NCBI GenBank assembly: GCA_964016885.1
Contig: OZ024742.1
Coordinates: 112,406,001-112,470,000 of the forward strand
Length of the DNA: 64,000 bases
Source: Eledone cirrhosa
Lineage: Eukaryota
Reading direction: 5' to 3'
Of the stretch, positions 1 through 64,000 are shown piece after piece. Within the stretch, counting starts at the first letter, position 1, and every line of letters starts with the position of its first letter. The translations under genes and the position numbers were made by a program. A model generated the notes under the pieces. That model was not told the DNA's origin. It saw only the letters and a list, made by a program, of their open reading frames with translations, and did not search any database.

Positions 1-900
1 ACAGCATACCCAATCCTCGACGTAGTTGGTGTTGACAGCAGATAGAGCACCTGACCAATGGAACCTGGCCCCTCCTCAAAAGGCGAAAGAGTTAACGCTC
101 CAGAGCAATTAGACGTGGGCTTAGACAACGTATGACGGCCAGGTGTTAATAGATGGCGGTTGCGATATACGTGTTCACCACGTCTTCCCAGCCTTTCAAG
201 GATAGCTTACTTTTGGCACATTTGTGGGTTAGAGAAGCCATCTTGCATGTTACGTCGTCCCAGTTTTGTCCATCTGGAGGTCCGATCCTAACCAGATCCC
301 GAATACTTTAAACAGTCAGTCCGTTCAGCGCCCAACAACGCTGTTGGAATGCATGGACATACCTCAGCAGGTACCGAGCTGCAGGCTCACCGACCTTTCC
401 GGGTTGACATTTGCTCCTGTTACTGTTTCGTACTTCCCGAGAGCGGGTCTGCTAATCTCAATATGTTTAGTGTACGTCACAACAACAGTGACGTCGTGGC
501 ATATACTGACATGGATCTTCCACATTCTAGTTCATGCGGGATGCCTCTCAAAGTCTTCAATTTGTGTAGTAATGGCACATGAATCAACACATGCAAAAGC
601 GACGAAAGGGGACAACAATCTCACAGATCCAGCACATGATGTTGAATAGTTCCAATAGTTGATCGTTTAGTCTAACCACAGAGCAGATGTCGTTGTGCAT
701 TTCAGCGATGCAGCTCATGAAAACGGGTTTAAAGCCTCCTGTTTGCGGACGGCCGCAAGGTAGCGATAGTAGAACCTATTGAAATCTTATTGATTGATCT
801 AAATCAAATGTATCACATGAAACCCATGTGCATCAGCAATGCATAGGTATGCATGTATCTGTTTGGGGAGTGTTTGCATGGAATATAATCTTTTGGAAGT
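1..900 (-). mobile_element. Decayed Tx1-like LINE ORF2 (RT) fragment
   Basis: Reverse complement aligns by eye with 53600-54400 of the LINE in this window (LDQS.AFDR region; LGIWLGSDLQMDKNWDDVT..KLSLKG). Many stops and frameshifts. Confidence 0.85.
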
Positions 901-1199
901 TCCATTTCCAGGTTAACATACACTTTTATGGACTTATTTTCCCAAGTACGTTTAGTAGTATTCTGAAATGGATTTACTAATTCGCATGTTTACATATTTA
1001 CGTATTAAACATGTGGGTATTTATATACATATTGAGGCAATATTTGTCGCTATGAATTTTTAAGCTTGTGACATCTTGGAAAACTGTTGATTCTGGCGTA
1101 GTTGTATGAGTTAATATTTTTTAAATTAATGTTTGGTTATACAGCGTATACTCGTGCGTGTGAGTGAATGAGTGAGTGAGTGAGTTAGTGAATGAGTGA

Positions 1200-1249
<50 letters not shown>

Positions 1250-2241
1250 GTGTGTGTGTGCGTGTGTGTATGTGTGTGTGTGCGCGTGCGTGTGTGTTTT
1301 GTTGCAATAATGCAGCTCTGAGTATAAGTACGTGTTTATAAGTGCGTGTGGGTTTGTTTGTTAATTTGTTGTGCTTGCCTAGTGTTGTTGGTCTGTACAA
1401 GCTTTAAAAGTGTGTGTTTCTGAGCGTATTATAGACATAGGAAGGAACCCAGGGGGACAGTGTTTGCGAGCATGTGTAATAGCGTACGAGGTAGGAATAA
1501 CAATGGCTAGGGGTATAGATGGAAGGGCAAACGTGTATGTGTAAGATTAAAAGGTTGGGTTGGGTGTTGTGTACATATAGGAAACTGGACCTCCCGTTCG
1601 TGCTTTCCTCATATTTATGAGTACACTTTATTCAGCAACTACACAGCCCTTGTTTCTTCTTAAATTGTTATCATGTTTTGCTCTGACCTGTTTTCTCTTT
1701 CTTCCTATCTATTTTGTTGCTATCAGCTCTCCCCGCTCTTTCCTTCTCTCCCTCTCACTTTCCCTCTACTTCTCTCTGCTAGGAACTCCACTGCTTCTCT
1801 CGCCTTTTCCTCTAGCTCTCTCTTTCTCGCTTACTCAAGCGGAGGTCAGACGTTTTTTCCCTCGTCCACACAATCTCGAACTTAAGTTCAGTAATTGGTG
1901 TTGAATTTAAATTTCACTCTCTCTTCCACTTGCTCACACACGTGTGATTCGTGTTTCCCTCTTCGGTTTGTTGTTTCCCGTTTTTCGGTGTTTTTTTTTC
2001 CTTTTTCTTTCCTTTTCCTTTCTGTTATATATTTTTCACTCTCTCTCCCCTTTTTTGCCCGATAACTTACTTTAGCTATTGATGGACTGGGGTGAGATAT
2101 ATCGTCTTTAATGCGTAGAAATATCCATGATCCCTAGCAGACAACTGACGAAGGTAAATTTTCTCCCGTTCCTGCTTTCCCTTTATTTATAACTACGCCT
2201 TATCCAGCAACAACACATCCCCTTCTTAAATATATATATAA

Positions 2242-2307
<66 letters not shown>

Positions 2308-2489
2308 GTGAGTCTGTGTCTGTTCGACTCGCATATGCGTCAATACTCATCCATTTTCATTGTTTTTAACAACTACTATGAGGCTAGCCTGAAATATCTT
2401 TAGTAAAAAATACGACGAAAGCTTCAATTTCTACTAAATTTCAAACTTCCCTCACTGTTTCAAATTAAATTTGCTTTATATATATATAT

Positions 2490-3031
2490 ATTTAAAAGTA
2501 TAGAGGTGTAACACACAAGTTATGATATTTTGGTAAACGGAATAGAAAATGCTGACAAATTGTTCACAGTGAAAAATAGTTTAATTAGGAATAAGTGATA
2601 ATTAGTAATAGTATTGGTTAGTATTCAGTTTTGGTTTTAAGTTTTACCGGTTGCGCATTTCTAATGCTTTTCAAAAATAATTTTGAGATAGAGCGTCCGT
2701 GATGTTTGCTGTGATCTGATTAGTTTTGGGAATTCTACCTGTTTTTATGTTAAAAAAGTGGCTCCAGCGGTATTAAAATAAGTTTTGCGCCAATTCGTGT
2801 GGCAAAAATTCTTGTGGTCAAAACAATTTTGATTGGTCGGTAGAGGTCATGTAAATGTAAAAAATTGATTTTGCGCCAAATGTAGGTTTGTGTCGGCTGA
2901 CTGAGAAATAAGTCTTTCATAACAGATATGTGTGTGTGTGTAGTAGTAGTAAAGAGGTTCGTTGTTGTGATAATGGTCAATTAAACTATTTTTCACTGTG
3001 AACGATTTGTCAGCATGTTCTATTCCGTTTA

Positions 3032-3035
<4 letters not shown>
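2490..3035. repeat. Non-coding dispersed element between (TA)n tracts with ~56-bp inverted segments
   Basis: 2531-2586 is the inverse of 2979-3035. A second copy of the body lies inverted at ~16370-16970. Confidence 0.8.
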
Positions 3036-3080
<45 letters not shown>

Positions 3081-3593
3081 CTGTAAGTTGATAAATCATT
3101 AGTAATGCGTTCAGATATTTATTTAAAGCTCGAATGTGGTTTATTTTATATCAGAATAACGAAAGGGATTTCATTCCTTTTGGATATAATTCAAAATACC
3201 CTTTTAAAGAAATCGTAAGTATCAGTTATATATATATAACAAATTAAAATAATACTTAATTACTGATCGATGTTTTCCGTATAGGAATGTTTCAACCGTA
3301 AACTAAAAAAACAGATTTTTTCTCTGATTGTAGAAGGTTAGATTTGCCAACATTATTTTACGTTACATTTCATAATAGTTGTTCTACCAGGTAATACCAA
3401 CTGTTCCATTTTGGTTTTAGTATCGTCTAAGCCTGTCATTTGTGCACCTATATATGCAATTACTGAAGTTATAATCACACTTAAACTTCGTTTATTTGTT
3501 ATGAAGTCGACGGAAGCAAGTAATGGTTAACAATAGCAACGCTTTATCCGAGTTTATTTTATTAGGTTAGATATACGACCGGATTATTTTGCT

Positions 3594-3969
3594 AATAACA
3601 TTAAGGAAAACATGAACGACACCACAACACTTAGTTTTGAAAATTTTGAAGTAGGTTTATAAGTATGAATTTTCATAAGGTTTCGTAGCTGTATCAGTGG
3701 ACTCACCGTAGGTACTAGAGATGGTGGAGGTCCTGTCTTCGGTTTCAATCCCGCCGAAGATGTACATGTAATCTTTATCAGTTTTTATTTTGCATAGAAA
3801 AAAATCTGAAACGATTGGCGGGAACCCTACTACCAACCAGGATCGAACATCATACCAGCATCACCACCAACTACGAAAACCTTATGACAATTCATACTTA
3901 TAAACCTAGTTTCAACATTTTCGAAACTAAGTGTTGTGGTGTCGTTCATGTTTTCATTGATGTTATTGC
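3594..3969. repeat. Imperfect inverted repeat (~97-bp arms, ~180-bp spacer)
   Basis: aataacattaaggaaaacatgaacgacaccacaacacttagttt pairs with aaactaagtgttgtggtgtcgttcatgttttcattgatgttatt. Confidence 0.8.
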
Positions 3970-4693
3970 TCCTACTTAAGGTCGAATTCTAAATCATTTC
4001 GGTGTTCCATAACCTACATCGTCCTTTTTTTTCTCATCTATCTAGACATTTTAACCTGTAAACCATGTTTCATTTCTGTTCCACGCCCCTCTCTCTATCC
4101 CCCTTTCTCTCTGTGTTATTTGAATCTACTATGATTAGGGTTTACCTTATTCTTATATATATGTTTTTGCATGTCAGTTAGATTCAAACTTGCAATGATT
4201 GGCATTATATATATATACTCAGTAGCAGACTAGGTCTAGAAATATCGGTTGCCAGATGAATACGGCCCAACTATAAATAGAATGCTATCATTTAATTTGT
4301 ATAAAGAATAAATAACGTTTTCGAAAGATACATAGGTGGAAACAAAACACTGCAATCAAATTTTTGCGGAAATATATGTTACCTTCTCCAATAAAAAATA
4401 TTATGCATTTTGCGAAATCCAGTGACATTGAATAATGACCTTTGGTCTTTCACACTAAATCAATATATATCGCCAGTGCAACTAATTGCTTGTTGTAAGG
4501 TGAAGAGGTGGGATAATCAATATGTTGTGTGAGATGATAAGTGTCGAATCACGGGTAATCAGCTACAAGTGTCTTATAAAAGGAGTGAAATGTTCTGTTG
4601 AGGAGAAGGTATCATATCATTCCGAGATCGAAACACGTGTAGATAAAAAAGTAATGCATTATCTCATGTACTTGGTGACGTATCTATTTGTTA

Positions 4694-4769
<76 letters not shown>

Positions 4770-4868
4770 AAGTTTCCGTTGAAAATAGAAAAAATCATAG
4801 GAGTGAAGTGTGCTCTATGTAAGTACCAGAGCAAAATTTTATGTATAAAAATCAATACAAAATAATTA

Positions 4869-4938
4869 CCTCATTACCAGAGGTTTCCCGAATAAGACGA
4901 ATACCAAAGAGACGTCTTCATTCGTTCGTCGGACGAAG
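4869..4938 (-). ncRNA. Type I hammerhead ribozyme, C4 core variant
   Basis: cttcgt-CCGACGA-a.cgaat.g.aagacg..cgtctt.attcg.g-GAAA-cc.tct.gg-TA-atgagg; all three stems pair; GUA site. Confidence 0.75.
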
Positions 4939-5058
<120 letters not shown>

Positions 5059-5293
5059 CTATATCTATATCTAAATATATGTATATATGTATATATATAT
5101 ATATAGATAATTTAATATGTCTACTAACATAAGCGCACAGATGTACGCCAATGCCAGCAAATGCACAGGTTATGTCATAGTACCTAGGTGGTTCGATGCA
5201 GGAGAATGCAGAACAATAATATACAAGACGTAAAATAAGAACATTTTTTTAAAAAATTTTTAAAAAAAATTAACTTACTTACTTAAATTTTCA

Positions 5294-5373
5294 CTCCAAC
5301 TAATTAGTTTCTGCAATGGGATAAAGACAGTTACGTAATGAACCGTTGAGAATTTCATTGCGTCATCAGGGAG
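5294..5373 (-). ncRNA. Type I hammerhead ribozyme
   Basis: ctcc-CTGATGA-c.gcaatg..cattgc.a-GAAA-ctaattag-TT-ggag; palindromic stem III; GUU site. Confidence 0.85.
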
Positions 5374-5413
5374 GTCATTCTCAGCGAGAATTTTTTTTAA
5401 AATTTTACGTCTT

Positions 5414-6154
<741 letters not shown>

Positions 6155-6198
6155 AGAAAAAATTTACGAAATGGAAATGCGGGTATATAGGATTTATT

Positions 6199-6315
6199 AG
6201 GTAACAATTGTTTCTATAGTGTATGAGTTACCTATACTTCGCTATTTGAATAATACACAAATATTATCATAAACCGAAAGTACATTGTAAGCCAACACAC
6301 CATGTCATCAGACCT
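6199..6315 (-). ncRNA. Type I hammerhead ribozyme in a Penelope-like pseudo-LTR
   Basis: aggt-CTGATGA-c.atggtgtg..tacactat.a-GAAA-caattg-TT-acct followed by AATAAA; downstream of the GIY-YIG fragment on the same strand. Confidence 0.85.
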
Positions 6316-6725
6316 TTGTATTAGAATGATATGAAAATATTTCATACACTAGATAAAAGATAAAGAAGGAGGTAGGAAGAGAAGGGGAAGAGGGAAGTGA
6401 GTAAGGTGGAGGGAGTCTTAGGGTTTAAGACTGTCAGACTAGTAGAGATTGTGAAGAGAGAATGTTTTGGCAGCAGTCAGCTTAATGAGGCGTGCTAAGG
6501 TTGGCTGGGAAGTAGATTCTTCTAGTGGTGTTGTTCGGGCAAAATTTAGTTAGAGGGGTCAAAGTGGTACAGTGGTACAGTCAAAGTGGTACAAGTGGTA
6601 TAGTAGCAGGTTATTTCTAAAGGGGTCCAGAAAAACAGTGTTTAGTACTATTATTATAGAAAGCCATATCTAGTGTATAAACATATAAGACAGAAATTTG
6701 CAAACGTTGGTGTAAAAAGGTAACA

Positions 6726-7021
6726 TTATATGCATTTAAAAAAAGAAAAAGTCGTTTTCAAACGATGGTTACAGTATAGAGAACGTTCAATTTTGCTGTT
6801 CAAAAGTTTGTTTACCGACGTTAAAATGCAGTATATCTCTAAATTGCATAACTTGCAGAATCGATGATTTTGCTGATATGCAGGCGCAGCTGCAATAATT
6901 TGCCAATCAAGGGAGAACGCTTGATTGTTCCTCCGAAGCTGCCAGGCTTTATCGGCGAGGGTTGTTACGGAGCGCATTTTCTCGTGCCTGATCGAAGATC
7001 GATGTTTGTATAGGCGAGCCA
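6726..7021 (-). pseudogene. Penelope-like GIY-YIG endonuclease C-terminal fragment (5' truncated)
   Basis: [34 protein letters not shown]...CNH matches the C-terminus encoded at 28946-29362. Confidence 0.85.
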
Positions 7022-7025
7022 ATAT

Positions 7026-7148
<123 letters not shown>

Positions 7149-7161
7149 TATATAGATATAG

Positions 7162-7271
<110 letters not shown>

Positions 7272-8040
7272 GTGGGATATTAACGATGGAAAGATCAATA
7301 ATCATATACTAACAAACGCATTTCATATTAAACACCGAATACCCATTTCACTGTCCGCTTGTGTGGATATAACCACCATCAATACAATCCTGACAAATGT
7401 CAGTGGTCGATACTTCTGTTTAATTTAAAACATTGACCACATCTTAACTTTAGTTAACTTACATACTTTAGCAAAATAATAATGGAATTATCTAAATATC
7501 TAATTATCATTGCTCTTTCTCTAAAATGAATTTATATCTACAAATTAATGTTACCCACTGATTCAACATACTAGTTATATGGCTGTAGTGGTTGTTGCCA
7601 AATGCACGTAGTAATTACATGTGAACTGTATGCTTTTATTCCGTTAGTTTGATTGAACATGCTGAAGATCGCTATGGCATTTTATAAATCAAATCCATGC
7701 AAATCTCTTGAAACGTCTAAATGACAACGATTCATACCAAATGTCAGAATTTAACAGAGTAAAGCTAACTATAAACCCAAATAGAGCCACTATGAAAACA
7801 ATTCGTAATATTGATTTCCAAGAGAAATTTACTTCACTACTATATTTCGAATCTTATATTCCACATAAATCTCATAGGACAACAGAAGTATCTCCATCAT
7901 GTCTCCTTTTATATTCATTCTAAGACGTATTGCAGATTCCCTCTGCTGTAAAAATATTTTCCATAATGGAGATTCAGTGATATTATCTATAGAATTGCGT
8001 ATGCTAGTAGGCGCACAGGGATTTCCAAGTGGATTATTAA

Positions 8041-8081
8041 AGTAGTAGTAGTGGTAGTAGTAGTAGTAGCAGTAGCAGCAA

Positions 8082-8159
<78 letters not shown>

Positions 8160-8176
8160 AAGTAGTGGCAGTAGTG

Positions 8177-8216
<40 letters not shown>

Positions 8217-8226
8217 GAGTAGTGGC

Positions 8227-8275
<49 letters not shown>
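8041..8275. repeat. (TAG)n microsatellite
   Basis: Seen directly. Confidence 0.99.
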
Positions 8276-8586
8276 ACACAAGCGGTGGTATTGGTGTTGG
8301 TAGATATACTCTTGATCATGTTATTATTCGTTGATTTTATGTTTTGATATTGTATTTATCGTCGTCTTTGAGTGTTCCCCGAAGCTAGCAGCAGGTGATT
8401 GAGAATAAAAGGGGAAATAGGAGAAGAAAATAAACAATAAGATATCGTTATCCGTGGCGCTTTTAATAGAAGACAGCTTTATGTTAATTATTTTGAGACT
8501 GAAGAGTTTGGGTTGCATGAAATAAGATTCAGCGATAAATGATATGGCGCACCAGCTGCCTCAAAGGTTGCACAATGTTTGGCTGT

Positions 8587-8644
<58 letters not shown>

Positions 8645-8663
8645 CATGTATATATACGCATAT

Positions 8664-8732
<69 letters not shown>

Positions 8733-8767
8733 TATACACACACATATATATATATATATACATATAT

Positions 8768-8810
<43 letters not shown>

Positions 8811-8910
8811 TACATTATATGTATGTATATATAATATATGTATGTATATATATATATATATGTATGTATATATATATATATGTATGTATATATATATATA
8901 TATATGTATG

Positions 8911-8943
<33 letters not shown>

Positions 8944-9012
8944 ATATATATATATATATATGTATGTATATATATATATATATATATGTATGTATATATA
9001 TATATATGTATG

Positions 9013-9050
<38 letters not shown>

Positions 9051-9553
9051 AGTGTGTGTGTGTTTATATATGCATGTGTGTATGTGCTTGGCTGCTGTAT
9101 CGATATAACTGTGTATATGAGTTTGTGTTCGTGTGACACCGCATAAATATGCGAACACATACAATTCGGTTGTCTGACGCGTCTGCAAACCAGAAAAAAT
9201 GAACTGAAATTAAAAATATATATTAATAAAATAAAGCTAATAACATTAACTGGGTTTACAGAAGTGACACATATATTGAATACTATTTAAATATATCTCG
9301 ATTGGAAAAGAGAAAAAAAGGGGAAATCCTATTCAATTAAATTATCATTACAGTCACATTGGGATGTAATTATTCTCGACGCCATTTAGTTCTCGGTTAT
9401 TTTAAGTCACCAGATATATACACATATATTTTCTTTTATAACTTCTTTCACAAAGTACACGTATATGTGAAAAAAAACGAGTATAACAAGAATAATCCAA
9501 ATAAGGAGAGGAATAGGCATGCCTCTTTATATATATATATGTGTGTGTGCATT

Positions 9554-9644
<91 letters not shown>

Positions 9645-9649
<5 letters not shown>

Positions 9650-10437
9650 GAAGAGAGAAGAAATATTTAGATATAATTAGTAATAAAATGTATCATACCT
9701 AAACTGCTCCTAGATTCCTCGACTACGTAGTTTCGTGGCATAAACAAAAACAATACATCATAAAGATATAGAGTCCTTGCGCGGTCTGCCGACTTATCAA
9801 GAGGATACCTCATTTTACTAGTCTCTGGAACGCGTCTACACGACGTGAGAAAGAATCCCAAAAGGCGGAGGGGGAGATAGTCACGCGATTTAACGGTCGA
9901 GAAACAGAGCTAAGCCTCTTATAACCCCGAAGAAAATACCACGGAGGCGGAGGGGGTATTTATATCGAAGCCGTAGAAGAGGTAGTGAAGGGGGCGAGAA
10001 GTATGAGTAATGGAAGCCTTTCAGCAGTCCTCACACTTCAAAGGTTGCTCGACCAGAGGGAGTTATTAACAATATATTTAGAAACACACAGATACATGTG
10101 GACACACACATATACATGAATGCATCCGCACCCAACCACGAGTTAAGGGTGCAAACTTCACCGATGTTGCTCAATGAATGACTGGGACAGACCAATCCGG
10201 TTGAACTAGACTGAACAGTTTAGGTATAATACATTTTATTACTAATTATATCTAAATGTTTCTTCTCTCTTCATAATGTATTTTTAACTCTGATACTGGT
10301 TCAGTCTAGTTCAACCGGATTAGTCTGTCCCAGTCATTCATTGAGCAACATCGGTGAAGTTGGCACCCTTAACTCGCGGTTGGGTGCGGATGCATTCATG
10401 TATATGTGTGTGTCCGCATGTATCTGTGTGTTTCTAA

Positions 10438-10445
<8 letters not shown>
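9645..10445 (-). mobile_element. 595-bp HHR-bearing non-coding element, permuted copy plus inverted partial copy
   Basis: Same segments as 35793-36430 in rotated order; 10218-10445 is inverted; (TA)n on both sides. Confidence 0.85.
9717..9804 (-). ncRNA. Type I hammerhead ribozyme, U3-A8 covariant core
   Basis: cctc-TTGATAA-gt.c.ggca..tgccac-GAAA-ctacgtag-TC-gagg; palindromic stem III; GUC site. Confidence 0.8.
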
Positions 10446-10485
<40 letters not shown>

Positions 10486-10541
10486 CAGAGAGAGACAGAA
10501 GAAGAGTCTGTGGTGCTGGGAGTGGGGAAACTACTAATAAT

Positions 10542-10640
10542 TGTTTCTACTTTTGGCACAAGGCCAGAAATTACCCAGTGCATTACTGGTACTTTATTTT
10601 ATCGACCCCGTAAGGATGAAAGGCAAAGTCAACCTCGGAA
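10542..10640 (-). mobile_element. 5'-truncated SINE with 18-bp TSD
   Basis: TSD ggggaaactactaataat at 10524-10541 and 10641-10658; body matches 15056-15230. Confidence 0.92.
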
Positions 10641-10804
10641 GGGGAAACTACTAATAATGTGAGGACTCAATATATGGGGAGATGCATAGGAATATGTAAT
10701 ATCCCGCTGCTGTGCCAAGCCGTATCGGCGTCTCTGTTTAGCCAGCCTTTTTTAAAAAGGTATATATATATATAAATGCAATCTGAGTTTTCGAATATTA
10801 ATAA

Positions 10805-11441
10805 CTAGCAGTGGTACCCAGCGTTGCAAGGGATGAGGTATTTTGGAACGCAGGCCACCAACAGACCTAATCGTGGAAAAACCGCATGCCTGGACAATAT
10901 GTAAAGAAAATAAACCGAATACTATGATGGCTGGATAATCCTTAAGATTGTCTTCGATGAAGTAAGAAAAATGCAGGTTTTCACCTAATGCGGGCCCTAG
11001 AGGATGAAGAAAATGATTTTTTTTCACTGCATAATATGCCTTGAAATTTCGGGAAAATCGGCTAGACGTAATGCTCCTCAAAAGCCATAAAAATCTGAAA
11101 AATATGAAGTTTTTCACCTCATGCGTCCCTAGGCCATTAAACAGTTGGATTTTCTTTGTTAACTGGTATGAAGAAGAGACTGACTAATACATAGTTACAA
11201 TTTTAAGGAAATCGGTCTGACGTAACGCCTAAAAAAACCCATATGAAGCTGAAACACGCAGTTGTTCACCTAATCCGGGCACTAGGGGAACAAAAAGTTG
11301 AATTGTTTATGTGCATAACACTCCCTTAAACATAAGTAATACAATGTAAAGTTTGAAAAAAGTCGGTTGGGTGCTTCTCGAGTTTTAGGGATTCGAACTC
11401 GCAGATACACACAGAGACAGACATCCGTTGTCATATAGAGA
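10805..11441 (-). mobile_element. Non-autonomous Helitron
   Basis: Minus strand reads A|TC...cccttgcaacgctggg (imperfect hairpin)-taccactg-CTAG|T; no TSD; internal subrepeats (ttcacctaatgcgggccctag-like x3). Confidence 0.8.
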
Positions 11442-11443
11442 TA

Positions 11444-11863
11444 ACATTCGATTCGTTTGCAATTATGCTAACAAACCTCATTGTTAAAGCCATATCAATA
11501 GCATGAACCCCTCATTTTTGGTCTTGTGTTGACATGTAGGAAACTGACCGGCCAGTCTGCTGATGTGCAAACCTGTCTGATCAGTCGATCTGCTACTAGT
11601 CAGATCTGACTGATCAGCCATTCTGCTAATATGCACATCAGGTCGATCAGTCACTGTATATTTTAGAAAATAGCATAGATTTTCACTAGCTCTGACAGTT
11701 GGCAGGTGGACAGTGAATTGTACTGATGAAGGGTGATACCCAGAAATATTAGTTTCTGCAGTTCTGTTTACATGCCAAAACAAGAGCAGGAATGAATGGT
11801 TCCTTCTACTGACATGGCTTTAAACATGAGGCGTGTTTTCATAATTGCAAACGAATCGAATGT
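11444..11863. mobile_element. MITE with terminal inverted repeats and TA flanks
   Basis: acattcgattcgtttgcaattatg / cataattgcaaacgaatcgaatgt, extending imperfectly to ~80 bp; TA on each side; internal ~32-bp repeats. Confidence 0.8.
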
Positions 11864-11865
11864 TA

Positions 11866-11990
11866 CGTCTCTTTAGGATCTGAGTTGAAATCCCGCCGAG
11901 GTTAACTTTGCCTTTCACCCTTACGAGGTCGATATAATAAAGTACTACTAATGTACTGGAATAATTAATGGCCTTGTGCCAAAACAATTA
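11866..11990 (+). mobile_element. SINE fragment
   Basis: ctgagttgaaatcccgccgaggttaactttgcctttca matches 15117-15230. Confidence 0.85.
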
Positions 11991-12048
11991 TTAATATTCG
12001 AAAATCTCAGATTACGTTTATTGCATTCAGCCATGTAGAGCGAAAAGA

Positions 12049-12124
<76 letters not shown>

Positions 12125-12579
12125 TGGCGAGAATCGAATTTCAGCTCAGGAATTAACGAAAAACATTTCCGATTTGTGTGGCAAGCGCTCGATAATTCAT
12201 ATGAATTAGATCTACAACATACGTTAAAGGCCAAAGACACTGAGATGGTGGTTAAACTAATCATCCGCACAGCCAAAAAAAACGATCAAGCAATTCGGGT
12301 CAAACAAATAAAAATATATGTGATTGAAAATTTACCCGGACCCCTGGAGATGGTAAAATCCAGTATTTGGGTTTCTGCGGCTCCATAAATCAATTACTGT
12401 CCGCTTACATAAAGAATGTTAGGCTTCTGGTAAGATGATTGAACAAGGAAGCCATTATTTCAACGGGATTCTGCTCAAATGCTATACATAAGTGTGACTA
12501 TTACTGACCCCACGTGGAGTTCAGCAAGGGAGGCAACACCTATTTTAGGCGAATGAATTCAGTTGTGTATAATATTGCG

Positions 12580-12689
<110 letters not shown>

Positions 12690-12699
12690 ATAGTAATAC

Positions 12700-12878
12700 T
12701 AATAAATTTGAAGACTAAAATCCAAAGAGAGCTCGATAAGGATAAATATATATCAAATATATAAGAACCGTAGAGCAAATATTTATTAAAATAACAGATT
12801 AAAGTTTCAGAAGATCCCGTTAAGGGTGAATGCAGCGATTCTTTGCTTAAACTTTAATCTCTTATTTTAATAAATATA
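12700..12878. mobile_element. Mini-foldback of the pseudo-LTR of the 28590-31176 element, with degenerate HHR at 12803-12853
   Basis: 12700-12807 matches 28590-28690; 12803-12878 matches 31101-31176. Confidence 0.85.
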
Positions 12879-12937
12879 TATATATATAAATAAAGTAACA
12901 GGAGGCTGGACTGGTGTAAATACTTGAAAGGTTTATT

Positions 12938-12995
12938 ATACTATGATCATTTCAATGACCGTGTTCCATATGAATCCGGTGATATCAACAGGTAT
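12938..12995 (-). ncRNA. Degenerate hammerhead ribozyme (CTGTTGA core)
   Basis: atac-CTGTTGA-tatcaccgg..cggtcatt-GAAA-tgatca-TA-gtat followed by AATAAA. Confidence 0.7.
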
Positions 12996-15055
12996 TGGAG
13001 TATAACAAAGGAATATGTAAAAAAACCCTGGGTCCGAAAAATCAGAGACAGAGACAAAGAGGACGACTGACCAACTAGCTGCTTTCACCTCGGCCAGTCG
13101 CCCTCAAAGTGATGGCAACTCAATCCACTAATGACCATGTGGTGAGAGGGCGAAGGCTTATAATGCACTACTACCTCTCCATCAAAGAAAAAGGGGAAGA
13201 AAGAAAGGAATAAAGAAGAAAAGAGGAAGAAAGAAGTCAGCGTAAGGTCACACTACAGTCATGCTAGAAAACGCCACGAAAAATGCTACTCCAAAGAATC
13301 TATATTTAAAAAGGGCATATATAATGTGTGTCTGTATGGTCTAATGTGTGAACTGATATTTGGAAGGTTAAACTTATGTTACGAGTTATAGGATGAAATT
13401 AAATTAAAAAATATTAAATTGCAAAATGATAAATTGAAAAATAAATTATTAGAAAAGTAAAGGTTAAGGTAGCGAGATTTATATAATGAACTTACAGAGA
13501 GAGTCTTATATGAAAAAGTTAATCTCGATAAGATATCAGGATGGGATATAGAGTAAAGATTCCAATTGTGAACTGCACTATGTTGAGTACCCTCCACAAT
13601 ATTACACCAAGATTGACCATACGGAATGATCAATTCTATCCAGTGGTTAAACGTCAAACCTAAAGAAATAATGCTCCAATAATGTTGAGCACTTCCAAAT
13701 GTAATATTGAACAGCGCCACTAACTTCAGTGTACAGCTCTTGCCAGTATGGGATGAACTGATCTACTTACCATTCGTATTTTGGCTGCTCTGTGCTTAAT
13801 CTACCACCCACCCGATACTGCTTCCTTGTCGGGAAGATTCCGTCTCAGATAAAACTGTACGCATTATACTAAAACATATATTGTATTGACTGGATTCTCT
13901 ACTCTATACCTCAGGACTTTTTTGTGACTCACACTGAATTCGGAGACCCGAACTTTACACTAGGTACCACCTGTTACCATACCATCTCTTCCATCCTCTA
14001 CATATATATGTACAACCTGTATGTACAACTTGATCTATATTGTATTTCCCCTTTACTGTGATTCCTCCGATACGTTCTTATATACTTCCGTCTTACTACA
14101 TCCCTTGTTATTTACTTTTATCAATTTTTTATTAATTTATTAATGTATTTTTATCAATGTATTCTTCATCTTTGTATTTTATCTTTATCTCTGTATTTTA
14201 TCTTTGTATCCTGCTTTTATTATTTTTTTGTAACTTTCCTTACTCAGGTCATTATGCACCTTTCATAGCCCCCTACCCACCAAAGAACCACACTACTTAT
14301 AAACCGGACTAACTGGAACTTTAAAATAATTATGGTCTATTTGCACTTTTCATTGGGTTGCTTCCTTCGACTTATGTGGTGGGTTTTCCCGGATCCGCGC
14401 TGGGCACTCGGGAAGTTTAGCCTTCCTTGAGTGCTTGGAAAAATAAATTTCCCCTCTTTCGGTAAACGAAATTACTCGGAGCTGGTTGCTTTGCCCCGGT
14501 CCCAACGCGCCGCCTGTTTTGGCCGCCATATTATACTTATACCTATAAACTCCAGACTTAGGCATAACTGTTAGCTGAATCATGCCTATACTGGCACGTA
14601 AATAAACCCCTCATGTGTGAATTAATAATATACACATTTTATAGACGATGGCCTGTCGAAATTGTAGACTTCCCGCTAGCACCCCCGGGGCCTAAGGTAG
14701 CTACGTTCCTAGAGTACTCTGAAAAATTAATTTCCATTTCTTTCGCTGGACGATACCACTCGTTACTGGCTGACTAGTGGTTTGGAGGTGCTGGCTGAAT
14801 TCACAATCGAAATCTTTACTCTATATCCCGTCCTGATTACTTATCGAGATTAACTTTTTCATATAAGACTCTCTCTGTAAGTTCATTATATAAATCTCGC
14901 TACCTTAACCTTTAATTTTCTAATAATTTATTTTTCAATTTATCATTTTGCAATTTAATATTTCTTTCAATTTAATTTCATCCTATAACTCGTAACATAA
15001 GTTTAACGTTCCAATTGTCGGTACACACATTAGACCATACAGACACCCAGTGGAT

Positions 15056-15230
15056 TGGCAGTATCGGTAGAGGGTCGGACGCCATGCTTTCCAGCATAGT
15101 TACGTCCCTTTACGATCTGAGTTCAAATCCCGCCGAGGTTGACTTTGCATTTCATCCTTACGGGGTCGATAAAATAAAGTACCAGTAATGCACTGGTTGA
15201 TTGCTGGCCCTGTGCATAAAGTAGAAACAA
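15056..15230 (+). mobile_element. tRNA-derived SINE, near full length
   Basis: A-box-like TGGCAGTATCGG, B-box GAGTTCAAATCC; absent from the matching site (~13325) in the other arm. Confidence 0.9.
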
Positions 15231-15549
15231 TTATATATGACTTTGTTAAATATAGATTCTTTGGAGTAGCATTTTTCGCGGGGCTTTCTAGCATGACTGT
15301 AGTGTGACCCTTACGCTGACTTCTTTCTTCCTCTTTTCTTCTTTCTTCCTTTCTTTCTTTTTCTTTGAGGTGGTATTGCATTATAAGCCTTCGTCCCCTC
15401 ACCAGTTGGTCATTAGTGGATTGAGTTGCCATCACTTTGAGGGTGACTGGCCGAGGTGAAAGCAGCTAGTTGGTCAGTCGTCCTCTTTGTCTCTGTCTCT
15501 GATTTTTCGGACCCAGGTTTTTTTTTACATATTCCTTTGTTATATTCCA

Positions 15550-15607
15550 ATACCTGATAATATCACTGGATTCATATGGAACCCGGTCATTGAAATGATC
15601 ATAGTAT
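15550..15607 (+). ncRNA. Degenerate hammerhead ribozyme (CTGATAA core)
   Basis: atac-CTGATAA-tatcactgg..ccggtcatt-GAAA-tgatca-TA-gtat followed by AATAAA; consensus with the 12938 copy is CTGATGA. Confidence 0.7.
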
Positions 15608-15881
15608 AATAAACCTTTCAAGCATTTACACCAGTCCAGCCGCCTGTTATTTTATTTATATTTAACTCCGTATTCGCAACACCAACTACACAAACGAAGA
15701 CGGGTGAACTGCACTACGTTGAGTACTCTCCACAATATTACACCAAGATTGACCATACGGAATGACCAATTCTATCCAGTGGTGAACCAACAAACCTAAA
15801 GAAATATATATATATGACATACGTAACACACATGCTCTATGGTGCAACACAAAAAAATATATGTGCATATATATATGTATG

Positions 15882-15920
<39 letters not shown>

Positions 15921-16068
15921 AATATATGTGTGTGTATATATATATAGTGAATAACATTTCACACCTTTTTTTGTTAAGATTTTTGATGTTCTATTAAGAG
16001 AACCGATTTTACTGAAAAAATCGAATAATGTACACCATTTTACCAGGGGGAAAAAATACTGGTCCACC

Positions 16069-16109
<41 letters not shown>

Positions 16110-16291
16110 CACACACACATACACACGCGTACATCGACATACAAAGAGACTTATATACACACACACACACACACACACGCACTTCTCCGTATAAGATAAA
16201 AGCTGAAAAATATCTTTTGACATGCTAAAATACCCCCCATTGCTTTCAGACACATTCTTACTGACCATCCCTGCCACCACGAATTACTCTG

Positions 16292-16339
<48 letters not shown>

Positions 16340-16369
16340 ATCTTGATAGCCATTTGACACACATCGCTG

Positions 16370-16964
16370 CTAACCATTATCACAACATCGAACACCTTAC
16401 TACTACTACTACTACTACTACACACACACACACACACACACACATACACACACACACACACATATTTGTTGTGAAACAGTCATTTCTCAATCTTGGCGCA
16501 AAACCAATTTTTTATTCACATGACCTCTACCGACCAATCAAAATTGTTTTGACCACAATAATTTTTGCTGGAGCCACTTGTTTAACATAAAAACAGTCTT
16601 GGCGCAAAATCAATTTTTTACATTCACATCACCTCTACCGACCAGTCAAAATTGTTTTGACCACAAGAATTTTTGCAAATTGGAGCCACTTTTTTAACAT
16701 AAAAACAGGTAGAATTCCCAAAACTAATCAGATCAGAGCAAACAGCACGGACACTCTATCTCAAAATTATTTTTGAAAAGCATTTAGAAATGCGCAACCG
16801 GTAAAAACTTAAAAAACTTAAAACCACAACTGAATACTAACCCATACAATCACTAATACTCTTTTATTCCTAATTAAACCATTTTTCAACTGTGAACAAT
16901 TTGTCAGCATTTTCTATTCCGTTTACCAATATATAATAACTTGTGTGTTACACCTCTATTCTTT

Positions 16965-16970
<6 letters not shown>
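16370..16970. repeat. Inverted second copy of the 2490-3035 element with ~107-bp internal duplication
   Basis: tcttggcgcaaaa..ggagccactt..aacataaaaacag repeated at 16491 and 16597. Confidence 0.85.
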
Positions 16971-17020
<50 letters not shown>

Positions 17021-18347
17021 TATATACATGGAAATACATAAATATATATATGTATATAAAGGAGAAGGTCATTTCCACTTTTTGTAAGTAATACGAGACT
17101 TGCAGAATGGTTATTTAACTGTTAATGTAATGAAAACTTACGGATGATCACTAAACACATATGAATTAATCCATCGAGATAGGCTTTAATCCATGGTTAT
17201 TTTTCAGGTTCCAATAATACATTGAGTATTTATATTATATTAAGTCAAATATACAAGTCTTCTTTAGAAAAAAATATTACTTCATTCTACACATTTACAT
17301 AAGTTTAATTATCTAATTATTTCACTTTCTACGGGTTTGTAAGGAAATATTGATATATCTCTGCAGTTTATTCTGGACTACTGGACCTTTGGAAATATAG
17401 CACGTAAAAGCTAGCCCTCAGCGCAAGCGCACATATATACGAAGGATATAGCTTGACAACCCCTTATTCTTCCAATAATCTTCTTTCGTAAATCCTGGCC
17501 GTTGGGAGTAAAAAGATAACTGCCTTATTATGGAATACATTTAACACATGTTATTTGTATGTTCTAATAAAATTTATATTTTCGAAATTCCTTAATTTTA
17601 CTATTCTACTTATTCATGCAACCTTACACACTTATAATTGTTTGTATCTTGTTGAAACCTCGATCGATTGTTTTCTAGGTAATATTATTATCAACTTTTC
17701 CAACTCTAAATTTTGCATAGCTCTATTCCCCTGAATATAACATCACGGTGTATTGGCTTGTCTAACAGACGACATTTGTTCTTTGCGACAGTGTAGCTCC
17801 AGCTATATTTAAGGGATAACAATCTTTATGACGAATGTTGACTATCACTTGATTACACCTACACCATCCACAATACTTACCTGCTGACAAAGATGTCATT
17901 AAATGTCATTCGGTTACCGCCAGCTATCGATATAACATCACCATATGGGCAGGCTGTCCTCGATTGGAATTTTCTATATTCTATCTTCCATTTTTTCTCT
18001 GTCTCCTATCTTTCATTCTATATTTAGGTTCAAGGTAATCCTGTTACATAATTCTGGAAATAACATCCGATGAAATCGCCTTCTCTAGCATAATAAACGG
18101 ATGATAAGCCTGTATCAACGAAATATGTATAGTTATTTCACGTGATTACAATTTTAAAGTGAATTTTCCAGTCCATCCTTCTGTTGCTGTTTTAATAAAT
18201 ACTTTAATCTGTTCCCGGAACAACCACAGGATATCACATTTACGATGGATGATGTGCTTAACGCTGAGTGCATTAAATTATTTGCTGCATCATCGTTTAC
18301 CAACTCGAACCACCGATTCTACACATTGATAAACAGCCTAATATAAA

Positions 18348-18425
<78 letters not shown>

Positions 18426-19053
18426 ATGTGTTTGTGTTTTTTTGTCTCCATGTATATATATAAATATATATATCTGTGTGTGTCTGGGGGGGGGGGGGTA
18501 GTGTATATATATATATATGCAAAAGTCAAACAGAAATACCAAACAAACGACACGGTACATTGGAGAAATATATTATTAGTTTTATGCTTGATATAGTAGG
18601 AACATGTCTTCAAGTTTGGGGCACTAGCAATTCATCAGAAAATAGAATGAGAAAATAAAGGAGAAATAGAAAGTTTGAGGAGACGGGTGGAAACAGAAAA
18701 ATAAATTTAGAAAAAAATAACAGGTCCATTCATATTACCATTCCTTGGAGAACCGTTGATGTTGATATTCTTTTTGTATGATATATTGTTTGAGATGGTA
18801 TTGATCGAGCGCGAATATCTGATAGTGAAACAAATCGTTTTGTATATAGACTTAATCGTGTGCGCGGGCGTATACATGGGTGTGTCTGTGTTTTTTGCGG
18901 GTGGTGGGGTACAGAGCTGTGAATGTAAATATAGAGATGTGTGTGTGTGTGCGTTTTTTGTTGTTCTGTATGAGCTGTAAAAGTGTATGTTTCTGAGCAT
19001 GACATACTCTAGTGTGTGAAAGTAGGAGCATGAGTGACAACGGACGGGGAAAT

Positions 19054-19161
<108 letters not shown>

Positions 19162-19198
19162 TGTATGTATAATATATTTGGCAATATATCGTAGGTTT

Positions 19199-19752
19199 AA
19201 TTAAAAACATTTTGAAGAACTTGCGCTATCACTTTTAAAGTAGTGACTATGTCACTTATTCTAATTTCGGCAAAAGAAGGAGAGCGGCTGACAGATTCTG
19301 TTTCACACTGTTGGCGATCCTCAGAGCATCGTACTACCCGCCTTTGCCGAAAATTATAGAGGGTGGATTCTTATAGAATGACAGTAATAATCAGGAACTG
19401 ATTATACAGAGCGATTGCCGGTCTAACAAAAATTAAAAATTAGGATTGGTGCTCTGAAATTGAGATGTATACAAGAATGTATGTAATACCGCATGTTTAA
19501 TTAAAGTGACATAGACACTACTTTAAAAATGATAGCGGAAGGTCTTCAAAATGTTTTTAATTCTATAAGAATTCAACCTCTATAATTTTTGGCAAAGGCG
19601 GAAAGTAGCATGCTTCGAGGATCGCAAAGTAGCATGCTTCGAGGATCGCCAACAGCGTGATACAGAATCTGTCAGCTTCTCTCCCTTCTTTAGCCGAAAA
19701 AAGTAGTAAGTGACACAGTGACTATTTAAAAATGATAGCGCAAGATCTTCAT
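19199..19752. mobile_element. Short HHR element with inverted and partial tandem copies
   Basis: 19199-19380 is inverted at 19562-19752 and partly again at 19503-19562; the plus copy has a mutated HHR at 19636-19676. Confidence 0.8.
19287..19327 (-). ncRNA. Type I hammerhead ribozyme
   Basis: gct-CTGAGGA-t.cgc.caaca.gtg.t-GAAA-caga.a.tctg-TC-agc; GUC site. Confidence 0.88.
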
Positions 19753-20639
19753 GTAGACACAGCCACACACACACACGCACCCCCCCCCCCCCCCACACAC
19801 ACACATACACACACACATACACACACACAAATATATATATATATATATATGTACTTGAAAGACATTTTGAACTCCTCATGCAATCCCCTATTATTTCGCA
19901 GCCCTCGTCCTCAACATTTAACCCTCTAACTTTTCCTTCTCTCTTTCCGAAATCCGTAACATCAATCACGCCCCCACCCCAATCTTTCTTTGTTTTTGTT
20001 CTTCCTGTCACACATTTCTCGCACATTCTATCGTTCTCTTCATCAAACACCTCGACAACCAATAATTTTTTCTTCACATCTATTAAATTCTGCAAACTAA
20101 ATTCCCTGTTTCCCCACTCACACAAGTAACCTCAACTAACGCCACCCACACTATCTACAGACCCGAACCCTCTCACAAATCCAAAACTACGCATTGCAAC
20201 CTCACCATTTTCCACAATCCAGTACGTGTCGCAACGCTTCTGACTTCAACCCAACCCTCCCCATTGAACCACATAATATCCCGCAAATTGTTTCTCTATT
20301 CCCTAAACTTCAAATCTCCGGACTTGAATATTCCATCCCCAATAGTGTTCAATTTCCATAAACACTCTCAGTGGTGCAATATCTCCCGTGCTGAACATAC
20401 CGGCCTCCACTTTCATTGGAGCCTTGTCAACATCTTCATCAAACAGGTAGATATGTGGCCGCATCAGGTATGTAGCGAGCCGACCACTAGAATTTGAGTT
20501 ACTACCACTGTTCTATAACACTCACATGTACTTCCCCCTGCACTCAATTCCTGCAATACAAATAAGAAGTAACCTACACTGTAAAACAACTGTTTGCCTC
20601 CTCATTTCTACTACCCATCACCAACAAACTCATCGTCCG

Positions 20640-20900
20640 CACAACATACACTTCCACCATCTACTTGTTCTTCCCAGAGTCTTTAGGACGCCACGTCGTC
20701 TCTGCCTCCAACTGCTCCGTCAAACACATTTCCGCCTATCACGATTCCATTTTCGCCCTTCTAATAGCCGCCCTTCTATCCCACATATCTATCACCAACT
20801 ACACCCTCCACCCCTTCCGATCCTTCATCTTCTCTCCTAGTCCACCTTTATTACTTTCAGCCACGGTACCAAGTCCCTTTACTCGTTCCTTCACGATGCA
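20640..20900 (+). pseudogene. Highly decayed Penelope-like RT fragment
   Basis: GRHVVSASNCSVKHISAYHDSIFALLIAALLSHISITN resembles the PLE RT motif GRPIVS..CPTE.IS.YLD......LPS.I.DT. Confidence 0.65.
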
Positions 20901-21929
20901 TACGGCCTATGTCACCACCAGGATATCCTTGACCTTTCAAACAAATCTTCACCTCAATCCTCATCCATCTTGCCAAGCTGGTGTACGCCTTCAAATGCTT
21001 TTCCATCTCGAGTGAGCTTTATCCACAAGTAACTATGTTGGACATAGGCATAAAGAATATGCTGGATTTGACAGCCCAGCTCATTAATACATCTAACTTA
21101 AGATGTTGTAAATTATAAAGCAAAGTTTAGAAGCAAAGTTTATATGAATGAAAAAGCAGTAGCTCCAATATATGTTTTAGTGGCTACATGAGTGTTAACA
21201 GTGCATTTATATACTACATTATTAGTAAGACAGAGACCGCCAAGAGGGCAGTTATTAGGATTTGTATAATTACTGTTAAGTTTAGAGGCATTGAAATTGA
21301 AGTTTGAAGGTAAGGGGATAGAACTTGTATGGATGTCATTTGAGGTAGAGTTGATAGGGAAGTTAAAGGAATACCTATTAACGTTAGAATTATTAGTAGC
21401 CAGAGGGTTAAACGGTAGAGGTAAATTAATAGAGAGGGAGGCACGATGTTTCTTTAGTTACTTACGGTTGCTAAAAGCAATATGGTCAGCGGGGTTAATA
21501 GGTAGTAGAGAAAGAAACCTTAACAATATTTTTTGTTAAATAATCTATAGTACTTATGGCAAGGTTGTAAGTTGCTGCGTATGATGGATAATAATTTTTC
21601 GAGGGGCTAGAAGCGAAGCTACGGGTGCACGGAGGATATTACAGGAACCATTTCTAGACCTTTTTCGGTGAGGAGTACTTGTATAAAGATGGTTTATTAG
21701 TACATATAGAGTATATTTAAAGTTATTATTCTTAGTATTACGGGAAAGTAGTTGATTAGGATGTGTACTAGAACTAAACTTGAACTCATTGGTAGGAGTG
21801 GGTAGCATATCATTGTTAGGAGACCTGTTATTTCTATGTTTGTCTTTAAATCTATTATTACTAGAAACGTACCTCTGCGAAATTACAATATTCTAAAATA
21901 AACAATGGGTATATTGAACAGCAGCAAGG

Positions 21930-22185
21930 TAGTAAATCTTATCGTATAGCATGATTTAGAAAGAGCCTCATTGTAGTATCAAGCTATTTCCTTAAATGTA
22001 TCTTCATTCACAGAGATCCTAGAGATTCTATAGGAAATAAACTTTACAATAGATTTAAGAATATAGGGGGTGGTTAGAAATACTTTAATATAAGTTAGGT
22101 TCTCACCAGGTTTATGATAAGGTCGGTAGAGACCGGTGTCAATGTCCAGAGAAGCATCTAGGAAATTTGTTAGCTTGTCTTGCAC
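21930..22185 (-). pseudogene. Penelope-like RT thumb fragment
   Basis: NFLDASLDIDTGLYRPYHKP..ISRISVNEDTF..YYNEAL is homologous to the 29802 ORF. Confidence 0.85.
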
Positions 22186-22288
22186 TTAATACGCGATGAA
22201 CACACTATCCGTTTCAGTACTGGCTTATAATTCCCACAGCTAATCTCCTATCTATAGTTCTTGATTGGTTTGTACACATACTTTTGTC

Positions 22289-22348
<60 letters not shown>

Positions 22349-22619
22349 ATACACATACATACCCAGACACACACGTACACACACACATACACGCACATAT
22401 ATATATATGCATGTATATGTATGTATATGTATGTATATATATATGTATATATATATACACATACATATACACGCACAAACACATATATACACACATACAT
22501 ATATACACACACATATATACACATATACGCATATACACACACCCAATTAGATATACGTATACTTACATACGCGTACTCATACACCCACCTACATACATAT
22601 ATATATATATATATATACG

Positions 22620-22778
22620 TTATTCCGGGTTGAATCGGAGGTAACCACAGTAAGTAAGGTACTCAATACATAGCAGAGTATAAAAGTTTTAATATAGATG
22701 AGATTCTACAGGACTAGAACTGTTTCATTCTTTAGAAATCATCAAAGAATGAAACAGTTCTAGTCCTGTAGAATCTCA

Positions 22779-22785
<7 letters not shown>
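22620..22785. mobile_element. Mini-foldback (42-bp perfect arms, 10-nt spacer) with truncated HHR
   Basis: 22692-22733 / 22744-22785; minus strand reads TGATGA-t.ttc.taaa.gaa.t-GAAA-cagttc-TA-gtcc. Confidence 0.8.
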
Positions 22786-22811
<26 letters not shown>

Positions 22812-23070
22812 TGGCTGCCAAACTCGTTTTCGAGTACGGCCAACTACTTTATATCCTTGTAGGAGAACCCTTACCGATGCGCTGAACAAGGGTGACTTTT
22901 TAGTCCAGCCAGCGACTTGAAACTAGACTTGTGACAATTATTGACACATAGTGCTGGGCCCATGGTACCATGTGATGACAAGTGCAGAGAGATGTCCAGA
23001 TATAAAGCAATGCCTGTGCCGTGAAGCTTTTATAGTGAGCAAAGGCACGGCACAAAGCCAGTCCCACTCT

Positions 23071-23125
<55 letters not shown>

Positions 23126-23423
23126 CATAGGTACACATATATATATATATATATATATATAAATATTTCATCGTATAAACGATGTATATATATATATATA
23201 TTTCGTTTGTGAATTTGTTTAGCAAGATTCTTTATCTGAAATCGTGTGTTGAAACCGATATTGTTATACTTTGGGAGGGGCATGTTGCCAATAAGAAACA
23301 CAAGCACCAGTTGCTTTCACTTCAATTTATTATATATTTATAAATTTATAAATTTACAAATCTACAAATTTTTAATTTTCTGGTTGGTTGGTTGGTTCCA
23401 CAACCAGATAGTTGTTTATATAT

Positions 23424-23468
23424 AGTCATAGTCCTTTCGTCACACACTTTGTGACCTCTTCAGTGACT
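23424..23468 (-). ncRNA. Minimal type I hammerhead ribozyme in pseudo-LTR
   Basis: agtca-CTGAAGA-g.gtcac..gtgac-GAAA-ggac-TA-tgact. Confidence 0.85.
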
Positions 23469-23671
23469 GGGGATTCCTTCTTTGTTTCTGTGTCTTTCCT
23501 TTCTTCTGTCCTACGCCATTTTGTTTCTGTGTGTGTGTTGTGTGCTCAGTTTGCGCATGCGCCACAACCGGGTGTCTGTGTGTGTTTGTGTTCATTTATC
23601 TATTTGTTTATTTATTTACATGTTGCTGGTTGGTTGTTTGTTCTATGTGTGTGTGTGTTTTCATTTTGTCC

Positions 23672-26600
23672 TTAATTGTAAGTTGTGATGTTGCTGTTCC
23701 ACTCATATTTTCTATTTAATTTTGGTTGTAATTCTTTTATGTTTACTGCCTCTGTAATTTGTCTAAACATTGCATCTTTTCTATGTGTAGATTCTATTTT
23801 TATTTCTATGTTCTCTAATTTACCCTTGTGTTCTATCTTAGCATGTTCGTAGAGTACAGATGATTCTTTATTATCTTGAAGGTCTCGCCAGTGTTCATTT
23901 ATCCGTTCCGCTATACTACGAGCTGTCTCACCTATGTACACTATATTTTTGTTTCTACATTGTCCTTCAGTACATCTTATGCTATACACTACATTTCTAG
24001 TTTTACAGTTAATATGGGGGCTCGTTTTACAGGTTATACATTTCTTATCTATATATGAGGGTCTTGGGAACGGGTATGTTTTGCTAATAAGTTTTTTTAC
24101 GGAGGTACCTGGTCTTTCTACTATCTTAATATTGAGTTTATGTTTATTTAGGGCCCTTCTAAATGTGTAGGCTAGTTCGCCTCTAGGGGTTGTATTGATG
24201 AACATTACACTCTGGTATTTATTGCTATCATACCATGAGTTTATTCTATTGGCCTTGTTCCTCGTTCTTTCTATTCTATTCCAAAATTTGCTCCTATACA
24301 AGGGGCAGGTCCCATTTATGTCATTATTTACCATTTTTTCCCATTTGGTTCTGGCTCCTCTATACACTCTGATTCTATCTCTCTGATTGTAGCCAGAGAA
24401 CTGCATACGGTGGATGAAGTGTTGTATGTGTCTCTCTAGTTCTTCGGGGTTGCACATGCGGGACACATTTCTCATCACCCGTACCAAATCCGCAATCAGT
24501 ATGTTGATTTTGGTATGGTCCGAAATGGCCGAGTTTCGGTGGCTCAGATGTTTGGAAGTCATGGGTTTGGCATAATGGGAATGGAGGATTTGTTTTTAGT
24601 TGTTAATGGTATCTAACCAGAGCTCTGTGTCTAGTACAGGTAATCGATGGTTGGGGTGTCTACTTGGGTAGTCTATAGTAACTCTAATGCTCTGGTGGAT
24701 TGAGTTTGCTATTTGCTGGATGCTTTCCATTGTGTTTTTCTCTAGTTCCTGACTGTTCTCTAGTGGGGGTGTCTTAACTACAATGTTTATATCATCTACG
24801 TAGCGGGAGTACATTATCAGGTTTAAGCTGTCTTCTAATTGTTCTTTAAGTTTAAGTTTAAGTCTACTGTCCCACCATACCATGAATAAGTTAGCTATGT
24901 CGCCTGCAATGCTAACACCAATGGCTGCTCCTTCCTCTTGGGCATATGTTTTTCCATTAAATTTGAACATATGTTCCTTAAGGGTTAATTTTATGCTGGC
25001 CCCTACCGCATGTGCAATATTTTTCTTCAGTTCATTGTGGTTTTCGGGTGTCCGTATGGCTCTGGTCCACCCGTTCCATCTATCTGTGTGGGTTTTCTTT
25101 GCCATTGAGGTAATGGTAGGTGGTCTGCCTCTTGCTGGTCTTGTAGGGCACAGGTTGCTAAGGTCATAAGTGTCTAGGTAACTATTACTATGGGTAAGCT
25201 TAAGTAGAAGTCCCAGCTCACTGGTATCAATCCCACGGAACTCAACCTTGCTCTCACTGATCATTTCTACGCATTTCTCCACAGCAAAATCCACGTCAAT
25301 AGATGGATACAGGGACACAACATCCATACTGCCTATTATGCTGTTTGTTAGGTCCCCAGATCGGTTACTCACGCCGATTCTGCTGAGGAGGTCCTCCGTG
25401 CTGTCACACATCTGGGGACATCTCAATGATGGGGCGTATGATCAGGGAGAGGAAGTAGGACAGTCTGTAGTTACTAGCAATGTTAGCTCCACAGACTGGC
25501 CGTGTTGGTGGTCCCGCGACAGGGTCACAACCCGTTTTATGGTCTTTTCGAAGCCCATACAACGCCGGCACGTCATTGTTTCAGGCCTGGAAGTTGTTGG
25601 CAGTCCTTTTGTTGGGCTGCATTATATTCGACCACATCGCCATATGGGCATTGAGGGCTTTTTCTCTATCCTCATGCTCCTGTGGTGTTACCTCTCTTGT
25701 GTTAGTGATGTGGGGTTGCATTTCCTGGATGTAGTTTGGCAGGCTGTCAACCGACATTCTGCTGGAAAGCATGCTATCTCTCCATTACGTGAGCGCTGCA
25801 TGAGCTTAGGCAAGCCATTTGCAGATTTTTCTCCCAGTTGCTGGGCCTCTATTCTATTATGCTTCTTGCTATACTGTTCTATAATATTTCTAAGTTCGGA
25901 TCTAGCTATACTAAATTGTACTTATGTTTGTTCATCGACCTGCGACGGCAACTGCGTGCGTTTGTTAAATGGTAAAGTCGTGGCGTGGACTCGTCGCAGG
26001 TCGAATGATTTATCGGAGGGATTATAAAACGGAGAGTTCCAGGCTAGTGCTATTGTTATTGTTAGTTGTGTTGTTTCTATTTCTATTTCCACCAACAGTC
26101 TCATGGTTGTTTCTATGTCTCTCATAATTACTCCTGTCTCTTTCCACTGGCTCAATGTTGTTATCTACCCTATTTTGTGTGTCTGTGTGTTCGTCTTGGT
26201 TATTCTCTTTGTCCTTAGTCTCCCTTCTCCTTTTCCTTTTAATCCTATTACTTTCCCTTATTTCTGTGATTTCTGTGCTACTGTCATTACTTGTTTTCTG
26301 TGTCTGTGTGTTTGTTAAGATTGTGGTGGTGGTGAGAGGCATTGAATGCGTGTGTGTTGTTGTTGTTGATGTGTGCTGTTGTTGATGTGTGTTGTTGTTG
26401 TCTCCGTGTGTGTTATCGTTGTCGTGTGTGTTGTTATTGTTGTTTGTGTCTGCGTGTCTGTCGTTGTTGTTTCTGGGTATGTTGCTATTGTTGTTGTTGT
26501 TGATGTGTGTGTTGTTGTTATTGTTGTTTGTGTCTGCGTGTCTGTTGTTGTTGGGATGTGTGTTGTATATGTGTGTGCGTATATTGTTGCTTTTGTTTTT

Positions 26601-27353
26601 GATGCTCCAGCGTAGGTTTGTAAATGATTTTTCTATTTCTGACAGACAACTAATCATATTTACCTTCTTGAATGTCGCAAATTTCGGCGGCAAACATAAC
26701 ACAGACATTTAATTCATTATCTATTTTTGCGTTCCCATATATGTTGGTGTTTTTGTTGTTGTTGAACTCTTCTGATAATGAGGTGTCGGCCATGTTGATA
26801 CCGTCAATTTTGTCGTGATATCTATTGGTATACTCTATAGTATCCTGATTTAGCTTTGCCTGTTTAAGCCACTTTAGTTTCCTGTTAAAGTGCCTATCAC
26901 ATTCTTAAGTAATGTACTGTTCTTCAGGGCGTATAAGGCTTATAAATATTAGTTTCTCTCTTGGTGTGGTGATCCTACCTATTCTTGTATTAGGTTACGC
27001 TTTTGTTTTTCTTGATGACTTAATTCTCTATGGATATTCTTTTTTATGTTTAGAATTAATGTTCGTTTTAGCCTATCTGCTTGTTTTTTGGTGAGTTGTA
27101 ATCTTCCAACGTCGGTATTGATGGTGTTGGTCTAGATTCTGGAGGAGGCACACTGCTTTATGAAGTATAGTTGCCGAGATGTTATGGTTTTTCGTAGACA
27201 ACAGAACATGGTGGTTTTCAGTATCTTGTTAGCCTGGCTAAGGCTTACGATATTTCGTTTCTGAATTTGTTTAGCAAGATTCTTTATCTGAAATCGGGTG
27301 TTGAAACCGATATTGTTATACTTTGGGAGGGTCATGTTGCCAATAAGAAACAC
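23672..27353 (-). pseudogene. Penelope-like RT plus GIY-YIG polyprotein, interrupted
   Basis: IGSMDVVSLYPSID, QEEGAAIGVSIAGDIANLFM, YSRYVDDI (24596-25426); NVVYSIRC..YIGETARSIAERINEH (23672-24562); split over several ORFs. Confidence 0.93.
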
Positions 27354-27970
27354 ACGTACCAGTTGCTTTCACTTCAATTTATTATATATTTATAAATTTA
27401 TAAATTTACAAATCTACACCAATGGCTGCTCCTTCCTCTTGGGCATATGTTTTTTCATTAAATTTGAACATATATTCCTTAAAGGTTAATTTTAAGCTGG
27501 CCCCTACCGCATGTGCAATAATTTTCTTCAGTTCATCGTGGTTTTCGGGTGTCCGTATGGCTCTGGTCCACCCGTTCCATCTATCTGTGTGGGTTTTCTT
27601 GGCCATTGAGGTAATGGTAGGTGGTCTGCTTCTTGCTGGTCTTGTAGGGCACAGGTTGCTAAGGTCATAAGTGTCTAGGTAACTATTACTATGGGTAAGC
27701 TTAAGTAGAAGTCCCAGCTCACTGGTATCAATCCCACGGAACAGCAACATCACAACTTACAATTAAGGACAAAATGAAAACACACACACACATAGAACAA
27801 ACAACCAACCAACAACATGTAAATAAATAAACAAATAGATAAATGAACACAAACACACACAGACACCCGGATGTGGCGCATGCGCAAACTGAGCACACAA
27901 CACACACACAGAAACACAATGGCGTAGGACAGAAGAAAGGAAAGGCAAAGAAACAAAGAAAGGAATCCCC

Positions 27971-28015
27971 AGTCACTGAAGAGGTCACAGAGTGTGTGAC
28001 GAAAGGACTATGACT
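27971..28015 (+). ncRNA. Minimal type I hammerhead ribozyme (inverted pseudo-LTR copy)
   Basis: agtca-CTGAAGA-g.gtcac.agagtgt.gtgac-GAAA-ggac-TA-tgact. Confidence 0.85.
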
Positions 28016-28186
28016 ATATATAAACAACTATCTGGTTGTGGAACCAAGCAACCAACCAGAAATTTAAAAATTTGTAGATTTGTAAATTTATAAATTTATA
28101 AATATATAATACATTGAAGTGAAAGCATCTGGTGCGTGTGTTTCTTATTGGCAACATGACCCTCCCAAAGTATAACAATATATATA

Positions 28187-28313
<127 letters not shown>

Positions 28314-28340
28314 GTATATATATATATATATATATATATT

Positions 28341-28427
<87 letters not shown>

Positions 28428-28473
28428 ATTTATATATATATATACATATATATATAGTAATAATAGTAATAAT

Positions 28474-28571
28474 TGTTTCTACTTTAAGCGCAAGGCCAGC
28501 AATTACCCAGTACATTACTGGTACTTTATTTTATCGGCCCCGTAAGGATGAAAGGCAAAGTCAACCTCGGC
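28474..28571 (-). mobile_element. 5'-truncated SINE with 12-bp TSD
   Basis: TSD aatagtaataat at 28462-28473 and 28572-28583. Confidence 0.9.
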
Positions 28572-28589
28572 AATAGTAATAATAATACA

Positions 28590-29713
28590 TTTAAAGATTA
28601 AAATACAAATAGGCCTCGATAAGGATAAATATATATCAAATAAATAAGAAGCGTCGAGCAAATATTTATTAAAATAACAGATTAAAGTTTAAGCAAATAA
28701 TCGCTGTTTTTACCCTTAACGGCTTCTTCTGAAACTAACAAGGTCAATCTGTAAACGCAGATGTGGATATTTCAAAAATGTTGCAACCGGAGGAAGACAG
28801 GAAGACGAAACTTTGATTCGTTGAAACGTTCCCTTAACAAAACATACAGGTAATATATACTTACCTATGCAAATAAGTAATGGTATAAACATAACATATA
28901 CCTAGCTACCACATCAATACGTAAAATATCCACGTATAGATCGTACTATCCGTTAGGGTATAATGTGGGGCTGTAATACAGGAAAGTGTTGCGCAATTTA
29001 TGTTTACAAGCCGAAAATGCCTCAGATTTTTGGCTTAAGATTTGTTCTGTAGCGTAGAGTATTTCCAGGGCTTCAGCGGCGCAGAGGTCACATGGACTTT
29101 TATTTCCGTTATACGATCTAGCCCTGGCTAGGATCTCCCTGTGTAATTTATATTGGGTGTTTTCGTCTTTTAGACTCCAGATATAAGCTGCAAGTGACGT
29201 CATATTCCTTCTTAGAGGGTAACGAAAAGAATGGGTATGCATGTAAAGATGCTGCTTGAATCTATTGGCGGTTAACCCTATGTAGGCCCTACGGGACTTG
29301 GGTGTTTCAACGTTACATTTGTAGACCATGTTACTAGAGAGGCATTTCCCGGATAGGGGCAATCAACCCGATTCCTACAATTACAGTTAGTACTAACTAC
29401 AGGGTTGCATGTGTTCCTACGGCCAGGTAGTTTAGCTAAATTTGAAGCTGTGATGTTATGTGCAAGGTTAGGAGTCGTAGAGTAAGACATTTTAAAAGTA
29501 TTTCTATTAAAAATGTTACTATATTTATGGGTAGGGGCAAAATGCTTCGTAATAAGGTCTAGAAAGATCTTAGGTAATGGTGTGGTCACCCCAATATTAT
29601 ATGGTGGGTTATACCATATAATGCGATGGGATCTATTTCTTCTAGGTCTATTCTCGTACTCTATATATGCTACCTTATCCATAAATCCACTTCGAGCAAG
29701 AGCTTCATTGTAA
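28590..29713 (-). mobile_element. 5'-truncated Penelope-like element (probably Naiad-type), left member of a head-to-head pair
   Basis: IIWYNPPY, NRNTFKMSYS, CNCRN..CP, VYKC..YIGLT, CDLC..E, SACKH; degenerate HHR at 28686-28736. Confidence 0.92.
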
Positions 29714-31176
29714 CCTTCTGCGGAAGGTACTGATCTTATCGGCCTTTTCTTTCTTTTCTCTATCAAGGACGAATTCCCCAACGCGGGCGGTAGTTTTTAC
29801 CGTGATGATGGTTTTGATCATGACTATGTGCGGACCTCGTGCTTGCGACAGGTTCAGAAAAGAACTCACAGCCTTCTTTAAAGGATTCAACCTCTCTATA
29901 CAGGTTGAAACCAAGCTTTCGGTCGTTAATTACCTCGACGTTAGCCTCAATTTATCGAATGGCTTGTATTACCCGTATAGAAAGCCGAATGATACGCTTA
30001 ATTACATAAGTAAGCATTCCAACCATCCTGCCAGCATAACCAAGAACCTGGTAAGGAACGTTTCGTTGAGGGTTTCCCGTCTATCTACTAACGAGCATAT
30101 TTTCAACGACCATTCCACTTATTACAATGAAGCTCTTGCTCGAAGTGGATTTGTCGATGAGGTAGCATATACAGAGTACGAGAATAGACCTAGAAGAAAT
30201 AGATCCCGCCGCATTATATGGTATAACCCACCATATAATATGGAGGTGGCCACACTATTAGCTATGATCTTTCTATCCCTTATTACGAAGCATTTTCCCC
30301 CTACACATAAATATAGTGAACTCCTTAATAGAAATACTATTAAAATGTCTTACTCTATGACTCCTAACCTTGCACATAACATCACAGCTTCAAATTTAGC
30401 TAAACTACCTAGCCGTAGGAACAGGTGCAACCCTGTAGTTCATACTAACTGTAATTGTAGGAATCTGGTTGATTGTCCCCTTACCGGGAAAGGCCTCTCT
30501 AGTAACAGTGTCTACAAATGTAAGGTTGAAACACCCACGTCCCGTAGGGCCTACATAGGGTTAACCGCCAATAGATTCAAGCAGCGTCTTTACATGCATA
30601 CCCATTCTTTTCGTTACCCTCTAAGAAGGAATATGACGTCACTTTCAGCTTATATATAGAGTCTAAAAGACAACCACACCCAATATAAGTTACACTGAGA
30701 GATCCTAGCCAGGGCTAGATCGTATAACGGAAATAAATGACAAATGTTAGCTCTGCACCGCTGAGGCCCTGGAAATACGCTACGCCACAGACCACATTTT
30801 AAACAAAAATCTGAGGCAATTTCGGCTTGTAAACATAAATTGCACAAAACTTTCCTGTATTACAGACCCACATTATACCCTTACGGATAGCACGATCTAT
30901 ACGTGGATTTTTTACGTCTTGATGTGGTAGCTAAGTATATGTTATGTTTATACCATTACTTATTTGCATATGTAAGTATATATTACTGGTATCTTTTGTG
31001 AAGGGAACGTTTCCACGAACCAAAGTTTCGTCATCCTGTCTTCCTCCGGTTGCAAAGTTTTTTTAAATATCCACTTCAACGTTTACAGTTTGACTTTGCT
31101 AGTTTCAGAAGATCCCGTTAAGGGTGAAAGCAACGATTCTTTGCTTAAACTTTAATCTGTTATTTTAATAAATACA
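29714..31176 (+). mobile_element. 5'-truncated Penelope-like element (probably Naiad-type), right member
   Basis: SAEGTDLIGLF, YRDD followed by a frameshift, ORF 29802-30659 (thumb plus GIY-YIG), later stops, pseudo-LTR to 31176. Confidence 0.93.
31101..31151 (+). ncRNA. Type I hammerhead ribozyme, A4 core variant
   Basis: agttt-CAGAAGA-t.ccc.gttaa.ggg.t-GAAA-gcaa.cgattct.ttgc-TT-aaact; CAGAAGA in all three copies. Confidence 0.72.
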
Positions 31177-31348
31177 TATATATATATATAATGGAATAAA
31201 TATGGTTTTATAAATATAGTTTCCATTTAATTAATATCATTGAATATTATACTCCAGAAAACTTGTCCACTGCACTGAATCATTTATAAACATTTATATT
31301 TTTTGAATTACCAACACATTGAATCTCCCTTCTGCTTATATAAATATG

Positions 31349-31413
<65 letters not shown>

Positions 31414-31415
31414 AG

Positions 31416-31449
<34 letters not shown>

Positions 31450-32035
31450 TCGTTTGTGTGCAAGTGTGATATTACACTGAGGAATAGATGTTGCTGCGTT
31501 ATGTATGTAGTTAAAATATAGCGAAGACATTTGGAACATTGATTTGTACATTTGAACAAATTTCCAGTTTCTACACGTCATATACCATATTATATTTATG
31601 TTTTGACATTGACACAACCAGGAGGAACTAAAATGCTGATTGTCACTTTTACTTAACATAGTTGTCGAAATGTAAAACTAACGTAATACTAGCTCCGTCG
31701 AGACAGCGCACATTGCGTTAACATAACATATACTATAATCAACATATAAGCATAGAGTGTACGCTCACCAGAATACAATCGTTATCAGGGAAGATATCAA
31801 ACTCACAATCCAATGCAACGTTGCCCAAGTCCTAAACATAAACAGCAATTTTGAAGAGATTTGTTCACAGATGAGCTTAAACATGTCGAACGTGAATATG
31901 ATAATATTTTTATTTAACTCCTTTATTTTAAAATTAAAAATGAAATAAATTGTTATATATGGATATAGAAAATATACGGTTATATACGCATAATCCCGTA
32001 AGAGTGCATAATGTATATACTTACATACATACATA

Positions 32036-32332
<297 letters not shown>

Positions 32333-32692
32333 TATGTATGTATGTAAGTATATACATTATGCATAAAATATTTTTTCCTCGTACATAATTTTCCCTTCGT
32401 TAATTTTCAAATTCTTTTAGTTTATACATTATATTCCAACGGGTTTCAACCTCTCTATGTAAAACAATATATCTTCTCTCAGTTATAAAAACTATCTCTT
32501 TCTCTCTATCACCCATCTCTCCCTCTCCACATTCACTCTCATCTCCTCCCCTTTTTCATCCTTTACACCCCCCGCTCTCTAAATAAAATATTTTTCCCAA
32601 TATCACACATCAATCTAAAACCACTTTTCATATGTTGATTTAAAACTGCACTATCCACAAGTGTTTTTTAGCCTTCATATCATGTTCTCCTG

Positions 32693-32759
32693 TTTTATCT
32701 GATGAAAACACAAATATTATTGCATGATGATGTTTGTTTTTGAAATGCGCATAATAAAA
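32693..32759 (+). ncRNA. Type I hammerhead ribozyme
   Basis: ttttat-CTGATGA-aaa.ca.caaata..tgtttg.ttttt-GAAA-tgcgca-TA-ataaaa; palindromic stem III. Confidence 0.8.
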
Positions 32760-32897
32760 TACATGGAACTCCTTTAACCATCTTTTGGTCTTATATTATG
32801 TATACTCCAGTCCTACAAACTGTAGAGTGCTTCTTATCCGATATCTGCATTGCTTTATTGTACTACAATAAAACTCACCTCCTACATATATATATAT

Positions 32898-33060
32898 ATA
32901 GGAAAATGTTTGACCCCGACGGCAGAGTACAAGCCGTTGAAACGGCTTGAGCTCTGCCGGCGGCCTCAAATATTTCCTATTACCCTCTCTACTACCCTAC
33001 GTATTGAGTACTCTGGTGCCTTATGGTCCATCTGGATCCTTACCACACTTCCTTCGTTAT
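32898..33060 (+). repeat. Short foldback module centred on ttGAAAcgg
   Basis: ataggaaaatgtttga..ggcagagtacaagccgtt / aacggcttgagctctgcc..tcaaatatttcctat. Confidence 0.75.
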
Positions 33061-33079
33061 ATATATATATATATATATT

Positions 33080-33158
<79 letters not shown>

Positions 33159-33214
33159 TTATATATATATATATATATATACATATATATATACATATAT
33201 ATATACATATATAT

Positions 33215-33299
<85 letters not shown>

Positions 33300-33470
33300 C
33301 ACTATCGGAGAAAGCTTTTTAGCGATACTCCGACCAAATTCCAACTCACTCAACAAACGTTTGGAAATAAGTGATTATATTCCTAATTATGCGTTCGGGG
33401 TGCTAACTAAAAGTATTGCGTTGAAAATTGGCTGTATTATTTCATATGAGACATATCGAATATATCTCTT

Positions 33471-33596
33471 CCCAGACGGACGTCTCGTTTCATTATAGGA
33501 TTCCTACAATTTGGGTTAAATTATATCAATTTATGTAGGAGATTGTATACCATCAATATATATATATTCAAGTGGGCCCTATAGTTCATCAGTGGG
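33471..33596 (-). ncRNA. Type I hammerhead ribozyme, array unit 1
   Basis: ccca-CTGATGA-actatagg..cctataat-GAAA-cg.a.gacgtc.cg-TC-tggg. Confidence 0.82.
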
Positions 33597-34171
33597 TGCC
33601 CGAATAATTCTAATATTGATAATCTAACCAACATCAGTATTTAGCGATAATCAACATCAGTGCCTGAGGTATTTGTCAGGTTGCCAGTCCAGCAGTTCTA
33701 AAGAAATGCTCAAACTGATTCAAAAATGAGGAAGTAAATTACCCCCCCAAAAAAACAATACGTGCGCATGACAATGAATTCTAAAGGGAATTCAGGCCAC
33801 GTGCTAGAACTCAATTAGAAATTGAAAACATATCTATTTCTGAACAACATTTGATGACACACACGGATATTTTCTCAGGCAAAATAACAGAATGAGATAT
33901 AAGGAACAATCAATATTCATATATAAAAAAATAAACAAAGAAGGCCTAACCTTATACCGGGAAATTCAAATCTGTTACACCAAGAGTAAATAAATAAATA
34001 CACTATCGGAGAAAGCTTTTTAGCGATACTCCGGCCAAATTCTAACTCACTCAACAAACATTAGGAAATAAGTGATTATATTACTAATTATGCGTTCGAG
34101 TTGCTAACTAAAAGTATTGCGTGGAAAATTGGCTGTATTATTTCATATGAGACATATCGAATATATCGCTT

Positions 34172-34300
34172 CCCAGACGGACGTCTCATTTCATTATAGG
34201 ATTCCTACAATTCGGGTTAAATTATACCAATTTATGTAGGAGCCTGTTTACCATCAATATATATATATATTCAAGTGGGCTCCTATAATTCATCAGTGAG
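34172..34300 (-). ncRNA. Type I hammerhead ribozyme, array unit 2
   Basis: ctca-CTGATGA-attatagga..tcctataat-GAAA-tg.a.gacgtc.cg-TC-tggg; changes keep G-U pairs. Confidence 0.82.
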
Positions 34301-34865
34301 TGCCCCAATAATACTAATATTGATAATCTAACCAACATCAGTATTTAGCGATAATCATCATCTGTACCTCAGGTATCTGTCAGGTTGCCAGTCCAGCAGT
34401 TCTAAAGAAATGCTCAAACTGATTCAAAAATGAGGAAGTAAATAACCGCCAAAAAAAAACAATACATGCGCATGACAATGAATTCTAAATGGAATTCAGG
34501 CCACGTGCTAGAACTCAATTGGAAATTGAAAAAATATCTATGTGTGAACAACATTTGATGACACACACAGATATTTTCTCAGGCAAAATAAGAGAATGAA
34601 ATATAAGGAACAATCAATAATCATATATAAAAAAATAAACAAAGAAGGCCTAACCTTATACCGGGATATTCAAATCTGTTGCACCAAGAGTAAATAAATA
34701 AATACAATATCGGAGAAAGGTTTTTAGCGATACTCCGGCCAAATTCCAACTCACTCAAAAAATAAGTGATTATATTCCTAATTATGCGTTCGGGGTGCTA
34801 ACTAAAAGTATTGCGTGGAAAATTGGCTGTATTATTTCATATGAGACATATCGAATATATCTCTT

Positions 34866-34992
34866 ACTAGACGGACGTCTCGTTTCATTATAGAATTCCT
34901 ACACGTTGGGTTAAATTATACCAATTTATGTAGGAGCTTGTATACCATCAATATATATATATTAAAGTGGGCTCCTATAGTTCATCACTGTG
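34866..34992 (-). ncRNA. Degenerate hammerhead ribozyme, array unit 3 (GTGATGA)
   Basis: Homologous position; C3 to G change predicts loss of activity. Confidence 0.65.
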
Positions 34993-35359
34993 TGCCCCAA
35001 TTATACTAATATTGATAATCTAACCAACATCAGTATTTAGCGATAATCATCATCAGTGCCTGAGGTATCTGTCAGGTTGCCAGTCCAGCAGTTCTAAAGA
35101 AATGCTCAAACTGATTCAAAAATGAGGAAGTAAATTACCGCCAAAAAAAACAATACATGCGCATCACAATGTATTCTAAAGGGAATTCAGGCCACGTGCT
35201 AGAACTCAATTGGAAATTGAAAAAATATCTATGTGTGAACAACATTTGATGACATACACAGATATTTTCTCATATATGCATATATATATACATATATATT
35301 TACACACACACACACACATATATATATACATATATATATACATACATACATATATATAC

Positions 35360-35422
<63 letters not shown>

Positions 35423-35462
35423 TATGTGTGTATACGTACATACATATATGTATGTGTACCTG

Positions 35463-35540
<78 letters not shown>

Positions 35541-35680
35541 TGCTACTGTACGTCTGTATACATATATGTATATACGTATACACACATACTTACATTTAAG
35601 TAAGTGCCGTACTAAGAGTGAGAAATGAAATTTCGTTTTCATTTTATATATATATATATATAAATATATATGTGTGTGTG

Positions 35681-36430
<750 letters not shown>

Positions 36431-37041
36431 AAATATAAGCGACACATACACACATATACAATACATTCAGACATATAGAAACACACTAGCAGATTTATAT
36501 ATATACGCCTAGTGAAGAAATGCATCTTATGCACACGATGATATTATTTACATATATGGAGATATTTTCCATTTACGGTATCATACATTTTTTATATGCC
36601 TATATTATAAGAATTCTTAGCACATGACATGGCTTAAGTCTGACCTACTATGGTTTCAGCAGTCGTTACATCGTATTCTTGCTTTAATATGTTGATATCT
36701 TCTACATCAATATTAATAAATAGGAAATTAAATATGATTTTGTTGAATATACTACCGTCAGCCGCTGCTCTGTTATTGGAAATATTCCTATAGAAAAATG
36801 GACAGAAATACGCTATGCGATTTATCGTGGGTCAAAGAATAGACTCGTGTTAAAGTAATACGTTACATTAATTTATCGCTGAACTATTGCCATTCTTTTA
36901 ATATAGCACCGTTTACAGCGGGCGATTTCAATTCCAACAGGTGCATAACCCAACACTACTGCATATAATTATGTCCAAAAGAAAATTTGAAATTCACAAA
37001 ATATGAATCCGGGAAAAACGTATATATCTAAGAATTTATGT

Positions 37042-37045
<4 letters not shown>

Positions 37046-37131
<86 letters not shown>

Positions 37132-37132
37132 C

Positions 37133-37164
<32 letters not shown>

Positions 37165-37170
37165 CTATGC
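37046..37170. repeat. (CT)n/(CTAT)n microsatellite
   Basis: Seen directly. Confidence 0.98.
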
Positions 37171-37239
37171 ATCTCTTTCACTCTCTCTTTTTCTCTCGAA
37201 CAACCCCTCCTCTCTCTCTCTCTATCTGTCTGTCTCTCT

Positions 37240-37273
<34 letters not shown>

Positions 37274-37309
37274 AACTGTATAATGTCATGTTATACGAAT
37301 AAAACATAG

Positions 37310-37487
37310 TTGTTTCTACTTTTGGCACAAGGCCAGCAATTACGCAGTGCATTACTGGTACTTTATTTTATCGACCCCGTAAGGATGAAATGCAAAGTTA
37401 ACCTCGGCAGGATTTGAACTCAGATTACAAAGGGGCGTAACTATGTGCTACAAAGCATGCTGTCCGACCCTCTACCGATACTGTCAA
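37310..37487 (-). mobile_element. tRNA-derived SINE, near full length
   Basis: Inverse of 15056-15230 including the B-box (ggatttgaactc on plus). Confidence 0.9.
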
Positions 37488-38140
37488 AATAATAACGTAC
37501 GAGCAGGATTATACACTTTTGCGGAGGGAGGCATTTTGAGCTAATCGATACATTTACGATTATTTATATTATTCTGAAAATCTTCCATTTTTGTAGCTAT
37601 CAGTCTTGATACTTTCATTTCACTGATTCCATCTTTATATATCGTCTCATCTATCTGACAGGAATACTTACGTATTAATCATGTATTGATTATAATTGTT
37701 GAAATATAACAAGCATAATGACAGAGAGGAAAAGTGAAGGCCATTCAGAGAAAAACATTTGGGAAAAAGTCAGAGAAAGAGAGTAAATGAAAGAAAGAGG
37801 TAGAGTGCGGAAGTTAGAAAGAATGAAGAAGAAAGTGCCAGTTTGAGAACAGATATAAAAGAACCTGATACACAAACACACACATATACACAGACACACA
37901 TACACACAGACACACACACACGCACACGCACACCCATACACCCACACACACATAGGCCAACACACACATAGGCAAACACAGACAGAGAATAGCGTAGTGA
38001 GAGAAATACATTATTTAGACTTTCTGGGCTATATAAATAAAACTATAAATTTGCATATAAAATATCAGATGAAATAAATATGGATGTTTATGTACCTATC
38101 TATCCATCTGTCTATACTGTCTATATATTACACACACACA

Positions 38141-38257
<117 letters not shown>

Positions 38258-38299
38258 GTGGGTGTGTGTTCATTTATATATATATATATATTTATACAG

Positions 38300-38356
<57 letters not shown>

Positions 38357-39422
38357 TATATATATATACATATATATATACATATATATATATATGTTTA
38401 TGTGCATATATGTTTATATATGTATGTTTATTATGTATTTTTATATATACATGTTTATGTATGTATGTATGTGTGCGTTTAGCCGGCTACCTCTCTCCTC
38501 ATCACTCTCTATATATATATATCTGAGTGTTTCTCAATGCATATTTCTATTTTTCTCAGCTGACCTGTTAGCTCCCAGCACGAGTATATCAAGCTGCTCT
38601 CTCGTAATATTTTATCTCTAGCCAGGCGAGATTTTCCAACCATGTCGATTATATATGCCACTTACTCCAACATAGCAACTTATTACAAATCATCGTATTA
38701 AGTCTGTTTTCTTATATCCTTAATATGGAGCTCGTTTATTTCCTTTTAATTTCACATGCTCGTACATCATGCTGTCTTTAAGATGTCAGTACTTCACCAT
38801 CTATCAAAGCACTTGTACTCCTAGTGTTTATACTTATCTCAATGATTTCTGATAGAAAAGATTTCAAACATAACTCTCGTTATATAATGTGTATGCTATT
38901 TGTTAAAGTAAGCGGATAGTCATTTCTAGATTGTTTTCATGCGAAGTTTGTTATATTTTCTGTATAAATTAATTTACTTCACACAACAGCATTACACATA
39001 TTATTTATGATTCATATATTTCTTCTCTCTCCTTTCCCCTCTTTCTCTCTTCAATTATATATCTCTCTGTCCACTTTCCCATGTGTGGCTGAAGGAAGAC
39101 ATGTATAGCGACCACGTGAATGAATGCATTTACTTAAACCTGAACATATGGAAAGCAATCGAATCTCAGCTTGGGTGCTAAATTGAATATCTGATGCAAG
39201 TATATACAACGGTGTCTCTAGCTATGAATGAGTAACCATAGGCGCAAGCACTGATGCGTATGTGTGTGTGGGTGGGGGTGGGGGTATAATTGCGTTAGGT
39301 TATAACTATGTACGTAAATACGTCATCGATTCCTATATATATATATATATAGTGGTAGAACACTGGAAGGTAATATCCGTAGTGGTAAAGCACTCAGTCC
39401 ATAGGACGTGTTAGGTAGAATT

Positions 39423-39494
39423 GGTTACACAACAGTTAGTTCACCATACCGAGAAAAATTGTTCTCGGTATGTTGAACTAATTGTTGCGTAACC
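39423..39494. repeat. Short foldback (~32-bp arms) in a module between (TA)n tracts
   Basis: ggttacacaacagttagttcaccataccgagaa / ttctcggtatgttgaactaattgttgcgtaacc. Confidence 0.8.
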
Positions 39495-40214
39495 CCTTCT
39501 ATATATATATATATATATATATATACATAATTAAAGAGACCTTTGAGGAACATTGACAGGGAGCATCACGGTATATGCATGCTAGATTATACATGTATTT
39601 GTTTGAGAATAGAAGATAGATAGTGTTTCTCCTCTGTTTTCCTTATGCTGATTGAAAGCCCGGGGGTTTTATTTGACTGAACGGAAAGGCATTAGCAATG
39701 AACAAAGCAATTAAATAATTAATATTATTACGTTTAATATATTAATACAAAATTGTTATGGTCTTTGGAAATTAGTTCCTTATCGAAACCATAACATTAA
39801 ATGATAAGAAGATATAGGTGCTGAGAGAAATAAATGGGCGAAAGGAATCTTAAGAAGAGCAAAAAGGAAACTCAAAGGTTCCTACTTGCAAATATTCTGA
39901 CGTAGTGTGGATCAACCCATTAGAAACTCTTATTAGGTCATAACATTGAGTTTTTTTTTTACATTTTATGTATTACTAATATTACATGTTCCTCATGTAT
40001 ATCAATATAAACGGTGATATTAATGTTTTCGAGTGGAATAATAGTATAAAGGCATACTCTATTAACTAGTTCTATGTTAATATTTGAAGACATGAGAAGT
40101 TCGATAATTTCATTCAACATCTTAACTATAATAAAGGGAGGGGTGCGGGACAGCATCCAGAATATATTTTTTAATCTCGTTAGTAAAATAAGTTTGATTA
40201 CTTTAATAGATAAT

Positions 40215-40307
40215 TGTTTCTACTTTAGGCACAAGGCCAGCAATTACCCAGTGCATTACTGGTACTTTATTTTATCGACCCCGTAAGGATGAAAGGCAAA
40301 GTCAACC
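40215..40307 (-). mobile_element. 5'-truncated SINE with 12-bp TSD
   Basis: TSD ttaatagataat at 40203-40214 and 40308-40319. Confidence 0.9.
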
Positions 40308-40455
40308 TTAATAGATAATGAAGGAATATTACATAATTTATCGACTCAATTCCGTAACAAATGATTAGTCATAAATAATTTTATTGATATTTCAAGATTC
40401 ACTTCCTTTAAAAGATTCAAATTTCAATACTTCCGGTATATCACCACAACCACCA

Positions 40456-40499
<44 letters not shown>

Positions 40500-40666
40500 G
40501 GATTAACAAATAAAAGTTAAATGCAGTCCACTTAGGTGAAGTCCAGTTATGGTATTCCAGGTAGTGGATGATATTAACGCTTGGCTTGGTTTGACTCAAC
40601 AAGGCGTTTTCATAGTGATGCTGCGGGTATGCTGTAATTCCTATGTTGTAAACACTTGGAGTAATA

Positions 40667-41247
40667 ATAAATCAGGAAAGAAGGTTTACATGGTTTGCTA
40701 TACAAAAAAGTTTTTATTCACATAGCTTACATTTGTTTCACTGAACTGGTCTGTCTAGAGATCGCTATCCGCTTAATTTTGCGTCATTCGATCGCCAATA
40801 CAGAATTATAACCAGTCAGATCCTCGGAGCATGCGAGAATGAAGAAAATACACAGGCAAGAAAAGAAAAGAAAATATGGAGTAGTTATGGCATTCAATTA
40901 GAACAATAACAACAACAATTATTACAACAATGCTATCAATAAACTACCTAAGTAATGTCAGGGTCTCCTTAAATAGTTTATTGATAGCATTGTTGTAATA
41001 ATTGCTGTTGTTATTGTTCTAATTGAATGCCATAACTACTCCATATTTTCTTTTCTTTTCTTGCCTGTGTATTTTCTTCATTCTCGCATGCTCCGAGGAT
41101 CTGACTGGTTATAATTCTGTATTGGCGATCGAATGACGCAAAATTAAGCGGATAGCGATCTCTAGACAGACCAGTTCAGTGAAACAAATGTAAGCTATGT
41201 GAATAAAAACTTTTTTGTATAGCAAACCATGTAAACCTTCTTTCCTG

Positions 41248-41253
<6 letters not shown>
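40667..41253. repeat. Near-perfect foldback: 280-bp arms, 27-nt spacer, HHR in each arm
   Basis: 40667-40946 / 40974-41253; one mismatch seen by eye. Confidence 0.95.
41090..41195 (+). ncRNA. Type I hammerhead ribozyme, C4 variant, long stem II (mirror copy 40725-40830, minus)
   Basis: gct-CCGAGGA-t.ctga.ctggt..accag.t.tcag.t-GAAA-caaatg-TA-agc followed by AATAAA. Confidence 0.72.
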
Positions 41254-41307
<54 letters not shown>

Positions 41308-41395
41308 GGGAGAGAGAGACAGACACAGAGACAGATCGAGAAAGAAAGAGATAATGTGTGAAGAGAGAGATACAAAGAAACTATGTGACAGATAA

Positions 41396-41448
<53 letters not shown>

Positions 41449-41449
41449 A

Positions 41450-41940
41450 AATGTAAGTATGTATGTATACTTACATACATATATGTATACAGACATACAG
41501 TAGTATGTATATATATACATACATGCACACACATATATATATATATATATGCATGTATCGGTTTACCGAACATTTATTCGGTTTGTTTGTAAACAAACAG
41601 CCGAATTGTGCCGTACAGTGTTTGGGCAACCACGTTACATTTTTGTTCAACGCTGACACAGGAACGATGTACTAGTTTCAAGCTTATTAGCTATCGTCAG
41701 CATCGTATACCTTCCTGCCAGATGATTGAACGTCTGAAAGTAAATACTTTCTTTGTGCATATTAATGGCTGAGCAGCCTAATTTGCATATCGAGTTTAGT
41801 CTGCCGGGCCCACCGAAAACGATAAATCGAATAGAATGAAACGAAATTTCATTTCTCACTCTTAGTACGGCAGTTACTTAAATGTAAGTATGTATGTATA
41901 TGTACATCCATATAATTATACAGACGTATAGTAGTATGTG
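41450..41940 (-). mobile_element. 431-bp retrozyme-like monomer with ~60-bp direct terminal repeat
   Basis: atgtaagtatgtatgtata..tatacagac..agtagtatg at 41451 and 41882; partial inverse copy at 35540-35645. Confidence 0.8.
41665..41705 (-). ncRNA. Minimal type I hammerhead ribozyme
   Basis: cgatg-CTGACGA-t.agct.aata.agct.t-GAAA-ctag-TA-catcg; perfect stems; ACTAGT palindrome. Confidence 0.92.
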
Positions 41941-41942
41941 TG

Positions 41943-42009
<67 letters not shown>

Positions 42010-42119
42010 GCGCCAATTACTACTACTTACCGCTCCCCCCACCGCCAGAGGTGACTTTCGACCATGTGCCGTGTGTGTGTATCCACATGTGGGCGTATAT
42101 GGAATTGTGTGTATGAGTG

Positions 42120-42565
42120 CATGTATGCGTGTGTCTGACTGTGTAAACGTAATATGGGAATGCACCTTAACCTGTGTTTGTGCGTGTGTGCGTGCAATGG
42201 TGTGGGTTGACGAATATATACGCATATGTACTTTATGCTGAAAAAAGAATTCTAGTCCTTTACACATCTGGATTTTGACACATGTTTTTAGGTATTTTAT
42301 TTTGTACTACACTTTTTCCTCATTTGCTTTTAAAACGCACCCATCTTTTGCTGGACTGTGTGGACGTAAATAGGTGAATGCACCCGAGCCTGTTTTTATA
42401 CGTGTGCACGCGCAACGGTGTGCGTTGCCTGACAATCACACGTATGTACACTATGCTAAAATAAGAATTGTAATTCTTTACACGTCTCGATTCTGACACA
42501 TAGGTTTTTTATTTCATTTTATATGTTTCTAAATTTTTGATATTGGTTGTAACACACACGCATTC
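42120..42565. repeat. Diverged ~219-bp tandem duplication
   Basis: gaatgcacc..tatgct..aagaatt..ctttacac..tgacacat at 42158 and 42376. Confidence 0.7.
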
Positions 42566-42992
42566 TTTATATGTTTGGCATTCCCCACTACGAGAAATGG
42601 TGGCGGTATAAATGCCAGCCTATACACATAGATTCTTCAGACCATAGCAGCAGCACATTAAGGTTCATCTGATAGCTGACCGCTTAACAGCACTACCCTT
42701 ACCACCACAGTAAAGGAGGTCAACTATACTTAAAAATTCTGACAAAACAACTATAACAGGCTGACTTGCCTCACAAGATTTTCTATAGACTTTCGACTGG
42801 GGAGTCGTATGACAAATGACCAATGGGGTACGAGCGTGTCCTTTGACGCTGAAATTCTTTTGCGGTAGCACCTATGATTCCATTTCGATTGCAGGACTAA
42901 CAACACATCCAAGAGCTGGACATATCGATTTATTCACAGAGTGGAACACATTTCAACAACATGTTTATCCGTCTTTTCCTCATTAATTCGGA

Positions 42993-43045
42993 CTGCCTGA
43001 AGAGGTCACAGTCAATGATAGCTGTCACTGAAATATATATAGCAG
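42993..43045 (+). ncRNA. Type I hammerhead ribozyme
   Basis: ctgc-CTGAAGA-ggt.c.acag..ctgt.c.act-GAAA-tatata-TA-gcag with AATAAA 9 nt later. Confidence 0.85.
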
Positions 43046-43175
43046 AGATTTTATAATAAACGAAGCCATATTTGACAGGTTTTTATATCATTCCGGAGTA
43101 AACAAACCACCCTGCGTTCTTCGTAGAGTGATCCAATCTGCATACTGAGCTGTCGGTAAACAACCAACATATACT

Positions 43176-43250
<75 letters not shown>

Positions 43251-44849
43251 GACACACAGGCACACATATGTGTCTGTATGTGTGCGTATATATGTGTGTA
43301 TGTGTGTTTGTCTAGTTGTGCATAAATTCATATATATACCCACACATATATCTATATATATTATTGAGAAAATATAACGAATTTATAACACATCGACAAT
43401 AGTGATATATATTATTTTAACGCTTTAGTGTGCAATGGACGATTCCCAACATTTCGGGCGCTACTCGTTCAGCTGAAGATGAATGAGAATGAAATGAAGA
43501 AACAGAAAGAGAATGAGAAGAGTAAGAAACGGGAAAAAATTAGTGTTGGGAAAAAAACTCCTGTGCGGTCATGAAACAATTTTGGTAGTCTTATAATAGA
43601 AATAGAAATTCATTTCAATTGACTTTCACATTACAAGAGATAATGCTAATGTAGCAAACTAATGATACTATTTTAAAATATATTTTCTTTGCTTCCACTT
43701 ATCTCTATATCATTATGTTTGTCCTTTTTCATGAACACCAACTAAACCTTTCCAATATTCTCTCCGTCTCTCTAGATTTTAGTAGTATCAAACATCTTCA
43801 TGTATAATTTATTGATATTGTGAGGAAAAATATGCAAAAAGTGAAACAAAAATTATCAAAATAATTCATGACATGAAAACGATTACATAAATATTCTTCT
43901 ATGGAATCACTTTTATTTTTCTTATAATCTAATTATCTTAGCAGAATATACAGAAATATGAAAAGTCACGTGATCATGGATTTATTTGTATAAATAACGA
44001 CACTGCTTGAATTCATTGTCTATCATTGAACTGCACAAAATGAAAAAAAAAGGAATCAGTCGTTTTTTTTTGTCATATTTTACTTCAAATACTTTTTCAT
44101 ATTACACATTTTTCTAAATATACGCATCTCAGCCAGAACAAAATCAGTTATACAAAGCTTCTAAAGTAGCATTTTGTCGTGATATTTTCACTATTCTTTA
44201 AATATTTCAAATATATATATAATTAGGCAGATGAATATTTTAGACTCCACATCATTAATTTGCACATGTGAATCATATGGGTTGGATTAAAATCATACTA
44301 TATTAGATTCTCATCTCATTATGGCACACAGTGAGAACGAAACCAACGATGACGTGCGTTTAGCATAAGTATTAGTTCTTTAACATATTCAGTAAATATT
44401 ATATCAGAACCCTAGCAAGTAACATTGCAATACATAGATCAGTGTTAAATGCTAACAATTCCAGGCTGTTGTTAAACTGAGCTAACACTATTTCACGTTT
44501 GTTTAGAAGGAAATAATTTCATTTTTTATAAGACTGATGAAATATTCATAAAGGTATTCTCTGCTCATAAGACCTTGAGCAACTGACCACTGAATCCGTG
44601 CTCTGTATTTATTTCTTGAACAGTAATTAAAACTAATTAACACAATTCAAATGACTATGATGGTTATTTGTATCAAGCTATATCTCGAGTGAACTATATT
44701 TATTTCATGGCAGGTTGGATCTTCAGAACGAAGTTGCTGTAGTATTGACGCTAATAAATTACGGGATGGAATGGACAAAGAAGAGGTGAACTTTTTTATT
44801 AGTTAAGGCCATTGAAAATCTGAGCAGAAATAAAAACGTAAATAAATGG

Positions 44850-45690
44850 AAAGGGTAAACATTTGTATTAACATTTTTAGAATCTCGTTTATACATGTTA
44901 ATCTTATTAGGATTATAATTCAAATTATTATACATATATTCTATATTATTTTTATAACCTGCCTTTCGTAGCGCGTCATTATAATATCCTGATTTTTCAT
45001 CAAATATTGATTTATTAGCGTATATTCTAGTTATGCGTTTCTGTACACTATTGACTATTGCGTTTTTCACAGATTTAGGGTAATTAGAGTAATCGCTAAC
45101 GTAGCTTAAGTTTTCATTGGGCTTATGGATAGGGTAATAAACATCTGAGTTTAAGTTAAGGGTAACGTCGAGGAAATTAACTATTTTGGTACTATTTTCA
45201 ACTTCTAATTTAACGTCGTAATTTTTAATGAATTCAATTATAGTTTTCTTAACCCTATTTAGTTCTGTATTGCTATGTTTGACAACCGTAAATAAAATAT
45301 CGTACCTATATAAAGCACCGGTAATCTCCGGTAGTTTTCTATTTACCATATTTAAGATGAGAATCCCCAGAAGATCCGTGACCTTCGCTGAGTCCGATGA
45401 TCCCATGGTAATGTCAAAGTTTCTATTCCTATCTGAACGGGTCCAATATATATATTGTTGAAATTAATTAGAGTTCTTCTAGCAGTTAATATGATATCGA
45501 TTTCATCCCTAGTTAGATCAGTATGTTTGTAAGCATAAGATAAAGCCTGATTTAATAGGTTAGGTGTAATAGAAAAATAATAGCTTACTATGTCCGTTTG
45601 GATGAATTTGTGATATTTCTTATTTTCTATATTTTTAAACCAATCAATCACTTCATTAGTGTCCTTCCATAAGCTCAATTTAGACTTCAA
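44850..45690 (-). pseudogene. Penelope-like RT fragment, frameshifted
   Basis: LWKDTNEVIDWF, FIQTDIVSYY.SI, MGSSDSAKVTDLLG, LYRYD (decayed YRDD), VNFLDVTLNL. Confidence 0.92.
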
Positions 45691-45943
45691 TTTCAGAGTA
45701 GATAGGTTTTTTTTCTTTCCTCTTTCTTCAATAATTATTTGAATCTCTAACAGTTATGTAAATTACTGTTATGTATTTTTAAGCTTTCTTACACGGACCC
45801 TCTGTATTATATGTATTATATGTAAGTTTGTTCATGTATCAATCTTAAGATATATAAATATTGAGTTTTGTCATATCTTACTCACTACCACAACTGGATC
45901 TTAACCATCTACTATGTCAGGGTATGTCATGCATCATCTTATT

Positions 45944-46002
45944 TTATCTGATGAGGACGTACTGTTGAAGTTAGCTCTGTATCTCTGAAATATGTATAAT
46001 AA
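45944..46002 (+). ncRNA. Type I hammerhead ribozyme
   Basis: ttat-CTGATGA-gga.cgtac..gtatc.tct-GAAA-tatgta-TA-ataa; stem II imperfect. Confidence 0.7.
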
Positions 46003-46022
46003 TATACTTGATCACAAGAAGT

Positions 46023-46131
<109 letters not shown>

Positions 46132-46284
46132 GCATATATATACATACTATATAAAGGAGAAAATTGAGAGTGTGTAACACTCAACTTATCAGATAGGCAG
46201 TATATGGTTAGCTCAATGTCTGAAGACAGAGCCGTAATACAATTAACAACAGAGAGCGCTTAGAACATAGGTATATCTTTAATT

Positions 46285-46328
46285 GCTGACAATGTTTCGT
46301 CCACACTAAAAGTGGGTCTCCTCAGAGC
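46285..46328 (-). ncRNA. Type I hammerhead ribozyme
   Basis: gct-CTGAGGA-gacccac.tttta.gtgtggac-GAAA-cattg-TC-agc followed by ATTAAA. Confidence 0.78.
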
Positions 46329-46859
46329 TTAAAGAGTAGATACAGAGTATAGAAGCATTAACAAATCAAAACCAGAAGAATATAATGTGGGGATATCATA
46401 AGGTGGGACGAATTTAAAGTATTGTTCATGTACAAGATAAGGATTAACGAATAAAGGATAGAAAATAAAAGATAAAAAATAAAAAAAAAAATAAAAAAAA
46501 AAATAAAAAAAAAATAAAAAATAAATATATATATAAAAAAAAAAATAAAATAAAATCAAGCAAAAGATAGTGAATATGAGGAATATACTAATACTAATAA
46601 GGATACGGATCTAAAATGTTATCACTCACAGTTGGGTAGGGTTATATTATGACCGGCAATCATGGAAGCAATGATGTGATTGGTTAACACACAGCTACGT
46701 ATGCATACACTCACATAAAAGTATACGTATAAGCATGAGCACCCGCATGCACCTACATGCAAGCACCCATATATACATACAAACATATATATATATACAT
46801 ATATATATATATACATACATATATATATATAAATATACACACACATATATATATATATG

Positions 46860-46893
<34 letters not shown>

Positions 46894-46900
46894 TATATAG

Positions 46901-46956
<56 letters not shown>

Positions 46957-46982
46957 ATATATATATATATGTATATGTATGC

Positions 46983-47041
<59 letters not shown>

Positions 47042-47109
47042 TATATATATATATATATAGATATAGATAGGTAAATATACACGGGTTAGTATGATTGTGT
47101 ATAGAAGAT

Positions 47110-47508
47110 TATATTAATAAGAGGAATTCCAACTTTGTCTGATTTACTCGTTTTATTTCCAATCCTTTAAAATATATATAATATGGTATTATATTGAAAT
47201 AGTATGATAGAATATTAAATTCTAAGTGTTAATTGAACAAGTACTTTCATGCTTTCGCAATCTTCAGGTTCATGATATGTGGTGACAGTCGAGTTTGCAA
47301 TTTTCAACTGTTGAAAATTGCAAACTCGACTGTCACCACATATCATGAACCTGAAGATTGCGAAAGCATGAAAGTACTTGTTCAATTAACACTTAGAATT
47401 TAATATTCTATCATACTATTTCATTATAATATCATATTATATATATTTTAAAGGATTGTAAATAAAACGAGTAAATCAGACAAAGTTGGAATTCCTCTTA
47501 TTAATATA
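47110..47508. repeat. Near-perfect palindrome: 199-bp arms, 1-nt centre (47309), HHR in each arm
   Basis: gcaattttcaac-t-gttgaaaattgc at the centre; symmetric to both ends with few mismatches. Confidence 0.95.
47346..47384 (+). ncRNA. Minimal type I hammerhead ribozyme (mirror copy 47234-47272, minus)
   Basis: tgaac-CTGAAGA-t.tgc.gaaa.gca.t-GAAA-gtac-TT-gttca; AGTACT palindrome. Confidence 0.88.
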
Positions 47509-47555
47509 TATATATATGTATATATATGCATGTATATATATATGTATATATATGC

Positions 47556-47695
<140 letters not shown>

Positions 47696-47764
47696 GCATT
47701 TATATATATATATATATAACGTCTTGTGATCAAGTATATTATTATACATATTTATACATATATA

Positions 47765-47860
<96 letters not shown>

Positions 47861-47867
47861 TATATAA

Positions 47868-47969
<102 letters not shown>

Positions 47970-47971
47970 AA

Positions 47972-48061
<90 letters not shown>

Positions 48062-49036
48062 TCATATATATATTTATTTATATTTTTATATATATATATA
48101 TAAATATATATATTTATAACATTGAAAAATGGAGAATAACATGGTCAACAGTACGAAAAAGGGGGATTTATTTACAGTCTAACAATTTTTTGTTGAATCA
48201 AACAACGCCGTAATAAGAAGTATTCCCAACCTCTAACTGCGTTACCTATAACGATATTTTGTTATCCCTTATATATATTTATATATATATATATATGAAT
48301 AAGATTCATGACTCGGACGGCTGAGCTCCGCCCGTTTGAACAGCTAGGCTAGATGCGAACTAAGTTGCGAGTAGATTACCCACTCTACTACCACATGTAT
48401 CGCGTACTCTGGTGATTAATGGCCTAACTTATATTTATTCATCAGCGTACTATAGGCACTTCTAACAGCGTCATTGGTCTTAACTTAAATAAGTAAAAAC
48501 CAGTATATATTTATTGATGTATGTATATTACCTACATATTATAATAGTGTATGGGATATACGTGTATGGCGTATACGTGTACGATAGAAACTTTAGAATG
48601 GAGCCTCTTTCAACACTTTGTAAGACAGATATATTCAATTCTACAATTTATGAACAACTGTTGAGAGATTCGAAACTACAACTACGAATATAGAATGATA
48701 GAACGGCTTGTTCATATGAACATTGCATACCTTGAAAATACATTAGTGTAGAGAAAAGTCAATTGTAATAGAAGTACTTGCAGAAGAATGTTCAATAGTA
48801 ATGGAAGCCATTAGCATATTGGATATTGTGGATCTTTGAAACCACTTCAGTTTATTAAGCAGAAACTAAAGTATACGCTGATTCCCCAGTTGCATGACGC
48901 TGTTAGACACATGTGTATTATCTTCCGATGAAACTGTACTCATGTGAAGAGAATACTTCCTCATCCCATCAGAGCCCACAGAAAAACCTGTCTGTGCCAG
49001 TTGGATTTAAATGAAATTGACTTACAAACAATAGTT

Positions 49037-49156
<120 letters not shown>

Positions 49157-50014
49157 CTGTGTGGGTGGGTGTAAGCTTTACAAATACAACAAAGGCATCA
49201 CAGACAAGGAAAGAAAGCAAAGCAAAAATATCGGCCATTGCTAGCTGTACAACTTTCGTATCAATAATATTAATAGAATTATTACATGTTGTTTCAAATG
49301 CAATACCTGATGTTATCGTTGTTTCTCGTATTTGTTTGTTATTGAATTATAACGTAACTGCTAATTTGATAACATTAATATATCTCAATACTTTTCTAGC
49401 TATCAATCTATGATATACACATACACATAATCGCATGCATACAGCTCCACAGACACAGGCACACGCACATACACACAAGTTCAGACACATACGCATACAC
49501 ACACATACGCACACAGACTCACACACTCATACACACATACACACACACTCATACACACACACCTATACACACACATACACAAATATATATATTTGTTTAT
49601 CTTATCTCACTATCTTCCTCTCAAGCAAAGGCTCTTCCTGTTACCAGGTAACATTTCTAATAACTTTCCAAAAACTTGGTAAATATAACCAGATCGATGA
49701 TGATAAAACTACCAGCTGTTTTATATATTTTTCTCTTGTCCGCACCGCCGTCACTATATCTCTCCATTAAATCTGAATCTTTATTTCTGATCTCTGCCGT
49801 CCAAATGAATAACCATTGTATACATTTCCAATAATTATACACTTTTAGATTTCACATACACAGATACACGAAGCTCTCTTTCTTTGCCGCTCTCTGTTTC
49901 TCTATTTTTCATTATATGTATATTTATTTCTTCTTCTTCTTCTTCTTCTTCTTCTTCTTCTTCTTCTTGGTTTTATAAATTATTATTATTATTATTATTG
50001 TTGTTGTTACTATC

Positions 50015-53000
50015 ATAAGACGGCGGTAACTACGGTGGAGTAAATTAGTTGAATTTGTATGAGTTATCGAAAGTTCTATATAATATTCTTTAAATCGGTG
50101 TGTAGGAAAAGGACCCCTCTGTCAAAGGAGGTTGTTTTTTTAACTGTATCTCGCCCCCATGAGAGCTAAATTTGCATTTATTTACAATCATAACACCAAC
50201 ATTTTGTTTTAGAAAAACATGGCGGACAAAAGAAATTGTCCACAGGGAGGAACAGCAAGTTCCTTGGAGCGTGGAACAGCAATTTCCACCTAATCATAAG
50301 GCAACGTAAAAAAACAAGAGAGACAACAGCGACAGCGACGGTGGTAGTTACAACAGCAGCAGCTACTGGAACAGTAGTAGCAGAAGTGGAAATTACAACG
50401 AAAACGTCCATGCGTTAGAAAAATCAAACAACACCACCACCACCACGACCCCAATAACAACAATAACAACAGCAGTAGCCATAAAGAACCGAAAGAACAA
50501 CAACTATAACAGCAGCAAAACAGACGGGGAAAAACAATAACGACGGCAACAAAGATAAAAATAGTGATGAGTCGACACAAATCAAATCAAACACATCTTT
50601 TGATAAAGCGACAAACAATTTTGAACAAGTACACATCACTAACGAAGAGATAAAAGAAGCAGAGGTCTTGGTTAAAAAAACCGGACACAGGGTATGTCTC
50701 ACCCGCCCTGCTGAGATAATGAGAAACAAGCTTTTGTATTCGGTCAGTTATCGTTCGATCGGATCAAAATCGCGGCAAGTTGAACGGGCAAAAGAGTCAC
50801 AGATCCAAAGAGCTATGGGCACCGTCTGGGAACAGAAAACATATATAGACCGGGGATAGATATATGGCACTGTGGAGTGCTCTTCGCTACACCAGAAGAA
50901 GCCAGAGCATACTCCATTGCGCAACTCCGCAGTGACGAAATCCTAATGATCCCCACATACTGCGGCCAGAGAGTCGTCAGGATTCGAGTGGGCCAAGTTC
51001 CGGCCTCAGTGGAGAAGGCGTGGTTGACCGCGGCCGTCCTCGCTGACGTTGAGGATTCAACAACCATACTCAACGTCATTCGAATAAGACAGGAGAATTG
51101 GACAGGTTCGGGGATCGAGCTAATCATCCAAACAAACCATGAGAGCATTGAGGCCATCCCCGATTTAATGGACCTGGACGACAGCAGACACGTGACTGTC
51201 GAAGGTAGGCGCCCAAGGTGTCATGGATGCATTCTGCCCCAATGTTACCAAAACAGCCAAGCGCCCATCCATTCTCCCCACGCCGTGCCCCGCAACTGGA
51301 GCGGACAAACAAACAAAGACCACAGTGGCAGAAGAGAAATTACCATCCCAAACAACAAAATCACCATATGTTCTACCACCCACGGAGCCAATGCAAAGCA
51401 TACCACTTCCTGATATAGCTAAATCGGACAAAGAGTGCAATAAGGCCGAAGAGTGGAGGACTATTATACAAACAATAGGAATAACTCCCTACCCTCAACC
51501 CCCACAAAAGAGGAAGAAAGAAACCTAAAAAAAAAGAAAATTAAAACTAGCCCACCTCCTCCCCACCATCAACAGCCACCCCCGCACAACCAACTAAACC
51601 ATCACCACCACCACCAACAACAACACCACTACCAACACCGCCACCACCACCACCACCGCCATCCTTAGCATCTAACCCATCGTCACCTCCAACAACACCA
51701 CAGCAAACACAGAAAGCACCAACACACCAACAGCAGACACAATACACAGCCATAGACACAGACAACACAAAGGTTTTAAATTACATTCAACACCACACCA
51801 ACATCACAGAAACAAAGTACGTTCAAACCACCAAAATTGCAACCGATACCTCACACACACATGAAAATAATAAAAATTACACAAACAAATTACATAACAT
51901 TAAAAACAATGTTCCCCACATCAATTGGAGACTACCGAGGGAACATCACCAAAAGAATATTCACGAACATTCTCGTGGAGAAACCCACCAATGATTGGAG
52001 GGATGGAGCACCCACACCCTTCCTAAAGAAGAGCTACAGGTAATTTGTTGTACCTCTCCCCTCTCACTTGTTTTCCTCCTCTCCTAGCCAACATGGCTTC
52101 TTTCAGAATAGGTAGCATAAATGTACGTGGCCTGGGGTCGTCTTGGAATCAGGGCCACCTGCTGAACGATCTCAGGTCGCTAAACATAGGGTAAGTTGGT
52201 GGTACAAGACGTGACCAGCAGAGAAGGACAAGCTTCCAGGCTAGTGGCCCCCTGTGCCCCGACAGGAGCAGGAGAGCCTGAATTCTTCCGGCGTCTGGAG
52301 ACTTTTCTTGGAACGTCCCGCTCTCTAGTGTTAGTGGGCGACTGGAACGGGTTCTTAGATGCACGCTGGGTTTGTGCGAGATTAGCGGATAGAAGAGGAG
52401 GGTGCAAACCTGCTCAGACAGTTTCAACTGTCTGACAGGTACCGTCTTGATTTCCAGAATGTGCCAATGTGGACATGGACAAAGCGCGTCGGGTCATCCA
52501 GATCATATCTAGATAGGGTATTTTGTAGAGAAATAGATAGGTCTAGCATAGGCTGTCCACATTTCAAAATATTCGACTACACGGACCAAAAATTCGTAAT
52601 CTGTGAGCTTGACTTAGATAGTCTTCATAGACAGAGACCCGGCTACTGGAAGCTAAACGCGTCTTTAACTGCGCGCAAGGCCTACAGAGACCGGATTAGC
52701 GAACTAGTTAAGTGAGCGTTGACGGGGAACATCAACAACAAATGGTGGTTTCGTCTGAAAAGAGCGATTAGAATAGAGTCCATTAGGTTTCGTAAGGCTT
52801 TATCAATTGAGAAAAATAGAGCAGGGGGAGAATTAGTTAGAACATTAGACAAGAATTTAGTTAGAAAATTAGACACGACCGACGTACTTGAGGCGAGATT
52901 GGCTCTTGACCAAATCTTCAATGCAAATGACGAAGGCTGCGTGTTCAGAGCTAGGGTGCGTGCTCTCAGACATGAGGGAACGAAGCCGTTCAATGGGCCC

Positions 53001-55518
53001 GAGTGGCGGAGGCGCGTTGTGGCAACAAAGCCACGATCCGGTCTTTGGTGGACAACGACGGGCGCATGCTACACAATTCACTCAGCTGTTCGGGGGCAGC
53101 GGTGGGCCGGATCGAGGGATGCACTCTAGTGCCTACCTCGAAGGACTGCCGCGGCTCTCGGCCACTGAGGCGGAATGTTGCGAAAAGCCGATGACAGCCG
53201 CTGAAGTACGGGAGGTAATGACTGGTTGCAGAAGGGGTAAATCGCCTGGTTTGGATGGTCTGCACTATGAACTTTACTCACAGATGCCAGACCTGTTCGG
53301 AGGCCTCTTGGCGGACGTCTACTGCATCTGGCAACAGAACGGGAGAATGTTCAACTCTGTGAGCCGAGGAGCGGTGGCGCTGCTGAGAAAGGATCCGAAC
53401 AAGGGGGTTAACATATATAATTTCAGGCTAAACACAGAGTTCAAGACTTTGGCCAAGGTGCTAGCAAAGAGGTTGATTCTTGTTGTCGGTAGTCTGGTGG
53501 GAGAGCTGCAGACATCCACCATTCCAGACAGATCCATCCACAACAACCTTCACCTCATGCGATACATAGTGGAGAGGGTAGCTAGGGAACCTGGCACGGG
53601 TGGGTCCTTGACGAATTTAGATCAGTCGAAAGCTTTCGATAGGGGCGACCATCGTTATGTGGCGGCAGTCATGAGGGCGGCTGGCTTTGGGCCCGTTTTC
53701 AGAGGCTGGACCGTTGCCATGCACAGCGATATCTTCTCTGTGGTGAGAGTGGACGGTCACCTTTCGGAACCGTTCAAAATTTTGTGTTCGGTCCGCCAAG
53801 GATGTCCCCTCTCATCCCTCTTGTACGAGCCATTACTGCACAAAATAGAGAGTTTGAGGGTGTCGCGCGCGAACTAGGAGGCGGAAGATCCGTTTCAGCA
53901 TATGCAGACGATATCACGTAGTGGTATCGAACGCCAAACACATCGAGGCGATCGGCACTACACTAAGAGAATACGAAGCGGTGACAGGAGCAATGATCAA
54001 CCAGGAAAAGACGGTGGGCCTGCAGCTCAGCACCTGGAGAGGCAGGTCCATGCCGTCCAACAGCGTCGTCGGGCGCTGGACGGACGGACCGGTTAAATTG
54101 CTAGGGGTCTGGTTCGGCCCGGACCTCCGAACAGACAAACACTGGGACGAGGTGACGAGTAGGGTGGCTTCTCTCACCCAGAAATGGGCAGAGAGGAAGC
54201 TATCCCTGAAAGGTCGACCGTAGGTGGCTAACGCGTACATCGCGTCCGTCATCTAATACCGCCTGACCGTCGTACCTTCACCTAAACCTCGCCTGACTGC
54301 GCTGGAGCGTTTGCTCTTTCGCTTTTTGTGGAAGGGACGCGCTCCGATGGTCAGGCGGTCCATCTGCTGTCAACACCTGCTACGTGGAGGGCTGGGCATG
54401 CCATGGCAGATGATGCTCCGTCACGCGCTCAGGCTATGACATCTCCACCTCATCCTCGACGGTGATCAGGTGTGATCGCCGCTTGCTAGACACGTGTTTC
54501 CCCAGCTCGTTTCATTGAAGGAGCTGCAGCCCTGGGTCAATCGAAGACCGAGAGGGAGCGCTTGGAGACTGTAATGTCTTCAGGCGCTCACAGCCCTCGA
54601 CCAGTCGGGCTATGTGATCCGTGGAAACTCCAATCTCGCGTTCTATAGAGGATTAGTGGAGGGGAAGAGCGACGACGTACTTGGGGAAACGCTAGGCGTC
54701 GACGAAAATCAACTAGCCAATCTCTTCGGAAGAACTTTCGGGCCGGGGCCTATGGACACTTTCCAGAATTCCCTGATCTGGCAGTGCTACCGAGGAGCTT
54801 TGTCAGTTCGGGATAAACTCTACAGACATGGAAGTGCCGTCAGCCGGGTATGTGCGACATGCGCGCAGAGCGACGAAACCGTCCTGCACGCACTCGTCCA
54901 GTGTGCGAGCATTGCTGACTTGCGGGTTTATGTCGAACATCTGCTGTCGCGTGTAGAACGGATGCGACTATCAGCTGAGTCGATCGTGAGGATTGCCCCT
55001 CCCCGCTCTCACTTTAGCCGGGAAAGACAGGCAGTTATTATCTGTCTGGTGACCATGGCGAAATAGATAGTATGGTGGACGCGTCTGAAAGGGCTTTAAG
55101 ACGTGCACCTACCTCTTCAATTATGCCCTGATTAACCTTTTTCAAATTTCACTTGAAAAGGAAAATCAGGGTAGACAGGAAAGTGCTCTCTTCCCAGTAT
55201 TTTTTTGAAAGATGGGTGAGAGAGGCAAGAATGGCTGTAAATTGAAGGTGGAAAACTGGGAGAGGGCACTTTCCCTGGTGGTCAGGGTCACCGTGTTTTT
55301 TTAATTGGTCTTCCCCACGATGGCCCTCGGAAGTCTTGCCCGTATTGTGAAATTTTTCATCGTTTCTTTTTTGTTACATCGTCTGTTTTTTGGGGTTTTT
55401 TTACATGCAGAAATGCCCATTTGTACCGTCCTGTATTGTACTATATTGTCCTATACTGTCCTTAATGTTTTACTACGTGTAAACCCTTGTGGTTACTAAA
55501 TAAATCATTATTATTATA

Positions 55519-55551
<33 letters not shown>
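50015..55551 (+). mobile_element. Near full-length decayed Tx1-like LINE
   Basis: ORF1 remnant from ATG 50219; ORF2 from 52093; AATAAA and (ATT)n tail at 55499-55551. Confidence 0.92.
52093..55240 (+). pseudogene. LINE ORF2: APE endonuclease, RT and CCHC finger
   Basis: MASFRIGSINVRGL, LVGDWN, SYLDRV, GYWKLN, KSPGLDG, LDQSKAFDR, VRQGCPLS, AYADDI, CATCAQSDETVLHALVQC; stops and frameshifts. Confidence 0.95.
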
Positions 55552-58340
55552 GGATGTCAGACTGTGAAGAGGGCTTTTGTGAGCTTTGTGAGTTGGTTAA
55601 TCTTCAAGTGTTTACATTTAATTACTTTCCGTATGTTTTACGATAAGCGGTCAACAGACACCCGTTATTGCCCTTTGTAAGAGTGACCCCGTAATATTTG
55701 GGAATTTGGGGCCAAATATTTGAACACTATTCTATTTTTTTAAATTTCCTTTCCTCAAAAAAATAAAACATTGACGAGACACGCCCCTAACTTTATGTCA
55801 GCTTTCGAGTGACAGCGACTTAAACGTCCATCGAAGTAACACTGCCCCTCCCACAACCATTAGAAAAACCAAACCTACATTAGGCAGTATCACGAACAGC
55901 AGCACCAATAACATAAATAACCACAATAACAACACTAAAAACAGTGAAAAGACTAATGCGAACAATAATTTAACCACCAACAACAACAGCATCAACAACA
56001 AAAACACCATCGACAACAGTAACAACAACATTAAAAACGAGAACACTCAGCAAAACAGCAGCACTAAACAGAAAACAACAACAGCAATACCAACGTAAAC
56101 AAGATTATTTTCACAGCCACAGCAGCAAAGCGTCCAATGCCATACAATGTTGACTTAACTGAAGGAAAAAAAAGGAAAAAAATTCCCCCGGCGGAAAAAA
56201 ATTGACTAGAGTAAAGATTTTGCCACATTAAACGTCCCGACTGAGTTGATGGCAGCAAACGAGAGTAAAACACTGAAATATAGATGCATTTCTGTGACAT
56301 CTCGAAATGCCGAGATAGCCTCTGATTTGTAGATGTATCACTGAAACGCATCAATGATGACATAGAGCATATAGCAAGAATCAAACAATTTGGGAGGATC
56401 TTAGTGTCTTTCAAAACTGAAACCCTTGCTATCAGGCATTCTGTAGTCCCTCGCAAAACGAACTAAATAAGCATGTGCCCGTCCTACATGGGGAGGAAGA
56501 GAGTAATGTTCTGAATTCCTAGGATTCCGTAGGGACTAGAGTTATGGTGGCTCATGGGATGCGTGGGGTCAGAGGGCCCTGACGCCCTTCTCGACGTCAA
56601 ATTTGCAAAGGGGGAGAGATGGACAGGGACTAGTTCGGAGATTCCTCTCCAAATCAGAACCGAAGATATCAAACATATCTCGTACCACATCAAACTACCC
56701 GACAGATATGAAATCCAGGTAGTCAGTGAGAGCAAACGACAGCGCTGTTTCGTTTGTCGTGAAGCCACGCATCTGCCTATCTTTTTGCTCCCAGCTGTGA
56801 ACGGCAGAGGGACCCAAGACCGGTGCCGGGACAAAAGAAAACACCAACACCAGCAACAGCAATAGTAAAGGAAACAACACCACCACCAGCAACAACAACA
56901 CCGAAAAGAACCACTAATTCCATCCGGGGAGTCAGCGAAACAATCTCTCCCCTTGCCTGTCTTACAAACCTACACACACACAGACCAACACTCACTTATC
57001 TGTAAACACGTACTCACTCACCTCTAACACAGTGTACTCATATACCAGTTCCTCTCATCCACAGGTGAACAAGAGGGGAACCACAAAACAAACAAAAAAC
57101 ACAAAAAAAAAAGAAAACAAATCTCACATCAACAATCACACAAAACACACCCACAACAAACACAGGCACACCTACAACATCAACACCACAACCCTCAAAG
57201 TAACACAACCAACAACAACAACACGAACCCTACCTCATGTCATGCCCCACAAAAGAAAACACAGCCAGACACCATCAAAGACAAAAACACCCAACTTCCT
57301 GTTACTACGAAGGGTCAACAAATGGTAAAGACATTGAGAGAGATGCGGACATTTTCAGCACCAGCAGCTTTAAAGTGACCCAAACATTGTGGGTGGTGTG
57401 GTTGCAATATACACCCACAAAAACTTTAGGCATATCTTCGCCTACGATGTGGCGTTCCTTAACATGAAAGCGTTGGTCGAACCATGTTTTTCGAAACAAA
57501 CACCCACCCCCAACATGTGGATAAGAATAAGGTTACGAAAAGTTTTGCCACTCTCACCAAGAAATGGGCCGAGAGGAAGCTGTCCCTGAAAAATCGGGAG
57601 AGGTTGCGAACGAGTACAGCGCATCCGTCATCTACTAGCGTCTGACCGTCGTGCCTTTTCCCCGTTCGTGTCACATCACATTTGAACGGCTTTTATTCAG
57701 TTTCTCGTGGAGGGGAAATGTTCTGTTGATGAGATGGTCAATCTGCTGCAAGCACACTTTAAATGTAGTGCTGAGCATGCCGTTGCTAATGATGCGCAAA
57801 CATGCGCGGAGGCTGTGGTATCTCCAGATATGCTGCCTAAACGCTCAATATATGTAGTCGCTGTTTGTGAGACAGGCCATTCCGCAGCTCGTCTCTTTCA
57901 CTGAGCTGCAGTCCTGGGTCAAGAATGGTCCGAGAATACGCGCCTTTTATCTGAAATTTTGCCAGATGCTCACTGCCCTTTACTAGGTGGGCAATGCTCT
58001 CAGTAGAACTTTCAGTGTCACGTAATATAAAGTGTTAATGTCGAACATGTGGTACGATGTACTTGGAGAGGCTTTACGAGTCGATGTTGTGGAACTGATC
58101 AGGCTGTCACGGATGACTGTCGCGCCGGGGAAGATGGATATCTTACAGAAATCTCTCAATTGGCAGTGCTGCCGCGTGCCAGCTGTTATCGTGTGTAGAA
58201 CTGATCTAGCTATCGACCGGGTCCGTAGTGAAGATCATCCCACCACCTTCATTTGACTGAGAAGGGCAAACAGTTTTTCTCAGTCTGGTGGGTGGTACGA
58301 AAGATGTTGTCTGGATGACCAGGTTGAAAGGATGGAAGAC
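55552..58340 (+). mobile_element. Second, internally deleted Tx1-like element
   Basis: ORF1-like VPSYMGR..ERWTGT..KRQRCFVC parallels IPTYCGQR..ENWTGS..RRPRCHGC; 57550-58340 matches 54170-55090. Confidence 0.8.
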
Positions 58341-59502
58341 ATAATTGCACACGTATATACTTATGCAGCCAAGTATGCAAATTTCCGTATGCGTAAGTAG
58401 AAATTTGTGAGCATTCCTGTGTATACGTGTGTGTACTTGTAAGTCAGTGTGGCGTCATTCTTTCCTGTCACAATAGCTTTGACCCTTTGCTACCTAAACA
58501 GAGAGAATGTTAACGTAAATGTGTGTGACCCACTCCTCTATAAAGATTCTAACAACGGAGGATTGCCAATCTTGCGTTGCTATGAAATTTAGTTCCTTCG
58601 TAAAACATGTTCTCGTTTTCAACTCCGCTAGGTTTGTATTTTAATGATAGTGTTTAGAGAAATTTCACTAAATATATTTAAAATAAACTGAAGTAAAATA
58701 TAATCGAAACCGTACCGCTGGATTATTTTACGTTAGTGTGTCGCAATGTACATAGTAAGAATACATCAAATAAGGCCTTCAGAGAGGGAGGCACACACTT
58801 AAATAATACGTCAGTTTTGATTGAAGTCAGGTTGACAAAGGTTAACAAACATAGTGGACCTTACGAAAGCTATATTTGAATACGAGTTAACCTATGACTT
58901 TTGTTAATGTTCTGCCAGACCGAAGTAATAGACCATTCAAGAAGTAGCATATTTTTACATAAGTTCCTATTGAACTGGGCAAATTATCACCACTAAAATC
59001 AAATACGAAATGGAATAATGGAAATGAAAACAAAGAAATAGAATAATTGAGAATAAGTGAATACGTCGAGGTGAAGGATAGTGTGAAAGCGAGTGACAGG
59101 CAGAAAAACATAGAGAAAGAGATAGATATGCAATAGAAAAACAAACAGATGGATACATGAATAGAAATTCGCATAGATAAATGAAGAACCAAGATACAGA
59201 TCAAAAGAAATGAAATAAAAGGATGTTTCTGGCTTCAAATCACTGTTATGAGTATTAGGTGAAACTGCTGTACTATAAATCTAAAGTTTTAATGATTTAA
59301 ATGAAAACGAAATATCCAAGTAAGGAAATGCGTTCATGACACCTGTCATACACAGAAACCAAATTATTTAACTTACCGCTATCACAAATCACTCTTGAAT
59401 AAGATTTACCATAGCAGTATAGATTTAAAGCTTAGTCCACAACTCTCAATCATAGAACAGGAATATATGAAAAGGTTCTTCCGAATGAAAAGGGAAGAAA
59501 GG

Positions 59503-59550
<48 letters not shown>

Positions 59551-59869
59551 TTATATATATATATATATATTCATACATAAATGTGTGAGCGTGTGTGTGT
59601 ATATGTGTATGTGCGTGTGTATGTATGTGTGAAAATAAATAACGCATTGTCAATGTAAGTAGTAAGAAACTAATAAATTTATTACTATTCAAATTGTTCG
59701 TTATTGAACGAATTATACCTTCAAAAGACTACATGGTTAAATAGATCTGTCTATATATTTCTCTTTATCCATATATATATATCGACAGTCGACGCCAATA
59801 CCCCAGAACATAACGAGTGGAGTGGAGCTCGTGAAATCGGACCGAGGAAACAATGTTTCCATTGGTCTT

Positions 59870-60010
59870 TCCAATTGCTAATACCATCTATTGGTCGCAA
59901 ATCCAGGCAGAAGGAGCTACGTGAAATTAAGTGTATTGCTCAATGACATAAGGCATCACCCGGTCCGCGATTCGAAATCGCAAACTCACGATTTCGGATC
60001 CACTTCACCA
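59870..60010 (-). mobile_element. Old SINE fragment of a different family
   Basis: aagtgtattgctcaatgaca..gattcgaaatcgcaaactc resembles a reversed tRNA B-box plus SINE core. Confidence 0.5.
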
Positions 60011-60198
60011 AGGCCGTATGTAGTTGACAGAAGAGAGAACAGATTACTCAATACTGAAGTAGAGATTAAGTATTCATTTTCTCAAGGCTAAGGAGTCAAT
60101 ATTGTTACTCTGAATGGTCACGCGTTTCTCAGGGCTTATCTGAAGGTGATTCTGCGAGAAGTATATGAAACTCCAGAGTAACATGACTCCTTGTTCAA

Positions 60199-60301
<103 letters not shown>

Positions 60302-60507
60302 TATATATATATATGTATATATATATATAGTAAGGTGTATTATTGGTTGTGTCATACGGTCCAATAACATTTTGTTAGCGATATTAAGTTCTCCACGCTT
60401 TTGTATATCTCCAATTCCATTTATGGGAACAGCTAGATGATGTAAAACGGAGTATTTGTATCAAAATAAAGATTCGAAGGCATTGTATAAATTTCCCATC
60501 ATTTTAA

Positions 60508-60581
60508 TCACGATACATGTTTCAATACGAGATAGATCGATCGTGCGGCCATGATCGATTATCACTGATCTCGTCAGGTGA
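60508..60581 (-). ncRNA. Type I hammerhead ribozyme
   Basis: tcac-CTGACGA-gat..atcgatcatg.gccg.cacgatcgat..att-GAAA-catgta-TC-gtga overlapping ATTAAA. Confidence 0.72.
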
Positions 60582-61839
60582 AAATGAATTGTCTACAAAT
60601 CCTTGATATGGGGGAGAACATTTAACAATGTTCACTCACTAGAGTTTTGTCCCCCATATGAAGAGTAAGCAGCCAAAACACGCCGACTGCTATCGTCCTC
60701 CGTTAGGGTCATACAACTATCAAGTCTCTATCTCTCGATAGCTGTAAAAGACGCTGGACGGGTCTAATCTCAACATCAAATCTTTAGAATTTCAGTCGGT
60801 CACAGTTAGTGTGAGTGAGTACACACACACTCACACACACCGACGTGAGGTCGAAGAAAACAAATATATACAAACCAAAAGTTAGTATTCACCGAAAGTT
60901 AGTTTACAAAACAACAAATGTTATATTGCTCAAATCTCCATTTGATGATGTAAATTGGGTCAACCGCAACCCTATACACACGCAAGTAAATTCAGTTCAA
61001 TGATCTGCTATACGTGTATCGATTGAATTGTAAATAGTGTATGCTTTGGTATATACACATCTGTGTGAAGAGCAAGTAGTCAGCTCACATCGAACTCTGT
61101 ATGTGCCGTTGTGTCATTGAGAATCTGAGTCCCCAAATCTGTGCGTGCAAGCAGCCGCCATGTAGGCCACCAAGGGGCTCTGTGTAGGGTTGGGTAAAGG
61201 TGTCAGTATGTGCGTTTTCCCGTCATATGGGCCCTTGGAGGGGGTGTGTTATCTAACACAGAAATAAAATAAAATAAAATAAAATAAAATAAAAAAAGAA
61301 TAGCAAAACCCCGATGTGTGTAAGCCCCTTAATGGCGTGTAAGTAATATTGTCCAATCAGTAACCGTGAGCACTCCATAGTTAGATAATCACGGATCAAA
61401 ACCTAGTTGTGTGTTCAATTAATATGATCGTAACCAGTCATAACTGTGGGAACTCCGTGTCTAAAGAAACCGGGTACTGTGTGTAGAGTCATGTATAAAG
61501 AGCGTATTCGGTCTTAACTGAGTGTGTAATACGTCTAACTATTTACTAACCGAGAGAACTCAAAGGTTAGGTTATTCTAAAGTAATGATGAAAGCGCCTA
61601 ATCGGTCTTAACTGAGTGCGTAATCATTCTAACTATTTACTAACTAGGTATTCTAAAGTAGTGGTAAATGTGCACTCAGCTGTGAGAACTCAGTGGAAAC
61701 AAACCGAGTACCGTTTGTAAGTGCGCAAACGATCTAAGCTGTCTACTACCTGAGTGTGTGATTGTCTGTTTTGTGCTAATTGAGAGAACTCTATGGATAA
61801 GGTAAAAAGGGAGGAGTTAGTGGTAGGTTACTTTCCAAA

Positions 61840-62520
61840 TATCCTGCGTAAGGTTTTCGAGCGTCTACGTTGGCAGTTGCTGAAAACATCCACTCTCCTA
61901 TTGATTAATAGGGGGCCACCTCTAATAATATTAAATGTTTCAGCTATACATACATTACAGACGCCCGTGCTGCCGTTATAAGGCTGGGCTGAGCAAATTA
62001 TGGACCAGGATAAGGAGCGCTCTATATTCTGTTGTTTAAGCTTTCAGACTAATTCAGAAAACGCCGTGCTATTTATTTTATCGAACCTATTAAAGGTATG
62101 GCCGTGATTATACCATCTACCCTTAAATTCAGTGGCAGTTGCCCCAACATACCTGAAGGTTCTATCTAAAGTGGAGACCTTACAGTCGTAGACTATGTAT
62201 TTGGTGAGACATTTCCCAGCTTGGGGCAAGTGGCGGTGTTTCTGCAATTACATTTTCTGTTATCGACCTGGGCAGTTCCAGACGAACCACGGTACCTCTG
62301 GTGTCGGGTCTCAGTTCTAGTCTGCTCTATGGGTAAGTTCCCAGGGGCTGGCTTGACCCGACTCGCCTCACGCGTATGAGTCCGTTCATCCATAGAGCTG
62401 CCATTAAACTGGTTATAAATATTAAAATAACGGTGGTAGACAGAAATAATTTTAATGTAACATTTATTACAACAGAAATATTTATCATTCTATATTGCTC
62501 CCTTTTGGACAATTACTGCA
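61840..62520 (-). pseudogene. Penelope-like GIY-YIG fragment
   Basis: CNCRNTATCP, GKCLTKYIVYDCKV, YVGATATEFKGRWYNH, STAFS. Confidence 0.88.
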
Positions 62521-63370
62521 TCCACACGAGAACTAATTTTTTTCCAGCTGCCGACACCTCCGCTGATTTTGCATCTTGCTCACTCAATGGAGTCCTTCAA
62601 ACTGTTGGCTCTCGAGAATGGTGAAACATTGGTCCTTGATTGAAGTACTCCCCATAAAGATTAATCGGGAAGGTTGTGATCTGGGCTATTACTGGGCCAG
62701 GTGTTGGCCCTCACAAAAAATAAGACCTTCTCAGCAAGGAAAGCCAGAGGTACTTTTGACCCATGTTATGGTGAAGAATCGTGATTGAGCACCATATTGT
62801 CAACCCAAACCTCTGCTCCATCTAAGGCAACATAGAGTTCTTCAGGATATCTAGATAGTTCTTTGTGCCGATCTTTAAGCCAAATGCAATGAAGTGTGGT
62901 TCCATTACACATCACTCACTTACCAAGCATCAGAGGGGCAGGATTCTTAGTCTCAACCGCATACGGGGGCAGATCGATTGTATGCAATCATTCGAGAACT
63001 CCTTCTCATCCACACACACGAGAGTTTTCCCTGCATGTTGATGCTTGATGAATGACAGAAGATTTGGTCTTCTCTCGGCTCTGATTGTTTGGGTCTTGCA
63101 TGTTAGGAGGTTACAGTACTGGACACCGTGGAAAGGGACACATTGCGTTTATTTGCAAGAAATATCATAGATGTTGATGGATTTGCTTCAATCAAGTGTT
63201 TGAGGCGAACGAGAAACTTCAATCACTTGGAACTTGGAATCACTTCAAATGTTGTGTTCTTTCCTATCAATCTTTCCTTCTCCTTTAAACTGTTTATACA
63301 CACGATAAACTGTTGCTTTTGGAAGTTTAGTAAACTTCAAAACTTTATTGGCAGGATTCTGTTGTTCCAT
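62520..63370 (-). pseudogene. Decayed Tc1/mariner transposase
   Basis: N-terminal HTH-like LPKATVYRVYKQFK; GLKIGTKNYLDILK; HDSSP.H; WPSNSPDHNLPD..LWG (third catalytic residue D suggests maT/rosa-type). Confidence 0.8.
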
Positions 63371-64000
63371 GGCTTTCTCTTGTCTAATAGGTTCGAGGAG
63401 GATTACATTTTCAAGCAAGCAAGCTTTAGTCAATAAAGGAAATGTTAAAAGCACCAGTAATGCACTGGGATAGCTGCCGGCGTTGTACCAAAAGCAGAAA
63501 CAATTATTAAACTTTTTATTTATATATATGTAAGACTTTGGATGTATTTGTGCGTTTATGTATGTATAAATATATATAACTAGTTATTTAATGAATAGTT
63601 AAGTGTATGTCTATGTTGAAATGATGTATCCATTCAATCACCGACGTATTTTATTAAGCTAGGTATTGGGCAGATATCAACAGTACTGGTGTCTCTTTTA
63701 TAGTGTGAAAGCTAATCCAGAGACATTCGAGTCATGAATTCTGACGTTTCTCTTCCACATTGGCAATTCAATATCTTTTCAAATAATTCATTCTGATTTA
63801 GCCACAAGGCCAACTATTCCGAGAGAATGGAAAATCGATTAAATCGACCTCATGGTGTTACTGGGAATTTATGTCATCCTTAAGTGGTCGATAACTAAAT
63901 TTCCCATAACGTGCTTGGACCGATTTACCTGACTGTCACTTCCCACACAGCTGCATTTCCATTGTGAATGACACATGTCTGAATTAAAGACTGGAATTTA

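Follow-up and report, generated by a model that had tools for sequence, protein, structure and literature searches.

Two fixed, paired insertion ends in a 595-bp hammerhead repeat of Eledone cirrhosa, a probable non-autonomous Penelope-type retrozyme

What kind of element is a 595-bp repeat that carries a hammerhead ribozyme motif with TTGATAA in place of CTGATGA in its core, and how is it inserted into the genome? The question is raised by a 64,000-nucleotide stretch of the Eledone cirrhosa genome (contig OZ024742.1, positions 112,406,001 to 112,470,000; hereafter the window), which contains two copies of the repeat. The initial annotation treated them as permuted copies of one unit and took their shared U3–A8 pair as a compensatory swap from C3–G8. 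In the reading favoured here, with a probability of about 0.72, the repeat is a non-autonomous Penelope-type retrozyme, with an RNA predicted to cleave itself and probably reverse-transcribed into (AT)n tracts by a Penelope enzyme supplied in trans. The U3–A8 core is the ordinary part of this picture, and the pairing of two fixed insertion ends, as counted below, is the interesting one.

Copy 1 had been described as a permuted monomer, but it consists of two arms placed head to head between (AT)n tracts. Arm B (9641..10216, minus strand, 576 bp) crosses the unit junction and has its 3′ end at unit position 162 (site B), adjoining (AT)n, and the inverted arm A (10213..10445, plus strand, 233 bp), which is without the hammerhead core, has its 3′ end at unit position 1 (site A), again adjoining (AT)n; the target microsatellite occupies 9528..9646 on the left and 10438..10482 on the right. 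Copy 2 (35793..36412, minus strand) is a 5′-truncated, non-inverted insertion of one 595-bp unit (35793–36387) and about 25 bp of the next, with its 3′ end at site A adjoining an (AT)n-rich target tract (35272..35795). The roughly 161–167 nt between site B (35954) and site A (about 35793) of this copy (35793..35954, minus strand) are referred to as the tail. The supposed permutation reduces to a B/A inversion in copy 1 and an A-ended 5′ truncation in copy 2, and the unit length of 595 bp holds for copy 2, other copies measuring about 590–597 bp. The unit is non-coding, its longest ATG-started frame having 76 codons, and the repeat is present in thousands of copies in the genome.

In both window copies, the hammerhead lies on the minus strand in type I layout, with the TTGATAA core at 9800 and 36113, and stem I (TCCTC/GAGGA), the GAAA box, a palindromic stem III and the GTC cleavage triplet are common to the two. 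The motif of copy 1 (9716..9805, minus strand), assigned from sequence layout with the fold taken from its sister copy, has stem I at 9805–9801 with 9720–9716, the core U3-U4-G5-A6-U7-A8-A9 at 9800–9794, followed by the long stem II, GAAA and stem III, and a predicted cut between 9721 and 9720. That of copy 2 (36029..36118, minus strand), assigned from layout and fold, has its core at 36113–36107 and a predicted cut between 36034 and 36033. Core boxes, a Watson–Crick 3–8 pair (U3–A8), GAAA and an NUH triplet (GUC) are all present, as in a type I hammerhead. The stem II region measures about 60 nt in both copies, and its apparent loop is predicted to be a long hairpin extending stem II. A gap-free alignment of 459 bp holds 24 differences between the copies, 4 of them inside the hammerhead and all 4 in the stem II extension. 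Rfam hammerhead models at their gathering thresholds gave no match in the whole window, and the scan at that score also missed canonical-core minimal hammerheads within it. Two more hammerhead-like motifs with canonical cores lie at 32695 (plus strand) and 41704 (minus strand).

Over 8 copies, 97 % of cells in the three stems, with stem I open, were paired, compared with 30–56 % in slid controls, with no excess over a shuffle control. In the stem II extension 98 % of cells stayed paired through one-sided changes, again not above the shuffle control, and no two-sided compensatory change relative to the commonest pair was found in the stems of the family (shuffle control not beaten, 373/500), in a test based on 8 hand-picked copies, 2 of which cover the motif only partly. 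The whole 595-nt unit folds far more stably than its shuffles (z=−6.6), which counts for the Penelope-type retrozyme reading, and the hammerhead region alone (106 nt) folds no better than shuffles (z=−0.5). Counted against that reading are the minimum-energy fold of the whole unit, in which the hammerhead is not formed, and the hammerhead-constrained fold (−22.1 kcal/mol), which is less stable than the local optimum by 1.1 kcal/mol. The 10 nt of stem III form a perfect palindrome that gives no hairpin alone but pairs as a duplex at −12.9 kcal/mol, which matches the dimer design described for Penelope hammerheads in the available parts of PMC4209133 and PMC6765202. Just upstream of stem I, an invariant GAGG within 36114–36125 (minus strand) can pair with the same CCTC that the downstream arm engages, and this possible alternative fold would inactivate the ribozyme.

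The distribution of the U3–A8 core was tabulated over the 3.0-Gb genome, in which a DNA search for the repeat returned 136 matches from the best 38 of 1508 candidate places, comprising dispersed copies, 595-bp tandem arrays and inversions. A pattern with positions 3 and 8 left open matched 6371 times (control 1), and a CTGATGA majority was not found: U3–A8 occurs in 6343 matches and C3–G8 in none, with U3 and a base other than A8 in 15 and a base other than U3, always with A8, in 13. Among the first 100 of 7191 matches listed in a further search for a C3–G8 relative, 99 have U3–A8 and 1 has U3–G8, and three sequencing runs of unrecorded kind matched to the unit listed no variant at the core positions. 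None of the 13 non-U3 matches, which share the stem I context, is a C3–G8 relative of the family, and no such relative combining this stem III with a short stem II was found. It follows that the swap predates the family; the U3–A8 pair proposed by the initial annotation is real, and the proposed step from C3–G8 is not seen within the 595-bp family itself. The uniformity of U3–A8 among young copies shows descent only, not selection.

The U3–A8 core is also not new, being an already published variant known from phage and from Schistosoma Penelope elements. Natural U3–A8 hammerheads were reported in the 2011 survey of Perreault et al. and, in the available text, called active in vitro on the basis of earlier work (PMC3088659), and in 2014 about 1,300 hits of the variant were described in the Cercyon Penelope elements of Schistosoma mansoni (PMC4209133, available parts). 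Within the present genome, counts of short-stem-II hammerheads, which are repeat copies and not independent events, gave 14489 C3–G8 (control 70), 6849 U3–A8 (control 412), 613 C3–A8 (control 158) and 460 U3–G8 (control 158). About half of the 100 C3–A8 matches listed belong to one repeat with only two stem II pairs, and many of the remaining listed matches are single mutants of matched-pair families. The U3–A8 class spans several families of different sequence with covarying stem II pairs, including a 316-bp tandem family (C1:6519951-6521556, loci L123–L128, with relatives L129–L138) that has a covarying 4-bp stem II and is inverted in (AT)n. A different architecture is seen at loci L199 and L200, where stem III of a U3–A8 motif is 14 nt long and is not directly followed by an obvious GUC.

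Selected activity had initially been argued from the two window copies, which cannot bear that argument, since at 5.2 % divergence zero changes in 33 positions have a chance of about 0.17 by hand calculation and two 95 %-identical copies therefore cannot show selection. Support comes instead from the genome counts and from a second subfamily of about 75 % identity, represented by 13 of 68 distinct full-length units. Between the column majority of this subfamily and copy 2, none of the 33 core and stem positions differs, compared with 141 of the 562 remaining ones (Fisher p=1.8e-4). The longest two stretches without change, 29 and 23 nt in length, correspond to the halves of the hammerhead; in the stem II extension, differences occur at 16 of 55 positions. 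Bins of intermediate divergence (2 and 6 units) are not significant alone. As the core and stems are invariant while other positions differ by 25 %, the hammerhead motif is, on sequence comparison, under selection, and catalysis is its predicted function. Upstream of the hammerhead, the unit also contains two copies of a conserved C-rich block (36165–36280) and other invariant runs of 15–22 nt, which are possibly promoter or protein-binding elements.

Insertion ends were mapped for 54 insertions taken in order along contig C1 and for 37 more that had been picked for their similarity or for a core mutation. When the strand with the hammerhead is taken as sense, the 3′ ends occur at two unit positions, 1 (A) and 162 (B), each AT-rich with (AT)n beyond it, and the 5′ ends are spread over the unit. 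The copies had been thought to start at different points of the same 595-bp unit; mapping replaces arbitrary points by two fixed 3′ ends, which rule out random circular permutation. In the ordered set, the 27 non-inverted insertions end at A (13), at B (12) or elsewhere (2), and the 27 inverted ones comprise 24 A/B, 1 B/B and 2 with one unassignable end, so that 24 of 25 assignable inversions are A/B (p=1.5e-6 against 0.5), or 23 of 24 independent ones, as L056 and L058 are neighbouring duplicates. The 22 inverted insertions of the selected second set include 20 A/B, 1 A/A and 1 B/B, which brings all assignable inversions to 44 A/B out of 47 (p=2e-10 against 0.5, one locus pair being a local duplicate). 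The 75 %-identical subfamily, with ends classified by alignment, uses the same two ends, 167 nt apart; its 29 loci, a query-biased set, include 16 A/B, 2 A/A, 3 inverted with a damaged end and 8 not inverted. No accumulation of 5′ stops is seen around the predicted cut, 3 of 137 lying within 5 nt of it. This result, which is counted against the Penelope-type retrozyme reading, indicates that a cleaved linear monomer is not the template and that cleavage is without a direct trace in the genome. The accessible parts of the metazoan retrozyme literature gave no account of paired fixed ends, and the openly licensed literature none of the 595-bp family or of two-site twin priming in Penelope elements, although the family, or further U3–A8 assay data, may be in print.

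The arms of inverted insertions bear on the template from which they were copied. In 35 of 37 testable insertions (3 of 40 having too little overlap), the paired arms are more similar to one another than to the median arm of other insertions, and the 12 units over both arms of one inverted array differ by 0–2 bases, compared with up to 17, with a median of about 6, between loci. Such similarity could also stem from gene conversion, which is counted against the Penelope-type retrozyme reading, and in some older insertions, copy 1 included, the arms are 2–5 % apart. One monomer sequence read repeatedly, either a circle or a homogeneous tandem RNA, would be the simplest template, and the circular or tandem RNA initially proposed is still likely from the arrays of near-identical units, not from the different start points. 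One arm is nested in the other in 24 of 41 inverted insertions; in the remaining 17, copy 1 among them, neither contains the other, so that two separate cDNA syntheses are needed and simple fold-back copying fails. In a sequencing run of unrecorded kind under another organism code (X4), the unit formed one self-closing contig, which was rejected as evidence for an RNA circle because a tandem array in DNA gives the same result.

In its structure, the repeat resembles non-LTR retrozymes, being composed of tandem non-coding units, each with a type I hammerhead, in arrays of up to about 9 units per arm, and equally non-autonomous Penelope-like elements, with tandem and inverted insertions in simple repeats and a tail at one end. 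It is not an autonomous Penelope-like element, as the units are flanked by (AT)n and hold no long ORF (no reverse transcriptase and GIY-YIG between pseudo-LTRs). Penelope-like elements occur in the same genome, and in the window RT-like and endonuclease-like frames have a hammerhead behind them. The broken element at 23300–28200, which we take to be Penelope-like from familiar motifs, has both kinds of frame, a weak RVT_1 match and hammerheads at 23467 (minus strand) and 27972 (plus strand), and belongs to a very abundant family, of which at least 138 close relatives were scored, many with long open frames. The element is bounded in (AT)n by an inverted pair of a long and a short end, about 60 nt apart, a layout counted for the Penelope-type reading of the 595-bp repeat. 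By such motifs, 29685–30659 (plus strand) and 29278–29796, 44759–45463 and 6726–6900 (all minus strand) presumably hold other Penelope-like ORF fragments; Pfam gave no match on 29685–30656. Searches that were not exhaustive found no autonomous partner with sequence in common with the unit; apart from simple repeats, the unit resembles none of 50 loci of other families, and no Penelope frame was consistently attached to the repeat among the loci examined.

Other elements were seen alongside. Minimal C3–G8 hammerheads of another family stand head to head at 47271 (minus strand) and 47347 (plus strand), with one long and one short end in (AT)n, and non-LTR retrotransposon-like ORF fragments lie at 50784–53877. 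A much longer array of another retrozyme family, with about 31 head-to-tail 466-bp units and a C3–G8 hammerhead, ends in an inversion at C1:5738331-5752439.

Parallels of mechanism and structure with Penelope elements and animal retrozymes are the reason for which the repeat is filed as a non-autonomous Penelope-type retrozyme. In the available parts of PMC7229834 and bioRxiv 10.64898/2026.07.22.740005, metazoan non-LTR retrozymes are likewise non-coding tandem repeats in thousands of copies, each unit having a single type I hammerhead, with strongly self-paired RNA and co-occurring Penelope-like elements; they are expressed as circles (PMC7229834) and have been argued to derive from Penelope pseudo-LTRs, as non-autonomous Penelope derivatives (bioRxiv 10.64898/2026.07.22.740005). 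The 595-nt unit, known here from genomic DNA, is longer than the expressed circles of 170–400 nt (PMC7229834) but within the 51–972 bp range of the later work (bioRxiv 10.64898/2026.07.22.740005), and differs from these retrozymes in its U3–A8 core and long-hairpin stem II. With the minimal Penelope hammerheads, as far as the available text of PMC4209133 describes them, it shares U3–A8, type I layout, a short stem I, a long stem II, G10.1–C11.1, a palindromic stem III suited to dimers and opposite-orientation copies 100–700 bp apart, whereas its 60-nt stem II region, its 10-nt palindrome, the arrays formed by the unit itself and the fact that no adjacent ORF was found set it apart. The U3–A8 hammerheads of Perreault et al. 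share the core covariation but are not described as retroelement repeats in the available text (PMC3088659).

Insertion structure extends the comparison. Penelope pseudo-LTR insertions (PMC3846280, PMC8557442, PMC11167929) are also tandem and inverted, target simple repeats and have a tail at one end only, which corresponds to the interval between two reverse-transcription start sites; the tail is about 165 nt in the 595-bp family and 30–40 nt in the pseudo-LTR insertions. Where the available parts of PMC3846280 and PMC8557442 describe the tail at one end of inverted pseudo-LTRs qualitatively, the one-of-each rule has been counted here (44/47), and the arms overlap in the template, in some cases over many units. 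In vitro, both strands of AT-rich target DNA are cut and extended by purified Penelope protein, which starts at two internal RNA sites, the interval between which equals the genomic tail (PMC11167929). In the same system, hammerhead mutants were without effect on insertion and the start sites were the same on both strands (PMC11167929), which speaks against the mechanism proposed below, as does the poor in vitro cleavage of minimal Penelope hammerheads reported in the available text of PMC4209133.

In the proposed mechanism, tandem copies would be transcribed on the hammerhead strand, and two hammerheads, pairing via the 10-nt palindromic stem III, would cut once per unit and yield monomers able to circularise, as predicted from the fold and by analogy with published retrozymes. 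A Penelope reverse transcriptase-endonuclease would then nick both strands of an (AT)n tract, a target seen directly at the insertions, the identity of the enzyme being inferred. On one and the same RNA species, priming would begin at site A from one nicked strand and at site B from the other, in keeping with the observed ends, in an order that we infer; each cDNA would run for a variable distance, sometimes over several units, before the two were joined head to head. Survival of only one arm would leave a plain 5′-truncated copy, such as copy 2. A more specific version, coupled two-site twin priming on one circular RNA by a dimeric Penelope enzyme, with A used on one strand, B on the other and both reverse transcriptases rolling round the 595-nt circle, is tentative and given somewhat less than an even chance. 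If true, it would explain the tail at one end, the head-to-head inversion and the tandem arrays in one step, and the Penelope dimer would be functionally asymmetric.

The same class of element could also insert without any circle, if the template were an uncleaved linear read-through of a tandem array and the hammerhead were kept for folding, protein binding or turnover. This account, rather unlikely but the one to be taken most seriously, agrees with the 5′ stops not clustering at the cut site, with unprocessed RNA being the dominant substrate of Penelope protein in vitro (PMC11167929) and with the existence of tandem arrays able to act as sources; however, repeated 5′ truncation would make the arrays ever shorter, and the insertions seen with about 7 + 9 near-identical units would need a circle or repeated template jumping to persist. 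An inverted arm made by self-priming or fold-back on the first cDNA (or from an antisense template), with the second end set by endonuclease resolution at the other site, is improbable: self-priming has been proposed for Penelope inversions (PMC3846280, available parts), and the near-identical arms and the nesting seen in 24 of 41 insertions are expected from it, but the non-nested arms of the other 17, copy 1 included, are not.

Slightly more doubtful still is the view that a successful repeat carries the motif as a relic, inactive or non-catalytic, with U3–A8 uniform through common descent only. Descent does predict the uniformity among young copies, activity is a prediction from sequence and Rfam gives no match; on the other hand, the core and stems show no change between subfamilies with 25 % divergence at other positions, and matched 3–8 pairs are abundant and mismatched ones scarce genome-wide. 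Propagation purely as DNA, as a satellite expanded through unequal exchange or DNA rolling circle, is strongly disfavoured: it would account for head-to-tail arrays of near-identical units, but the dispersal of insertions on many contigs, their polar ends (fixed 3′, variable 5′), the (AT)n targets and the head-to-head inversions fit target-primed reverse transcription.

As a Penelope-type retrozyme, the 595-bp family bears on how Penelope insertions acquire one tailed and one tail-less end around an inversion, and the one-A-one-B end rule likely shows how Penelope-type elements insert both ends. With thousands of young, near-identical insertions and a short unit, the end-pairing rule and the prediction of a single template are directly countable, and the in vitro system already established for Penelope would gain a compact substrate in the short non-coding unit. 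The family also provides abundant natural material for asking whether propagation requires Penelope-type hammerheads, as the motif is conserved while the rest of the unit drifts by 25 %.

What the first reader, a model, noticed from the sequence alone, without database searches (positions are those of the whole stretch)
41450..41940. 431-bp monomer with a textbook minimal hammerhead
Seen: one unit plus ~60-bp terminal redundancy, no ORF, a 41-nt HHR with perfect stems (41665-41705) and ACTAGT stem III. A fragment at 35540-35645 runs from the terminal repeat into the unit body and ends in (TA)n. Inference: the cleanest non-LTR retrozyme candidate here, near the size range known for animals.
Basis: partly seen in the sequence, partly recalled or inferred. 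Interest (0 to 1): 0.72.

Follow-up and report, generated by a model that had tools for sequence, protein, structure and literature searches.

The report
Penelope-type hammerhead retrozyme copy
This stretch is one worn copy of a small protein-less jumping repeat present in thousands of copies in this animal genome, which carries a hammerhead motif predicted to cut its own RNA and whose copies are built the way Penelope-like retrotransposons build theirs; it is a further member of a kind already described, not a new kind.

Summary
Window 41448-41939 is a 331-bp body between two copies of a TA-rich terminal repeat 431 bp apart, with no meaningful ORF. A 43-nt minimal type I hammerhead (HHR) lies on the MINUS strand at 41706-41664. 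The piece at 35540-35645 is a second, tiny insertion.

It belongs to a dispersed family: an exact 24-mer from it occurs 5,708 times in the 3.0-Gb genome, and 0 times for the reversed control. I fetched 70 loci chosen only by chromosome position. They show:
- fixed 3' ends at two '..TTTA' sites abutting (TA)n;
- variable 5' ends;
- 36 of 98 arms longer than one unit;
- 34 head-to-head pairs against 2 tail-to-tail.

This is the published Penelope-like (PLE) insertion architecture. No copy continues into an ORF. The HHR has the PLE-type palindromic helix III (ACUAGU). A younger sister subfamily differs in the HHR by only two bases, which are partners of one helix I pair (A-U to U.G).

Not shown: cleavage, circular RNA, and the autonomous partner (none among 70 GIY-YIG loci). 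5' ends are not enriched at the cleavage site.

Verdict: a non-autonomous PLE-mobilised retrozyme, a new member of a known kind. This scan had already reported sister families (310, 460/467 and 615 bp) elsewhere in this genome.

The parts
41555..41885 (-). Body of the unit. It is 331 nt here and about 348 nt in most copies; this copy carries private deletions of 4, 5 and 8 nt.
   Evidence: 45 genomic matches at 88-92% identity; alignment with 59 full-length copies.
41664..41706 (-). Minimal type I hammerhead motif. The predicted cut follows GUA, between window 41670 and 41669. Helix III is the palindrome ACUAGU.
   Evidence: 0 in 100 shuffles; 38 copies aligned; compensatory helix I change in the sister subfamily.
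41448..41554 (-). Terminal repeat (pseudo-LTR part) at the 3' end of the insertion. It starts TA/TG-rich and ends ...CUUACAUUUA directly against the (TA)n at about 41381-41447.
   Evidence: 35 of 98 arms in the positional sample end at this site.
41879..41939 (-). Upstream copy of the terminal repeat, the remnant of a 5'-truncated preceding unit. It possibly continues through the TA run to about 42005.
   Evidence: 61 nt, 88.5% identical to 41448-41508; inverted pair I5; 18 of 98 arms start at the beginning of the repeat.
41822..41878 (-). Segment that forms the 57-64-nt 'tail' at the 3' end of most other insertions; it is internal here. It contains the hairpin AAUGAAA-UUUCG-UUUCAUU (41853-41835) and the second 3'-end site ..UUCCAUUUA.
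   Evidence: 24 terminal against 34 internal occurrences; 63 of 98 arms end here; the 24-mer is found 5,708 times.
35540..35645 (+). Separate, strongly 5'-truncated insertion of the same family: terminal repeat plus tail, ending ...UUUUCAUUUUA|(TA)n.
   Evidence: nhmmer E=1e-11 for 35592-35644; 12 such 'repeat + tail' mini arms in the positional sample.
41381..41447 (.). (TA)n microsatellite, the target tract on the 3' side of the insertion.
   Evidence: 49 of 63 tail-type and 22 of 35 repeat-end-type 3' ends abut TA repeats.

Best explanation
Window 41448-41939 is one decayed copy of a high-copy, non-coding retroelement with a period of about 431-446 bp, whose insertions have the architecture of Penelope-like elements and which carries, in the sense strand, a PLE-type minimal hammerhead that is predicted, not shown, to cut its RNA.

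Shown:
- The family is dispersed on many chromosomes.
- The copies have fixed 3' ends, variable 5' ends, more-than-unit tandems and head-to-head two-armed insertions in TA repeats.
- No ORF is present.
- The HHR motif lies on the strand whose 3' end is the fixed one.

Inferred:
1. Multi-unit copies are transcribed.
2. Two HHRs pair through the ACUAGU palindrome and cut out unit-length RNA.
3. This RNA may be ligated into a circle.
4. A PLE reverse transcriptase/GIY-YIG endonuclease supplied in trans nicks a TA (rarely TC) repeat.
5. The nicked DNA anneals to a short complementary patch of the RNA (..UUUA, or ..CUAUUC at TC repeats) and primes cDNA.
6. The cDNA runs on for less or more than one unit.
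7. A second priming event on the other DNA end gives the inverted arm.

The window copy has one HHR only and is likely dead on arrival.
For: Copy number and spread:
- The body has 3,466 first-look candidates, and the 40 scored are 88-92% identical.
- An exact 24-mer occurs 2,861 + 2,847 times, against 0 + 0 for the reversed control.

Architecture in 70 loci taken in positional order on contig C1. The script found 130 arms and kept 117, dropping 13 that were under 45 nt or cut by a locus end.
- 98 arms have one of the two canonical 3' ends: 63 at the tail site and 35 at the end of the terminal repeat. 19 end elsewhere.
- 36 of the 98 are longer than one unit, and 3 are longer than two. One array has at least 10 units.
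- There are 34 head-to-head pairs and 2 tail-to-tail pairs.
- 49 of the 63 tail ends abut TA repeats, and 46 of those lie at position 64. All 3 ends that abut TC repeats lie at position 57, as do 2 further cases.

Match to published PLE features: pseudo-LTRs, partial tandems, an inverted 5'-truncated copy, a short tail, a microsatellite bias and an HHR near the 3' end (PMC8557442, passages; PMC4209133, parts 1-2 of 4).

PLEs are abundant in this genome: GIY-YIG has 10,597 first-look candidates and all 150 scored are over the cut-off. A PLE family with the same HHR layout (U - stem II - U, palindromic 6-mer) about 380 nt behind its GIY-YIG ORF also ends in (TA)n.

HHR:
- The strict descriptor gives 0 hits in 100 shuffles.
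- It lies on the sense strand as defined independently by the fixed 3' ends.
- The majorities of subfamilies A and B differ at 2 of 43 HHR columns against 47 of 298 elsewhere (binomial P=0.025). The two changes are the partners of one helix I pair, A-U to U.G.

Li et al. 2026 (bioRxiv 10.64898/2026.07.22.740005; abstract and Results part 1) argue that animal retrozymes are non-autonomous PLE derivatives.
Against: - No autonomous partner was found. Among 70 GIY-YIG loci (30 + 40), the family profile hit only two, L055 and L202. Both are separate insertions 1-1.3 kb from the ORF.
- The resemblance of the tail to the 3' region of the L060-type PLE is not significant: 30 of 500 shuffles score as well.
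- There is no evidence of cleavage. 5' ends are not enriched at the predicted cut: 5 of 98 lie within 215-227, against 2.9 expected. Most arms run straight through the site.
- Rfam's hammerhead models do not match.
- The closing pair of helix II is not the G10.1-C11.1 that PMC4209133 calls highly conserved.
- The isolated 61-nt stretch folds no better than shuffles (z = -0.82).
- Within the family the HHR is not specially conserved: 97.6% against 94.9% overall, with other segments at 98-99%.
- If substitutions alone are counted, the A/B contrast is weaker: 2 of 43 against about 31 of the non-indel columns. The changes are also clustered.
- Units within one arm are 93.7-96.5% alike against 90.3% between arms, which does not separate a circular from a multimeric template.
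- PMC4209133 reports low in vitro activity for such minimal HHRs.
Confidence: 0.78

Rival explanations
1. It is a classical metazoan non-LTR retrozyme: tandem repeats whose efficient hammerhead makes abundant circular RNA, spread by an unspecified (LINE-type) machinery and independent of PLEs.
For: - The unit size and non-coding tandem units fit PMC7229834 (passages).
- Arrays of up to at least 10 units exist (L156).
- The whole unit folds far better than shuffles, z = -6.7.
Against: - The HHR is the minimal PLE type, without a stable helix III and without an Rfam match.
- Most insertions are 0.3-2 units, with inverted arms joined 5' to 5' (34 against 2) and TA-repeat targets. These are PLE hallmarks.
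- The opposite strand folds equally well, z = -6.9.
Confidence: 0.08
2. It is only the terminal repeat (solo pseudo-LTR or 3' remnant) of an autonomous, ORF-bearing PLE, not a family of its own.
For: Published surveys find most minimal HHRs as single motifs, probably truncated PLEs (PMC4209133). Two copies lie within 1.3 kb of a GIY-YIG ORF.
Against: - 36 of 98 arms exceed one unit, and each continues into another copy of the same unit, never into coding sequence.
- All 29 further HHR-anchored loci are the same non-coding unit.
- The two ORF-proximal copies are separate insertions, one in opposite orientation and one inside its own TA tract.
Confidence: 0.05
3. The element is PLE-mobilised, but the hammerhead is a passenger with no role in its spread, or does not cleave. 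On this view the motif 'parasitises' the element, as Craig et al. suggest may be the case for PLE HHRs.
For: - There is no excess of 5' ends at the cut site.
- Conservation inside the family is not special.
- HHR-less Naiads proliferate well (PMC8557442).
- In vitro activity is low (PMC4209133).
Against: Two subfamilies about 16% apart keep the core unchanged, and their only two HHR differences restore one helix I pair. The motif is in the sense orientation.
Confidence: 0.2
4. It is a DNA-level satellite or tandem repeat that happens to contain a hammerhead-like string.
For: It shows tandem organisation, TA-rich spacers and one array of at least 10 units.
Against: - There are thousands of dispersed short insertions on many contigs, with one fixed end and one variable end.
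- The motif is absent from 100 shuffles.
Confidence: 0.02

Closest known systems
Minimal hammerheads in the pseudo-LTRs of Penelope-like elements (Cervera & de la Pena 2014, PMC4209133; parts 1-2 of 4 read)
   Same: - Type I layout with a short helix I.
- An extra nucleotide between A9 and helix II.
- Helix III reduced to a small palindrome that could pair between two copies.
- Massive genome-wide occurrence, mostly away from full PLEs.
- Dual motifs on opposite strands a few hundred bp apart.
   Different: - The closing pair of helix II is A-U, flanked by U and U, rather than G10.1-C11.1.
- Helix II has 4 pairs rather than 6-8.
- The carrier is a self-standing 431-446-bp non-coding unit, not the flank of an ORF.
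Metazoan non-LTR retrozymes (Cervera & de la Pena 2020, PMC7229834, passages; Li et al. 2026, bioRxiv 10.64898/2026.07.22.740005, abstract and Results part 1)
   Same: - Non-coding, AT-rich, tandem-prone units of a few hundred bp, each with one type I HHR.
- Monomers, dimers and multimers dispersed in the genome.
- A proposed PLE origin.
   Different: - Published retrozymes were defined by canonical HHRs with loop-loop contacts, and circular RNAs were shown for them. Here the HHR is minimal and no RNA data exist.
- The unit is slightly above the 170-400-nt range of the 2020 paper, but inside the 51-972 bp range of the 2026 preprint.
Canonical C-terminal-EN PLE insertion unit (Craig et al. 2021, PMC8557442, passages)
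   Same: Partial tandems forming pseudo-LTRs, an inverted 5'-truncated copy, a short extension ('tail') at one end, an HHR near the 3' end and a (TA)n insertion bias.
   Different: - It has no RT/EN ORF.
- The tail is 57-64 nt rather than 30-40.
- The 3' ends fall at two discrete sites.
Other hammerhead/PLE repeat families of this same genome reported earlier in this scan (310, 460/467 and 615-bp units; notes e1-8802758, e1-8803865, e1-9506240; unchecked AI notes)
   Same: The same genome, the same two-armed and more-than-unit insertion shapes in TA repeats, and the same proposed PLE dependence.
   Different: - The unit sequence and HHR are different.
- In this family I found no excess of copy ends at the predicted cut site.

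Membership tests
Hammerhead ribozyme (type I, minimal PLE variant) | Conserved core: C3 U4 G5 A6 N7 G8 A9, G12 A13 A14, A15.1-U16.1, H17 not G | tested here: met
   CUGACGA ... GAA A....U A at window 41706-41664, minus strand. The core is intact in 73 of 86 family copies of the positional sample.
Hammerhead ribozyme (type I, minimal PLE variant) | Helices I and II formed, supported by covariation | tested here: met
   Helix I has 6 bp and helix II has 4 bp. There is one two-sided change, A-U to U.G, in helix I between subfamilies A and B. This is a single event only.
Hammerhead ribozyme (type I, minimal PLE variant) | [quoted passage not shown] | tested here: inconclusive
   The extra U is present. 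The closing pair is A-U, G-C is the second pair, and a further U precedes G12. The same layout occurs in the HHR of a bona fide PLE of this genome.
Hammerhead ribozyme (type I, minimal PLE variant) | Palindromic helix III or loop 3 allowing a dimeric fold | tested here: met
   ACUAGU is self-complementary. The duplex energy is -4.8 to -6.8 kcal/mol.
Hammerhead ribozyme (type I, minimal PLE variant) | Match to the curated Rfam hammerhead models | tested here: not met
   No hammerhead family at gathering score over the whole window, and none up to E=10 on 41300-42100.
Hammerhead ribozyme (type I, minimal PLE variant) | Self-cleavage at the predicted site | not testable with these tools
   No RNA run was listed. 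DNA copy ends show no excess at the site.
Non-LTR retrozyme | Non-coding tandem units, each with a type I HHR, dispersed as monomers to multimers | tested here: met
   Among locus-strands with an HHR copy, 58 have one, 8 have two, 1 has three and 1 has nine.
Non-LTR retrozyme | Expression as linear and circular unit-length RNA | not testable with these tools
   No RNA holder was listed. The three runs laid are contigs of unknown kind.
Penelope-like element, non-autonomous derivative | PLE insertion architecture: pseudo-LTR or partial tandem, inverted 5'-truncated arm, tail, microsatellite target | tested here: met
   36 of 98 arms over one unit; 34 head-to-head against 2 tail-to-tail; 63 tail ends; TA or TC flanks.
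Penelope-like element, non-autonomous derivative | Sequence shared with an autonomous PLE (usually the 3' end) that supplies RT/EN | tested here: not met
   None of 70 GIY-YIG loci shares sequence with the unit beyond two independent neighbouring insertions. The sample is 70 of at least 10,597 candidates, so this is weak.

The most novel reading that the evidence does not exclude
The copy ends record how a Penelope-type reverse transcriptase starts. It does not begin at an RNA 3' end. It begins where the nicked microsatellite DNA can pair with a short internal patch of a more-than-unit (circular or multimeric) hammerhead RNA.
- At TA repeats, starts fall at two '..UUUA' sites 57-64 nt apart.
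- At TC repeats, starts fall 7 nt further upstream, at '..CUAUUC'.

On this reading the enigmatic PLE 'tail' is simply the interval between alternative start sites. The two-armed insertions are two such starts, one on each end of a single break.
Probability: 0.3. Interest if true: 0.55.

Novelty: new member of a known kind. Interest (0 to 1): 0.34.

Why it matters
It adds one more well-delimited, very abundant family to the small set of animal elements that link hammerhead ribozymes to Penelope-like retrotransposition. It has an older subfamily and a young one.

Its thousands of copies give clean, countable footprints: fixed starts that shift with the target repeat, 5'-to-5' arm joining, and more-than-unit copies. 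These could be used to test how PLE enzymes prime and whether they copy circles.

In the papers I could search, cephalopod repeat annotation does not mention hammerheads. PMC13282606 has 0 occurrences of 'hammerhead' or 'ribozyme' and lists 893 'unclassified SINE' families. Families like this one may therefore sit unrecognised in that bin. I did not test which animal the genome is; the 'octopus-type' label comes from other notes of this scan.

Tried and rejected
- Rfam at gathering score and at E up to 10: no hammerhead. The only hits are microsatellite-driven miRNA look-alikes.
- Folding the 61-nt HHR stretch alone: z = -0.82, uninformative.
- RNA evidence: no RNA holder listed. The three runs laid (X1-X3, one sample, kind unknown) are contigs. 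They showed only that many near-identical copies exist. Their loose ends match private deletions of the window copy rather than other families.
- Earlier findings by sequence and near the window: nothing.
- Partner search: BLAST and an nhmmer family profile against 30 + 40 GIY-YIG loci found only neighbouring independent insertions, L055 and L202. A tblastn of ORFs from the first 30 PLE loci against the 87 family loci held then gave only unrelated neighbouring repeats and spurious ORFs across the unit itself.
- Apparent similarity of the tail to the L060-type PLE 3' region (shared UUUCAUUCUA): not significant, 30 of 500 shuffles.
- 5' ends at the cleavage site: a first small sample suggested 3 near the site. 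The positional sample did not confirm it: 5 of 98 against 2.9 expected. The 5' ends cluster instead at the start of the terminal repeat (18), at 0-24 (11) and at the palindromic hairpin near position 305 (15).
- Within-arm against between-arm unit identity as a test of a circular template: only 3 arms qualified, and the result was not decisive.
- Special conservation of the HHR inside subfamily A: not seen.
- A search for diverged copies with compensatory changes by fuzzy regex timed out. It was replaced by BLAST.
- Literature: no paper on cephalopod hammerhead retrozymes was found with the terms. Supplements of the cited papers were not opened and may list such families.

Full report
**Observation**

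Reading the window shows, on the minus strand from 41939 down to 41448:
- a 61-nt TA-rich repeat;
- a 331-nt body (41885-41555);
- a TA/TG-rich stretch;
- the same repeat again (41508-41448; 88.5% identity, 431 bp apart).

TA microsatellite lies on both sides. No meaningful ORF is present: the longest ATG ORF touching the body is 70 aa, largely in the TA-rich repeat.

The parts are:
- helix I: six perfect pairs;
- helix II: four pairs with an unpaired U on each side;
- helix III: only a self-complementary hexamer;
- predicted cut: after GUA, between 41670 and 41669.

A descriptor of this stringency finds one hit in the window and none in 100 dinucleotide shuffles. I wrote the descriptor after seeing the motif. 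Rfam reports no hammerhead at gathering score or up to E=10. The isolated 61-nt stretch does not fold better than shuffles.

The fragment at 35540-35645 is a separate small insertion on the + strand. It consists of the repeat plus the first ~52 nt of the body and ends in (TA)n.

**A dispersed family**

The body finds 45 matches at 88-92% identity on many contigs of the 3.0-Gb genome, with 3,466 first-look candidates of which 40 were scored. An exact 24-mer from the start of the body occurs 2,861 + 2,847 times, and the reversed control 0 times.

Fifty-nine full-length copies average 95.3% agreement with the column majority and 93.5% pairwise identity. The window copy has private deletions of 4, 5 and 8 nt.

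All 29 further loci fetched with the hammerhead region alone belong to this same non-coding unit.

**Architecture**

To avoid choosing copies by quality, I took the first 100 places of the 24-mer in positional order on contig C1. They form 70 clusters, fetched as L121-L190. I annotated them with a natural reference copy. The script found 130 arms and kept 117; 13 that were under 45 nt or cut by a locus end were dropped.

3' ends:
- 98 of the 117 arms end at one of two sites. 63 end 50-66 nt into the next unit ('tail', ...UUCCAUUUA). 35 end at the end of the repeat (...CUUACAUUUA).
- 19 arms end elsewhere. Some of these are alignment failures in the TA-rich repeat.
- 49 of the 63 tail ends run straight into TA repeats, and 46 of those lie at position 64.
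- The 3 ends that run into TC repeats all lie at position 57 (...CUAUUC|UCUC), as do 2 more seen.

5' ends are spread over the unit, with three clusters:
- 18 at the TA-rich start of the repeat;
- 11 at positions 0-24;
- 15 at a palindromic hairpin near position 305.

Size and arrangement:
- 36 of the 98 arms exceed one unit, and 3 exceed two.
- One array has at least 10 units.
- Close inverted pairs are head-to-head, with 3' ends outward, in 34 cases and tail-to-tail in 2.

The window copy (repeat, one body, repeat end) and the 35.5-kb fragment (repeat plus tail) both fall into recurrent classes, with 3 and 12 arms in the sample.

This set of features is what Craig et al. 2021 describe for Penelope-like elements (PMC8557442, passages): pseudo-LTRs from partial tandems, an inverted 5'-truncated copy, a short tail, a hammerhead near the 3' end and a microsatellite bias.

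The fixed end is the 3' end on the hammerhead strand, so the motif lies in the sense RNA.

**Context of PLEs in this genome**

The GIY-YIG domain has 10,597 first-look candidates, and all 150 scored are over Pfam's cut-off.

One PLE family has, about 380 nt behind its GIY-YIG ORF, a minimal hammerhead of the same layout (U, short stem II, U, GAA, palindromic AGUACU). It ends in (TA)n. I saw it in L060 and in seven of the forty further loci. The same hammerhead occurs as a fold-back pair in the window at 47234-47384.

**Is the hammerhead under constraint?**

Inside subfamily A it is not more conserved than several other segments. Of 86 copies in the positional sample, 26 are identical to the window's 43-mer, 73 keep the core, and 51 keep the core and all helices.

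A copy found near a PLE ORF (L055) led to a sister subfamily B:
- its period is about 422-426 bp;
- it has 1,511 first-look candidates;
- the 40 scored are mostly 96-98% alike, so it is much younger.

After dropping 7 start columns that are an artefact of the query, the majorities of A and B differ at 49 of 341 columns. Two of these fall in the 43 hammerhead columns and 47 in the other 298 (binomial P=0.025). The two hammerhead changes are the partners of one helix I pair, A-U becoming U.G. The commonest B form (17 of 37 bodies) carries both.

This is one covariation event. The contrast weakens if only substitutions are counted, so the support is moderate.

**What is not shown**

- No RNA run was listed. 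The three runs laid are contigs of unknown kind and add nothing on expression.
- Copy 5' ends show no excess at the predicted cut: 5 of 98 against 2.9 expected.
- Unit identity within arms (93.7-96.5%; 3 arms) against between arms (90.3%) does not tell a circular from a multimeric template.
- No autonomous partner was found among 70 GIY-YIG loci. The two profile hits, L055 and L202, are independent neighbouring insertions.
- A short resemblance of the tail to the L060-type 3' region is not significant.

**Explanation**

The locus is one old copy of a non-autonomous element mobilised by a Penelope-type RT/EN. The architecture is shown; the rest of the cycle is inferred, in these steps:
1. Multi-unit copies are transcribed.
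2. Paired hammerheads cut the transcript.
3. The cut RNA may be ligated into a circle.
4. cDNA is primed where the nicked repeat DNA can pair with '..UUUA' (TA targets) or '..CUAUUC' (TC targets).
5. Copying runs past one unit.
6. A second priming event on the other end of the break gives the inverted arm.

With a single hammerhead and three deletions, the window copy itself is likely inert.

**Comparison and novelty**

The hammerhead matches the published minimal PLE type in three respects: the extra nucleotide after A9, the small palindromic helix III and its genome-wide spread. It lacks the usual G10.1-C11.1 closing pair (PMC4209133, parts 1-2).

The carrier matches animal non-LTR retrozymes in being a non-coding tandem-prone unit (PMC7229834, passages). 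It also fits the 2026 proposal that these are non-autonomous PLE sequences (bioRxiv 10.64898/2026.07.22.740005, abstract and Results part 1).

It is therefore a new member of a known kind. Notes of this scan (unchecked AI notes) already report sister families of 310, 460/467 and 615 bp in the same genome, with the same two-armed and more-than-unit shapes.

My searches found no paper on such elements in cephalopods. A 2026 octopus repeat annotation does not mention hammerheads (passage search). I did not test which animal the genome is.

The most interesting residue is the dependence of the 3' start site on the target repeat. If it holds genome-wide, it would explain the PLE 'tail' as alternative internal priming sites.

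Noticed in passing
window 47234-47272 (-) and 47346-47384 (+): Two identical minimal hammerheads (UGAAC CUGAAGA U UGC-GAAA-GCA U GAA AGUACU U GUUCA) lie in a head-to-head fold-back whose arms run out to TA repeats. The same motif lies about 380 nt behind a GIY-YIG ORF in L060 and in 7 of 40 further GIY-YIG loci. This is therefore the 3' end of an autonomous PLE family.
   Followed up: partly
window 40667-40952 and 40968-41253: A 286-nt inverted repeat, 99% complementary, with a 15-nt spacer. Its right arm ends ...CCUGAUUUA directly at the (TA)n that also borders the finding. It looks like a young two-armed insertion of another element.
   Followed up: no
L055, L232-L260 (G000, many contigs): A young sister subfamily of the finding's family: period about 422-426 bp, copies 96-98% alike, arrays of up to 6 units in L251. 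Its hammerhead helix I pair is changed on both sides (A-U to U.G).
   Followed up: partly
window 11715-11764 (+); L041 17-66: A further hammerhead-like motif (GAAUUGUA CUGAUGA ... GAA ... C UGCAGUUC) recurs at a GIY-YIG locus. It was not examined.
   Followed up: no
window 24596-25441 (-), 52873-53877 (+), 54575-55066 (+): Reverse-transcriptase fragments: a weak RVT_1 match below the cut-off, then RVT_1 at 1.5e-10 with zf-RVT downstream. These are other retroelements in the window.
   Followed up: no
window 35790-35816, 36385-36411; L235 just after a subfamily-B insertion: The same 27-nt string, ATATATTTAGAAACACACAGATACATG, borders TA repeats at unrelated loci. It is probably the end of yet another TA-repeat-targeting element.
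   Followed up: no
L121-L190 (positional sample), unit position ~285-305: 15-17 of 98 arm 5' ends sit at the palindromic hairpin GUUUGUUUACAAACAAAC, often as the joint of an inverted pair. This suggests strand switching or snap-back at that hairpin.
   Followed up: partly
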